DNA of 64,000 nt from a virus. Of the stretch, positions 1-64,000 are shown one piece after another (the first letter of the stretch is position 1; every line of letters begins with the position of its first letter). The notes under the pieces are model-generated. The model searched no databases, was not told where the DNA came from, and saw only the letters and a list, made by a program, of their open reading frames with translations. Where the stretch lies: IMG/VR virus record IMGVR_UViG_3300025648_000012, positions 32,001 to 96,000 of that record. One strand, written 5' to 3'. Both the position numbers and the translations under genes were made by a program.

Positions 1-3000
1 AGTTGTTCATTGTTTTAATGTAGAACAGCTTCATAGGAATTACTGGCATTGCAGGTATGTTTTCGTACCTTGAGTCTCCAGTATTATCGAACTGAGCTAT
101 GGTTATCTGTTTGGCTTTTAACCTTGCGGCTTTAGTTACATCGTAAGTCGTGTCCGCAATAATTGTAAGGAAGAGTACTTGGTCTCGGCTATCCGTTGCA
201 TTTTTCAAATCTGGTCTAAAAATGCGAGAATCTCCTTGCTCTTGTTCCCCTGGTGTCCAGCAACCTTCTATTCTAACCAACGTAGAGCAGCCACCAGATT
301 GAAGATTAAGGCCAGTTTCTAAACTATCCCGAATACCTATCATCCAGGAATACTTACTCGATGCAAACCTTTGTAAATCTTGTTCTTTAGAACTTGTCTT
401 GTAGTTAATGCCTTTTGCTCTCAAGTCAGCGGGCATTGCCTCAAACAAGATGTTAGTTGAGTTGTTGTAGTTGGTAAACACTAATACTTTTTTACCATTT
501 TTAGTATGCTCTCTTAAAATCTCCTCTAACGCTTTAGCTTTAGGAGATTTGAGGTCATCCCCAGTCAAAGGTTCTACCACTGTTTCTAGAGGGTCAACAA
601 TGCGTTCTCCCTGCTCGGTTATTGTAACCGCATGGAATCTTAGAGTTCTTCTTCCTTGGGTAGAAGGGTCTGTAATAAATTGCTCAAGTATGGATAAGTA
701 GGGAATTAGCTCACCCTGTTCAGCATCAATATCCTCTTCGTCTTCACTATCCTCATTTTCTTCTACAGCTTTCTTTTTACCAGTTAAAACATCAATTGCT
801 CTTTTAGCTTTACGGCCTTCTGCACCTTTCCCTTTTTCAGCTGTTTCTACAATGGAGCTAACCATTTCTTCAAAAAGTCCATCATAAAATTCTTTTTGCC
901 TTTCAGTTAGTTGCACAGATAGAAAGGCGTCGTGACGCTCTGGTAGTAGAGAAGCCCACTCTTTTCTTTTAGCAGTAGCCCAAACTGTATTATTTTTAAG
1001 GTGGTCTTTTAGAGTAGCCAAGGAAACCTCTCCTGAAGTTCTCCACTTAATTACTCTATTACCCTTAACTTCTAATCCATACTTTTCGTTAAACTCATCT
1101 CTTGAGCCAAGAATAGTAGGGTCAAGTAAAGCCATTTGCCCAGGTAAATCAGATGGAGAGTCAGGATTAAGTGTACCAGAAGCTATTCTTTTCTTTTTAA
1201 TATCTGCAACGAGTGATAGAACGGCACGGGCTCTTCCACTCTTTAAGTTTTTAAGAAAGTGAGATTCATCCATGAATACGTACTGAATACCATACTCCTT
1301 CAAGAATTCTTGAACAGGGTAAACAAAAACAGGAGTCGTACCGTAGGCGGTAACTTTTGCTCTATATTTTAGAGCATCGTAGTCAATTATGAGAATTGTA
1401 TTCTTGGGGGCGTTGTTAAGTATTTCTCTATAACGTTCAAACCCAGATTGGCGAATGTTAAACGAAGTTACAGGAATTGCGTTTAACCTTCCTTCCGTAA
1501 AGTACACTATTTCCGATACGTAGTTTGCAATTAGGGTAGAAGGGCACATAACTGCGAAAGGACCTTCTGCTCCTTTGGCTAATTGGTCAAGTACATCAGT
1601 AACTCCCATTAAAGTTTTTCCACCCCCAGCGGAGTAGTCATACACTCCTAAATCTGGGTCATCTCTCATGAGATTACGGCCACGAACTTGGTGAGGCAAA
1701 AGCCCACGTTGTTCTGTCAAAACTTTACCAACTAAAGGTAATGCAGGTAATTTCCAATCTTTGTCAATGGCTTGAGAAGTGTAGGGCTTAATTACCGTTT
1801 TAGCTTCAACTAACCCTTCTGGAGTACAATATGAGCTAATTAACTGCAAAAATCCTAAACTGGATAACACATTAGAAACAGAATATTGACTGCAAACTAC
1901 ATCTAACCTCTTTAGAATTGCTGCACACAGCGTTTTAAGGAACTCTAAAACTGGAAACAGTTCTGATTTGAGCAAATATACCATAGGAGTGTTTTCTCCG
2001 TGGTAGTATGCTCCACATACAGTTAAGTAGTAGTCCTTAATTGATGCAGAATCCTTGAGTATTGAGTTAAGCCGGTTATTAAGAGCGTACCCTTCTCCTC
2101 TCATTTCCTGCAATTCTTTAGAAGGAATAATAGCATTTTTTGAATAAGAAGTAGGTAGTACAGAAACTCCTAGCATCTTACTGTAAATTTCAAACCTTTC
2201 AATCGTCTTTTTGTCTAGAGCATATCTAAACAAAATGTTCATTGCAGATTGAGCATTGCAAGCTCTAAATCTTGATAACTCAGTTGTAACTACATTGCCT
2301 GAAGTGTTAGTGTATGTAAATTTGTTGTTAATGTAGTCAACTAAAAGAATTTTGTTAGTAGGTAATTTGGCTTTTATTTTGTTTTTAATATCTACTTCGC
2401 CATACGTCCCATCTGGGTGCTGCATTTCTCCAATAACTTGGGCTTCATACGCGTCTACCTCATTATGTACTACTGGAAGGTACATTGGTTTACCTTCCAT
2501 ATCAATAGTAATGCCGTAGGAGTCTACTCGAGTTTGTTTTGTAACTTTTGGCAAAGTAGAAGCAATAATTTTGAGAGGAAGAGCATTTGTAGCATGTTGC
2601 TTTGGAATAAAATCAGCGTCTGCCCATTGTCTAAGTAGAGGATACATATCTACTAAACGAAGAGTATCAAAGGGCGTGTTATATAGAATTTCACATTCCA
2701 ATGGAGTTATTAAAAACTCTAAAAATACAATGGAACCATTATCTACAGTTTCAATATGGCAGCCCTTAAGACATTGCCTAAGAATAGTTAAAAGTTCTGG
2801 AGAAATATCAGGGCGAAGAAGATTACTTACTTCAATGGAAGTTGGAAGTTTATCTGTACCGTTGCTTGGAGATTTTGCTCCACTTCTGCTGTAAGGAAGA
2901 AAGTCAACGAATAGACTTCCAACAGTGCCATTTGAAGACACACCGACAGGTACAGTAACGCTCAACCCACTAGGTTGTTTTTTGATTGTTAAATACTTTG

Positions 3001-3310
3001 GAATTGACCCTTCATTACTTTCTGTTCTATTCATACTCCACTGTCTAAGAGTTCGAGTATTGGTCATGGCCGCTATTTTTGAGTCTTTTTCTTTCTTAGC
3101 AAAAGCTACTGGAATTGGAGTATCCAAGTCTTTCGCAACAGCTTCCAATACCATCTTAAAAAATAGGAACCGAGCATCCCCTTTGTAATTGTGAGTAAAC
3201 AAAGCAAGGAATTTTTCACCTTTAGCCTTCTTTTCTACAGCGGGATGTAGCGGAGTAAGAACAAGAGTTGAAGTTTGCGAATTTGGTGTAAAAGCTACTA
3301 AATTAGTCAT
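1..3310 (-). CDS. Large SNF2/SF2-type helicase-like protein, running off the left edge (>1100 aa)
   Basis: Not in the ORF track because it is open at the edge. Manual translation of parts of the frame from ATG at 3310 gives LLPHQ (Q motif), SAGGGKT (Walker A), MCPST, FMDESHFLKN (Walker B) and ASGTLNPDSPSDL (motif III). Confidence 0.85.
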   Translation of the reverse strand, partial: MTNLVAFTPNSQTSTLVLTPLHPAVEKKAKGEKFLALFTHNYKGDARFLFFKMVLEAVAKDLDTPIPVAFAKKEKDSKIAAMTNTRTLRQWSMNRTESNEGSIPKYLTIKKQPSGLSVTVPVGVSSNGTVGSLFVDFLPYSRSGAKSPSNGTDKLPTSIEVSNLLRPDISPELLTILRQCLKGCHIETVDNGSIVFLEFLITPLECEILYNTPFDTLRLVDMYPLLRQWADADFIPKQHATNALPLKIIASTLPKVTKQTRVDSYGITIDMEGKPMYLPVVHNEVDAYEAQVIGEMQHPDGTYGEVDIKNKIKAKLPTNKILLVDYINNKFTYTNTSGNVVTTELSRFRACNAQSAMNILFRYALDKKTIERFEIYSKMLGVSVLPTSYSKNAIIPSKELQEMRGEGYALNNRLNSILKDSASIKDYYLTVCGAYYHGENTPMVYLLKSELFPVLEFLKTLCAAILKRLDVVCSQYSVSNVLSSLGFLQLISSYCTPEGLVEAKTVIKPYTSQAIDKDWKLPALPLVGKVLTEQRGLLPHQVRGRNLMRDDPDLGVYDYSAGGGKTLMGVTDVLDQLAKGAEGPFAVMCPSTLIANYVSEIVYFTEGRLNAIPVTSFNIRQSGFERYREILNNAPKNTILIIDYDALKYRAKVTAYGTTPVFVYPVQEFLKEYGIQYVFMDESHFLKNLKSGRARAVLSLVADIKKKRIASGTLNPDSPSDLPGQMALLDPTILGSRDEFNEKYGLEVKGNRVIKWRTSGEVSLATLKDHLKNNTVWATAKRKEWASLLPERHDAFLSVQLTERQKEFYDGLFEEMVSSIVETAEKGKGAEGRKAKRAIDVLTGKKKAVEENEDSEDEEDIDAEQGELIPYLSILEQFITDPSTQGRRTLRFHAVTITEQGERIVDPLETVVEPLTGDDLKSPKAKALEEILREHTKNGKKVLVFTNYNNSTNILFEAMPADLRAKGINYKTSSKEQDLQRFASSKYSWMIGIRDSLETGLNLQSGGCSTLVRIEGCWTPGEQEQGDSRIFRPDLKNATDSRDQVLFLTIIADTTYDVTKAARLKAKQITIAQFDNTGDSRYENIPAMPVIPMKLFYIKTMNN

Positions 3311-3324
3311 TGTTTTCATACTTT

Positions 3325-3909
3325 TTATATCCATTTTCTAATGTGGCGGGAATTAGGAGTAATTGACTTCCAAAATTTTAGAATTTCCGGTAAAGTTGAA
3401 CGAGTAGGAGTAATGGGGCACTGCAATTCGTAGCCAAAATACCACCACTTACTTCCCCTTACTGGGTTATAGAACCAAAAGGTAAAGTTAGAGTTTAACT
3501 TGAGGTACCACCTATGCTTTGAATCCCATATTCTGTAAACTCTGTACCTTAGTGGGAATCTATAGAGGCGAGTTTGCAAGTAGAGTTTGCCTAGCTCTGC
3601 TTTAGCTTGTACTTTAATAGTAAACCCACCATTCTCGTTTTCTTCTATGGTTTGTTGGTAAAACCACGTATTTATGGAGTCGGGTAAGGGGTTAACAATT
3701 CTAAAGAACAAAGCTAGTATGCTTTTTTGAAACTTAAGGTAAATTTGAATAGGTTGAGTTTGTTTAGTTTTCAGGCTTAATCCCTGATCTTTAACCAACT
3801 TGTAAAAATACTTAGTAGCTACAGCCAAATCTGCATCGTACTTATCCGTAGCTATAATCCAAAGTGGAAGTAAATCCAAGTTAGTATTTTTTGGAAATGG
3901 GAACTTCAT
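3325..3909 (-). CDS. Hypothetical protein (aromatic-rich)
   Basis: 194-aa ORF in the minus-strand gene run. Confidence 0.65.
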   Translation of the reverse strand: MKFPFPKNTNLDLLPLWIIATDKYDADLAVATKYFYKLVKDQGLSLKTKQTQPIQIYLKFQKSILALFFRIVNPLPDSINTWFYQQTIEENENGGFTIKVQAKAELGKLYLQTRLYRFPLRYRVYRIWDSKHRWYLKLNSNFTFWFYNPVRGSKWWYFGYELQCPITPTRSTLPEILKFWKSITPNSRHIRKWI

Positions 3910-3939
3910 TTTTCAACCATTAAATTGTGGTTTGCAGAA

Positions 3940-4902
3940 TTAAGAATTGCGTGGATTATAGAACCTATGTCCATCATCGAGGGGGATTTCCTTAAGTATG
4001 TACTCTAGAGCATCAATGGAAGTTTTTACTTTTGCTAACTCCAAGGAGGTCATTACTTTTTCTTTGTACTCTTCTAGCTTGTTTTCGTTAACATTAGGTT
4101 GAGACGTCATGGCATCAATGGATTCAAGCATTATATCATTTTCTTTCTTTGCTTTTTCTAACTCGCTTAGCTTTTCTGTTAGTTCTTTGTGTTTCCAATA
4201 AGGCATTCTTAACTGAATGTTTAGATTGCTATGTTTACTAACTTGTCTTTTATACAGGCTGTCCTGATAGAACCACGCAGCATTCTTTTTAACATCTACA
4301 ATAGACTTACCAGATGCTGGGGGTCCGGCGACTCCATTAACTATTGGAATAACCCACTTACCGAAAAGTATATTTCTAACCTCTAGTTCAAAGGAGCTTA
4401 GGGATACTGTTGCTACTGTTTTTGGTACCCTTGCGCTCATTAACTGTTTAAGGGCGTCTAAAGCCTGTAAGGGGTTATAGACAGCATGAATTCCTATTCC
4501 ATTATTGCTTACCCATTGCTCAATGTTGCTTTTATCATCATCAACCAGTACCTTGTTTCTTCCAGAATAATTCTGTTTTAAGTGCTTACCAGGAACAATA
4601 ACTGCAGGTAAAGAAATTCTATGAAAATGTAACCATCTTATTTTTTGTGGAACTATTCTGGAATGAAAATCGTTACTTACGGAAGAGGAAAGAATGGAAA
4701 CAGGAACATTAAGAGACAAACAATACTCAACTAATTGCATAGCCCCTGGAAGTAGGGGTAAAACCTCAAAGCCACGAAGGTCAATAAAAGAGTTAAACTT
4801 GTTAGTATCATCTGGAGAATGGTTACCTACTAAATCGGAAAATCCAGAATTAAAATCAGCAAGGATTCCGTCCTGGTCTAAAAAGATTTCTTTGATAGTC
4901 AT
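3940..4902 (-). CDS. HAD-family 5'(3')-nucleotidase-like domain fused to an unknown C-terminal region
   Basis: N-terminal FLDQDGILADF (HAD motif I), ILSS and VLVDDDKSNIEQW, typical of phage NT5C-like proteins. Confidence 0.75.
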   Translation of the reverse strand: MTIKEIFLDQDGILADFNSGFSDLVGNHSPDDTNKFNSFIDLRGFEVLPLLPGAMQLVEYCLSLNVPVSILSSSVSNDFHSRIVPQKIRWLHFHRISLPAVIVPGKHLKQNYSGRNKVLVDDDKSNIEQWVSNNGIGIHAVYNPLQALDALKQLMSARVPKTVATVSLSSFELEVRNILFGKWVIPIVNGVAGPPASGKSIVDVKKNAAWFYQDSLYKRQVSKHSNLNIQLRMPYWKHKELTEKLSELEKAKKENDIMLESIDAMTSQPNVNENKLEEYKEKVMTSLELAKVKTSIDALEYILKEIPLDDGHRFYNPRNS

Positions 4903-4906
4903 GTAG

Positions 4907-5101
4907 TTAGTGCCTTAGTATGGGTTTAATAGTTTCCTTGGGAAAGCCATTAACTAAGTAATCTATGTTTTTTCTAAGTTCATCTCGTTCTTCTGCTAAT
5001 TGTACAATTAACTCTTTAGATTTTTGAAGTAAATCCATGCAGGATTTTAGCGTACTTAAGTATACTTGCTTTTCTGCACTATCCATGTCTGCACTATCCA
5101 T
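4907..5101 (-). CDS. Hypothetical protein
   Basis: 64-aa coiled-coil ORF with RBS; duplicated start MDSAD-MDSAE. Confidence 0.6.
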   Translation of the reverse strand: MDSADMDSAEKQVYLSTLKSCMDLLQKSKELIVQLAEERDELRKNIDYLVNGFPKETIKPILRH

Positions 5102-5113
5102 GAAGTATTCCTT

Positions 5114-5857
5114 TTACTTATTTTGAGTTGGAGATGAAAGTATTTCTTGACTTAGGGCAACTGCCCACGCAGGGTTCTCAACAATAGATAACTCCACTGG
5201 TTCCAACCCATACGCATTAAGATAAACTAACTGACCATTTTCCTCTCTCCAATTAACCGTATCCGTAGATTGAATATGAGAACAGTTTTTCCATTGTGTT
5301 TTTGTAGCTTCCGCGCCGCAAATAGAGCACCTAAATTCTGTCGCATTACACCCCATACTAAACGTATCACGCTGTTTAGTAACAAATTCGTGAGCCATAT
5401 CCGGGCTCTTTTGAGTATCAATCCCAGCTACACCCATTACTTTCCAATACTTACCGTTTCCATACCCTGCTATTGGAGTTAAGTAAGAGTCAAAAACAAC
5501 ACCGTGCGCATCGGTATGAATGGCAGATTGATGTTCTTCATGAACAGGGCAGCCTGTCCACGCCTTATAAACCTGGCGGGCAACTGGAGGAGCGATGAAA
5601 CGAGCTAATTCCGCAGCAGGAAAAGCTATTCCGTTTCGGTTAGGAATGTCTGATGGGCAAATAATAGTAGGAATTAGTAAGTAATCCTCAATGTTGGGAG
5701 AAATGTTGTAAAGCTTAGCTGCAAAAGGAAGCCAAGATACATCTATTCTGTCCGCTATTTCCTTCTGCTTTTCTTCCGTAGGTACTTCTACTTTTACTGC
5801 ATCGGCAGTTATGCTAGCTTGCCTAAACTCTCTCGGCATTGTGTGTGATATTTTCAT
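5114..5857 (-). CDS. Prohead (capsid maturation) protease, HK97/assemblin-like, with Zn-ribbon insert
   Basis: PNRNGIAF, PVHEEH, FSMG, CSICG...CSH and ELSIVENPA motifs; start taken at ATG 5857, which overlaps the upstream stop (ATGA). Confidence 0.7.
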   Translation of the reverse strand: MKISHTMPREFRQASITADAVKVEVPTEEKQKEIADRIDVSWLPFAAKLYNISPNIEDYLLIPTIICPSDIPNRNGIAFPAAELARFIAPPVARQVYKAWTGCPVHEEHQSAIHTDAHGVVFDSYLTPIAGYGNGKYWKVMGVAGIDTQKSPDMAHEFVTKQRDTFSMGCNATEFRCSICGAEATKTQWKNCSHIQSTDTVNWREENGQLVYLNAYGLEPVELSIVENPAWAVALSQEILSSPTQNK

Positions 5858-6072
5858 TGAGTAATCCATCCAGTTAGTTTCTTTTTGCCTGTATTCCACT
5901 TACCTTTTACGTTGCCCTCCGAATCTATAGCTACTAATCCTAGTTCCTCAATTCCTTTTCTTTTTTCAAATTTTGTGGTTAGTCCTAATTTATTAACCTC
6001 ATCTAACCATTTTTGGTAGTCATCAAAAGGCTGTATTATATTTGAAGGTATAAAATGTGCGGTTAGCTTCAT
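5854..6072 (-). CDS. Hypothetical protein
   Basis: 72 aa, translationally coupled; N-terminus MKLTAHFI resembles the neighbouring gene. Confidence 0.6.
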   Translation of the reverse strand: MKLTAHFIPSNIIQPFDDYQKWLDEVNKLGLTTKFEKRKGIEELGLVAIDSEGNVKGKWNTGKKKLTGWITQ

Positions 6073-6611
6073 TTCTTTTGGATAGGCATAGGTTGAGTCT
6101 CCACCGATTGCTTGAGTAGAGCTTTAAGAGACAAAGTGTCCAAGTTATTTATTTCCTTATTTTCTCCATTTTCTAAAAATCTTAAATCCCAAATTTTGTC
6201 TTTATTTTGGCAAACTACAAATAGCGTATTTCTTGGAAGAGTAATGCCCTTTACTTCCATTGGTTTTGAAGTAACAAAGTAGGAGTAACCAAACTTGAGT
6301 CTAGTGTTCCTATGAAACTTTAGCAACCGCTCTAATTCTTTTGAAAATACTGAGTCTAGAGAAGAGTTTGTTACAGTCTTAACCGTTAGGGAGTATAGTA
6401 TACTCCCTATTAACTCCTGCCCTATATTGTGCAATTTACCCTGTTTGGTTAATATCCAAAAAGACTTTTTACCCCTAATTGCATCAGGCATTTCCTTGTT
6501 TTCTCTTACTGCGACTTTATCGCCTTTTTTCAAACCGTTAAAGTCTTCTCTAACAGTTTTAATAGCCCAAGTGTAGTAAGAGGATTTAATGAAATTAGAG
6601 GTAAGTTTCAT
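6069..6611 (-). CDS. Hypothetical protein
   Basis: 180 aa, coupled; N-terminus MKLTSNFI. Confidence 0.65.
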   Translation of the reverse strand: MKLTSNFIKSSYYTWAIKTVREDFNGLKKGDKVAVRENKEMPDAIRGKKSFWILTKQGKLHNIGQELIGSILYSLTVKTVTNSSLDSVFSKELERLLKFHRNTRLKFGYSYFVTSKPMEVKGITLPRNTLFVVCQNKDKIWDLRFLENGENKEINNLDTLSLKALLKQSVETQPMPIQKK

Positions 6612-8086
6612 TTTTCGTTTTTCCTTTCCTTTAGAGCCCGTCTTGCTGCAGTTCTAACATACGTGTTCTTATCCTTAGTTAGAAACTTAAGAACGGAAAC
6701 CGGGGTGTTAGGGTTCTCTGCTACTCTTGCTTTAACATAGCCCCCCTCATCTTTAGCTAAAACCTCAAGTAGGGCAACTGGTGTGTTAGGATTACCTGCT
6801 ACTCTTGCTTTAACATAGCCCACCTCATCTTTAGCTAAAACCTCAAGTAGGGCAACTGGTGTGTTAGGATTACCTGCTACTCTTGCTTTAACATAGCCCC
6901 CCTCATCTTTAGCTAAAACCTCAAGTAGGGCAACTGGTGTGTTAGGATTGCTAGCTACATCGCTCCTAACCCTCCAGTATCCATTTTTAGCTAAAACCTC
7001 AAGTAGGGCAACTGGTGTGTTAGGATTGCTAGCTACATCGCTCCTAACCCTCCAGTCTCCATTTTTAGCTAAAATTTCAAGTATGGAAACCGGGGTGTTA
7101 GGGTTCTCTGCTACTTGTATCGTTTCTGTTATACTCATTCCTTTAAGATCGGACGGTTTTATTTTGTGGTTAATAGCATAGGCATCACTATTAAGTTTAG
7201 AAAGACCTGGCTTAACCTTATACTCACCTTTAGGCTGTTTACTACCTAACCAAGTAGTAAATTGTGAAACTTTCTTTCTAAAGGATGCTGGGGCACTGCC
7301 GTATTCCTTTCTAGAAGCCTGAAATACTACTTGGCCTTTACTATTCTTATAAGGCAATAGCAATATCCTAGCTATAGGTCTATTGATGTTTAAGTCGTTA
7401 TCCCTTACTAAGTAGGCTACTAATGCCCCTTCCTTAATTAGAGTTTTGAGAGCCCCATTTTTTACTCCTTTCGCAAGGTTCATACAGGAAGTCCACCCTC
7501 TATCAAAAGAAATGCCCAATATGTCGTAGGGGTGTCTACTAATTACACAGACTAACTTACCTTCCTCTTGAGCGGTAACTCCTTTACGTTGTGGGTCACT
7601 ATCAAAGGCTTTTTTAGCTTCTGGGTCTTTAGATAGAACCTTACCTAGTCTAACTGTTCTACCATGCTTATCAATGGCTGTACCTAAAGTATAGTTATCC
7701 AGACTAAACCCTACTTTAGTAAGGTAGTCCTTAACTAGAGGAGGTACAGTTTCAGATACTTTATCATTGATAGCTTTAGAACCAGATAGTGGTAAGTAAA
7801 TACGGTAATTATTTCTAGAGGTATGAGCAAACGTTGCAAAAATGTTAGCATAGAGGTTCTTATTACCTACCCCTTTATATGGTCTGTATAGAGACAGTGG
7901 AATAGCCGCCTCAACTAGGAAAGAAGTAAGACCAACCCGTTTCTTAAAGATGGTAGTTACTAGAGCATAGTTATTCTCTTTCCCTTCTTTTTTGGCATCT
8001 TTTTTAGCATTGTCCCATTCTTTTTCTAAATGCTCTAAAGTTCCATGTCCTTCTTTACTCAGTTTTTTAAGGTAAGGAGTGGTCAT
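6608..8086 (-). CDS. Protein with C-terminal leucine-rich-variant/HEAT-like repeats
   Basis: About six 26-aa repeats of the type NPNTPVALLEVLAKDEGGYVKARVAG. Confidence 0.8.
   Translation of the reverse strand: MTTPYLKKLSKEGHGTLEHLEKEWDNAKKDAKKEGKENNYALVTTIFKKRVGLTSFLVEAAIPLSLYRPYKGVGNKNLYANIFATFAHTSRNNYRIYLPLSGSKAINDKVSETVPPLVKDYLTKVGFSLDNYTLGTAIDKHGRTVRLGKVLSKDPEAKKAFDSDPQRKGVTAQEEGKLVCVISRHPYDILGISFDRGWTSCMNLAKGVKNGALKTLIKEGALVAYLVRDNDLNINRPIARILLLPYKNSKGQVVFQASRKEYGSAPASFRKKVSQFTTWLGSKQPKGEYKVKPGLSKLNSDAYAINHKIKPSDLKGMSITETIQVAENPNTPVSILEILAKNGDWRVRSDVASNPNTPVALLEVLAKNGYWRVRSDVASNPNTPVALLEVLAKDEGGYVKARVAGNPNTPVALLEVLAKDEVGYVKARVAGNPNTPVALLEVLAKDEGGYVKARVAENPNTPVSVLKFLTKDKNTYVRTAARRALKERKNEK
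6686..7112. repeat. 78-bp coding tandem repeat (LRV/HEAT units)
   Basis: Near-identical copies of ttagctaaaacctcaagtagggcaactggtgtgttaggatt at a 78-bp period; boundaries approximate. Confidence 0.9.
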
Positions 8087-8462
8087 TCTGCTTTCCCATG
8101 TTAGTTTGTAAGACTTGCAAGCGTTGCTGCGTTGCTTGCAAGGAGGTATTTGCAGATTCCAATGCCTTCTTTTTTTCTAATAGAGGAACCGTAGAGTTAG
8201 CTACAGGAGGTAAAAGTACGGTTGGTTTGTTGTTATTAGCAGTAACAACAGCAACGAGTACCGGCTCTGTTCCCGCCAAGCTTGACACTTCGCTTGCTAA
8301 TTGCCGTAGTTGCCAATTAACTCGATCTAAATTCTTTTGGGTTTCTTCTGCTTTGGAGTATCTGTTGTCTAACTCAATGGAGACAGGTACAACAGAAACC
8401 AAACAAGCCACTAAAAGTGCGAGCATTGGTGGTATTCCGAGCTTTCTCAATAATTCAAGCAT
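8067..8462 (-). CDS. Membrane-anchored coiled-coil protein
   Basis: N-terminal hydrophobic helix followed by a coiled coil. Confidence 0.6.
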   Translation of the reverse strand: MLELLRKLGIPPMLALLVACLVSVVPVSIELDNRYSKAEETQKNLDRVNWQLRQLASEVSSLAGTEPVLVAVVTANNNKPTVLLPPVANSTVPLLEKKKALESANTSLQATQQRLQVLQTNMGKQNDHSLP

Positions 8463-8486
8463 AGTTTAAATAAACACCTCTTCTAG

Positions 8487-9284
8487 TTAAACAATTACCA
8501 AGTTGGTTCCGCATTCCTGACAAAACTTAGCTTTAGCTTTGGAAACAGTACCGCAAGTTACACATTTGGCTTTACACTGCACTGTTAGTGGTTTATTGAC
8601 TTTTTTACCACCAACTTGCCCAACGAGCTTTAAGACCATTACATGCACTGTTTTTTCAGTTATTAAATCCTTGACTTCAATAAATGATTGAGTAGAGATT
8701 GCCCCAGGAACAGTTATTCCACTCTTCTGCTCACTATTCATTACCTCACTACCCACTGGCCCACTTACTGTTGTAGTGCTTGAGCACCAGATACTATCGG
8801 GAGTATAGGGTTTGGTAAAATCAATATAAGGAGAATAATAGGGTGGGTATATTCTAAAATATTCGGGCTTAAAATAACCGTACGGACTAGGAAATGTCGA
8901 CTTGGAAGGTTTTACTTTGTCTATTGTATACCTGTCCTCATTACTATCCTCAAAGGAGTATTCAACTCGTATTAGTCCATCTTCTGAGTTAACTCCCCTT
9001 ACTTTCTCAATTTTTTTCGTTCTTTCAATAAACTTAAACTTGTTCCCTTTGTTTAAGTCGCTAATGAAGCGTTCAACTTCTACTGTTTTATTGGGTTCAA
9101 TTACTAAAGCATAGTTTGAAAATGGTTTACCATCAATCTCAATTAGCGCTTTGCATCTTCTTGACTCCAAATTCTTAAAGATAACGGAGTATTCACAGCC
9201 AAAAGGCAATTTAACGGTATCTCCAGACTCCTTAAGTACTTTACCTTCAACTTTTACAGCCACGACTAACTTATTTGCGTACAT
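8487..9284 (-). CDS. Phage protein with C-terminal zinc ribbon
   Basis: CVTCG...FCQECG at the C-terminus; strong RBS. Confidence 0.7.
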   Translation of the reverse strand: MYANKLVVAVKVEGKVLKESGDTVKLPFGCEYSVIFKNLESRRCKALIEIDGKPFSNYALVIEPNKTVEVERFISDLNKGNKFKFIERTKKIEKVRGVNSEDGLIRVEYSFEDSNEDRYTIDKVKPSKSTFPSPYGYFKPEYFRIYPPYYSPYIDFTKPYTPDSIWCSSTTTVSGPVGSEVMNSEQKSGITVPGAISTQSFIEVKDLITEKTVHVMVLKLVGQVGGKKVNKPLTVQCKAKCVTCGTVSKAKAKFCQECGTNLVIV

Positions 9285-9373
9285 TTTACTTCTCCTTAGT
9301 TTAACAGCCTACAGACTAAAGGCTCAAAAATTAAAGTCTGTTCCTTGTTTACTTCCAACCTAAAATTGTTCTG

Positions 9374-10837
9374 TTACCGTATACCTCCATAACTCCAGTA
9401 AGGGGATGCGGGACCTACTGTCTGCCCTACCGCTCCTATCTGGCCTACCTGTGCTGCTAAATTAGAACCCACAGCCCCAGTTCCTCCCAAAACTCCCTTA
9501 TAGGTGAGATTAACTTTTAGTTGTTTTAATCCATTATCTAATTGCTGTTGTATTCTGCCTATTGCGGAATCCAATGCCTGGGTCTTGTCTACGTCCAATT
9601 GTATGGAGGCCCCCTGAAAGTTAAATGCTTTTTCACCTTCTAGCAGGTATTGAGCCTCTAATGCTTGAATTGTAGCACACTGAAGAAGGTATTCTCGAAT
9701 TGGCCCTGCTGCTTGAGTAAAAGTAAAGGAGGTGAATACTCCATAAGCTCCATTGAAGTAATCTCCACCCATTCTAAGGTATCTCAAAAGCTCTGTGGGT
9801 TTGTATTGAGAATCAGCAACACCCCACAAAGTCTGATTAGCCTTGTTTACTCTTGCTTTTAGATCATCCATACAGGATAGCATAGTAGGCGTAGTAATGT
9901 AGAGCGTAGAAGTCTGCCTAAAGGTAGGCCCACCCGAGTTAGAATACCCCCAGACTACGGTGTAGGGAATAAAAGAAGGTGGTAAAATAGGTTGAGTTTG
10001 CAGTACCGCAGAATAAAGCCACCCATTTTCTACTTGCACTGGAGATGTTGGTAAAGTATTTGCAACCAATACATCTGTATTATTATAGATATTCAATGTG
10101 ACATTGGAATATGCGTTATCGGTAACACACGCTAAGCTTACTGGGTCTCCAAACAGCTCTATTGCATCCTCTGCACCCGTGGAAGCAACCGAAGATTCAA
10201 TCCAAACAACTTCGTAAGAATACAGAATAGCGGAATTAGGCAGTGTTAAGGTATACCTTATTTGGTATGGAGAGCCTGGGGTAATGGGTAGAGTTTGTGG
10301 CGCTGTAACTACAGCGTTAGCAACAATGGTCTGATTCGCTCCATTACTTGTTGAGTTTGCGACATAGCAATTACCAGAAGACCATACAACAGAAGAAGAA
10401 TCTACTAATTCCCAAATAATAGAAGACCCTGTAGTATTAACATCCGCAGCTAAACTAAATACAACGGTTGATAAAGCAGATTGCCCAAGTTGCATTTTAC
10501 CAAGTAAATCTTGGTAGGATTGTGGAGCTTGGTACGCATTTTGTACGAAAGAAGATGGCTGTATAACGCACACTAGCATGAAAGAATAGGTAGCTAGGTT
10601 AGTTACAACAGTTAAAGGGGTACCGTAAGTAGTCTGGTTTGGTGCAACAATGGAGCCACCAGAAAAGGTTGCAGTTAAAGTGGAAGAAGTCGAAGCAACT
10701 GTAACTGTGGGAGCTCCAGTAGTAGGCGTAGTGGAGCCTACTGTCGCACTGGTAATAGTCTCGGTTAATCCCAAAGTAATGGAAACAGGTTGAGTTAAAT
10801 TAGCTGCGCCTACTTTTGAATACACATAGGTAATCAT
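9374..10837 (-). CDS. Putative virion structural protein (head-tail adaptor/neck-like)
   Basis: T/S/V-rich beta-type N-terminal region and helical C-terminal domain; position in the structural block. Confidence 0.5.
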   Translation of the reverse strand: MITYVYSKVGAANLTQPVSITLGLTETITSATVGSTTPTTGAPTVTVASTSSTLTATFSGGSIVAPNQTTYGTPLTVVTNLATYSFMLVCVIQPSSFVQNAYQAPQSYQDLLGKMQLGQSALSTVVFSLAADVNTTGSSIIWELVDSSSVVWSSGNCYVANSTSNGANQTIVANAVVTAPQTLPITPGSPYQIRYTLTLPNSAILYSYEVVWIESSVASTGAEDAIELFGDPVSLACVTDNAYSNVTLNIYNNTDVLVANTLPTSPVQVENGWLYSAVLQTQPILPPSFIPYTVVWGYSNSGGPTFRQTSTLYITTPTMLSCMDDLKARVNKANQTLWGVADSQYKPTELLRYLRMGGDYFNGAYGVFTSFTFTQAAGPIREYLLQCATIQALEAQYLLEGEKAFNFQGASIQLDVDKTQALDSAIGRIQQQLDNGLKQLKVNLTYKGVLGGTGAVGSNLAAQVGQIGAVGQTVGPASPYWSYGGIR

Positions 10838-10840
10838 TAT

Positions 10841-11236
10841 TTAGCAGTCCTTAATTCTAAAAAAACATCCATTGTTCACTAAATACTCTCCTAACTTTGG
10901 GTGAATGTCTTGAGGTAGTTTCCTAATGTTAAACCAACCGTGTGTAGTATGTTCGTGGTTTAGTTTAATTTCTGGTTTTGTATTCACTCTTCTAAGGAAA
11001 TAATGAAAAGTAAAGTCTTTACTGGGATTAGATTTACCCACATATTCGTTCTGAGTAGTGTCCAAGTTAGTTTCTTCTTTAACTTCTCGTTCTATAGCTT
11101 CGTTCATTGCTTCGTCTGGTTCTACGCAACCTCCAGGTAAATCCCAGGTATGAGGAAAATCTCCAAACTTGGAACGCTTAAGCAACAATAGCTCATTACC
11201 ACACATTATTAGTAACCCACAGGCTTCGTTTTTCAT
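10841..11236 (-). CDS. NUDIX hydrolase
   Basis: Nudix box GGCVEPDEAMNEAIEREVKEETNL. Confidence 0.9.
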   Translation of the reverse strand: MKNEACGLLIMCGNELLLLKRSKFGDFPHTWDLPGGCVEPDEAMNEAIEREVKEETNLDTTQNEYVGKSNPSKDFTFHYFLRRVNTKPEIKLNHEHTTHGWFNIRKLPQDIHPKLGEYLVNNGCFFRIKDC

Positions 11237-11244
11237 TTATGTCT

Positions 11245-12084
11245 TCAAAGAAAGTTTAGAGAAGGAATAGAGGGAATATGTAGGCCTAATTTATTCGCCA
11301 AGGTTATGGAACTGCCACTACTTGTACTTCCGGGCCCAGAAGTAATGAAAGTCCCAACATCTTCTATGGAAAAGGTAACTGACAAGTTTAATAAGGCTCC
11401 ACTTCCACTATCTAACTCGGTTAAAGAAGTTGTTGTTGGAAAACACCTTGATGCGTTAACCGTAATAGTTTCAGTTCCATTCATAGCAAGTATATGGAGT
11501 TTAATAGGCTTTTTGTAAGTGCTTGGAAATCCGTAAACTCCACGGGCTCCTTGAGCAGCATATCCGGTAGAGATCAAGTTAAACCAGACACCTATGTAGT
11601 TTTGCGATTCTCCAGTTGTATCCAAAAAGAAATCGGCAGTTATTTCAGGACTAGATAAGCCAGAAATTGAATTTGTTGTTACTCCAGCTCTAGTTATTTG
11701 CTCTGTGGAATACGATCTTATTGGAATTACTATTTTGTGGCAGTAGTACCAAGGAATAGGTGTTGGGTACCCCGCAAGTGGAGGAAAATCTACAAACCAT
11801 TTCCAAGTTTGCAGTTGATCTCCAAGTTTGTTAAGACCATAATAACCATTACCGTCTGATAATCCACCAGCACTTGTGGATTTTGAAAAACCAAATAGAG
11901 AAGCAATAGTGTTCGCTGTTCTAATGCCCTGCCCTATTGTATTTGCAATCTGGTTAGCATCAGTTTGAAGCGTAAGTATACTATTGGTATACTTACCTTG
12001 TACTGAATTTACAGCATTGGATACCGCGTTTCCAGCTAATCTAAAGTTGTTTGTTAGCTGCTCTGCTCCACCAAGATTGCTCAT
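11245..12084 (-). CDS. Putative tail-tube-like or baseplate tube-initiator protein
   Basis: WKWFVDFP...ITADFFLD...YKKPIKL...CFPTT...LDSGS...LSVTFS pattern typical of T4 gp19/gp54-like folds. Confidence 0.5.
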   Translation of the reverse strand: MSNLGGAEQLTNNFRLAGNAVSNAVNSVQGKYTNSILTLQTDANQIANTIGQGIRTANTIASLFGFSKSTSAGGLSDGNGYYGLNKLGDQLQTWKWFVDFPPLAGYPTPIPWYYCHKIVIPIRSYSTEQITRAGVTTNSISGLSSPEITADFFLDTTGESQNYIGVWFNLISTGYAAQGARGVYGFPSTYKKPIKLHILAMNGTETITVNASRCFPTTTSLTELDSGSGALLNLSVTFSIEDVGTFITSGPGSTSSGSSITLANKLGLHIPSIPSLNFL

Positions 12085-13208
12085 TTTGAATTCATTGTAT
12101 GAATTATTTTTCCAACTTGAGAGTTATCTAATCCATACTTATCTTTTAGCCACTCCAAGTCTGCTCTATTTATGTTATTTTCAAAATCACTAATGAAGAA
12201 CCTTACAGTTTGCCCCTGGCCCTGCATTGAAATTCTGGACTTAGTAGGACGTTTTAGAAGTTTTTTAACATCCAAGAATAATTGTTCCTTTATTGAGTCC
12301 ATTTTTTTAGAGTCAAGTCCAGGCTTAAGTACAAAAACTAAAGAGTCATTTACAACCTTAACGGTCTTAATGGAGTTTTTAACTGAAAAATGCTCTTTAC
12401 TTAAATCTTCGGGCTTACTTTTTAAGTTGTACTCTATTGGTAGGTTTCCTAGCTCGTTAGAAAAACCTTCTAACTCTAGTTGATTGCCTATTTCTTTAAT
12501 AGCCTCTTTAACAGAAGTTACGGCTACTCCCCCCTTGAGTTTAGAAGGTATAGCAAAGTCTGGTTCTAGAAAAATGCGAGTAGTTTGCTCATCTACATTC
12601 CACTGAATAACTACATACAACTGAGGGGTTATTCTGTTACCGGAAGATACTTTCAAAAGTTTAATGTAACCAGTGAAAACCAATTTACCGGAAACATCTG
12701 TAGAGACATACAAGTAGCTTTCAGAAGACTTGAATTTAAGTGCTCTGGTTAGCTCCTGCCCTACGGCGTTTGCGTAATTACGAAATTCCTCAGGAACGTG
12801 CTTTCTTGCCACGTTGTTTAACCATTGCATGAGTCCTGTTAAAGCCGCAGCAACCTGATTTCTAAGTTTATTGAGTTCCCCCAATACTTCCGTTGCTTTA
12901 GGAAATTTCATTTTTGCAATGGATTCTGCCTCTTGGACAGAAAGGTATTGTTCATGCAAAAGCTCTGCAGTTTTGTATTTTGTCTGCAGAGTTTTCATTC
13001 CAGGAATAACAATTTTTGGAAAGTCTGTGTTTACTTTAACCTGCTTGTAGCCTTTTTTAGACCTATTTGAGGAGATATCTAGGTATTCTCCACTAGCGGA
13101 CTCAATTCTTACTCCTTGAGCATCCAGCATATTAAGAGTTTTCTTAAGCTCTTGTGACTGCTTTTCAGCCCAGGTTTTTAAGTCTTCCGCGCTTCTAAAG
13201 TCTTCCAT
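12081..13208 (-). CDS. Hypothetical protein (possible virion protein)
   Basis: 375-aa ORF coupled to its neighbour. Confidence 0.65.
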   Translation of the reverse strand: MEDFRSAEDLKTWAEKQSQELKKTLNMLDAQGVRIESASGEYLDISSNRSKKGYKQVKVNTDFPKIVIPGMKTLQTKYKTAELLHEQYLSVQEAESIAKMKFPKATEVLGELNKLRNQVAAALTGLMQWLNNVARKHVPEEFRNYANAVGQELTRALKFKSSESYLYVSTDVSGKLVFTGYIKLLKVSSGNRITPQLYVVIQWNVDEQTTRIFLEPDFAIPSKLKGGVAVTSVKEAIKEIGNQLELEGFSNELGNLPIEYNLKSKPEDLSKEHFSVKNSIKTVKVVNDSLVFVLKPGLDSKKMDSIKEQLFLDVKKLLKRPTKSRISMQGQGQTVRFFISDFENNINRADLEWLKDKYGLDNSQVGKIIHTMNSK

Positions 13209-13213
13209 TATAA

Positions 13214-13759
13214 TTATCCTCTTTTAGATCTAGCAGCTTTTGCTAATTGTGTTCTTTTCTTCAAAGGTTCTTTTGGTTTTTTCCTTTTTACCTTTTCTTC
13301 TACCTTAAAGTCTTCAAGTACTTTTTTAACCATAGGAGTTTCTTTAACTGCTGGAACTTGCTCAACTATAGTTAGATTTGGCTTTTTAACTTCCCGAATT
13401 GTGGGTTTAATTTCCCCCATGAGTTCTGAATATGTTAGTTTTGTTTTTTCTTTAGAAACTGTATTTTTATTTGCTTGATCTCTTTCTCTTCTTTCTTTTC
13501 TCGAAAAATTTGCTATTAACCAGTACATAGGAAGAATAGTTAGAACCAAAGCCAAGTTAGAATAAGTAACATTGCTTGGTTCACTATGCAAATAGGAGTA
13601 AACTAATGACCATAAAGCAAACGCTGCTCCAAGTTGGGGTGTCTGTAGAGCATATCGAGTAACCACCGATTTTGAAGCATCAGTATAAAACCCTATTGCT
13701 AATCCTAAGCCCATTAGTGAAGCCAGAATAAAGGCGTAAACAAGTTCTAAACTATTCAT
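13214..13759 (-). CDS. Membrane protein (about 3 TM helices, basic tail)
   Basis: Hydrophobic N-terminal half, K-rich C-terminus. Confidence 0.6.
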   Translation of the reverse strand: MNSLELVYAFILASLMGLGLAIGFYTDASKSVVTRYALQTPQLGAAFALWSLVYSYLHSEPSNVTYSNLALVLTILPMYWLIANFSRKERRERDQANKNTVSKEKTKLTYSELMGEIKPTIREVKKPNLTIVEQVPAVKETPMVKKVLEDFKVEEKVKRKKPKEPLKKRTQLAKAARSKRG

Positions 13760-14255
13760 GGTTTTTACTTTTCTCCGTTGTATTAGAATGTATAAAAGGT
13801 GTTTCTAAACTTTCATGGTTAGCCTCTTCCAACCCCTTTGAACCAACAGGGAAAATTCTACTAAACAGATCCGCCAACCATGAGCCAGCAACAGTCCCAA
13901 CTAAAAGATTGATTAGGTAGTTTATGCGTGTTGTAGACCACCCCAGTACCCAAGCAAGAATAGTTGGAAGATACTCGTTGTCCAACCCAGGAAAGAAGTA
14001 CACAAGTTGCACTGCCAAAAACCAAGACCAAACTAATGCTATTGCTGTTCCAAGTACAATGTAGAACGCTGCTTTACCGCAGGATGAGACATGACCGTCT
14101 GACAACGATATAGATACGCCTGCCAATGCAGAAATAACAACTAACATTACGGAAGCTGCAACTTGACCAAAGTACCCAGTTAGTAATGCTAAAAACCCTA
14201 AAGATGACCCAGTTTTTAAGACAACAGAGCTTGTTCCAGTTTCAATAGCAGCCAT
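13752..14255 (-). CDS. Multi-pass membrane protein (holin-like candidate)
   Basis: Three or four hydrophobic segments. Confidence 0.5.
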   Translation of the reverse strand: MAAIETGTSSVVLKTGSSLGFLALLTGYFGQVAASVMLVVISALAGVSISLSDGHVSSCGKAAFYIVLGTAIALVWSWFLAVQLVYFFPGLDNEYLPTILAWVLGWSTTRINYLINLLVGTVAGSWLADLFSRIFPVGSKGLEEANHESLETPFIHSNTTEKSKNHE

Positions 14256-14572
14256 TAAACTTTACCTCCTTCATCCTCAACTATGGGCTTCACAGTGAAG
14301 TAGATGTAACGAGAAGAAGGTGAGTGGTTTATTTCTAGATACAGAGAATGACTACTCAAAAGTTGTGAAATTCTTAGCAAGTTGTTCGGTCTCACTCCTT
14401 TTTTACCATACAGATTAAGTTCACCCATAACACGGAAAACTACGGAACCAGGCGTGGTCCTATTTGACATTTGAATTACATTGTGTTGGCTTTTTATTAA
14501 CATCTTTAACTGTGAAGCCCACGAAGGATATTGCACTCCACTACTATTTTCTTTTTGTTCTTTGGTGTTCAT
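14255..14572 (-). CDS. Hypothetical protein
   Basis: 105-aa ORF, coupled. Confidence 0.6.
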   Translation of the reverse strand: MNTKEQKENSSGVQYPSWASQLKMLIKSQHNVIQMSNRTTPGSVVFRVMGELNLYGKKGVRPNNLLRISQLLSSHSLYLEINHSPSSRYIYFTVKPIVEDEGGKV

Positions 14573-14594
14573 AAAAACTACCCCTTATTTTTAG

Positions 14595-15716
14595 TTAAAA
14601 AGTAAAGCTATCTATTCCTTTGTTGTCTAATAGCGCTGACCTCACAGATTTTTGTACTGTTGGTCTATATTGTGGAAGCTGAATGAGTAGCTCTTGAGGT
14701 TGGCACGCTCTTACTGTGCATTCCCACCCCAATAAATCCTTACGCCTTGAAGACCAAGGTGTTACATTCTCAACAACTAATGTTTTTCCGTATTCTTGTT
14801 CCTTAATTACATCCTGTGCAGTAAGAGAAGGAATGTCCGGAGATAATATAATTGAAAACGGATCAGTCAATTCCAATAGCGCTAAATCTGCTGATCTTGG
14901 AAGTTTTGGTAGTTCCATGTAAATTGACTCAGAAGAGAACCCTAACTGTATCTCAAAGTGAGTAAAGTTTTCAGTTGTAGTTAGCTCTATTACATGAGGT
15001 AATCCGTCGCAAAATTGAAGAATGTTTAGCCCCTGTAAGAGTGTGTTCCCAATGGTTGGGTTTGTTACAATCTTTTTCGTTCCGTTATACCCTTGTACCG
15101 AATCCACTAACACTGCACCCTTAGGGAGTGTAATAGTGGCCGTATGAGTACCTGGACTTAATTCATACGTTAATGGGTCTATGAGAGAATGAGTATTAAA
15201 ATCTGTTGGAACTAAAACTTGTCTCCACCCTCTAAAAGGTTGATATCCACCGACAAAAGAGGAACCAAAGCAAATGGGGCAAGCAATGTCCGTTAAACCA
15301 TAACTTCCAATATCGAACACCACAGGGTCCCTAATTTCTTTTTCAACAGTTTGTCCATTTCCTGTTTCGTCAAAGGTTGCTTTGTTTACCGCTCCATTAT
15401 TTGTTGTTCCTGTTCCATATTCAGTAATACCAAACTGCATACCCAATAAAAAGTCATCAATAACTCCGGGTTTAGCGTTTCCGTGTTCGTCTAATTGCGA
15501 CGTCTTAGAGGATAGTATTTTGTTAGCTGCTTTACAGGAGCATACTCTACCTGTAGTTAGCCTATTATAGAGTAGACCTGCAACTCCCTGCACTCTAAAC
15601 GCAGAAATCATGCGTTGTTGCTGAATTGGAGTTATTTGTTTAACCATAGCTTCAGCTACATCTGCATTTCGAGCATTGTTAGCTGTTAAAGTTGACCTTC
15701 TTTCGAGAATTGGCAT
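14595..15716 (-). CDS. Putative neck/head-completion-like structural protein with Cys cluster
   Basis: CSC ... CPICFGSSFVGGY motif; structural block. Confidence 0.5.
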   Translation of the reverse strand: MPILERRSTLTANNARNADVAEAMVKQITPIQQQRMISAFRVQGVAGLLYNRLTTGRVCSCKAANKILSSKTSQLDEHGNAKPGVIDDFLLGMQFGITEYGTGTTNNGAVNKATFDETGNGQTVEKEIRDPVVFDIGSYGLTDIACPICFGSSFVGGYQPFRGWRQVLVPTDFNTHSLIDPLTYELSPGTHTATITLPKGAVLVDSVQGYNGTKKIVTNPTIGNTLLQGLNILQFCDGLPHVIELTTTENFTHFEIQLGFSSESIYMELPKLPRSADLALLELTDPFSIILSPDIPSLTAQDVIKEQEYGKTLVVENVTPWSSRRKDLLGWECTVRACQPQELLIQLPQYRPTVQKSVRSALLDNKGIDSFTF

Positions 15717-17344
15717 TAGATTTTGTCGTCAGAATCAGAAGTATCAAGAGATTTAACTTTTTCGATAGCTTTGGGTGGACGAAACCCCCACTTAATAAAT
15801 GTAGAAATAACTGCAGTTGGGTCAATGTAAGAACTCAAAGCAGTTGCACCAGTTACTTTCGAGGCAGCTTCAACTCCACGTATATGGGATAACGCAGCCC
15901 CAACTTTAACTGCAATCGCGTTCATAGCTGCAATAGCTTCTTTCTCAGTTTTAGGTTTGTATTTTCCTTCTTCTTCTATCCAAATGGAAGAACCTTTTGC
16001 TGTTCTTAACTTGTGACAGCTAACTGGAGAACCCAAAGACTTAAAGAATTTGTTTATGTTAGCAGGAAACACTCTTAGTTTTTTGCCTTCTTTAGTGTAG
16101 GTAAAAAGGTAGTCAGATGAGAGTTTTCCTTCCTCTAACTCTGCTAGAATAGAAATTATTTTCTTGGCGACTGGTGTATTTGGGAGTATAGCATTCTTTT
16201 GAGGAATGTTGCATTTGCCTAGGTATTTAATGGTTGCTCCATTTGGAGTTACAGTAACGTTTTTAACTGCTAACGTTCCCATTCCTTTACCCTTTGCTGT
16301 TCCCATTCTTGCAGAGAAATTGTACAAAAGTTCTAAAACTACAGCACAGACACATGCTGGATTTGAGATGTCAAACTTAAGAATGTACTGTTGCCATTTC
16401 GTTCTAATGGAATTTAGTTCTGGAAGTAGGTCCCGAACTTTTTGGTATTTACTTTCAGATGCACTCTTGGTATAATTTTCAGTATAGAACTGAGACATTC
16501 TTCCTGGAGTAACGTCAGTCTCATGTCTAAATGCTTTTATTGCCCAGTTGTTTCCTTTACCTTCTCCAACATTTGGATTTGTTTCTATTCTTGCAAATAC
16601 ATCTGGACTTGGACGAGTAGGAATTAACTCACCTTTGGGTGTATATATCTTACCTACGGCATCAATTAGTCCAATATGTCCAGGAACCAGAATGTGGTCA
16701 AACCCTGCTACGTTAAGTGCATTGTATGCGTCTTGATACGGTATTAGTGGTTTACCCGATTTTCTTACTAAAGACTTAAGAAGCTCTCCCGCTGCTGCGT
16801 AATGCTTCTTTCTTTCCTCTTTATATTCTTCCAATCCTTCTGGGTCTGTATCTCCTAAAATGTTCTTTTCATCTGGAGTTAAGAATGTACCTTTACGCCC
16901 AACAAGTGCATTAACTGTTTTATGAAGCTTGGAGTGGTTGAATTGCTTAACATCAGGTGCAAAGAGAGAATCTAATACCGGGTCTTTGAGTTCGGATACA
17001 CACTTATCTACTAACTTAAACTTTTCTGGTGTTCCAGATTTAAGGTAACTTGCTACATTCTTTAACTGTTGTAGCTCATTAGCAGTAAACTGTGGATATG
17101 CTTTGAACTTTTCCATTGAGCGAATCAACGAACTACCAAGATTGAACAGCAATTCGTACTTGTTGCGTCCAGACTTAGCCGCTTTTATTGCTTCGTTGAG
17201 CCCAGGGTATCCAACTGTAGGAGATAAATAGCTATCCCATTTGTTAGGTAGTTTTCCATCTGGGTTATTGTGGTAATCCCACGAAAGAACTACAAGTGTT
17301 TTAAGTAGGGACACCAGTTGAGATGCGTTTATTCTTTGTAGCAT
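15716..17344 (-). CDS. Type IB DNA topoisomerase (poxvirus/bacterial-type core) with long N-terminal extension
   Basis: Catalytic residues in order: R (SARMGT), K (YLGK), R (HKLRT), H (ALSH), Y (SYIDP). Confidence 0.8.
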   Translation of the reverse strand: MLQRINASQLVSLLKTLVVLSWDYHNNPDGKLPNKWDSYLSPTVGYPGLNEAIKAAKSGRNKYELLFNLGSSLIRSMEKFKAYPQFTANELQQLKNVASYLKSGTPEKFKLVDKCVSELKDPVLDSLFAPDVKQFNHSKLHKTVNALVGRKGTFLTPDEKNILGDTDPEGLEEYKEERKKHYAAAGELLKSLVRKSGKPLIPYQDAYNALNVAGFDHILVPGHIGLIDAVGKIYTPKGELIPTRPSPDVFARIETNPNVGEGKGNNWAIKAFRHETDVTPGRMSQFYTENYTKSASESKYQKVRDLLPELNSIRTKWQQYILKFDISNPACVCAVVLELLYNFSARMGTAKGKGMGTLAVKNVTVTPNGATIKYLGKCNIPQKNAILPNTPVAKKIISILAELEEGKLSSDYLFTYTKEGKKLRVFPANINKFFKSLGSPVSCHKLRTAKGSSIWIEEEGKYKPKTEKEAIAAMNAIAVKVGAALSHIRGVEAASKVTGATALSSYIDPTAVISTFIKWGFRPPKAIEKVKSLDTSDSDDKI

Positions 17345-17373
17345 GGATAGTAACTCCGAGGTTATTATTTTCT

Positions 17374-17390
17374 CAACCTTAAATTGTTCT
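17374..17390 (-). promoter_or_regulatory. Candidate late promoter motif AGAACAATTTWAGGTTG
   Basis: 16/17 identical to 9356-9372, variant at 3914-3930; each lies upstream of a minus-strand gene. Confidence 0.45.
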
Positions 17391-17426
17391 CAAAATTAAA
17401 TCTGTAAATATGTTTTGAAGGATGCG

Positions 17427-17471
17427 AAGTAAAAGACTACAAGTAAAAGACTACAAGTAAAAGACTACAAG
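17427..17471. repeat. 14-bp tandem repeat (aagtaaaagactac x3.2) in the divergent intergenic region
   Basis: Read directly. Confidence 0.9.
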
Positions 17472-17493
17472 GATAAAACAAAGGAGATACTCC

Positions 17494-17799
17494 ATGATGC
17501 AAAGACTGAAAACTACAGGTAACTATGAAAAGACAGCTGCACTTGCAAAAGCAAATTTGGATACTTTACTTGTTGCACTCGGTGCAGGTAAGAATTCAGT
17601 TGAAACTAACAGCAAGACTAAAAAAGAAAATCTGTTCAGCACAATTAAGTTGTTAATTAAGAAAGTTGGATATGTTAAAGCATACTCCTTTATTAGAGGA
17701 ACAGGATTAGTTAATTCTCAACCAGTATTCGTTGGAAAATTAAACCACAAGCGTTCCTCTTTGGAATACGTAAAACCAAAAGTAGCAAACAATGCTTAG
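17494..17799 (+). CDS. Hypothetical protein
   Basis: 101 aa, RBS aaggag. Confidence 0.6.
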   Translation: MMQRLKTTGNYEKTAALAKANLDTLLVALGAGKNSVETNSKTKKENLFSTIKLLIKKVGYVKAYSFIRGTGLVNSQPVFVGKLNHKRSSLEYVKPKVANNA

Positions 17800-18739
17800 A
17801 GCAGTTGGAATAGGTGATTTGCACTTAACTGGCGTTAAAGGAACTGTGCTAGTTGGTGGATTGTCTGAATATATACCTGACCACGATGCAATGGTAATGC
17901 GGCAGGTGCGTCGAGTACTCAAGTGGGCAGTAAAACAAGATATTTGTACTGTGTTTCTTTACGGAGACATTGGATGTTTTCCTTTGCTCTCTTATTCTGC
18001 ACAGTTAGAGTTACTGCGAGTGTTTAGGGATTTTCCTAACATGCACTTTCACACTATATTGGGTAACCACGATAAGGTAGCAGAAGATTCTTCACTCGGA
18101 CATTCTCTTTTAATACTACAGGAAGTGGTTGAAAACTTAACTGTGTATGAAAACCCAACAACTGTTAAACTTGAAGGTACCACCGTTAACTTTTTACCCT
18201 GGCCGTTTACCGAGTTTAAAGACTGCCTTAATGTATGCCACGTATCTGTAAATGGTGCTGTAGGGGATACAGGACACAAAGAAAAAACTAAGGTGAGTAC
18301 AGACTTTGTAACTGTAGCGGGTCATTTGCACACTAATCAAGTAGTAGGTAACACTTATTACTCAGGAACGCTATACCAAGTGTCTTTTGGAGAAAAGCCA
18401 AAGAAATCCTTTCATTTAATTGAAGGTAAAACTGTAGTTTCTATTCCTTTTGTACCTGAGTACACTCTGCATACGCATACTGTAAATAGTGAAGAGGATT
18501 GGAAGACTAAGCCAAATGGTCCCAAGGATTTAGTTAAGGTTGTAGTATCTCCTGGAGTCAAGGTGAATACGGATGCTAACTTTGTTAGGTTTGCGGCACA
18601 GCCACCCCAGTCAGGAGTTGAGTATGCGTATTCTTTAGATGACTTTCTTAAAAAATGGCTTAAAATGCAACAGGTTCCGAAAGCCTTAAAAGTAAAAGCA
18701 TGGAACCTTAGGCTACACAATAGTATGGAAGGAAACTAA
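17792..18739 (+). CDS. sbcD: SbcD/Mre11-like metallophosphoesterase nuclease
   Basis: GDLH, YGD, GNHD, GHLH and YSGTL motifs. Confidence 0.85.
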   Translation: MLRAVGIGDLHLTGVKGTVLVGGLSEYIPDHDAMVMRQVRRVLKWAVKQDICTVFLYGDIGCFPLLSYSAQLELLRVFRDFPNMHFHTILGNHDKVAEDSSLGHSLLILQEVVENLTVYENPTTVKLEGTTVNFLPWPFTEFKDCLNVCHVSVNGAVGDTGHKEKTKVSTDFVTVAGHLHTNQVVGNTYYSGTLYQVSFGEKPKKSFHLIEGKTVVSIPFVPEYTLHTHTVNSEEDWKTKPNGPKDLVKVVVSPGVKVNTDANFVRFAAQPPQSGVEYAYSLDDFLKKWLKMQQVPKALKVKAWNLRLHNSMEGN

Positions 18740-18786
18740 AGTGCAAACTAAAGTGCAAACTAAAGTGCAAACTAAAGTGCAAACTA
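18733..18786. repeat. 12-bp tandem repeat (aaactaaagtgc x4.5)
   Basis: Read directly. Confidence 0.9.
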
Positions 18787-18995
18787 CAATCTGTGAGGCA
18801 GTACCACATTCTTTTAGAGTATGCCCCTTAGCACCAAATCGTTGCTTGTGGCAACATAGAATTACTAATGAGTGCCAACATTTACCAGTTGAAACTGCAA
18901 ACGAATACGCTGAGTTAGTTGGCCTACCTTATTTATCGGGAGAGCAATATGAACAGCTAAAACAAAACTTAAGAACAGCATTGGAAGAAAGGTAA
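18741..18995 (+). CDS. Hypothetical Cys-containing protein
   Basis: 84 aa; begins inside a 12-bp repeat. Confidence 0.55.
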   Translation: MQTKVQTKVQTKVQTTICEAVPHSFRVCPLAPNRCLWQHRITNECQHLPVETANEYAELVGLPYLSGEQYEQLKQNLRTALEER

Positions 18996-19215
18996 AGCAA
19001 GGGGAGATTAAATTGAAAACAGCAACAGCATCTTTGAAGGAAAAACTATCTAATGAAATTTTAGCTAGTTTGAAGCACACAGGTCTATTAAAAAGACCGG
19101 TTGTAAAACTTCCAACTGTGCTATTAGGCATTAAGCACTGCGGAAAAAGAACTATCAAAGTTTTTAAGCTCGTACGTAAGCACATTTCTTAAATTAACAA
19201 CACAAGGAGTACATA

Positions 19216-27880: not shown

Positions 27881-28342
27881 ATGACTAGAATTACAGGAAT
27901 GACTTTTAAAAGAAAAACCGCAGTTAACCGTATAGGAGACTTGAATATTCCTATAGTAAATCACTTACTGTTACTTTTAGTTTTCGGTAAAAATGTAAAT
28001 ACTAATCATTGGTTAAACGAAATAGTAGTTTCTCTACTGCATGTTTATTTTGATACTTTTGTTAAAGGAGGTAAAAGATTAAAGCCAAACGACTTAAGTG
28101 AGTACCTAATTCCGGGATTTATTGAGCATGAGCAGGTCTTAGATGAGTACATCAAAGATCTTATTAGTTCTAAACCTCAATTACTTCCTATAACTACTCA
28201 GGATAAGATTAGCTCTGAAAAATTACTTAAACTTTACTTGAAAATTATAAAAAGTTTATTAGAAAGGACAACTAAACCTGAGAAGCTAAGACAAAGTTTA
28301 ACTATGAATATTAAAGAAATTTTTGGTATAGAATTAGAGTAG
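27881..28342 (+). CDS. Hypothetical protein (weak DUF29-like pattern)
   Basis: HLLLLL...NHWLNEI pattern. Confidence 0.55.
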   Translation: MTRITGMTFKRKTAVNRIGDLNIPIVNHLLLLLVFGKNVNTNHWLNEIVVSLLHVYFDTFVKGGKRLKPNDLSEYLIPGFIEHEQVLDEYIKDLISSKPQLLPITTQDKISSEKLLKLYLKIIKSLLERTTKPEKLRQSLTMNIKEIFGIELE

Positions 28343-28385
28343 TTTTATTCACTGCAGTATATTTTTAACATTTAAGGAGATAATC

Positions 28386-29126
28386 ATGGTCAAAACGACT
28401 AACAAAAAAGCGGCAGTTTCAGAAAAAATGACTCCAGCAGAACGCATGAAGAAAATGCACGCTGCTAGAAAAGCTGGAGGTAAAAAGGTAGCAAAAACAA
28501 AGCGTAAACCTTTAATTGTAACTAAGCCACCAGAAGGGTTTAAGCCACAGAACATTGTGGCGCAATTCAAGGTGGAAAACGACGGTTTAATTGGAAATAA
28601 GGTTTCCGTAGGCCGATTTCTTGGACGGTATGAAGTAGGTACTGGATTTTCTTCTATTGATTCCGAAAAGAAAGAAAACCTGCTTCAAAATGACGTAACA
28701 ACTGTTATAGGGTTGGCTACTCGTTTGGGTGCAGCAGTCTACAAGCAAACCAAAACCAAGTTTTATGCGCTTTCTCCGAAGGAACGAATCGCTACTGAAA
28801 ATGTACCTTTAGCAAAGCGTTCACCTGAAAATAAGGGTGCCCGTAGACTTCCCAAGGGTGCTGTTTTTGGCGTAATTTTGAGAGTGGCTAAACGTTCTAA
28901 TCCAACTGAACGTTTGTCAGTTTTAGTTCGAGATGTTCTACAAAAAGCGCCAGATTCAAACAAGTGGGTTGTTTTGAAGAAGGAAGACCCAGTTGCTAAA
29001 CTTCTGCGCAAGCAACGCGAATCTTTGGTTCCTGCATTTAGTTCTATTTCGTTGAATCCAACTGTTCGTGAATTGCGTAAGTTGAATAGCAAAGTAGAGG
29101 AGGAAAGTTCAGTTAAAAGCCAGTAG
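28386..29126 (+). CDS. Basic putative DNA-binding protein
   Basis: K/R-rich N-terminus; strong RBS. Confidence 0.7.
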   Translation: MVKTTNKKAAVSEKMTPAERMKKMHAARKAGGKKVAKTKRKPLIVTKPPEGFKPQNIVAQFKVENDGLIGNKVSVGRFLGRYEVGTGFSSIDSEKKENLLQNDVTTVIGLATRLGAAVYKQTKTKFYALSPKERIATENVPLAKRSPENKGARRLPKGAVFGVILRVAKRSNPTERLSVLVRDVLQKAPDSNKWVVLKKEDPVAKLLRKQRESLVPAFSSISLNPTVRELRKLNSKVEEESSVKSQ

Positions 29127-29184
29127 GAAAAGTTAGCAAAAAAGCCAGTAGGAAAAGTAGCAAAAAAGCCAGTAGGAAAAGTAG
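29115..29184. repeat. 24/25-bp tandem repeat (aaaagccagtaggaaaagtagcaa x3)
   Basis: Read directly. Confidence 0.85.
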
Positions 29185-29283
29185 TACGTGGAAAGTAATC
29201 TGTAAATAGGTAGTACAAGCAGTAATGGTTAAAGCCGAGAACCAATATCTAAATCTTGGCAAAATCTCTCGAGGATTTTAATT

Positions 29284-29931
29284 ATGTTAAAAGGTAAGAA
29301 GACCACCCGTGTTGCAAAAGCAAAGCCTGTTCGTAAAGCTAAAGTAGCAGCTACAGAAAAGAAGGTTCGAGCAACCCGTAAAGTTGTAGCAGAAAAGAAG
29401 GTTCGTGGAACTAAAAAGACCAGTTCTGCAAAGACACGTGCAACTCGCGGAACCAAAAAGGCTGTTCGTAGTACCAAAAAGGTTGTACGTGGAACCCGTA
29501 AACCTGTGAAAGTAGCCCGTACTCAAAAGGTGCAGTCTCCAGCGGAAGCAAACTACGCAATTTTGGTAGGTTCTTCTGAAACAGGCAAAGTTACAACCAA
29601 GGGTAACCAAGTTTTTATTGATGGCATTGAGGTGTTTAACGTTACTGCCATTGTTGGAAATACGGTTTACTTTACGGGTGTAAAACTGGTGAGTGCAGCA
29701 GAAGGTTCCCAAGTGTTTAATATCATTTCCGATGATGCTCCAGAATCAGTAGAGGATTCTGGAGATGACCTAACTGACGACGCTGAATTTGACCCAGATG
29801 CCGACGGGGACAATGAGGATGAAGGCGAAGATGAAGGTGAAGGCGAAGATGAAGGTGAAGGCGAAGGAGAGGATGAAGGCGAAGGAGAGGATGAAGGTGA
29901 AGTAGAGGATGACGACGATATGTTTAGTTAA
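29284..29931 (+). CDS. Protein with histone-H1-like basic N-terminus and acidic (EGED) C-terminal tail
   Basis: KKVRGTKK-type repeats and (EGEDEG)n tail. Confidence 0.75.
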   Translation: MLKGKKTTRVAKAKPVRKAKVAATEKKVRATRKVVAEKKVRGTKKTSSAKTRATRGTKKAVRSTKKVVRGTRKPVKVARTQKVQSPAEANYAILVGSSETGKVTTKGNQVFIDGIEVFNVTAIVGNTVYFTGVKLVSAAEGSQVFNIISDDAPESVEDSGDDLTDDAEFDPDADGDNEDEGEDEGEGEDEGEGEGEDEGEGEDEGEVEDDDDMFS

Positions 29932-29955
29932 TTGTCCGAGAGAGGGCTAACTCAA

Positions 29956-29988
29956 GTGGGGCTAACTCAAAAAATGAGTTAGCCCCAC
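29956..29988. terminator. Strong hairpin (terminator-like)
   Basis: gtggggctaactca-aaaaa-tgagttagccccac, 14-bp perfect stem. Confidence 0.7.
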
Positions 29989-30015
29989 CTTGCCACTTTA
30001 TCTGGGGGTTACTAA

Positions 30016-30315
30016 ATGATTAAAGACGTCCTAAATGTTTACTCCTCAAACTGCTTAAAATGTTCTCGACTTGAGTCCTCTCAAAAAAGAACATTTCCCT
30101 GCTCCTACGAATCAGGAAATACGGATTGTCCAGCACATGAAGTAGAAATAGTAATTACAGGAAAGCTAACAAAAGCTGTTAATTCACTCGGGAGAGCTAG
30201 AGCTAACAAGGACTATTTACTTGAGAGCAAAATACTAGCGTGGGTTAGCAAGCAATCTAAATCTTTTCGTGATAAATTCAGGGGACTAGTTGAAAATGGA
30301 CACAAAAATAGTTAA
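30016..30315 (+). CDS. Hypothetical Cys-rich protein
   Basis: CLKC...C...CP. Confidence 0.6.
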   Translation: MIKDVLNVYSSNCLKCSRLESSQKRTFPCSYESGNTDCPAHEVEIVITGKLTKAVNSLGRARANKDYLLESKILAWVSKQSKSFRDKFRGLVENGHKNS

Positions 30316-31003
30316 ATTAGTTCAGGTTGGTACCAGACTGGTTATTCAAGATTTTGAGACCTATAAAGTTCTCAAGCAGGAAGGAATACCAGTTCTATGC
30401 TTTGAAAAACAATTTCTTGGCACTTTAGCTACCTTTTTAGATTGCCCGATTGAGATTGTAGAATTCAAAGAGTTGGAGTTACCATTTTTAGAAAAAGTAA
30501 TAGAATTTTGGAATAGGCAGCCCAATAGAACAATTGCAGTTTCAAAAGGTTTAGTTAAGACAATAAAATTAACTGCACCAGTTGTAGTTACTAAAGCAAT
30601 GAACTCTGTTACTTCTGCCATAATTGAGTTCTACGAACATTATGGTTTCTCAGCGAAAACTATTATTTCTGAAACAAAAAAGGGAGATAGAAATTTAGTA
30701 GTCATTTCACTCGAATTTACTGGTGTGCCAAAAATACCAAAAGTTGAAACTCAAGAAGAGGCCGTTTTTGATTTCGGTTATACGAGGTTAACTCTAACTC
30801 TTAACTCTAATAAAAGATGGTATTCAAAGGTATCAGTTAAAACTGGAGATAAGTATAGCATAATCCATACTTCTGAATTTCTAACAAGGGATGTTTCCGG
30901 TATAGGCAGCATGATTTCCGCCCTAATTGGAATACATAATTCTCAACAAGAAAACCTTGTTAAAACAGCAGGAGTAAAATTTGAGAGTTTCTCTGATGAC
31001 TAA
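30296..31003 (+). CDS. Hypothetical protein
   Basis: About 235 aa, overlaps neighbours. Confidence 0.65.
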   Translation: MDTKIVKLVQVGTRLVIQDFETYKVLKQEGIPVLCFEKQFLGTLATFLDCPIEIVEFKELELPFLEKVIEFWNRQPNRTIAVSKGLVKTIKLTAPVVVTKAMNSVTSAIIEFYEHYGFSAKTIISETKKGDRNLVVISLEFTGVPKIPKVETQEEAVFDFGYTRLTLTLNSNKRWYSKVSVKTGDKYSIIHTSEFLTRDVSGIGSMISALIGIHNSQQENLVKTAGVKFESFSDD

Positions 31004-33305
31004 CTACAATGAAAAGTCAATCCAAAGGTTTGCTGGACTTCAGGGTATTCGCAAAAAACCTACTCCCTACATTGGTCCTAACGACAGCTCTGGGCTGTTT
31101 ACGATTTTAAGAGAACCTGCGGATAACGCTGTAGACCAAGCATTAGCTGGTAGAAACAATCAAGTTACTATTGCTGTGGATAATGGGTCATATTGGGTTA
31201 TTGATTCTGGAGAAGGTATTCCTGTAGGTGTAAAAGAGTTTGAAAATGAGCATGGTCAAAAAGAAAAACTAAGTACACTGTATGTTGCTACTGGTTTAAC
31301 TCATGGCGGTTCTAACTTTGCAGGTTCTTCTATATCAAGAGGGTGCTTTGCAGGGGATACTAAAGTACGCCTTCTTAATGGTAAAGTGGTTAGTATGGAG
31401 AGGCTTTATTCAAGATGGAATAAAAATCAAACTCCTATAGCCATAATGTCCTATAACCTAAAGTTCAAAAAACTTGAACCGTCCTATATTAGTCATGTTC
31501 AATTAACTAAACATACTCGAAATTTAACTAAGGTTATTTTTGATACTGGAGAATCAGTTTTGGTTACTCCAGATCATCCTTTCTTTGTTAAAAAAGGTGG
31601 AAGCATAGCTAAAGTTAGAGCAGAGAATCTTAATGGAGGAGATTCTCTTGTAACTTATTATTCTTCGGATATTCCTGATATAGTTAAGTATTGGAATCAT
31701 ACTGTTACTGGAGTAGTTAGTATCCACAAAACCAATTCTATTCCAGTCTATGACATAACCGTAGATAATACCCATACGTTTTTTATTGAACCTGGTATTT
31801 TGGTATCAAACACTCATGGCCTCGGCCAGAAGGCAACTAATGCAATGTCTAAAGAGTTTATTGTCTGGACTTGTAGGGAGGGAAAATGGTACTCAATAAA
31901 GTATAGGGATGCTAAATTAGTTGAAAATGTAAAAGAGTGCCAAAAACCTAAGCTTCCCTTTGGGTTAAAGTCTTCAAAAGGAACAGTGGTAAAGTTTATT
32001 CCAGATTTAACCCTATTCCAGAAAGGGTCAATAATGCCAAGTTCCGAGTTAGTTAGCTGGGCTAAACTAACTAGCTATTTGGTTCCTAACTTTTTAATAA
32101 CTTTAGTTTCCAGCAAGGGAACAAAGCAATTCAAAAGCAAAGGACCACAGGAATATATTAAAGATAGGCTGGAAGAGCAGGGAGGAGAGCAACTTGGTAA
32201 AACCTTCCAATACTCTTCTCGAGAATTGGACGTTGCTGTGGCTTTCTGCAACTATGAAGGCTCTGGAGTTAATTCTTACACTAATGGACTACTCAACAAA
32301 GATGGTGGGGACCATTATGAAGCGCTTAAAGATTCATTGTTTAAGAGCTTGGTTAACCTTAAAAAAGTAAAGCAAAAATTTACAAAGGCAGATGTGGTAG
32401 ATGGGTTAATTGGTCTTATAAATTACAAGATTGCAGCCCCCAAGTTTAACAATCAACCGAAGGATAAGCTCATTGATGACCGGGTATATCCTGTAGCTGT
32501 AGAGCAACTAACTAAAGCCTGGTTAGAGTTTTGGAAAACTCATAAATCCATGCTAAATGAGGTTTTGGAAAGAGCGTCTCTCCTTAGGTCTAAGACAGCG
32601 GACTTTTTGAAGGACAAAAAATTAGTTAAGAATGTTAACGCTCAGAAGAAAAAGCAGTCAGCGAAATTTGGAACCATTCAAGGTAAGTGTCCAATAGATA
32701 AACGTGAGCTAATATTGGTAGAGGGAGACTCGGCGGGCGGAGAAGCGAAAAAAGCTAGGGATAAAACTTTCCAAGCTATTTATCCACTCAAAGGTAAACC
32801 GCTAAATGTAATGGAAGTTGGAATAGATAAGATAAATAGCAATGAAGAAATTGTAGGGTTATTAGCAGCATTAGATGTAGACTTATCTGGTAAATCGCAA
32901 GATATTCCCTATGGTAAGATTATTCTTATGAGTGATGCAGATGTAGACGGAAAGCATATTGGCGTTTTATTACTTGGATTCCTATATAAATACTTACCAA
33001 ATCTTTTCAAACTAGGTAAGGTTTATGCGGTAAGGGCGCCATTATTCAAAGGGCACCACAAAGGTAAAACGTTATTTGGTATGACAAAAGAAGAGGTATA
33101 TAAGCAAGCGGGAACAGATAAAGTCCAACTATCTTACCTAAAAGGTTGGGGTGAAATTTCTGGCACTGATTTAGCGTGTGGATTGAAGCCTGGAGTAAGA
33201 AAGTTATACAAACTACAACCTCCTGAAAATGCAGACAAAAAGGACTTTGAAAAGTTGCTTGGTACTTCTCCAGATTTTAGGAAGAAACTTTTGGGAGTGG
33301 CGTAA
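30981..33305 (+). CDS. gyrB: Type IIA topoisomerase subunit B (GyrB/ParE-like) with mini-intein
   Basis: IRKKPTPYIG, EPADNAVDQ, DSGEGIP, EGDSAGG, PLKGKPLN, DADVDGKHI, YLKGWGE; start is 30981 or 30996. Confidence 0.93.
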   Translation: MRVSLMTNYNEKSIQRFAGLQGIRKKPTPYIGPNDSSGLFTILREPADNAVDQALAGRNNQVTIAVDNGSYWVIDSGEGIPVGVKEFENEHGQKEKLSTLYVATGLTHGGSNFAGSSISRGCFAGDTKVRLLNGKVVSMERLYSRWNKNQTPIAIMSYNLKFKKLEPSYISHVQLTKHTRNLTKVIFDTGESVLVTPDHPFFVKKGGSIAKVRAENLNGGDSLVTYYSSDIPDIVKYWNHTVTGVVSIHKTNSIPVYDITVDNTHTFFIEPGILVSNTHGLGQKATNAMSKEFIVWTCREGKWYSIKYRDAKLVENVKECQKPKLPFGLKSSKGTVVKFIPDLTLFQKGSIMPSSELVSWAKLTSYLVPNFLITLVSSKGTKQFKSKGPQEYIKDRLEEQGGEQLGKTFQYSSRELDVAVAFCNYEGSGVNSYTNGLLNKDGGDHYEALKDSLFKSLVNLKKVKQKFTKADVVDGLIGLINYKIAAPKFNNQPKDKLIDDRVYPVAVEQLTKAWLEFWKTHKSMLNEVLERASLLRSKTADFLKDKKLVKNVNAQKKKQSAKFGTIQGKCPIDKRELILVEGDSAGGEAKKARDKTFQAIYPLKGKPLNVMEVGIDKINSNEEIVGLLAALDVDLSGKSQDIPYGKIILMSDADVDGKHIGVLLLGFLYKYLPNLFKLGKVYAVRAPLFKGHHKGKTLFGMTKEEVYKQAGTDKVQLSYLKGWGEISGTDLACGLKPGVRKLYKLQPPENADKKDFEKLLGTSPDFRKKLLGVA
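31344..31811 (+). mobile_element. Mini-intein (156 aa) in the topo B subunit
   Basis: Starts CFAGDT, block B TPDHPF, ends VYDITV..THTF...LVSN then Thr; removing it restores SRG-THGLG; no homing endonuclease. Confidence 0.9.
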
Positions 33306-33308
33306 ACA

Positions 33309-35237
33309 ATGAAAACTACAACTGAAAAAGTAATAGAGAAATTTATAGAAGCCCCTTTCTTAAAATTCTCCTTACGTAACTACAAAGAATATGGAATTGC
33401 AGTATTAGAAGACCGTGCAGTTCCAGCAATTCAGGATGGTCTAAAACCAGTGCATAGAAGAGCTATTTGGGCAGCACATTCTCTTGGTGCTAATTCTACA
33501 AGTAGGTGGGTTAAATCAGCAAGGGTTGTTGGAGATGTAATTGGTAGATTTCACCCTCACGGTGACTGCCTTCGGGGGGATACTATTGTACCGTTACTAA
33601 ATGGAGAAACCCCAACTATAAAGGAGTTAGCGGAAAATTACTTAAGTAAAAAATGGGTTCTATCTTATGATAGTAAAACTAAAAAATATGTACGAGCTAG
33701 AGCCTATGCTTGGAGATTGGGTCAGATTACTGATACGTTTTATAGAATTACTCTGAATACTGGAGATGTACTTGAGGCCACAGGAAACCACAAGTTTTTT
33801 ACTGAAAGGGGCCAAATAGAGATCAGTAACCTAACTATGGATGATATCTTAATAGGAGGGTACACCTATCATATTTCCAAGGACGCTGTACCTCATTGGA
33901 GAATTTTCGCTATAGAAAAAATAGTCTTAAAACACAAAGAAGAATTTTACGATTTTACAGTCGATGGCTATGCTAACATGATAGTTTGTCCTGCGGGCAA
34001 TCCTTCGACATTTGTCGTAGTACACAACTCATCGGCATACGGAGCTATAGTTGGAATGACCAATGTAGGTAAGTCAATAAATAACATCCCTATTGGTTTG
34101 TTTGAAGGTGGTGGAAACTGGGGCAGTTGGAGTTCTCATACCGCTGCTGCCTACAGATATACTGAATTAAAACTTTCAAAATTTACTGACTCAGTATTGC
34201 TAAACCCTTTTTACTTACCCGTAATTGAGTACGGTCCTAACTTTGATGATTCCACAGTAGAGCCCTTGGTATTGCCTGCTCTACTTCCTATATTATTCCT
34301 TAACGGGTCATCAGGTATGGCTCCTGGTGCTAGATCTGAAATACCTAGTTGTACGCTAAAAAGCGTAATTCAGACACTGAATGAGATATATTCAGGACTG
34401 CCTATAACCCCTGAGTTGCTATATAGGAATCTTAGGTTTAGGTCTTGCTATGGGGCTTTGGAAGACAAACCAATAGGCTCAGAAGTTGAAGAAAGAAAGT
34501 CAATTTTCAAAACTATGAAAGGGTCTGTTCTCCTTCATTCAAACTTTAAGGAAGTTAAACCCAATGTTTGGGAGGCTACAACTTTTGGCCCTGTAGCGGA
34601 TTCCCCTTCCATTATTGACCGAATACGTAACAGAGTTTCGTCTGTAGTATCAGTGGAAGACAGTTCAGATTCAGATTCAAAATTTGGAAAACTTACTGTA
34701 GTGTTTAAGCGGGGAGTAGAAGATTCTGACATTGAAAAAGTTAGAACCATTCTTGATTCTAAAGAAAACTATATTCTAAACCTTACTGACCGCTATGTAG
34801 ACGAAAAAGGCCTACTGGCAGCCCGTTTGTTTAATGCTTCTCTTACAGAAGCTTTTAAGAAATGGATTGAATTTAGAATTGACCTAGAAGTTAAAGCTTG
34901 TTCCTATTGGATTGAAGAGTATAAAATTCAACTAGCTAAAACTAAATTGCTAATGTTAGCAGTTGACAATGTTGATATAATTCTTAAATCCTTAAAGCGT
35001 AAGGAAAAACAATTAGAATTAGAGATATGGCTAGCAAAGGAATTAAAAATATCAGTGGAGGACGCCAAGACAATTTATTCTTTGCAGGTTAGGCAATTGC
35101 GGTCATTAGAAAGAGAACCCCTTGAGGAAAAAGAAAAGTCGTTGCTAGCTAAGTCTAAAAAGTTAGACCAGAGAAGAAAAGATCCATTCCCTTTTATGAA
35201 GTCCCAGTTAAATGAGCTATTTCTGCCAGAAAAATAA
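33309..35237 (+). CDS. gyrA: Type IIA topoisomerase subunit A (GyrA/ParC-like, no C-terminal pinwheel) with mini-intein
   Basis: DRAVP..QDGLKPVHRR, KSARVVGDVIGRFHPHGD, AAAYRYTE active site. Confidence 0.93.
   Translation: MKTTTEKVIEKFIEAPFLKFSLRNYKEYGIAVLEDRAVPAIQDGLKPVHRRAIWAAHSLGANSTSRWVKSARVVGDVIGRFHPHGDCLRGDTIVPLLNGETPTIKELAENYLSKKWVLSYDSKTKKYVRARAYAWRLGQITDTFYRITLNTGDVLEATGNHKFFTERGQIEISNLTMDDILIGGYTYHISKDAVPHWRIFAIEKIVLKHKEEFYDFTVDGYANMIVCPAGNPSTFVVVHNSSAYGAIVGMTNVGKSINNIPIGLFEGGGNWGSWSSHTAAAYRYTELKLSKFTDSVLLNPFYLPVIEYGPNFDDSTVEPLVLPALLPILFLNGSSGMAPGARSEIPSCTLKSVIQTLNEIYSGLPITPELLYRNLRFRSCYGALEDKPIGSEVEERKSIFKTMKGSVLLHSNFKEVKPNVWEATTFGPVADSPSIIDRIRNRVSSVVSVEDSSDSDSKFGKLTVVFKRGVEDSDIEKVRTILDSKENYILNLTDRYVDEKGLLAARLFNASLTEAFKKWIEFRIDLEVKACSYWIEEYKIQLAKTKLLMLAVDNVDIILKSLKRKEKQLELEIWLAKELKISVEDAKTIYSLQVRQLRSLEREPLEEKEKSLLAKSKKLDQRRKDPFPFMKSQLNELFLPEK
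33567..34028 (+). mobile_element. Mini-intein (154 aa) in the topo A subunit
   Basis: Starts CLRGDT, TGNHKF, ends FYDFTV...VVHN then Ser; removing it restores HPHGD-SSAY. Confidence 0.9.
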
Positions 35238-35303
35238 ATTTGACAATTTTTCAAAAGCTATTTATAATATAATTGTGGTAGAATAGAACCACGATTTTAA
35301 CTT
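35228..35303 (+). promoter_or_regulatory. Sigma70 early promoter plus stem-loop cassette, copy 3
   Basis: TTGACA 35240-45, 17 bp, TATAAT 35263-68, same hairpin; downstream RBS region matches copy 1. Confidence 0.9.
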
Positions 35304-35339
35304 TGTGAAAAACTTAATCTCAATAAAGGGGAATTAAAA

Positions 35340-35798
35340 ATGAGCACTAAATCAAAAGTACTATTTACTATTCCGGTGGACATTACGGTTGCTATGCTAA
35401 ACAACTTTGTTAATGCTGGGCTAACATATGACGAGAATTGCGTAGACAGTGATACCTACACGCAAAGCGTGGTTAAAAAAGTACTGGGTGGTAAAACTAA
35501 CTTGATGACTAATATAAAAGAAAATACTATGAAGGATGAGTGCAGTCTAACCTATATCAAAAAGTTAGTTGAATACCAACTTAAGTACCAGGTGAGCGAA
35601 GAAGCTATTAAAGATGGGCGTGGCGTAGATTTCTATTTTTCTGAATTACCCAAGGATTCTTACTATCAACGACTAGTGAAAGTGCTGGACAGGGAGCAAG
35701 AAGTTTTTGACAGTCAAAAGGTGATTCCCGATCCCGAGGAGAAAGAAGCTATTGACCTTCTCAAAAACCGTGGGTACCGGTTTACCCGAGGTGATTAG
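35340..35798 (+). CDS. Hypothetical early protein
   Basis: 152 aa directly after promoter copy 3. Confidence 0.7.
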   Translation: MSTKSKVLFTIPVDITVAMLNNFVNAGLTYDENCVDSDTYTQSVVKKVLGGKTNLMTNIKENTMKDECSLTYIKKLVEYQLKYQVSEEAIKDGRGVDFYFSELPKDSYYQRLVKVLDREQEVFDSQKVIPDPEEKEAIDLLKNRGYRFTRGD

Positions 35799-35822
35799 TA
35801 AGCGATTACAATTACAACTTTG

Positions 35823-35864
35823 TGGAAGGCTAAATATTGAAAAGGGAATTTAGCCTTCCATTTC
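35823..35864 (+). terminator. Terminator-like hairpin
   Basis: tggaaggctaaat ... atttagccttcca-ttt. Confidence 0.6.
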
Positions 35865-35880
35865 TAAAAGGATATCAAAA

Positions 35881-36117
35881 ATGAAAGCTAAAACTAAAGA
35901 AATAGAGCCCCCATTTCCGGTCGAAATTTTGGATAAAGAACCAGTATTAGTACGGAATAAATATAGTGGGGAAAGTTGTATGCTAACACCTTTAGCAGTA
36001 GCAGTATATGAGACAATTATTGGGGCTGAATATTTAGGGCATTACGATACAATGAGTATGGGCCTCTATTGGTTTCGGGTAAATTTCCCTGATGAGTATT
36101 ATATTCTTTTGGATTGA
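35881..36117 (+). CDS. Hypothetical protein
   Basis: 78 aa with RBS. Confidence 0.6.
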   Translation: MKAKTKEIEPPFPVEILDKEPVLVRNKYSGESCMLTPLAVAVYETIIGAEYLGHYDTMSMGLYWFRVNFPDEYYILLD

Positions 36118-36134
36118 AGGTCAAACCAATTTAA

Positions 36135-36178
36135 CTGTATCAAACCTGTATCAAACCTGTATCAAACCTGTATCAAAC
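36135..36178. repeat. 11-bp tandem repeat (ctgtatcaaac x4), intergenic
   Basis: Read directly. Confidence 0.9.
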
Positions 36179-36232
36179 GGTTATACCGGAAACCGTAATC
36201 AATTCCGGTACTCTAAATTTAGGAGAAACACA

Positions 36233-36589
36233 ATGAGTAATACTCAAGCATCAAAAGCAATTACTAAGTTGGAAAAAGCTGCTGCCAAGCTACAAGCTGC
36301 AGCAAATAAAACAGCTTTGGGATATGAAAAAGCATTTAATGCTAAAGTTCAAAAGTTGGAAACCAAGCTTTCAAAACAACTGAGTAAACTTGAAGCGAAA
36401 AAGAACAAGCTTCTTCAAGTCGAAGCAAAGGAATCTGCTAAAACTGAAAAGAAGATTGCTAAAACGACTGCTAAGGCTGCAGCAAAAGCTCCTGCCAAAG
36501 CAGCAAAGACAGTAGCAAAAGCCCCCATTGTTGCTGCCTCTAAAAAGGCTCCAGCAAAAGCTAAGCCTAAGACTGCTCAAAAGGCGTAA
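36233..36589 (+). CDS. Histone-H1-like K/A-rich protein
   Basis: ATG 36233 with RBS aggaga; KAAAKAPAKAAK tail. Confidence 0.75.
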   Translation: MSNTQASKAITKLEKAAAKLQAAANKTALGYEKAFNAKVQKLETKLSKQLSKLEAKKNKLLQVEAKESAKTEKKIAKTTAKAAAKAPAKAAKTVAKAPIVAASKKAPAKAKPKTAQKA

Positions 36590-36603
36590 GGTAATCGGGC
36601 TAT

Positions 36604-36647
36604 TTAGTGGGTGGTAAAACTGTAAAAAGGGGGTTACCACCCACTAA
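36604..36647. terminator. Hairpin (terminator-like)
   Basis: ttagtgggtggtaa ... ttaccacccactaa, 14-bp stem. Confidence 0.6.
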
Positions 36648-36682
36648 GTTTACACAGGCGAAACCATAGAAGGGGAATAAAA

Positions 36683-37636
36683 GTGGATGCTAAAGCTACT
36701 GGTAAAGTAAGTGCAAAAGAAAATTTAGACGTATATGTTGAAAACCCTGTGGTATCAGAGGAAGTACAAAAAGAAATTAAAGCCAATTTTTCGGAAGCAA
36801 AACAAAAGCAATTTACTGCCTTTAAACTTAATGCTTTGGAGTTAGTAGATAGATGTGCTTCTCTAGCCTCGGAATCAATCCCCCGTCAATTACGGGATAT
36901 TACAACTTGTTTGGAAGATTTGATTCCCAAGCTTCGTACATTTTCAGTAATGGGTGGAAAAATTATTTTGGATAAAATTCAAAATGAATTAGTTTCCATT
37001 CAAGAAGGGCTATTGTCAGGGGCCATTAAAGGGGTAACACCTACAACTATTACTGCTCTAACAACCTTGGTTAAATCTGTTGAAGAAAAAATATCATCTC
37101 AGCATGAAAAAGCTAGAGATGATTCCTTTAGCGACGAATCGCTGAATACAGCACAAAAGGTATTTAACACCAAGCACTCTAAACTTCCAGCACTTGGAAA
37201 GGATACCCCATTCAAAATTGCAAAAGGGGCTATTACTTTTACCGCAAAAGGGAAGGTATTTTCTCAACCTACATTTATGGTAAATGTTGAAAAGTTAAAC
37301 CGCTTGGGGTTTAAGTCTTCCATATTTGAAGGATATTGCGTCATTGAAAACCAAACATTACTTGGAATAAGCAATGCTTCCATTCCAACAAAAGAAGTAG
37401 GTAAAAAGGTAGGTGAAGGTAAGACTTTTGTTGAGAAAAAGAAAACAAAAACTTCCTTTGACGTGGCTAAAGAAGTTCTAAAATCCATTATTCAAAAAAC
37501 AGGTAAGCATTGGATGTTTGTATCTTCTGAACCGAATCCAGTTTCAGGAGGAAATTGGTTTTGGATTATACCGGAAGCAGATCTCCAACTTTTACAATCC
37601 GTTAATAGAAAGTTTCCTTCTTGGGGAGTATTTTAA
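36683..37636 (+). CDS. Hypothetical protein
   Basis: 317 aa. Confidence 0.7.
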   Translation: MDAKATGKVSAKENLDVYVENPVVSEEVQKEIKANFSEAKQKQFTAFKLNALELVDRCASLASESIPRQLRDITTCLEDLIPKLRTFSVMGGKIILDKIQNELVSIQEGLLSGAIKGVTPTTITALTTLVKSVEEKISSQHEKARDDSFSDESLNTAQKVFNTKHSKLPALGKDTPFKIAKGAITFTAKGKVFSQPTFMVNVEKLNRLGFKSSIFEGYCVIENQTLLGISNASIPTKEVGKKVGEGKTFVEKKKTKTSFDVAKEVLKSIIQKTGKHWMFVSSEPNPVSGGNWFWIIPEADLQLLQSVNRKFPSWGVF

Positions 37637-38166
37637 TGTTAAACCATAAGCTTTATAGAAGCAAAGTTTACCCAACAAATGACGTATTGGATTACTTTGT
37701 TGCCCTATTTGCATCAACTCCTTTGGAGGTGGGGTCAGATTTTGGAGTAATTTTAGGGTCATCCTATACAGAGTTTGAGACTTTTCCTACAGAAGTGTAC
37801 GAGTTTAAGCCTGGCTCTTTGGGAGTTTGGTACGATAGTATCTCAAACCATTCTTCACTTATACTTCCATTGCGGGCAGGCCCAAAGGCAATTAGTAGGT
37901 GGCAGCAAATAGGAGATGAACACTTTTCAGTGTTCATACCCTTTGTAGTTTTAGCGGATTACCAAAAAGGTCTTCGCCATAGAAGGAAGGCATTTTTAAA
38001 CTCTATTAGTGATTCACTGATTCAATCTAACTATACTTTAACGTTTCATGGAGAACAGTTAATTGAGTATGATAACTCACTACCTATACATTCAGATTTT
38101 ATTTTTGATATAGTTAATAGGTCAGCGTCTATATTTGCAGAAGAATTGCAAGAAGAAACCGATTGA
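37636..38166 (+). CDS. Hypothetical protein
   Basis: TAATG coupling at 37634-38. Confidence 0.65.
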   Translation: MLNHKLYRSKVYPTNDVLDYFVALFASTPLEVGSDFGVILGSSYTEFETFPTEVYEFKPGSLGVWYDSISNHSSLILPLRAGPKAISRWQQIGDEHFSVFIPFVVLADYQKGLRHRRKAFLNSISDSLIQSNYTLTFHGEQLIEYDNSLPIHSDFIFDIVNRSASIFAEELQEETD

Positions 38167-38175
38167 GGTGACTTT

Positions 38176-38631
38176 ATGGCTTTCAAAAATAAAATTGTAG
38201 GAGATACTGATAAATGCTTTGTGTGTTTTTCACCTTTTAGAGAAAATGGTGGAACTTTGAATTGCGAAATTCACCATATAATTCCAAGAGCATTTGGAGG
38301 CACAAAAGGGCCAGTAGTTTATTTGTGTGAAAACCACCATACTCTAATTCACGAGGTAGCTAAAAAGTTAGTAAAGTCGAAACCCATAAAGAACCTTTTA
38401 CAGAATGAAAAAGTTGGCCTTCGTAAAATTATTTATTTAGCGCAAAGTATAGCAAAAGCAGAGGTAGCTTTTGGAGAAGATGAAAATAAACACCTATTGC
38501 TAGCTTTAAGAGTAAGTAAAACAGTAATGCAAGTATTAGATAAGTATAGGGGTAAGTTAAGCAGACAAGAGTTCGTACTATCTTCTGTAATTGAAAGGCT
38601 AAAAAGAGTGCACGAAAGTAAACAAACTTAA
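38176..38631 (+). CDS. HNH endonuclease
   Basis: CFVC...EIHHIIPRAFGG...LCENHHTLIH. Confidence 0.85.
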   Translation: MAFKNKIVGDTDKCFVCFSPFRENGGTLNCEIHHIIPRAFGGTKGPVVYLCENHHTLIHEVAKKLVKSKPIKNLLQNEKVGLRKIIYLAQSIAKAEVAFGEDENKHLLLALRVSKTVMQVLDKYRGKLSRQEFVLSSVIERLKRVHESKQT

Positions 38632-38643
38632 AGGAGAATTAAA

Positions 38644-38871
38644 ATGGACAATGGATTATTAGTTTTGATTGGATTTTTAGTAGTTTTTATTGGCTATTTT
38701 ATTCCAGGTATTATAGCCTCTAAAAGAAAGCACCAAGACGCGGGAGCTATATGGGTTGTAAACATATTTCTTGGGTGGACATTCTTGGGGTGGGTTGCCG
38801 CACTTATTTGGGCAAACACTCGAGTAGTTGCAAATAACAATGGAGTGGTTATTAACAATATTTCAACTTGA
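38644..38871 (+). CDS. imm: Superinfection immunity protein (T4 Imm-like)
   Basis: YFIPGIIASKRKH...IWVVNIFLGWTFLGWVAALIWA. Confidence 0.85.
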   Translation: MDNGLLVLIGFLVVFIGYFIPGIIASKRKHQDAGAIWVVNIFLGWTFLGWVAALIWANTRVVANNNGVVINNIST

Positions 38872-38892
38872 AATTTAAAAGGAGAATGAAAA

Positions 38893-39108
38893 ATGCTCCA
38901 AGAAATTAATCTAAACAAGCCTTCGTTACCTAAACAATGGAGGCATTGGTGCAAAGAGGTAGGACTTAAACTGATTAGTAAACACGACAAAAATTGGAAT
39001 CGCTTTGCGTATATGAGAGGAAAAGGCCGATATTGGCGAGTAAACGCCTCTGGAGTATTTGAGTGCTCTTGTCCTATTCCTTTTTTGATAGATGGGCAAA
39101 CAGCCTAG
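38893..39108 (+). CDS. Hypothetical protein (possibly frameshifted at the T6 run 39081-86)
   Basis: RBS ggaga; an alternative frame continues to about 39196. Confidence 0.5.
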   Translation: MLQEINLNKPSLPKQWRHWCKEVGLKLISKHDKNWNRFAYMRGKGRYWRVNASGVFECSCPIPFLIDGQTA

Positions 39109-39226
39109 GTGCAGCAAGTGTGAAGCTTCCAAATACCTTAACTGAGTTTAGATTAACAGTTTCGGATCTGGTGTTAAGGAGTGCAAGTAGTAGGTAAAGT
39201 GAGTAATTAAAAAAGGGGATTTAGTT

Positions 39227-39913
39227 ATGTTAAAGAAACCAGTTGATGTAGAACATGCCACTCGTGCATCCCTTGAAGCTGCAATGAAGTGTGGAGAGTG
39301 CCTTCATTTTAAAAATCTCCCATTAAGAAAAAATAAAGTACCTTGCCACCTTCTTGGAGTAAGGGCTTTTGCAGTTGCCCCGAAATGTTACACTCCAGAC
39401 GTTTCTCAACTTCAAATAGGGGCAGGTAACTTGGTAAGAATAGCCCTTTTATTTCAGTCAATGAACTCAAAGCAAAAAAGAATTTTAATGGCTACCCTAA
39501 AGCTCACAATGGGGCAATCTAAATTCAAGTTCGGAGAAAGGGTTTATTTAAAACCTGGTAGAGAGTATGTTCAAAATTATTTATCAGCAAACGTCATTGG
39601 AACGACCAGTTCTAAAACTCATGTTATTACCTGCGGAGAGCAGGACTTGGGTAGAACTTGGTTTGGGTACCTGGAGCAAAAAGACCTTTTAACTTTCCAG
39701 ATGTGGAAGGATAGAAGAGCCAAGTTAGTAAAAGAAGGTAAACTTGTGGATCCTAAAGCTCCAAAAAAGAAAGGAATAACAGAAACCAAGTTGGCCTCTG
39801 AAACGTTTGAACCGCCTGTTCCTACTATTGATAGTGGACCTAAAGAGAATAAAGAGAATAAACCAAAAAAGAAAGGAGTAAAAGATACGTATGAAACTTT
39901 AACTATTCGGTGA
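39227..39913 (+). CDS. Hypothetical protein with Cys cluster
   Basis: CGECLHF...C...C. Confidence 0.65.
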   Translation: MLKKPVDVEHATRASLEAAMKCGECLHFKNLPLRKNKVPCHLLGVRAFAVAPKCYTPDVSQLQIGAGNLVRIALLFQSMNSKQKRILMATLKLTMGQSKFKFGERVYLKPGREYVQNYLSANVIGTTSSKTHVITCGEQDLGRTWFGYLEQKDLLTFQMWKDRRAKLVKEGKLVDPKAPKKKGITETKLASETFEPPVPTIDSGPKENKENKPKKKGVKDTYETLTIR

Positions 39914-39923
39914 GAGAGTTTTC

Positions 39924-40832
39924 ATGGTACAGGGACTAACATTTGAGGAAGCTCAAGTAGTGTTTGATTACCTTTTTGGTAAAATAAACAAATGGGAAGT
40001 AAGAAAACTCCTACCTTCACATAAAGAAGTTTTTGCTAAGGTTAATCCAAACAAAGGGTATTTTTATAAGAATGCCAAGTTGTATCTTTGGGCATTAGCT
40101 AATTTTAGAAAGGGGGGTCAACAGCATGGGCCAGGTAAATTCCTAATTCAAAAAGAAGATGTTGCAGATTTACGGGCTATTGTACTCCCGTCAATTAGCA
40201 CCAAGTACCCGGTTTTAACTCTAAAGCAGTTTGAATTACTTGCTGATTCTTGCCTAATGAGTATTCTATCCTCTCAATGGATAGGAAAATTTATAAGCAA
40301 AAAATTGGTGTTTCTAAACAGGTTTGGACTTTCAAGAAACGATATAGAGTCCTCTTTAAGGGAAGCAGGATTTATTGCACTTTGTAAAAAGTATCCTTAC
40401 TACGAGTCTGAACTTCATGCAGTAAACGTGTGCAAAGCTGCTATGCACAATCATGCTTATAGATTGGTTGAGTACAACACTTGTCCTAAACGTGCAGTAC
40501 AAACAGTTTCCATGGACGCATTTTTAGGTACTTTTAGTCGAGTATCAACTCCAGCTACAGTAGAAACAGATGAGTGGGTAAATAAGCAAAGTCTGCTTTC
40601 TATTGAAAGTAAGCTTTCTCCAAGAGGAAAGCTATTTTTAGATTTAGCACAGGGAACATATAACGAAGAATTTTCTGCTATACTTGGAAAATCAAACTCA
40701 GATTTAGCTTTAGAGATGCCGTACGATGAATACCTAAGTAGAGTTAGAGCATTTGTGAGAGTATCATATTCTCAACAAGTCAAGTTCTTTAATGAAGTAA
40801 AAAGTAAGATGGTTTACAAAACCTGTAAATAA
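39924..40832 (+). CDS. Divergent sigma70-family-like transcription factor
   Basis: Region-2-like DIESSLREAGFIAL...AMHNHAYR, then VSMDA, then region-4-like KLSPRGKLFLDLAQGTYNEEFSAILGKS. Confidence 0.5.
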   Translation: MVQGLTFEEAQVVFDYLFGKINKWEVRKLLPSHKEVFAKVNPNKGYFYKNAKLYLWALANFRKGGQQHGPGKFLIQKEDVADLRAIVLPSISTKYPVLTLKQFELLADSCLMSILSSQWIGKFISKKLVFLNRFGLSRNDIESSLREAGFIALCKKYPYYESELHAVNVCKAAMHNHAYRLVEYNTCPKRAVQTVSMDAFLGTFSRVSTPATVETDEWVNKQSLLSIESKLSPRGKLFLDLAQGTYNEEFSAILGKSNSDLALEMPYDEYLSRVRAFVRVSYSQQVKFFNEVKSKMVYKTCK

Positions 40833-40875
40833 GAGGGTAGCATGTCAAAAGTAGTTAAACTTTAAGGAGAGTAAA

Positions 40876-41673
40876 ATGAAAGAAAATCTTGTAGCGGGAG
40901 CAGTATGGTTTAACAGCAAGGGGAAAGAGCATCTGGTACTTGGAATTTCTAATGCGCATTTGAGTGAGCAACAGCAAGCCAAGCATCCACCATTGGTCGT
41001 ATTCCTTGACCCAGATGGAAATTTGTCAACTCTTTCGGAAGAAAAGTTTACTGCATTTTTGCAATTTGAAAAGGTAAGTGATAATCTCGAAAGTGTCTTT
41101 GACGATCTTCTTAGCATGTTTGTAAGTGGTGAGTACGCACCCACCGAAGAACCAGAGGATTCAAAGGAAAGCACTGAACAGGAGAAAGCACTACTTTCAA
41201 TTCAAACTCAAGCTGAAAATGATGTAGAAATTGAAAACTACGGTGAAAGTAAGTTCTCAGTGGTATCAGACGCAGTTGAAAAGGAAATCAACAATGAGCT
41301 AAATTTGGCTTTTGTTTCCTATGAAGAATCTCCTTATGGAGCTACTGAAAATTCACTGCATACTCTTACTTTTGATGCTTCTGCCGTTGAGTACGCAACC
41401 CTGCTAAAGGTGTTTGCAGACCCAACAAAAGTTTCCAAGTTTTCAGTTAATGAACTTGTTGTTGAGTATGATGCTTATATCGTAGTAAGTAAGTGCGTGT
41501 TTTCTGATGGAGGAGAGGCTTACAAGGTATATTTGGTATCAGAAAACCTTCCCATTCACTCTTACCGCTCTACAGAGCTTTTAGCAGAGCTGATTCATGC
41601 AGAGATCGCTAAGCCAGTGTTTGAAGCCAAAACCACTGTTACCGTACAACCAAAAGTTGTTAACTTGGCATGA
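40876..41673 (+). CDS. Hypothetical acidic protein
   Basis: 265 aa, strong RBS. Confidence 0.7.
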   Translation: MKENLVAGAVWFNSKGKEHLVLGISNAHLSEQQQAKHPPLVVFLDPDGNLSTLSEEKFTAFLQFEKVSDNLESVFDDLLSMFVSGEYAPTEEPEDSKESTEQEKALLSIQTQAENDVEIENYGESKFSVVSDAVEKEINNELNLAFVSYEESPYGATENSLHTLTFDASAVEYATLLKVFADPTKVSKFSVNELVVEYDAYIVVSKCVFSDGGEAYKVYLVSENLPIHSYRSTELLAELIHAEIAKPVFEAKTTVTVQPKVVNLA

Positions 41674-42674
41674 CACAGTTAAAGCTGATTATAGCAAAAG
41701 AAAACGAAGGGAAACCCTTCTTGGGTAGAGTATTAAAAACTACCCAAGAAGGGTATGAGGGTTTGAAAGAGAAAAATCTTCACATGGATGGGCTTCAACA
41801 AGAGTTTTCTATTGCTAAAAAGAATGTAATTGCAATTCTAAACACTAAAGCCCTAATTGAAGGTAACTGTTTTGGGTTGAACCCCAAGGAGGTATTTAGA
41901 AAGAAAACTAACCATGACTTTGGAGACTTGTGCTGGTTTTACACTCCTTCTTCTGAAAAAAAAGAAATAATTTTATCTGCTTTTGATAAGGCTTGGAGAT
42001 TACTCAAAAAGAACAGGTTAGAGTATCCTGTAGATGAAACCGTATGGGAAATTCGGCCCTCTAAAAAAGTAAAGCACTCAGGAATGTACAAAAGCAAGGG
42101 TAAAATAGAACCAGCAATTTTTGAGGTTCGTCCAGAACTCATGGAAAAAGAAAGGGACATGACCTATGTTGTACTTCATGAGGTAGGGCACCACCTGCAT
42201 GATGTATACTTTACTCATGACAAAGGAAACGCAGCATGGATTAAATTGTTTGAAAAAACAGTAATGGCAAGACCCGTTTCAAAAGAAGAGTTGAGCAGAA
42301 TTAAAAATGAATTATTAAATGGAGAAGTATTACCCTCCAAGTTAATAAAGTCAGTAGCGGAAGAAGACCAGCCTGCCATACGGACAATTTTGAGGCATAT
42401 TAGAACAAACAATAACTTGTCACCAAGAGAGTTAGATTTGTTGTTTGTGCATGAGCAAGCCCTGTTTTCTTCAATTTGGCCTGACAAAGGTATAACAGAA
42501 AAAGATTTGAAGCCCATAATTTCTGAATATGCCACCAAGAATTATAAGGAACTGTTTGCTGAAGCCTTTTCTTTTTGGTTAACCGGTAGAATAACAGAGT
42601 CAGGCGAATTTCCATCTGCCGTTGAAAAACTATTAGAAAAGAGTTTGTCTGTAGTTAGAGACAACTTGAAGTAG
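41670..42674 (+). CDS. Zincin-like metallopeptidase-domain protein
   Basis: VLHEVGHHLH and SEYATKNYKELFAEAF. Confidence 0.7.
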   Translation: MTQLKLIIAKENEGKPFLGRVLKTTQEGYEGLKEKNLHMDGLQQEFSIAKKNVIAILNTKALIEGNCFGLNPKEVFRKKTNHDFGDLCWFYTPSSEKKEIILSAFDKAWRLLKKNRLEYPVDETVWEIRPSKKVKHSGMYKSKGKIEPAIFEVRPELMEKERDMTYVVLHEVGHHLHDVYFTHDKGNAAWIKLFEKTVMARPVSKEELSRIKNELLNGEVLPSKLIKSVAEEDQPAIRTILRHIRTNNNLSPRELDLLFVHEQALFSSIWPDKGITEKDLKPIISEYATKNYKELFAEAFSFWLTGRITESGEFPSAVEKLLEKSLSVVRDNLK

Positions 42675-42705
42675 ACCACACTAGCATTTTAAGGAGAGTA
42701 AACTA

Positions 42706-42912
42706 ATGAACCTAATTCCATTTTTTGGCAAGCATAAATATATTACTCGGGAGAACCGCAAGTTTCGTGTTCGGTATTCACTTAAAGGAGAAACTATAAC
42801 TATTGGTTCCTTTGATAACTTGGACTTGGCTTGTTGGAAAAGAAACGTGCATTTTGCACATAACCTGGAACTACATAATAATGTATCCACTTTAGCATTT
42901 AGAACGGGATGA
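42706..42912 (+). CDS. Small protein, possibly an AP2-like DNA-binding domain
   Basis: KFRVRYSLKGETITIGSFDNLDLA; RBS aaggag. Confidence 0.45.
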   Translation: MNLIPFFGKHKYITRENRKFRVRYSLKGETITIGSFDNLDLACWKRNVHFAHNLELHNNVSTLAFRTG

Positions 42913-42933
42913 ATTTAGAAAAGGAGTAAAGGC

Positions 42934-43422
42934 ATGACTACCAAAAAATCAATCTCTACAGCTGAATTTGTAGAGGAGTGTAAAAAACAAAATAAAATGG
43001 AGAATTTAGATTACTCCAAGGTAGTCTACTCCACTCAAAAAGAAAAAGTAACCGCAACCTGTGCAATACATGGTGATTTTTCGCGTACAGCTATGAGCTT
43101 GAAAAAAGCGCTAATACCCTGTATTAAGTGCAGAAAAACTTTTCAAGTAAGCAAAAAAGAAAAGGAACCACCTAAAGTTTCGATTCCTCAATACCAGAGA
43201 ATTGGTGTTTATTCTAAAGGGTCACAAACGCCAATGTTCGTTGTAACTATGGCAGATAATTCAGAAGAAAAAGTAATGAACTTTGTCAAACTTTATGGTA
43301 TTGATTTGCCTAAATCTTTTGAGATTAGGCCAGTGACTTCTGCGACAGATTATGTCAGTTGGAGTTTTGGGAGAGCAAAATTGCATAGTAAAAACTTTGT
43401 TGAAGAGGAGTTGGCTGCTTAA
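42934..43422 (+). CDS. Protein with N-terminal DUF723-like Zn-binding repeat
   Basis: EFVEECK...LDYSKVVY...KVTATCAIHGDF...CIKC. Confidence 0.6.
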   Translation: MTTKKSISTAEFVEECKKQNKMENLDYSKVVYSTQKEKVTATCAIHGDFSRTAMSLKKALIPCIKCRKTFQVSKKEKEPPKVSIPQYQRIGVYSKGSQTPMFVVTMADNSEEKVMNFVKLYGIDLPKSFEIRPVTSATDYVSWSFGRAKLHSKNFVEEELAA

Positions 43423-43426
43423 TTTT

Positions 43427-43503
43427 GTGCCCGTAGCTCAACTGGATAGAGCACCAGCCTTCTAAGCTGGGGGTCGCTGGTTCGAGTCCAGCCGGGCACG
43501 CCA
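43427..43503 (+). tRNA. tRNA-Arg(UCU)
   Basis: Acceptor GTGCCCG/CGGGCAC, D arm GCTC/GAGC, anticodon arm CCAGC-CTTCTAA-GCTGG, T loop TTCGAGT, encoded CCA. Confidence 0.97.
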
Positions 43504-43521
43504 TAGTTAATAGGGGTAAAA

Positions 43522-43725
43522 ATGCTAAAGCCAACGGGACAACTAAGGTACTTGAAGCAGTTTCTTCCTATATTTCGTGCGGAAGAACGTTCATCTTTGA
43601 ATACTAATCTTGGTTATACAAAAATAACTTTACAGCGTCTTTGGGTAGATGAACAAAATCCAGAAGGGAGTGAGTGGAGACCAGATGAGGATATTCCAAT
43701 AGTTTACGAGGTAACATTATGCTAA
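43522..43725 (+). CDS. Small hypothetical protein (paralog of the next gene)
   Basis: MLKPT..LR...LQ..W...EWR shared with the 43719 gene. Confidence 0.6.
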   Translation: MLKPTGQLRYLKQFLPIFRAEERSSLNTNLGYTKITLQRLWVDEQNPEGSEWRPDEDIPIVYEVTLC

Positions 43726-43928
43726 AACCAACACATAGATTGAGGTTTATTCGGAGGATAGGTACTGAGCAAATCATACAGCCTAATGATAAAAACTATA
43801 GGTTGTTTGCAGGAACTGCTGTTTCTCCATGTGTTAAACTTCAACAATACTGGGAATGCCCACAAAATAGCAAACCTCCAGAATGGAGAGATGCTTATTA
43901 TATAGTTTTAGATACAGTACGTCTGTAA
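43719..43928 (+). CDS. Small hypothetical protein (paralog of the previous gene)
   Basis: Same shared motifs. Confidence 0.6.
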   Translation: MLKPTHRLRFIRRIGTEQIIQPNDKNYRLFAGTAVSPCVKLQQYWECPQNSKPPEWRDAYYIVLDTVRL

Positions 43929-43934
43929 ATAATA

Positions 43935-44196
43935 GGTTAGAACAAGCGCGCTCCCGCGCGAGTAAGGAGCTCAGTACTGTTTCCCCTTTACAGTACAAAA
44001 CCTTTCGGTAGATTGAGCATAACCGTCCCAATTTGGGTGCAAGGGAAAGTTGAGTGGCAACTCAGCCCCAGCTGCAGGGGATATAACTATCCGGTGGAAA
44101 CAAGCTACGAGTGCGCTCGTAGGGCTATGCCACAGCCTTTACATGACCGCCGGAGGGCTTGTAGGTAGATAGCCCTTAAATGCGTGCAGCACCCAA
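43935..44196 (+). ncRNA. Unassigned structured GC-rich RNA
   Basis: Many nested helices, a long-range closing stem ttgggtgc/gcacccaa and crossing helices; strand inferred from context. Confidence 0.6.
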
Positions 44197-44221
44197 CCTT
44201 TTAACACATAAGGAGTGTAGA

Positions 44222-44803
44222 ATGGAAAAAATAACTGCAACGAAAGTAATTGAACCCTTAGAAACGAATTTGGTTGAGTACGTTAAAGAGCATCTTTCTA
44301 CTAAAATTAGTAAATCTAAACTCGATCCTATCGAAACGTATGAAGGAGGAGACGTTTATAATTTTGGGGATGATGAAACTGGTTACTATGTTCTTGTAGT
44401 AAGAAATGAAGTTGTATACTTTGTTAGGTACAAAAAAATAAAACACAATCAGATGCACTTTGGTAGGCAAGTGTTGGTTTATAGTAATCGAGTTGTACCA
44501 GAAACAGCCGAATTTGCTAGGTACATATTTTTTCAAAAGCTATTGCCTAGATACCACTCACTAATTGCTGACCAATTGCAAACACCTGACGGTAAACGTT
44601 TTTGGCAATATTCTATGATTTATTCTTTTGGAAAACATTATGTATATTTTTTGGATAGAAGGTCTTCTCCAAATAGGTTAATTCAGTTGCATAACCGATC
44701 TGACATGAATTTATATGGAGATCAACTTTGGGGTACTACAGAAGGTCACAAAAGAACTTTTGCTGTAATTAGTGATAGAGCATTAAAATTAGCAACAAAG
44801 TAA
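44222..44803 (+). CDS. Hypothetical protein
   Basis: ATG 44222 with RBS aaggag (the track start at 44180 lies inside the RNA structure). Confidence 0.7.
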   Translation: MEKITATKVIEPLETNLVEYVKEHLSTKISKSKLDPIETYEGGDVYNFGDDETGYYVLVVRNEVVYFVRYKKIKHNQMHFGRQVLVYSNRVVPETAEFARYIFFQKLLPRYHSLIADQLQTPDGKRFWQYSMIYSFGKHYVYFLDRRSSPNRLIQLHNRSDMNLYGDQLWGTTEGHKRTFAVISDRALKLATK

Positions 44804-44921
44804 TTAGTGCAGTACACAAAAGGCCTTTGCTACGGGCCAATAATTTTAGCCGCCTAAAAGCTGCCATTGCGAAAAGATGGCCCCGTATAGCAGTAAGCGG
44901 GATTAAAAGAAGGAATTTTTC

Positions 44922-47747
44922 ATGCCTCTAGCTCCCTTTCTTCCAAAAGACTGGAACGACCATTCTCAGCGACTCTTAGTAATTTTGGAAAATACTCCAG
45001 AAGAGTGTGCTATTCAAAATACTCTAAATACTAAAATAGTAATGAACCCTGCAATGTACCCAAAGCATGGTTTACCTGTTGCTATATTTCCTTTTTCTGA
45101 TAGGGATTACCACAATCTAAAGCCCAATGCAAAGGGTATTTTGCTTTCTAAATACCGCGCTAAATGCCTAGCTTTCATTGAAAAGTATAAACCAACACAC
45201 GTTATTTTTTCAGGCAATGATAATCCTTGGGACATTCCTTTTAACCAGTTGGGTTGGGTTTATAAGAAAAATGGAGTTAGAGTAACCACTTCTTTAGATT
45301 TAGATAAAATCTACAGCTACAAAGGAGGGGTTTATGCCAACGCAGTTGGTCTTTTTATAGACCACCTTAATACTCTACTTGGAACTTCTAATGGACGCCC
45401 CCTACAGAACATTGAACCATCTCCAGTTTACGTAGATACGTTAGAAAAATTTGAAAAACTTTTAGCTAAACTGGAAGAAAGTAGAGTGATAGCAATAGAT
45501 ACAGAAACAGCTGGATTATCTGTACACACCAACAATGCACTCTATACAGTTCAGTTTAGTGTTTCTTCAACTAAAGCATATATCGTTCCAGTAGACCATC
45601 CTACAACTCCCTTTTCTAAAGAAGACCTTAAGATAGTAAAACAAAAACTACGAAAGTTCTTTGCGAGTACTGGTAAAGAGCTTGTATTCTTTAATGGAAA
45701 ATTTGATTTGAGAATACTCCGTGTCTTTCTAAAAGTGGAGTTCATAAGGCATAAAATATGGGAAATTAGGTCTGGAGAACATGCTTTAGACGAAGGCGTA
45801 CAGCTATTAGTAAATTTTAAGCCTAAAGGAGCAAGTAAACTTTATAACCCAGGTAATTTAGCTAACACAGTATCGAGGTATGGTAACGATTTTTATTACG
45901 GATCAGCTTTCGGAAAGGATGACCGGTCTACAATAGGTCACATTGCTTGTGATAATCCAGATTTCTTAAAGTATGCAGCAATGGATGTTCAAACAATTTT
46001 TGGTGTTAGAGACTGCCAGCTACAAAGAGCAGAAAAACAAGGTAGGTTAAATTCTTTTAGAAAACACATGCTTTACCAGATGGGACCTACTGAACACCAA
46101 CTATCACTGCTTGAGCAAAATGGGTCTTTAGTTTCAATTCCAAAAATTAAAGAATTAGTCTCTAAAAAATCTCCTATAATTAAAATTATTGAGGAATCAA
46201 CTTTAGAACTTTCAATGTACCCCCAAGTAATACAGGCTAACAAGTTAGTTGCTCAAAAATCATCAACTGCAAACCCCTTATTTGGTACACCCTGGGTGTT
46301 TTCTTGGACAAAAGGAGACCATCTAAAAACATTATTTTTTGAAGTCTTGCAGCTTGCACCCTTATCAAAGACTAAGTCGGGTAAAGACGCTATTGACAAA
46401 GAATTTATTGCGTTTTACAAAGATAGGTCTTTTATTGTAGATTTGTATGGTCAATTAGCAGAAGCTAGAACAGTTGCAAGAACTTTCCTAACAGGAGTTT
46501 TGCAGAGGTTAGAATTATCAGAAGATAAAGATTCAAAAATGCGTTCAAGATTTGATGTATTCAATGTTGATACAGGACGCTTAGGTTCTGCTGACCCAAA
46601 CCAGCAGAATTTTCCTTCTCGTGGTAAGTTAGCAAAACTGGTTAAGTCTATATTCATAAGTGCTGAATCTCATATTTTAATCAAGTACGATTATTCAGCA
46701 CATGAAGTTAGATGCTGGGCAATAGCAGCAAACGACGAGGTACTCGGCTCCGTATTTGAAACAGGAAGACAGCTCCGTAGAAAGTTAATTAAAAATCCAA
46801 CAGAAGAAATACGGCAGGAAATAAAGAAAAAAGGTGACTTGCATATTCTTAATGTAAAGAGGTTTTTCAATAAATGGGTGGAAAAATCTGATCCATTGCG
46901 AGAAGCAGTTAAATCGGTTATATTTGGAGCAATCTACTTAATGACAGCAAGAACTCTTGGTAGAAATACGAAAAAACCTGAGATTGTTGAAATACAAGCG
47001 TTAATGCGAAAAGCTCGAGATGAAAAACAACCCATTGAACCGTACATGGAAAGACTTGAGGAGCTTTTAGAAGAGGATAGAACCGAGTATGCAAATAACA
47101 TTCTTAATAAACTATTTTCTGCATTTAAGAAATCTTCAAAATGGTTAGATTCCGTTACAAGAAGTGCCGCAAAAAAGCAACAAGCAGAGTCTCCAATAGG
47201 CCGAGTTAGGCATCTTTGGGCTACTCTTTTTGAAGATAAAAGTCTAACTGCTAAACAAATAAGAAGAGGAGCAAATGCTCCAATTCAGGGTTTTGGCTCT
47301 GAAATAGGTGTAGTTTCTTCCTACTTAATATGCAATACGTGGAATAAACTCTTTCCCAAAGTAAATGTTGAGTTTAGCAGAATAATCCACGATGCGTCTT
47401 ATTTCCATGTTCCAATAGAATACTCTGTAGAGTTTATTCATGTTATGTCATACATGGCAACTACTGGAGTTGCAGATTACTATGAAAGGCATTTTGGACT
47501 AAAAATGGTAGTCAATCCTGAGATAGAAATTGAGCTTGGAGTTTCCGATGACAAGTTTGAAAAATGGAATTGGGAACTGCCGTCTTTGGTTTCTTTAATG
47601 GAAAAAACACTAAAAGACAAGGGGGAAACCCACAGTCTAAAGCACATATTTAGATCTTGGAAGAATAACTCAATGAAAAATTTTCCACTATTGAATGTAG
47701 AGTTATCCAAGGAATTGAGAACTGAATACCAAAAACTTAGAGCATAA
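44922..47747 (+). CDS. polA: Family A DNA polymerase with 3'-5' exonuclease
   Basis: Exo DTET, FNGKFD, YAAMD; TGRLGSADPNQQN; motif A DYSAHEVR; motif B REAVKSVIFGAIY; motif C IIHDA. Confidence 0.95.
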   Translation: MPLAPFLPKDWNDHSQRLLVILENTPEECAIQNTLNTKIVMNPAMYPKHGLPVAIFPFSDRDYHNLKPNAKGILLSKYRAKCLAFIEKYKPTHVIFSGNDNPWDIPFNQLGWVYKKNGVRVTTSLDLDKIYSYKGGVYANAVGLFIDHLNTLLGTSNGRPLQNIEPSPVYVDTLEKFEKLLAKLEESRVIAIDTETAGLSVHTNNALYTVQFSVSSTKAYIVPVDHPTTPFSKEDLKIVKQKLRKFFASTGKELVFFNGKFDLRILRVFLKVEFIRHKIWEIRSGEHALDEGVQLLVNFKPKGASKLYNPGNLANTVSRYGNDFYYGSAFGKDDRSTIGHIACDNPDFLKYAAMDVQTIFGVRDCQLQRAEKQGRLNSFRKHMLYQMGPTEHQLSLLEQNGSLVSIPKIKELVSKKSPIIKIIEESTLELSMYPQVIQANKLVAQKSSTANPLFGTPWVFSWTKGDHLKTLFFEVLQLAPLSKTKSGKDAIDKEFIAFYKDRSFIVDLYGQLAEARTVARTFLTGVLQRLELSEDKDSKMRSRFDVFNVDTGRLGSADPNQQNFPSRGKLAKLVKSIFISAESHILIKYDYSAHEVRCWAIAANDEVLGSVFETGRQLRRKLIKNPTEEIRQEIKKKGDLHILNVKRFFNKWVEKSDPLREAVKSVIFGAIYLMTARTLGRNTKKPEIVEIQALMRKARDEKQPIEPYMERLEELLEEDRTEYANNILNKLFSAFKKSSKWLDSVTRSAAKKQQAESPIGRVRHLWATLFEDKSLTAKQIRRGANAPIQGFGSEIGVVSSYLICNTWNKLFPKVNVEFSRIIHDASYFHVPIEYSVEFIHVMSYMATTGVADYYERHFGLKMVVNPEIEIELGVSDDKFEKWNWELPSLVSLMEKTLKDKGETHSLKHIFRSWKNNSMKNFPLLNVELSKELRTEYQKLRA

Positions 47748-47750
47748 ACT

Positions 47751-48128
47751 ATGGTTGAAAGAAGAATCCAATACCTAACAGGTTTAGAATCGCTAATTAC
47801 TTTTGAAGATCCTCCTGGAACTTCACACATCTTTCTAATTGAAGCCTACCCTCTAAAGTTTAATATGTTTTGGGTAAGACTAGTAGAGTTAGAAAGGTTA
47901 GAAAAATCTAGAGCAATGAAATCGTATTTAAGAGAATGTTGGTCTAACCGCATTTACTGTTCTTCTATTTTAAGTTTTATGCCAGCATTAGTATTATCAG
48001 TAGCAGAAAGAGTGGATTTAAGTAATCCAGAATTACTTCACCTAAATTTTGGCGGCTCTCTACTCAATGAGTATCCCAAGTTAAATTTAGAACAGTTAAC
48101 GGGCAACCCAAACACTGTAGTTCATTAG
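47751..48128 (+). CDS. Hypothetical protein
   Basis: 125 aa. Confidence 0.6.
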   Translation: MVERRIQYLTGLESLITFEDPPGTSHIFLIEAYPLKFNMFWVRLVELERLEKSRAMKSYLRECWSNRIYCSSILSFMPALVLSVAERVDLSNPELLHLNFGGSLLNEYPKLNLEQLTGNPNTVVH

Positions 48129-48137
48129 GAGATTTTA

Positions 48138-48812
48138 ATGACACTTCAAACACTAATACCTTGTTTAACTCCTCAAGGAATACTCTTAGGAGCTTTTTTA
48201 ATTACTCCAACAGATTTAACTAATGTTGGAGTTTTTAATTTTTCAGAAGGGTCAGTTTCACTAACTTGGATTACATATCCAGTGGATGCAACAAACCCTT
48301 CGGGACTTAGATCCTTTTACGCCTATGTTACAAATAACCCTTCGCAATTACCAGGATTTTCTTCTTTTGTCCCTGCGGATATAACCAACTATCAGAGATG
48401 GAATGCTCCTCAAGTGGGAGGTGGGTTATCATCTCAACAAAACAATCTTCTTGAAGTTATACGGGGTGGCTTTTACTCCAATAGGAATTTGTTAGTAGTA
48501 CCCTCGTCAAGCGGAACTACGCCTACTCAACCCAATACTTGGGAAATAACTTTAGCTGCTTCTTCATTAGAAGGAATTACATTTGTTGACTTTGATTGGA
48601 CACTTTTAATTGCTGGAACTTCCATACTTCCAACCTCAAATCCGACTGGTATGAAAGCTATAGTTGTAGGTACATCCAATCAAAACAACTTGTTCAATAC
48701 GGTAAGAATACTGCTTCTTACGAGCCCTACTCCTGGTACATATAGCTTTGGATTTTTAGTAACCCAGGTTAGCGGAACTGTAACTGCAACTCTTAATTTA
48801 ATCATTGACTAG
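48138..48812 (+). CDS. Hypothetical T/S/N-rich beta protein (structural-like)
   Basis: Low-charge composition. Confidence 0.6.
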   Translation: MTLQTLIPCLTPQGILLGAFLITPTDLTNVGVFNFSEGSVSLTWITYPVDATNPSGLRSFYAYVTNNPSQLPGFSSFVPADITNYQRWNAPQVGGGLSSQQNNLLEVIRGGFYSNRNLLVVPSSSGTTPTQPNTWEITLAASSLEGITFVDFDWTLLIAGTSILPTSNPTGMKAIVVGTSNQNNLFNTVRILLLTSPTPGTYSFGFLVTQVSGTVTATLNLIID

Positions 48813-48826
48813 CTTACAATTAAAAA

Positions 48827-49186
48827 ATGAAAATTTACATCTCAGGTCCTATGACAGGTATAGAAGACCTTAATTTTCCAGCCTTTCATTTTGCAGAAAA
48901 GGTACTAAAATCTGTTGCTCAGCAATTTAGCACTCATATAGAAGTAGAAAACCCTGCCAGTTGGGGGTTGCCAGCCGAACCCTATGAGGATTGCATAAAA
49001 TTTGCTATTACTAAACTTATGGACAACTGTAAATATGTAATTGCATTAGAAGGCTGGGAAAACTCTAAAGGGGCTAACGCAGAAATAGCAGTGGCTATAG
49101 CCCTTGGAATTCCTGTTCTATCTTTAGAGGACGTAACCTCAATTTTTGGAGAAAAGAATGAACAAACCCCAAATGAGTCTATCTGA
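48827..49186 (+). CDS. DUF4406 / nucleoside deoxyribosyltransferase-like protein
   Basis: MKIYISGPMTG..DLNFPAF...NPA...LEGWENSKGANAE. Confidence 0.8.
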   Translation: MKIYISGPMTGIEDLNFPAFHFAEKVLKSVAQQFSTHIEVENPASWGLPAEPYEDCIKFAITKLMDNCKYVIALEGWENSKGANAEIAVAIALGIPVLSLEDVTSIFGEKNEQTPNESI

Positions 49187-49562
49187 CGTAATCACTGAAC
49201 TTGAACTATCCTATAAGCAGGCACTTAGTAATCACGAACCCTATCTAAGGATAAGCTTTAGTGGGTTATTAAACACTTTAATACATCTTTATAACCAAAA
49301 AACACAACTAGAGAGGGAAAATGCACTTGGAGGGAGTGCAGAACCTTTTATCTGGAAACCTATAGAAACTGCTCCTAAAGATGGAACTACCATACTTGGT
49401 GCGATTATCATTAGATGTACCCGCAAAGAAATTTCTTATATGTTTGCTGGAGCAGTAAATTACTTGGAAGGAGAGTGGTGCAGTGAGTATAGAGTTTCTA
49501 GAAAGAGCACTCATAATTTAACTCATTGGATGACCCTTCCAAAAACACTTGAAGGAGAATAG
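49158..49562 (+). CDS. DUF551-like protein
   Basis: WKPIETAPKDGT...THWMTLP. Confidence 0.7.
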   Translation: MNKPQMSLSDVITELELSYKQALSNHEPYLRISFSGLLNTLIHLYNQKTQLERENALGGSAEPFIWKPIETAPKDGTTILGAIIIRCTRKEISYMFAGAVNYLEGEWCSEYRVSRKSTHNLTHWMTLPKTLEGE

Positions 49563-49563
49563 A

Positions 49564-50352
49564 ATGGAGAATAGTTTTGAAGTTTTAGGGAAAGGTTACG
49601 TAAAACTCATTGAACATTGGGGTTCAGACGAGAGAATAATTGAAGCTGCTAGAATGTCTACTTCAAAGGGGTTTAATGGGTGGGGCGAACCTTGTAAGAA
49701 TTGTGAAGGTAAAGGAAACTATTATATTGAACTTGTTTTAACACATTGCAAGGAATGTGATGGACAGGGGCATATTACTGGAGATGAAAAGCTACTCAAA
49801 TTTCTATACACTAACAACCACTCGACCCCCTTTGAGATGGCAGGTTTAATCATTGAAGTTAAAGCCCCTATCTTTGTATTTAGAGAATGGCATAGGCATA
49901 GGACACAGAGTTACAACGAAATGTCGGCTAGGTATATTCCATTACCCAATGAAAACTACACTCCAACTCTTACTAGATTAATTTTAGGGTCTAAATTTAC
50001 AGCAAATAAGCAAGCTACAGGTACAGCGGAAATAAACATTGCAAAGGCGGATCTTTGGCTATCTGAATTGGCAGCTTTGTATGCTTACGCTCAAGAAGTC
50101 TATGAGAAGGGACTGGAAGCTGGAGTTCCTAAAGAATTAGCAAGACTTTCTGTACCCGTTGCTAGGTTTAGTAGAATGCGCGCATCGGCTAATCTTCTAA
50201 ATTGGCTAAAATTCTTAACATTAAGAATGGATAGCAAAGCTCAATGGGAAATTAGAGAATACGCAAAAGCGGTTGGAAATTTAATTTCTCAGAAATTTCC
50301 AAAAACTTGGGAGCTTTTTGTAGAACATACGTTAAGGAGTGAGCAACAATGA
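49564..50352 (+). CDS. thyX: Flavin-dependent thymidylate synthase
   Basis: HSTPFE, REWHRHRTQSYNEMSARY, KELAR, LRMDSKAQWEIR. Confidence 0.95.
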   Translation: MENSFEVLGKGYVKLIEHWGSDERIIEAARMSTSKGFNGWGEPCKNCEGKGNYYIELVLTHCKECDGQGHITGDEKLLKFLYTNNHSTPFEMAGLIIEVKAPIFVFREWHRHRTQSYNEMSARYIPLPNENYTPTLTRLILGSKFTANKQATGTAEINIAKADLWLSELAALYAYAQEVYEKGLEAGVPKELARLSVPVARFSRMRASANLLNWLKFLTLRMDSKAQWEIREYAKAVGNLISQKFPKTWELFVEHTLRSEQQ

Positions 50353-50633
50353 AACAAGATCCTAAGGTTTTATCTTCGTATAAGAGCATGGAAAATGAAG
50401 TAATGAACTTTTTCTTCGACCCTTCCAGAAATTCAAGTACAGTATTGCATGGACTTAATGCTTTGCAGTCTAAGATAGATAGTTTGATTTTAATTCTGGA
50501 AAAAGAAGTTGCTAATGAACAGGACATTGCTCAAGAAAAGGAAAACGCCTCAAGTGAAGAAAACTCGTCTTATTTGGATGCTTATGGAATTGGAAAAATA
50601 CTAAAAAACTCTTTTTTAGGAAGGAGAACTTAA
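50349..50633 (+). CDS. Hypothetical protein
   Basis: Coupled ORF. Confidence 0.55.
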   Translation: MKQDPKVLSSYKSMENEVMNFFFDPSRNSSTVLHGLNALQSKIDSLILILEKEVANEQDIAQEKENASSEENSSYLDAYGIGKILKNSFLGRRT

Positions 50634-50857
50634 TGTTTCCTTTTAGTAGGAGAAACCTGGTGTTTCCTGCAATTATGACTAATCCTAAAGTTTGCATTCC
50701 TTTAAGTAGTCCAGTAGTAATTACTGGAGAGGTACTAAACCAAGGATTGCACTTTGATGAAGTGATTGTTAGAAACGGCAAAATCAAAAGCAAGTTAAAT
50801 GGATTAAAGGGCAAGCCCCTTAACGGAAAGTTTAAGGTAATTTTAATTCCTGAGTGA
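50633..50857 (+). CDS. Hypothetical protein
   Basis: Coupled ORF. Confidence 0.55.
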   Translation: MFPFSRRNLVFPAIMTNPKVCIPLSSPVVITGEVLNQGLHFDEVIVRNGKIKSKLNGLKGKPLNGKFKVILIPE

Positions 50858-50863
50858 GCTAAA

Positions 50864-51358
50864 ATGGAAACTAATCAAAGTAAAAAGATCCTTTTATCCG
50901 AATCTACTTTTTTAGATATTGTAAAAGGATTGGCAAAAAAGATTCGGGAATCTGAAGAGTATTCTGTTTCTACGCTTAAATACATTGTTGCACCAAGCCG
51001 AGGAGGGTTAATTCCTGCGGTTCATCTGTCTCATTTGCTCAATCTCCCTTTAATTGTTTTAGAAAAACACGAGTTAACCTCCCTTAAATCTAAGGTAGAA
51101 TTTAGGTACAGTTTAGACAATGATGAAGCGGAGCAGTTTGAAAACATTAAAATTATTCTAGTAGAAGATATTTCTGATACAGGTAAAACCTTTCAGACCA
51201 TGCTTAGCGGGCTGAACTCTACAAAAAACGTAATAACAGCTAGCCTTGTTTGTAGAGGCACTACCTCATTTTCCCCTGACTTTTTCGGTAATTACTACAT
51301 AGGTAACTCTTGGGTAGTATTTCCTTGGGAGCACAAACCCATAATCAATAAAAAATGA
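50864..51358 (+). CDS. Type I phosphoribosyltransferase (purine PRT-like)
   Basis: SRGGLIPA, PRPP loop ILVEDISDTGKT, WVVFPWE. Confidence 0.9.
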   Translation: METNQSKKILLSESTFLDIVKGLAKKIRESEEYSVSTLKYIVAPSRGGLIPAVHLSHLLNLPLIVLEKHELTSLKSKVEFRYSLDNDEAEQFENIKIILVEDISDTGKTFQTMLSGLNSTKNVITASLVCRGTTSFSPDFFGNYYIGNSWVVFPWEHKPIINKK

Positions 51359-53403
51359 TTAACATTAAGAAATTTGGCGTTTCTGGAGTATTGTTTAATA
51401 AGCAAAAGCTAAAGGTTGAGCCAGGAGTAACTTACATATATGGCAAGTCTACTCAAGAAAATGGCAATGGAAATGCAGTAGGTAAATCTCTGTTTGCAAC
51501 CTCTATAGCTGAAATTCTGTACGATACTCCAATAGTCGGTACTCGCCAAGACAAGTCTACTGCTACGTATTTGCTCGAATTTGATTCTCACAGAGTAGTT
51601 TCTAAAAATAAAAAACTCTCCGTTACTGAAAATGGAAAGGCAATAAAATTTAGAACAAAACAACTAGCTTCAGAATGGCTTAAGAAGCATTTTCCAGTTT
51701 CCGAAGAAGAGTACAGAACATACTGTTTCTTAGATTCAATAACTCCACATCCTTTAGTTAGAGGAACTTCTTCACAGCGCAAGGAGTTCTTTACTAACTT
51801 CTTTAGAATATCCTCAATAGATACCGCCCGTCGAGAAGTAAATTCTAAGCTAAACTACTTAAAAGTAGAAAGAGCAAAACTAAATGAGGTTGTAGCTCAA
51901 CTAAAGGAATGTAGTACTCTGTCTAAACAAGAGTTTATCTCAAAACAATCTAGATATAAACACTTGCAAGAGGAGCTTGAAAAACTCTCAAAAAGCTACG
52001 AAGAGTACCAAAAAGCAACTCGAAATAATGAACTAAGAGCGTTGTATAGAAGCGACTTAGAAATAGCTGGAAATCTTTCCTACAAACGGTTAGAAAAACT
52101 AGAATTACTACTAACACAAAGACAAAGTACAAATGATAAAGCGAAGGAATACTCGCAATATCTCAAAAGAAAAGAAAACTTTGAAGAGTTGGCTAAAGGG
52201 ATAGACTTCTCTGTACCAATTGAAGAACTAGTCAAAGCCAACGATAAATACCAAAGACTTTTAGGCAAGTTGGTGGAACCAACAAAACCAAAGAAAGTAA
52301 CTTTGCTAAAAAAGGTGGAATTTTCTCAAGAACAGCTAGATGCCCTATCAATAGTTAATCAAAAAATAGCGTATGCAACTAAATTTTCTAAGGGCAAGTG
52401 CTTTGCTTGCGGTCAACCTGTAAAAGTAGAAGATTTGAGTAAGCTGCAAGAAAAAAAGAATGAGTTAACAAAGCTAAAACAGCAATCTGAAGACTATAAG
52501 AATTCAGTAGCTGAGTATAAGCTTTATAAAGAAAAAATAGTACTGTATAGAGAAGAGGTAGAGCAGTTTAGAAAAAACGAGGAAGAGTTGAAAAGACTAA
52601 AACCCTTTGTTAGGCTCTACAATGCCAGAATAGAACTAGAAGAACCTAAACACGTAAAAAAGGTTAATTCTGTACCCACTAAAAAATTAGAAAAGTGCAT
52701 TGCGGCTTTGAAAAGATGCTTACCTAATAAAGATATTTTAGATCTTCCAGAAAGTAAAGTTGTAGAGTTTAATATGGAAGCTTTACTAAAATTACAAGAA
52801 GAATTTGCTCAGTTACGGGTCGAGCTTAAAGCTAACAAACTCAATAGGGAGAAAAGGATCACTCTGCTTGAGAGGAAAGACAAATTAGAAACTATTCTTA
52901 AAAATGAAAAAGCTCTTCAGTTGCTCTCAAAAGCGTATTCTGATAAGGAATTAAAACACCTTATAGTTAAGTCAATTTCTGAAAAATTAGTTGAGCTTGT
53001 TAACTTTTACAGTAAAGCAGTTCTTCCCTCCTCTACTTTTGATATTAAGTGGGGTACGCAACTTTCTATTTTGGCTACACGTAAATCTGGAACCACAGAT
53101 GTTAGAAAGTTATCCGCAGCAGAAGCTAAGCTGTTTACTTTAGCTTTAGTATTGGCATTACTGCACTTTGTTCCTTTACATAAGAGGTGCAACTTGCTAA
53201 TACTTGATGAGCCTTGCTCTTCATTTTCTCCTCATACTCGAGAAAAATTTTATTCATTTTTACCAATTTTACTAACTATTATACCCTCTATAATCGTGGT
53301 TACTCCAGACCCAGATGAAAGAATGCCTGGGGCTAGGGAATACACCATAGTAAGAAATAAAAAGGAGTCTAAACTTGTCTCGGGACACCCAACTGAAGCG
53401 TAA
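51355..53403 (+). CDS. sbcC: SbcC/Rad50-like ATPase
   Basis: Walker A NAVGKS, coiled coils with CFACG hook, signature LSAAE, Walker B ILDEP. Confidence 0.88.
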   Translation: MINIKKFGVSGVLFNKQKLKVEPGVTYIYGKSTQENGNGNAVGKSLFATSIAEILYDTPIVGTRQDKSTATYLLEFDSHRVVSKNKKLSVTENGKAIKFRTKQLASEWLKKHFPVSEEEYRTYCFLDSITPHPLVRGTSSQRKEFFTNFFRISSIDTARREVNSKLNYLKVERAKLNEVVAQLKECSTLSKQEFISKQSRYKHLQEELEKLSKSYEEYQKATRNNELRALYRSDLEIAGNLSYKRLEKLELLLTQRQSTNDKAKEYSQYLKRKENFEELAKGIDFSVPIEELVKANDKYQRLLGKLVEPTKPKKVTLLKKVEFSQEQLDALSIVNQKIAYATKFSKGKCFACGQPVKVEDLSKLQEKKNELTKLKQQSEDYKNSVAEYKLYKEKIVLYREEVEQFRKNEEELKRLKPFVRLYNARIELEEPKHVKKVNSVPTKKLEKCIAALKRCLPNKDILDLPESKVVEFNMEALLKLQEEFAQLRVELKANKLNREKRITLLERKDKLETILKNEKALQLLSKAYSDKELKHLIVKSISEKLVELVNFYSKAVLPSSTFDIKWGTQLSILATRKSGTTDVRKLSAAEAKLFTLALVLALLHFVPLHKRCNLLILDEPCSSFSPHTREKFYSFLPILLTIIPSIIVVTPDPDERMPGAREYTIVRNKKESKLVSGHPTEA

Positions 53404-54034
53404 TCTTTACGCAACAAATTACTGGGCTCCACTTGATGTGCACGTTTATTTACGAAGGCACAAAATAGGGCACACTTTTGATAAAAAAATGTTCGGAGTA
53501 CCTACTCTTGAATTACTAACCGACCTTCGTGGAGTTGACTCTCTTCTTCCTAAAATCTTCTTTGGAGCAACAAGTTCCATTCTATCCTATGGAATACCTT
53601 GCCTTGACTATACTCGTGGAATGAAGGTCTGTATTGATTACGTCCTTAAAACTCCAAACTCAATAACTGTAAATAGAGGTTACAAGACGGTTATGGAGTA
53701 TGTTAATAGTTGTTGTTATTCGTCTGCCTTATCAGAAGCAGAAACTGTAATTTTATCCATAAAGGATACTTCATTTAGAAAAAGGATTAGCCTAGAACTA
53801 ATGAAGTACTTAAAAGGGGAATTGACTGTAGTAAAATTACAAACTATTTGTGGCTTACATGAATATAGTAATGAACTATTGAGTGTTCTACCCAAACTAG
53901 ATACTTTAAGGTTAGCAATTCAACATTCTAAGATTTCATCTGTTAAGGAAGCTTCCTCTAAATTTAGAGTGTCTGAGTTTGATATAAATTTTGTATTAGC
54001 GGAGAGAAAAAATGAGCATGAAGTTTCGGTTTGA
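53375..54034 (+). CDS. Hypothetical protein
   Basis: Fills the gap between sbcC and the clamp; start uncertain. Confidence 0.55.
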   Translation: MSRDTQLKRNLYATNYWAPLDVHVYLRRHKIGHTFDKKMFGVPTLELLTDLRGVDSLLPKIFFGATSSILSYGIPCLDYTRGMKVCIDYVLKTPNSITVNRGYKTVMEYVNSCCYSSALSEAETVILSIKDTSFRKRISLELMKYLKGELTVVKLQTICGLHEYSNELLSVLPKLDTLRLAIQHSKISSVKEASSKFRVSEFDINFVLAERKNEHEVSV

Positions 54035-55043
54035 AGTACCCTCAGTAAATGCTGTTCTTGATATAGTTACAGCACTAGCCCCACCTTCTGGAGGTTCCGT
54101 TAGCTTAAATGCTACCAATGGAAAATTGGTAGTAACTTCTAAATCTGAGTTGGATTTAGTAGTGGCTAAAATTCCTTGTGAGGTCGAAGGTTCTGCTCAT
54201 TTTGCTATTACCTTAGATACATTTAAGCAAGCAGTTAAGGGCAAATCTGCAATGCAAGGGGAGTTTCTTAACGACCAAGGTTTGGTATTAACCAGTAAAA
54301 ACTATAAAGCAGTTTTGGCTACTTCTGATGCAGATTCAGTTGAGTATCCAAAAATTGAACCAGATGAGGTTCTAACTATTACTCCTGAGATGGGGAAATT
54401 TCTACTCAAAGCTGTGAGTAAAGTAGCGCTATCCCCATTGGGTGAAACTTGGATTCCTCTATCTATTGTTAGTACGGAAAAAGGAACAACTGTTATATGC
54501 TATGACCCCTACAAAGTTTTGTGGATGAAAAATTCTAAACTTGTTGGTAATTTTAGAGTAACCCTTCCAGTAACCACAATTAAAAATATACTATCTTCGC
54601 TATCTGGTAGAGAAATAACTCTAAATTTGACTAAACAATTAGTTGAAGTTAAAGCAGGCTTAGTTAAGGCAGCTGTTGCACTTCCTGGAGAAAGTACAAT
54701 TCCTTTAGACTCTGTTCTTGAGATTATTAAAAAGAAGAATACAAGTGAGTTAAATGAGTTGGATAAAGAAGAAGTCTCTAGTTTTTTAGAAAATGCTAAA
54801 GCAATAGCAGTTGGAAAATTATCTGAAATATCTGCCAAGGAAAATGTATGGAAAGTATCTTCGGATAGTGGCTCCATTTCTGCCAAGTTAAAAAATGCAA
54901 ACTTGACCTTCAAGATGGATTGCACAGTATTGAGCGACTTAGTTGGAAAATCCTCGAAGGTAGTGTTGATGGGGGTAAATGAGAGTGCGTATTTCTTTTC
55001 ATTAGGGGATAACGCCTTTGCTTATGGTTCACAAAATCAGTAA
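54012..55043 (+). CDS. Putative sliding clamp (beta-clamp-like)
   Basis: 343 aa, repeating alpha/beta pattern, replication-block context. Confidence 0.55.
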   Translation: MSMKFRFEVPSVNAVLDIVTALAPPSGGSVSLNATNGKLVVTSKSELDLVVAKIPCEVEGSAHFAITLDTFKQAVKGKSAMQGEFLNDQGLVLTSKNYKAVLATSDADSVEYPKIEPDEVLTITPEMGKFLLKAVSKVALSPLGETWIPLSIVSTEKGTTVICYDPYKVLWMKNSKLVGNFRVTLPVTTIKNILSSLSGREITLNLTKQLVEVKAGLVKAAVALPGESTIPLDSVLEIIKKKNTSELNELDKEEVSSFLENAKAIAVGKLSEISAKENVWKVSSDSGSISAKLKNANLTFKMDCTVLSDLVGKSSKVVLMGVNESAYFFSLGDNAFAYGSQNQ

Positions 55044-55052
55044 AAAATAGCA

Positions 55053-55442
55053 ATGACTTACTCCAGTATAATTACTACCTATAGTGACCTTCCTAAAAAT
55101 TACTTTTGGAAAAAAGAAAATGGGACTCTTTTTCCAACAGTTGACCTTAACAAAGGAATTTACACAGTAGGCGCCCCTTTGGACTTATCACTGTTTAGCT
55201 CTGTTTTTGTGCTTAACCAAGGCAACAAAGAAGTAGGATATTACTTTCAATCCCCTTATAAGGAAAAAGTAAGTAAATTTTTTTACTTAACTTGGTTTAG
55301 AAGTAATGAAGGAAAGGCAGAATCCTACAGAGCGTCATTAAAAACCGAAAATTTACTCATTCTTAATTTTGAAAACCATGGCTTATTAGCAATATCCCCT
55401 CAATGGAATTTTAGACTGTCCCAAATATTTGAGAACCAATGA
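55053..55442 (+). CDS. Hypothetical protein
   Basis: 129 aa. Confidence 0.6.
   Translation: MTYSSIITTYSDLPKNYFWKKENGTLFPTVDLNKGIYTVGAPLDLSLFSSVFVLNQGNKEVGYYFQSPYKEKVSKFFYLTWFRSNEGKAESYRASLKTENLLILNFENHGLLAISPQWNFRLSQIFENQ

Positions 55443-64000: not shown

Follow-up and report, generated by a model that had tools for sequence, protein, structure and literature searches.

The closest described counterparts of the element reported here are the pseudoknot leader of bacteriophage T4 gene 32 and the translational operator of T4 gene 43, which span 30–100 nt, each with a known protein partner, and are conserved in T4 relatives. A further point of comparison is offered by T4 rnaC and rnaD (the 'species 1 and 2' RNAs), which are orphan stable RNAs beside tRNA genes and for which we know of no Rfam model. 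We analyzed a candidate RNA from an uncultured lake phage that, by analogy, would work most like the structured leaders of phage replication genes.

The window, a stretch of 64,000 nucleotides, comprises bases 32001–96000 of an IMG/VR phage record of 142,721 bp (142.7 kb) that has direct terminal repeats and an overall GC content of 38%. The runs that contain the stretch are freshwater DNA metagenomes from 2017 in all 24 of 24 cases, kept as contigs. Judged by its family A DNA polymerase (PolA), the closest cultured relatives of the phage are Achromobacter phage Motura, Ralstonia phage phiRSL1 and the Burkholderia phages BCSR5 and BcepSaruman/BcepSauron, at 35–38% identity. The best match of this polymerase in a collection of 5.8 billion proteins is only 42% identical, and the phage lineage is therefore an isolated one. 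The features around the element, in window coordinates, are as follows.

42934–43422, + strand: HNH endonuclease-like ORF of 162 aa (PHROG E 3e-05)
43427–43503, + strand: tRNA-Arg (TCT) gene (Rfam 70.7 bits; ARAGORN), the sole tRNA of the genome, 430 nt upstream of the element
43522–43725, + strand: small ORF of 67 aa
43719–43928, + strand: small ORF of 69 aa, its TAA stop overlapped by the CTGTAAATA motif
43923–43931, + strand: promoter-like motif CTGTAAATA, core GTAAATA
43929–44221, within a + strand gene block: ORF-free gap of ~290 nt containing the candidate RNA
44210–44224, + strand: Shine-Dalgarno sequence AAGGAG (44210–44215) and ATG (44222) of the first gene 3′ of the element
44222–44803, + strand: ORF of 193 aa, phrog_1349 (PHROG E 1.5e-09)
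44922–47747, + strand: PolA with a 3′-5′ exonuclease domain (Pfam PF00476 3.6e-34, PF01612 2e-12)

Like the leaders of T4 genes 32 and 43, the element would be a folded RNA that separates replication genes from a phage promoter on their strand, with no terminator in the interval. Unlike them, it is ~260 nt long, has no homolog in our searches and no known partner, and leaves the ribosome binding site outside its predicted fold. Its likeness to T4 rnaC and rnaD is one of position, as a GC-rich non-coding stretch on the strand of a phage tRNA-Arg gene and a few hundred nucleotides 3′ of it, whereas here the tRNA and the element are separated by a pair of small ORFs as well as a separate promoter-like motif.

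The neighborhood shows several further traits. The HNH-like ORF ends 4 nt before the tRNA-Arg gene and has the look of a free-standing homing nuclease, as in T4 tRNA regions. The tandem ORFs at 43522–43725 and 43719–43928 are paralogs with 33% identity, a shared MLKPT start and a common PEW/SEWR segment, and they are unrelated to the small ORFs that lie 5′ of ORF 44222 homologs elsewhere. Outside the window, genome positions 140663–142721 (L070 5664–7722) hold a 1.43-kb ORF-free gap of 43.5% GC; an Rfam search of this second gap gave no match at E ≤ 0.1, and perfect tandem repeats with units of 16 and 20 nt occur 3′ of it, at the genome end.

Composition and predicted fold of the gap

A preliminary description, made from the sequence alone, had claimed an intergenic GC island in an AT-rich genome, and the island is there, with 54% GC compared with 38% for the genome. 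Locally, the GC fraction is 0.535 in 44000–44199 versus about 0.36 in the surroundings, and the genome has 17 ORF-free gaps of 120 nt or more, of which the one at 43929–44221 is the only GC-rich one (0.541), the 16 others ranging from 0.28 to 0.44. A protein-coding role for the stretch is ruled out by its short frames, which lack Pfam or tblastx matches: across six frames the stop-to-stop ORFs are all ≤75 aa with no Pfam match at E ≤ 1, and tblastx finds no translated similarity to the relatives or to the phage's own genome. The element is unchanged in near-identical strains from four other lake samples, whose divergence is too small to be informative. In contigs from two other lake samples, five substitutions cluster within 11 nt at 43902–43912, in the 3′ end of the 69-aa ORF; the next 600 nt of these contigs, the element included, are identical.

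The candidate RNA comprises two domains, the second of which has competing long-range pairings.

43935–44024, + strand: domain 1, with hairpins gcgcg-ctcc-cgcgc, gtactgt-(9 nt)-acagtac and acc-tttc-ggt within gctca/tgagc
44033–44196, + strand: domain 2, closed by ttgggtgc/gcacccaa, with hairpins gttgagt-ggca-actcagc and ctacgag-tgcg-ctcgtag
Within domain 2, + strand: mutually exclusive long-range pairings, agggctat/atagccct versus tccggtgg/ccgccgga plus acaagc/gcttgt

Thirteen helices had been proposed, and all 13 are present at their positions. Eleven of them are perfect Watson–Crick pairings, while a single G-U pair occurs on the + strand in each of gttgagt/actcagc and tccggtgg/ccgccgga; on the − strand, it would be an A-C mismatch. 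The minimum free energy (MFE) z-score is −2.59 on the + strand and −1.65 on the − strand. An RNA from the + strand is favored because the two G-U pairs work only on that strand and because of this difference in z-score.

The same helices bear on a DNA-level explanation, according to which the segment would be a replication origin or a protein-binding region, where an R-loop primer could arise at a GC-rich segment that follows a promoter. Nearly all of the helices are Watson–Crick and would form equally in DNA, and the segment lies directly upstream of replication genes, behind a promoter-like motif. However, we find no iterons, direct repeats or AT-rich unwinding element in it and no G-rich strand bias (skew 0.05–0.08), and the cumulative GC skew has no turning point here, its minimum being at the divergent gene junction near 47–49 kb of the genome. 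We therefore consider a DNA-level role very improbable.

We calculated base-pair probabilities by nested-only folding, a model in which pseudoknots cannot be represented. The local hairpins of the proposed architecture proved robust, with pair probabilities of 0.99 for gtactgt, 0.99 for gttgagt, 0.90 for acc/ggt and 0.77 for gcgcg; the gctca/tgagc helix reaches 0.46 and the domain 2 closure ttgggtgc/gcacccaa 0.52. Other parts of that architecture did not hold up in the folding, namely the domain 1 closure ggtta/taacc (0.05), the helix aaggg/ccctt (0.00) and the two crossing helices tccggtgg/ccgccgga (0.05) and acaagc/gcttgt (0.00). The 8-bp pairing agggctat/atagccct, which had been listed as an alternative, is indeed possible, but it is not the lesser option, as the folding favors it over the crossing helices with a pair probability of 0.83. 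The predicted ensemble is diffuse, the frequency of the MFE structure being 0.0005.

Pseudoknots in the element are accordingly a possibility and not an observation of the folding, and low scores in a nested model do not disprove them. Linkers of 2 nt on either side connect the crossing helices and would set them side by side, not stacked, an unusual geometry. It is a long shot, in our estimate, that the element is a new lineage-specific pseudoknotted RNA that is expressed from a phage-specific promoter and controls or cooperates with the replication module, its crossing helices forming a side-by-side, double-crossover-like core absent from catalogued RNAs. Under that pseudoknotted-RNA reading, the phage would be related to the phiRSL1/Motura/BcepSaruman jumbo phages as a deep-branching freshwater lineage.

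To place the fold against chance, the element was compared with dinucleotide shuffles and with its own genome. It contains 19 perfect stems of at least 6 bp versus 8.5 ± 3.6 in the shuffles (9 of 1000 shuffles reach 19) and 7 of at least 7 bp versus 2.1 (15 of 1000); its two 8-bp stems, versus 0.56 in the shuffles (136 of 1000), are not significant alone. A repeat run gave an MFE z-score of −2.95, a value reached by 3 of 59 random genome windows (~5%), whose z-scores have a mean of −0.50 and a standard deviation of 1.27. When MFE is regressed on GC across genome-wide windows, the region ranks 105th of 1583. The surplus of self-complementarity is genuine, if modest, and a stability in about the top 5% of the genome is suggestive, not decisive.

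These comparisons are where an explanation without function enters, in which the gap is a GC-rich scrap that came to lie behind the promoter and ahead of ORF 44222, for instance the scar of a mobile element or a piece of a dead gene, and that folds well only through its GC content. The unremarkable GC-adjusted rank and the ~5% of random windows that do equally well against their shuffles agree with it, as does the free-standing HNH gene (42934–43422) that the region also holds, adjoining the tRNA. Yet GC alone does not explain why perfect stems outnumber those of the dinucleotide shuffles (p ~0.01), and no source for such a fragment is detectable by Pfam, by tblastx or by word matches beyond chance in GTDB, IMG/VR and JGI. 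Moreover, 290 nt of useless DNA are rarely kept in phage genomes, and this is the sole GC-rich gap of its kind. We rate this explanation as rather unlikely; the relatives described below bear on it as well.

Relatives, known RNA families and the gene downstream

The preliminary description could assign no family to the RNA and proposed an Rfam scan; the scan agrees, with no match to the element. Against the 4227 models of Rfam 15, the sole hit passing the gathering threshold in the whole window is the tRNA-Arg, and at E ≤ 10 the element has 0 matches in searches of 701 nt and of 301 nt, the latter with lax filters. No tRNA, tmRNA or tRNA-like domain is found in it by ARAGORN or by the tRNA model at E ≤ 10. 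A 'distant' blastn search with 1.5 kb of sequence across 50,697 phage records matched the tRNA and nothing else.

Word scans of larger collections were equally negative. The exact 16-mer TCCGGTGGAAACAAGC has 54 matches in IMG/VR, none of which extends past 16–22 nt, and nhmmer finds nothing; we rejected them as homologs and ascribe them to chance or an unrelated gene. Three other IMG/VR word scans and a scan of GTDB genomes returned 0 matches each. A scan of JGI metagenomes returned four, on contigs of 67–73% GC, with alignments of 19–26 nt and no match to our covariance model R1, and these too were rejected as chance. Model R1, built from a single sequence and a hand-made nested structure, is a weak model that distant homologs could escape; outside the element, it has 0 matches in the phage's own genome, in all fetched loci and in 13 related phage records (2 PolA-related IMG/VR records, 7 with ORF 44222 homologs, one of them 97% complete, and 4 complete cultured relatives). 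Within the genome, the element has a 16-nt identity with genome positions 18925–18940 (E 0.007), where the hairpin context is not shared. An 18-mer at 44090–44107 of the window is common to ~40 IMG/VR contigs (L004–L057) of 30–60 kb, mostly from sample 3300045988; they have no similarity past 18–22 nt, and the 18-mer presumably belongs to a gene conserved within an abundant phage group that is unrelated.

A ribozyme had been put forward as one identity of the RNA and finds no backing here. No ribozyme model matches at E ≤ 10, self-cleaving classes included (HDV-like, hammerhead, twister, pistol and hatchet), and no gene is split around the element. By inspection, the strand order tccggtgg, acaagc, hairpin, ccgccgga, gcttgt resembles the P1-P2-P3-P1′-P2′ order of an HDV-like double pseudoknot. 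Unlike in HDV, the P3-like hairpin is followed by another hairpin and 24 nt before the P1′ strand is reached, P4 and J4/2 are missing, the P1′ and P2′ strands being just 2 nt apart, and no HDV-family model matches. A group I intron was rejected because RF00028 does not match at E ≤ 10 and because only 2 nt lie between the crossing 5′ strands, without a P4-P6 between P3 and P7. An intron of any kind was rejected on the grounds that the downstream ORF is complete and the upstream 69-aa ORF is a separate paralog with its own stop codon.

The gene that follows the element offers a test of conserved position. ORF 44222 has about 34–35 homologs, the best 55% identical, with 97–100% coverage. The alignment of these homologs begins at residue 1 of the 193-aa form, and the start codon is therefore at 44222; an ATG at 44180 was rejected as the start for the same reason. 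The protein (phrog_1349, function unknown) gives an AF2 model with a pLDDT of 90.1, for which Foldseek returns only weak GNAT-acetyltransferase-like matches (E 1.7e-3 to 2.5e-2, TM 0.3–0.4). In L058–L061 and L063–L069, another ORF ends 0–48 nt before the homolog of gene 44222, leaving no long leader, and the closest homolog, P0002, is preceded by a gap of 157 nt, as judged from gene coordinates only. In one of these loci (L066 6579–8169, IMGVR_UViG_3300047552_000676), 1.6 kb 3′ of the ORF 44222 homolog contain no + strand ORF of at least 60 aa.

A riboswitch-like leader of gene 44222 had also been suggested. The element shares with phage riboswitches and cis-regulatory motifs (c-di-GMP, glutamine, manA, wcaG) a position in a 5′ UTR and GC-rich helices in an AT-rich genome. 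Unlike these motifs, it has no Rfam match at E ≤ 10, no expression platform and no conservation upstream of homologous genes. No terminator-like site occurs on the + strand between 43935 and 44222, and the Shine-Dalgarno sequence of ORF 44222 is predicted to lie in the loop of a small hairpin, unpaired with the element and not sequestered by it. Since homologs of gene 44222 occur without such a leader, a riboswitch that serves this gene is unsupported. The functionless-scrap explanation gains from the same loci, as it expects no relatives and no conserved position, and ORF 44222 homologs are found without the element.

The GTAAATA motif and a proposed transcript through the element

The CTGTAAATA motif had been reported just 5′ of the region, and it is present at 43923–43931 on the + strand. 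The window contains 11 copies on the + strand, spread over 17402–61399, and 0 on the − strand, versus 1.3 expected; genome-wide, there are 19 on the + strand versus 1 on the − strand. An A-rich triplet precedes the motif. In four cultured relatives, we counted the core GTAAATA on both strands with the reversed pattern as control, and found + and − copies of 37 and 5 in Motura versus 1 and 6 for the reversed word, of 15 and 20 versus 0 and 4 in phiRSL1, of 20 and 18 versus 1 and 1 in BCSR5, and of 17 and 13 versus 2 and 2 in BcepSaruman. The motif follows the gene-strand blocks in all four, its strand switching in blocks along the genome in phiRSL1, and it is confined to the coding strand in every relative locus examined, L076–L079 included.

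GTAAATA is a coding-strand-specific signal common to the lake phage and cultured jumbo phages, and this observation is new here; a literature search on the motif and on promoters of phiRSL1-like phages found nothing relevant. Promoters of the T4-late type consist of a single element, TATAAATA. By analogy, GTAAATA is a candidate clade-wide phage promoter with a T4-late-like, single −10-type element. We infer the promoter role of the motif, and this promoter context is the main new evidence for the element.

The spacing between motif and gene sets this locus apart. Three further copies within the window (27833, 29200 and 40823) stand clearly ahead of a start codon, with motif-to-start distances of 39–75 nt, compared with 290 nt for the copy at 43923. 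In three relatives (L002, L003 and BCSR5), GTAAATA ends 21–28 nt before the PolA start, as would be expected of a phage-specific promoter; this placement of the motif directly before PolA also counts in favor of the scrap explanation. In the lake phage, there is no further GTAAATA between 43925 and the PolA start at 44922. A terminator-like hairpin at 44822–44838, with a GGCC stem and a weak T run, lies between ORF 44222 and PolA and may attenuate read-through.

The transcript's 3′ course also bears on a stand-alone role, in which a stable non-coding RNA, possibly pseudoknotted, is freed from the transcript and acts in trans as an anti-defense decoy or as a regulator that pairs with ribosome binding sites. 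Such an RNA would have its own promoter-like motif, the vicinity of the sole tRNA and very stable local hairpins to its credit, and the pyrimidine loop (43978–43990) of the hairpin at 43974–43996 is complementary over 13 nt to the ribosome binding site at 25934–25946 of the ORF at 25950. That complementarity, however, has an E-value of 0.46 and is probably due to chance; no terminator or other recognizable 3′ end precedes ORF 44222; no homologs are found; and 2-nt linkers are sterically awkward for a classical H-type pseudoknot. We judge a trans-acting RNA of this kind to be improbable.

A proposed leader of the replication-gene transcript

The reading that we prefer is that the element is a transcribed, folded and lineage-specific 5′ leader of the ORF 44222–PolA transcript, a proposal whose chances we would put at about even. 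It is based on the stretch being ORF-free and GC-rich, on the excess of stems, on the context of the promoter motif and on the better fold of the + strand. The preliminary description had allowed for either a leader or a stand-alone RNA; this much is reasonable, because the non-coding element begins right after a promoter-like motif, while the riboswitch and ribozyme forms of the idea are unsupported.

According to the leader model, the CTGTAAATA motif at 43923 would act as a promoter, possibly read by a phage sigma factor, for which 39924–40832 is the candidate gene. If the motif is a T4-type −10 element, transcription would start at about 43937–43940, at the first helix of the element. One transcript would then run through the element into ORF 44222 and probably PolA, a single-transcript reading that is the simplest one, as no GTAAATA comes before PolA and no terminator separates the element from ORF 44222. 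The RNA would fold into several stable hairpins and, on the model of T4 genes 32 and 43, the leader may stabilize the replication-gene mRNA or provide a binding platform for a phage regulator. As another option, a stable RNA may be cut out of the ORF 44222–PolA transcript.

Several observations count against the leader reading. No homolog was found, ~5% of random windows fold as well, and the GC-adjusted rank is 105th of 1583. In addition, the modeled fold is a diffuse ensemble with competing long-range helices that does not sequester the Shine-Dalgarno sequence, and it suggests no regulatory logic. Weighing both sides, we regard the element as a plausible, unproven orphan RNA that is a member of no catalogued family.

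On present evidence, the element is a singleton, and its value is that of a candidate for metatranscriptome mapping or in vitro probing. If real, it would be one more uncatalogued structured RNA in large phages, linked to the replication-gene transcript. The GTAAATA motif, a by-product of the analysis, is perhaps more useful than the element itself, as it provides a candidate promoter, open to testing, for an entire clade of phages, the cultured Burkholderiales jumbo phages included.
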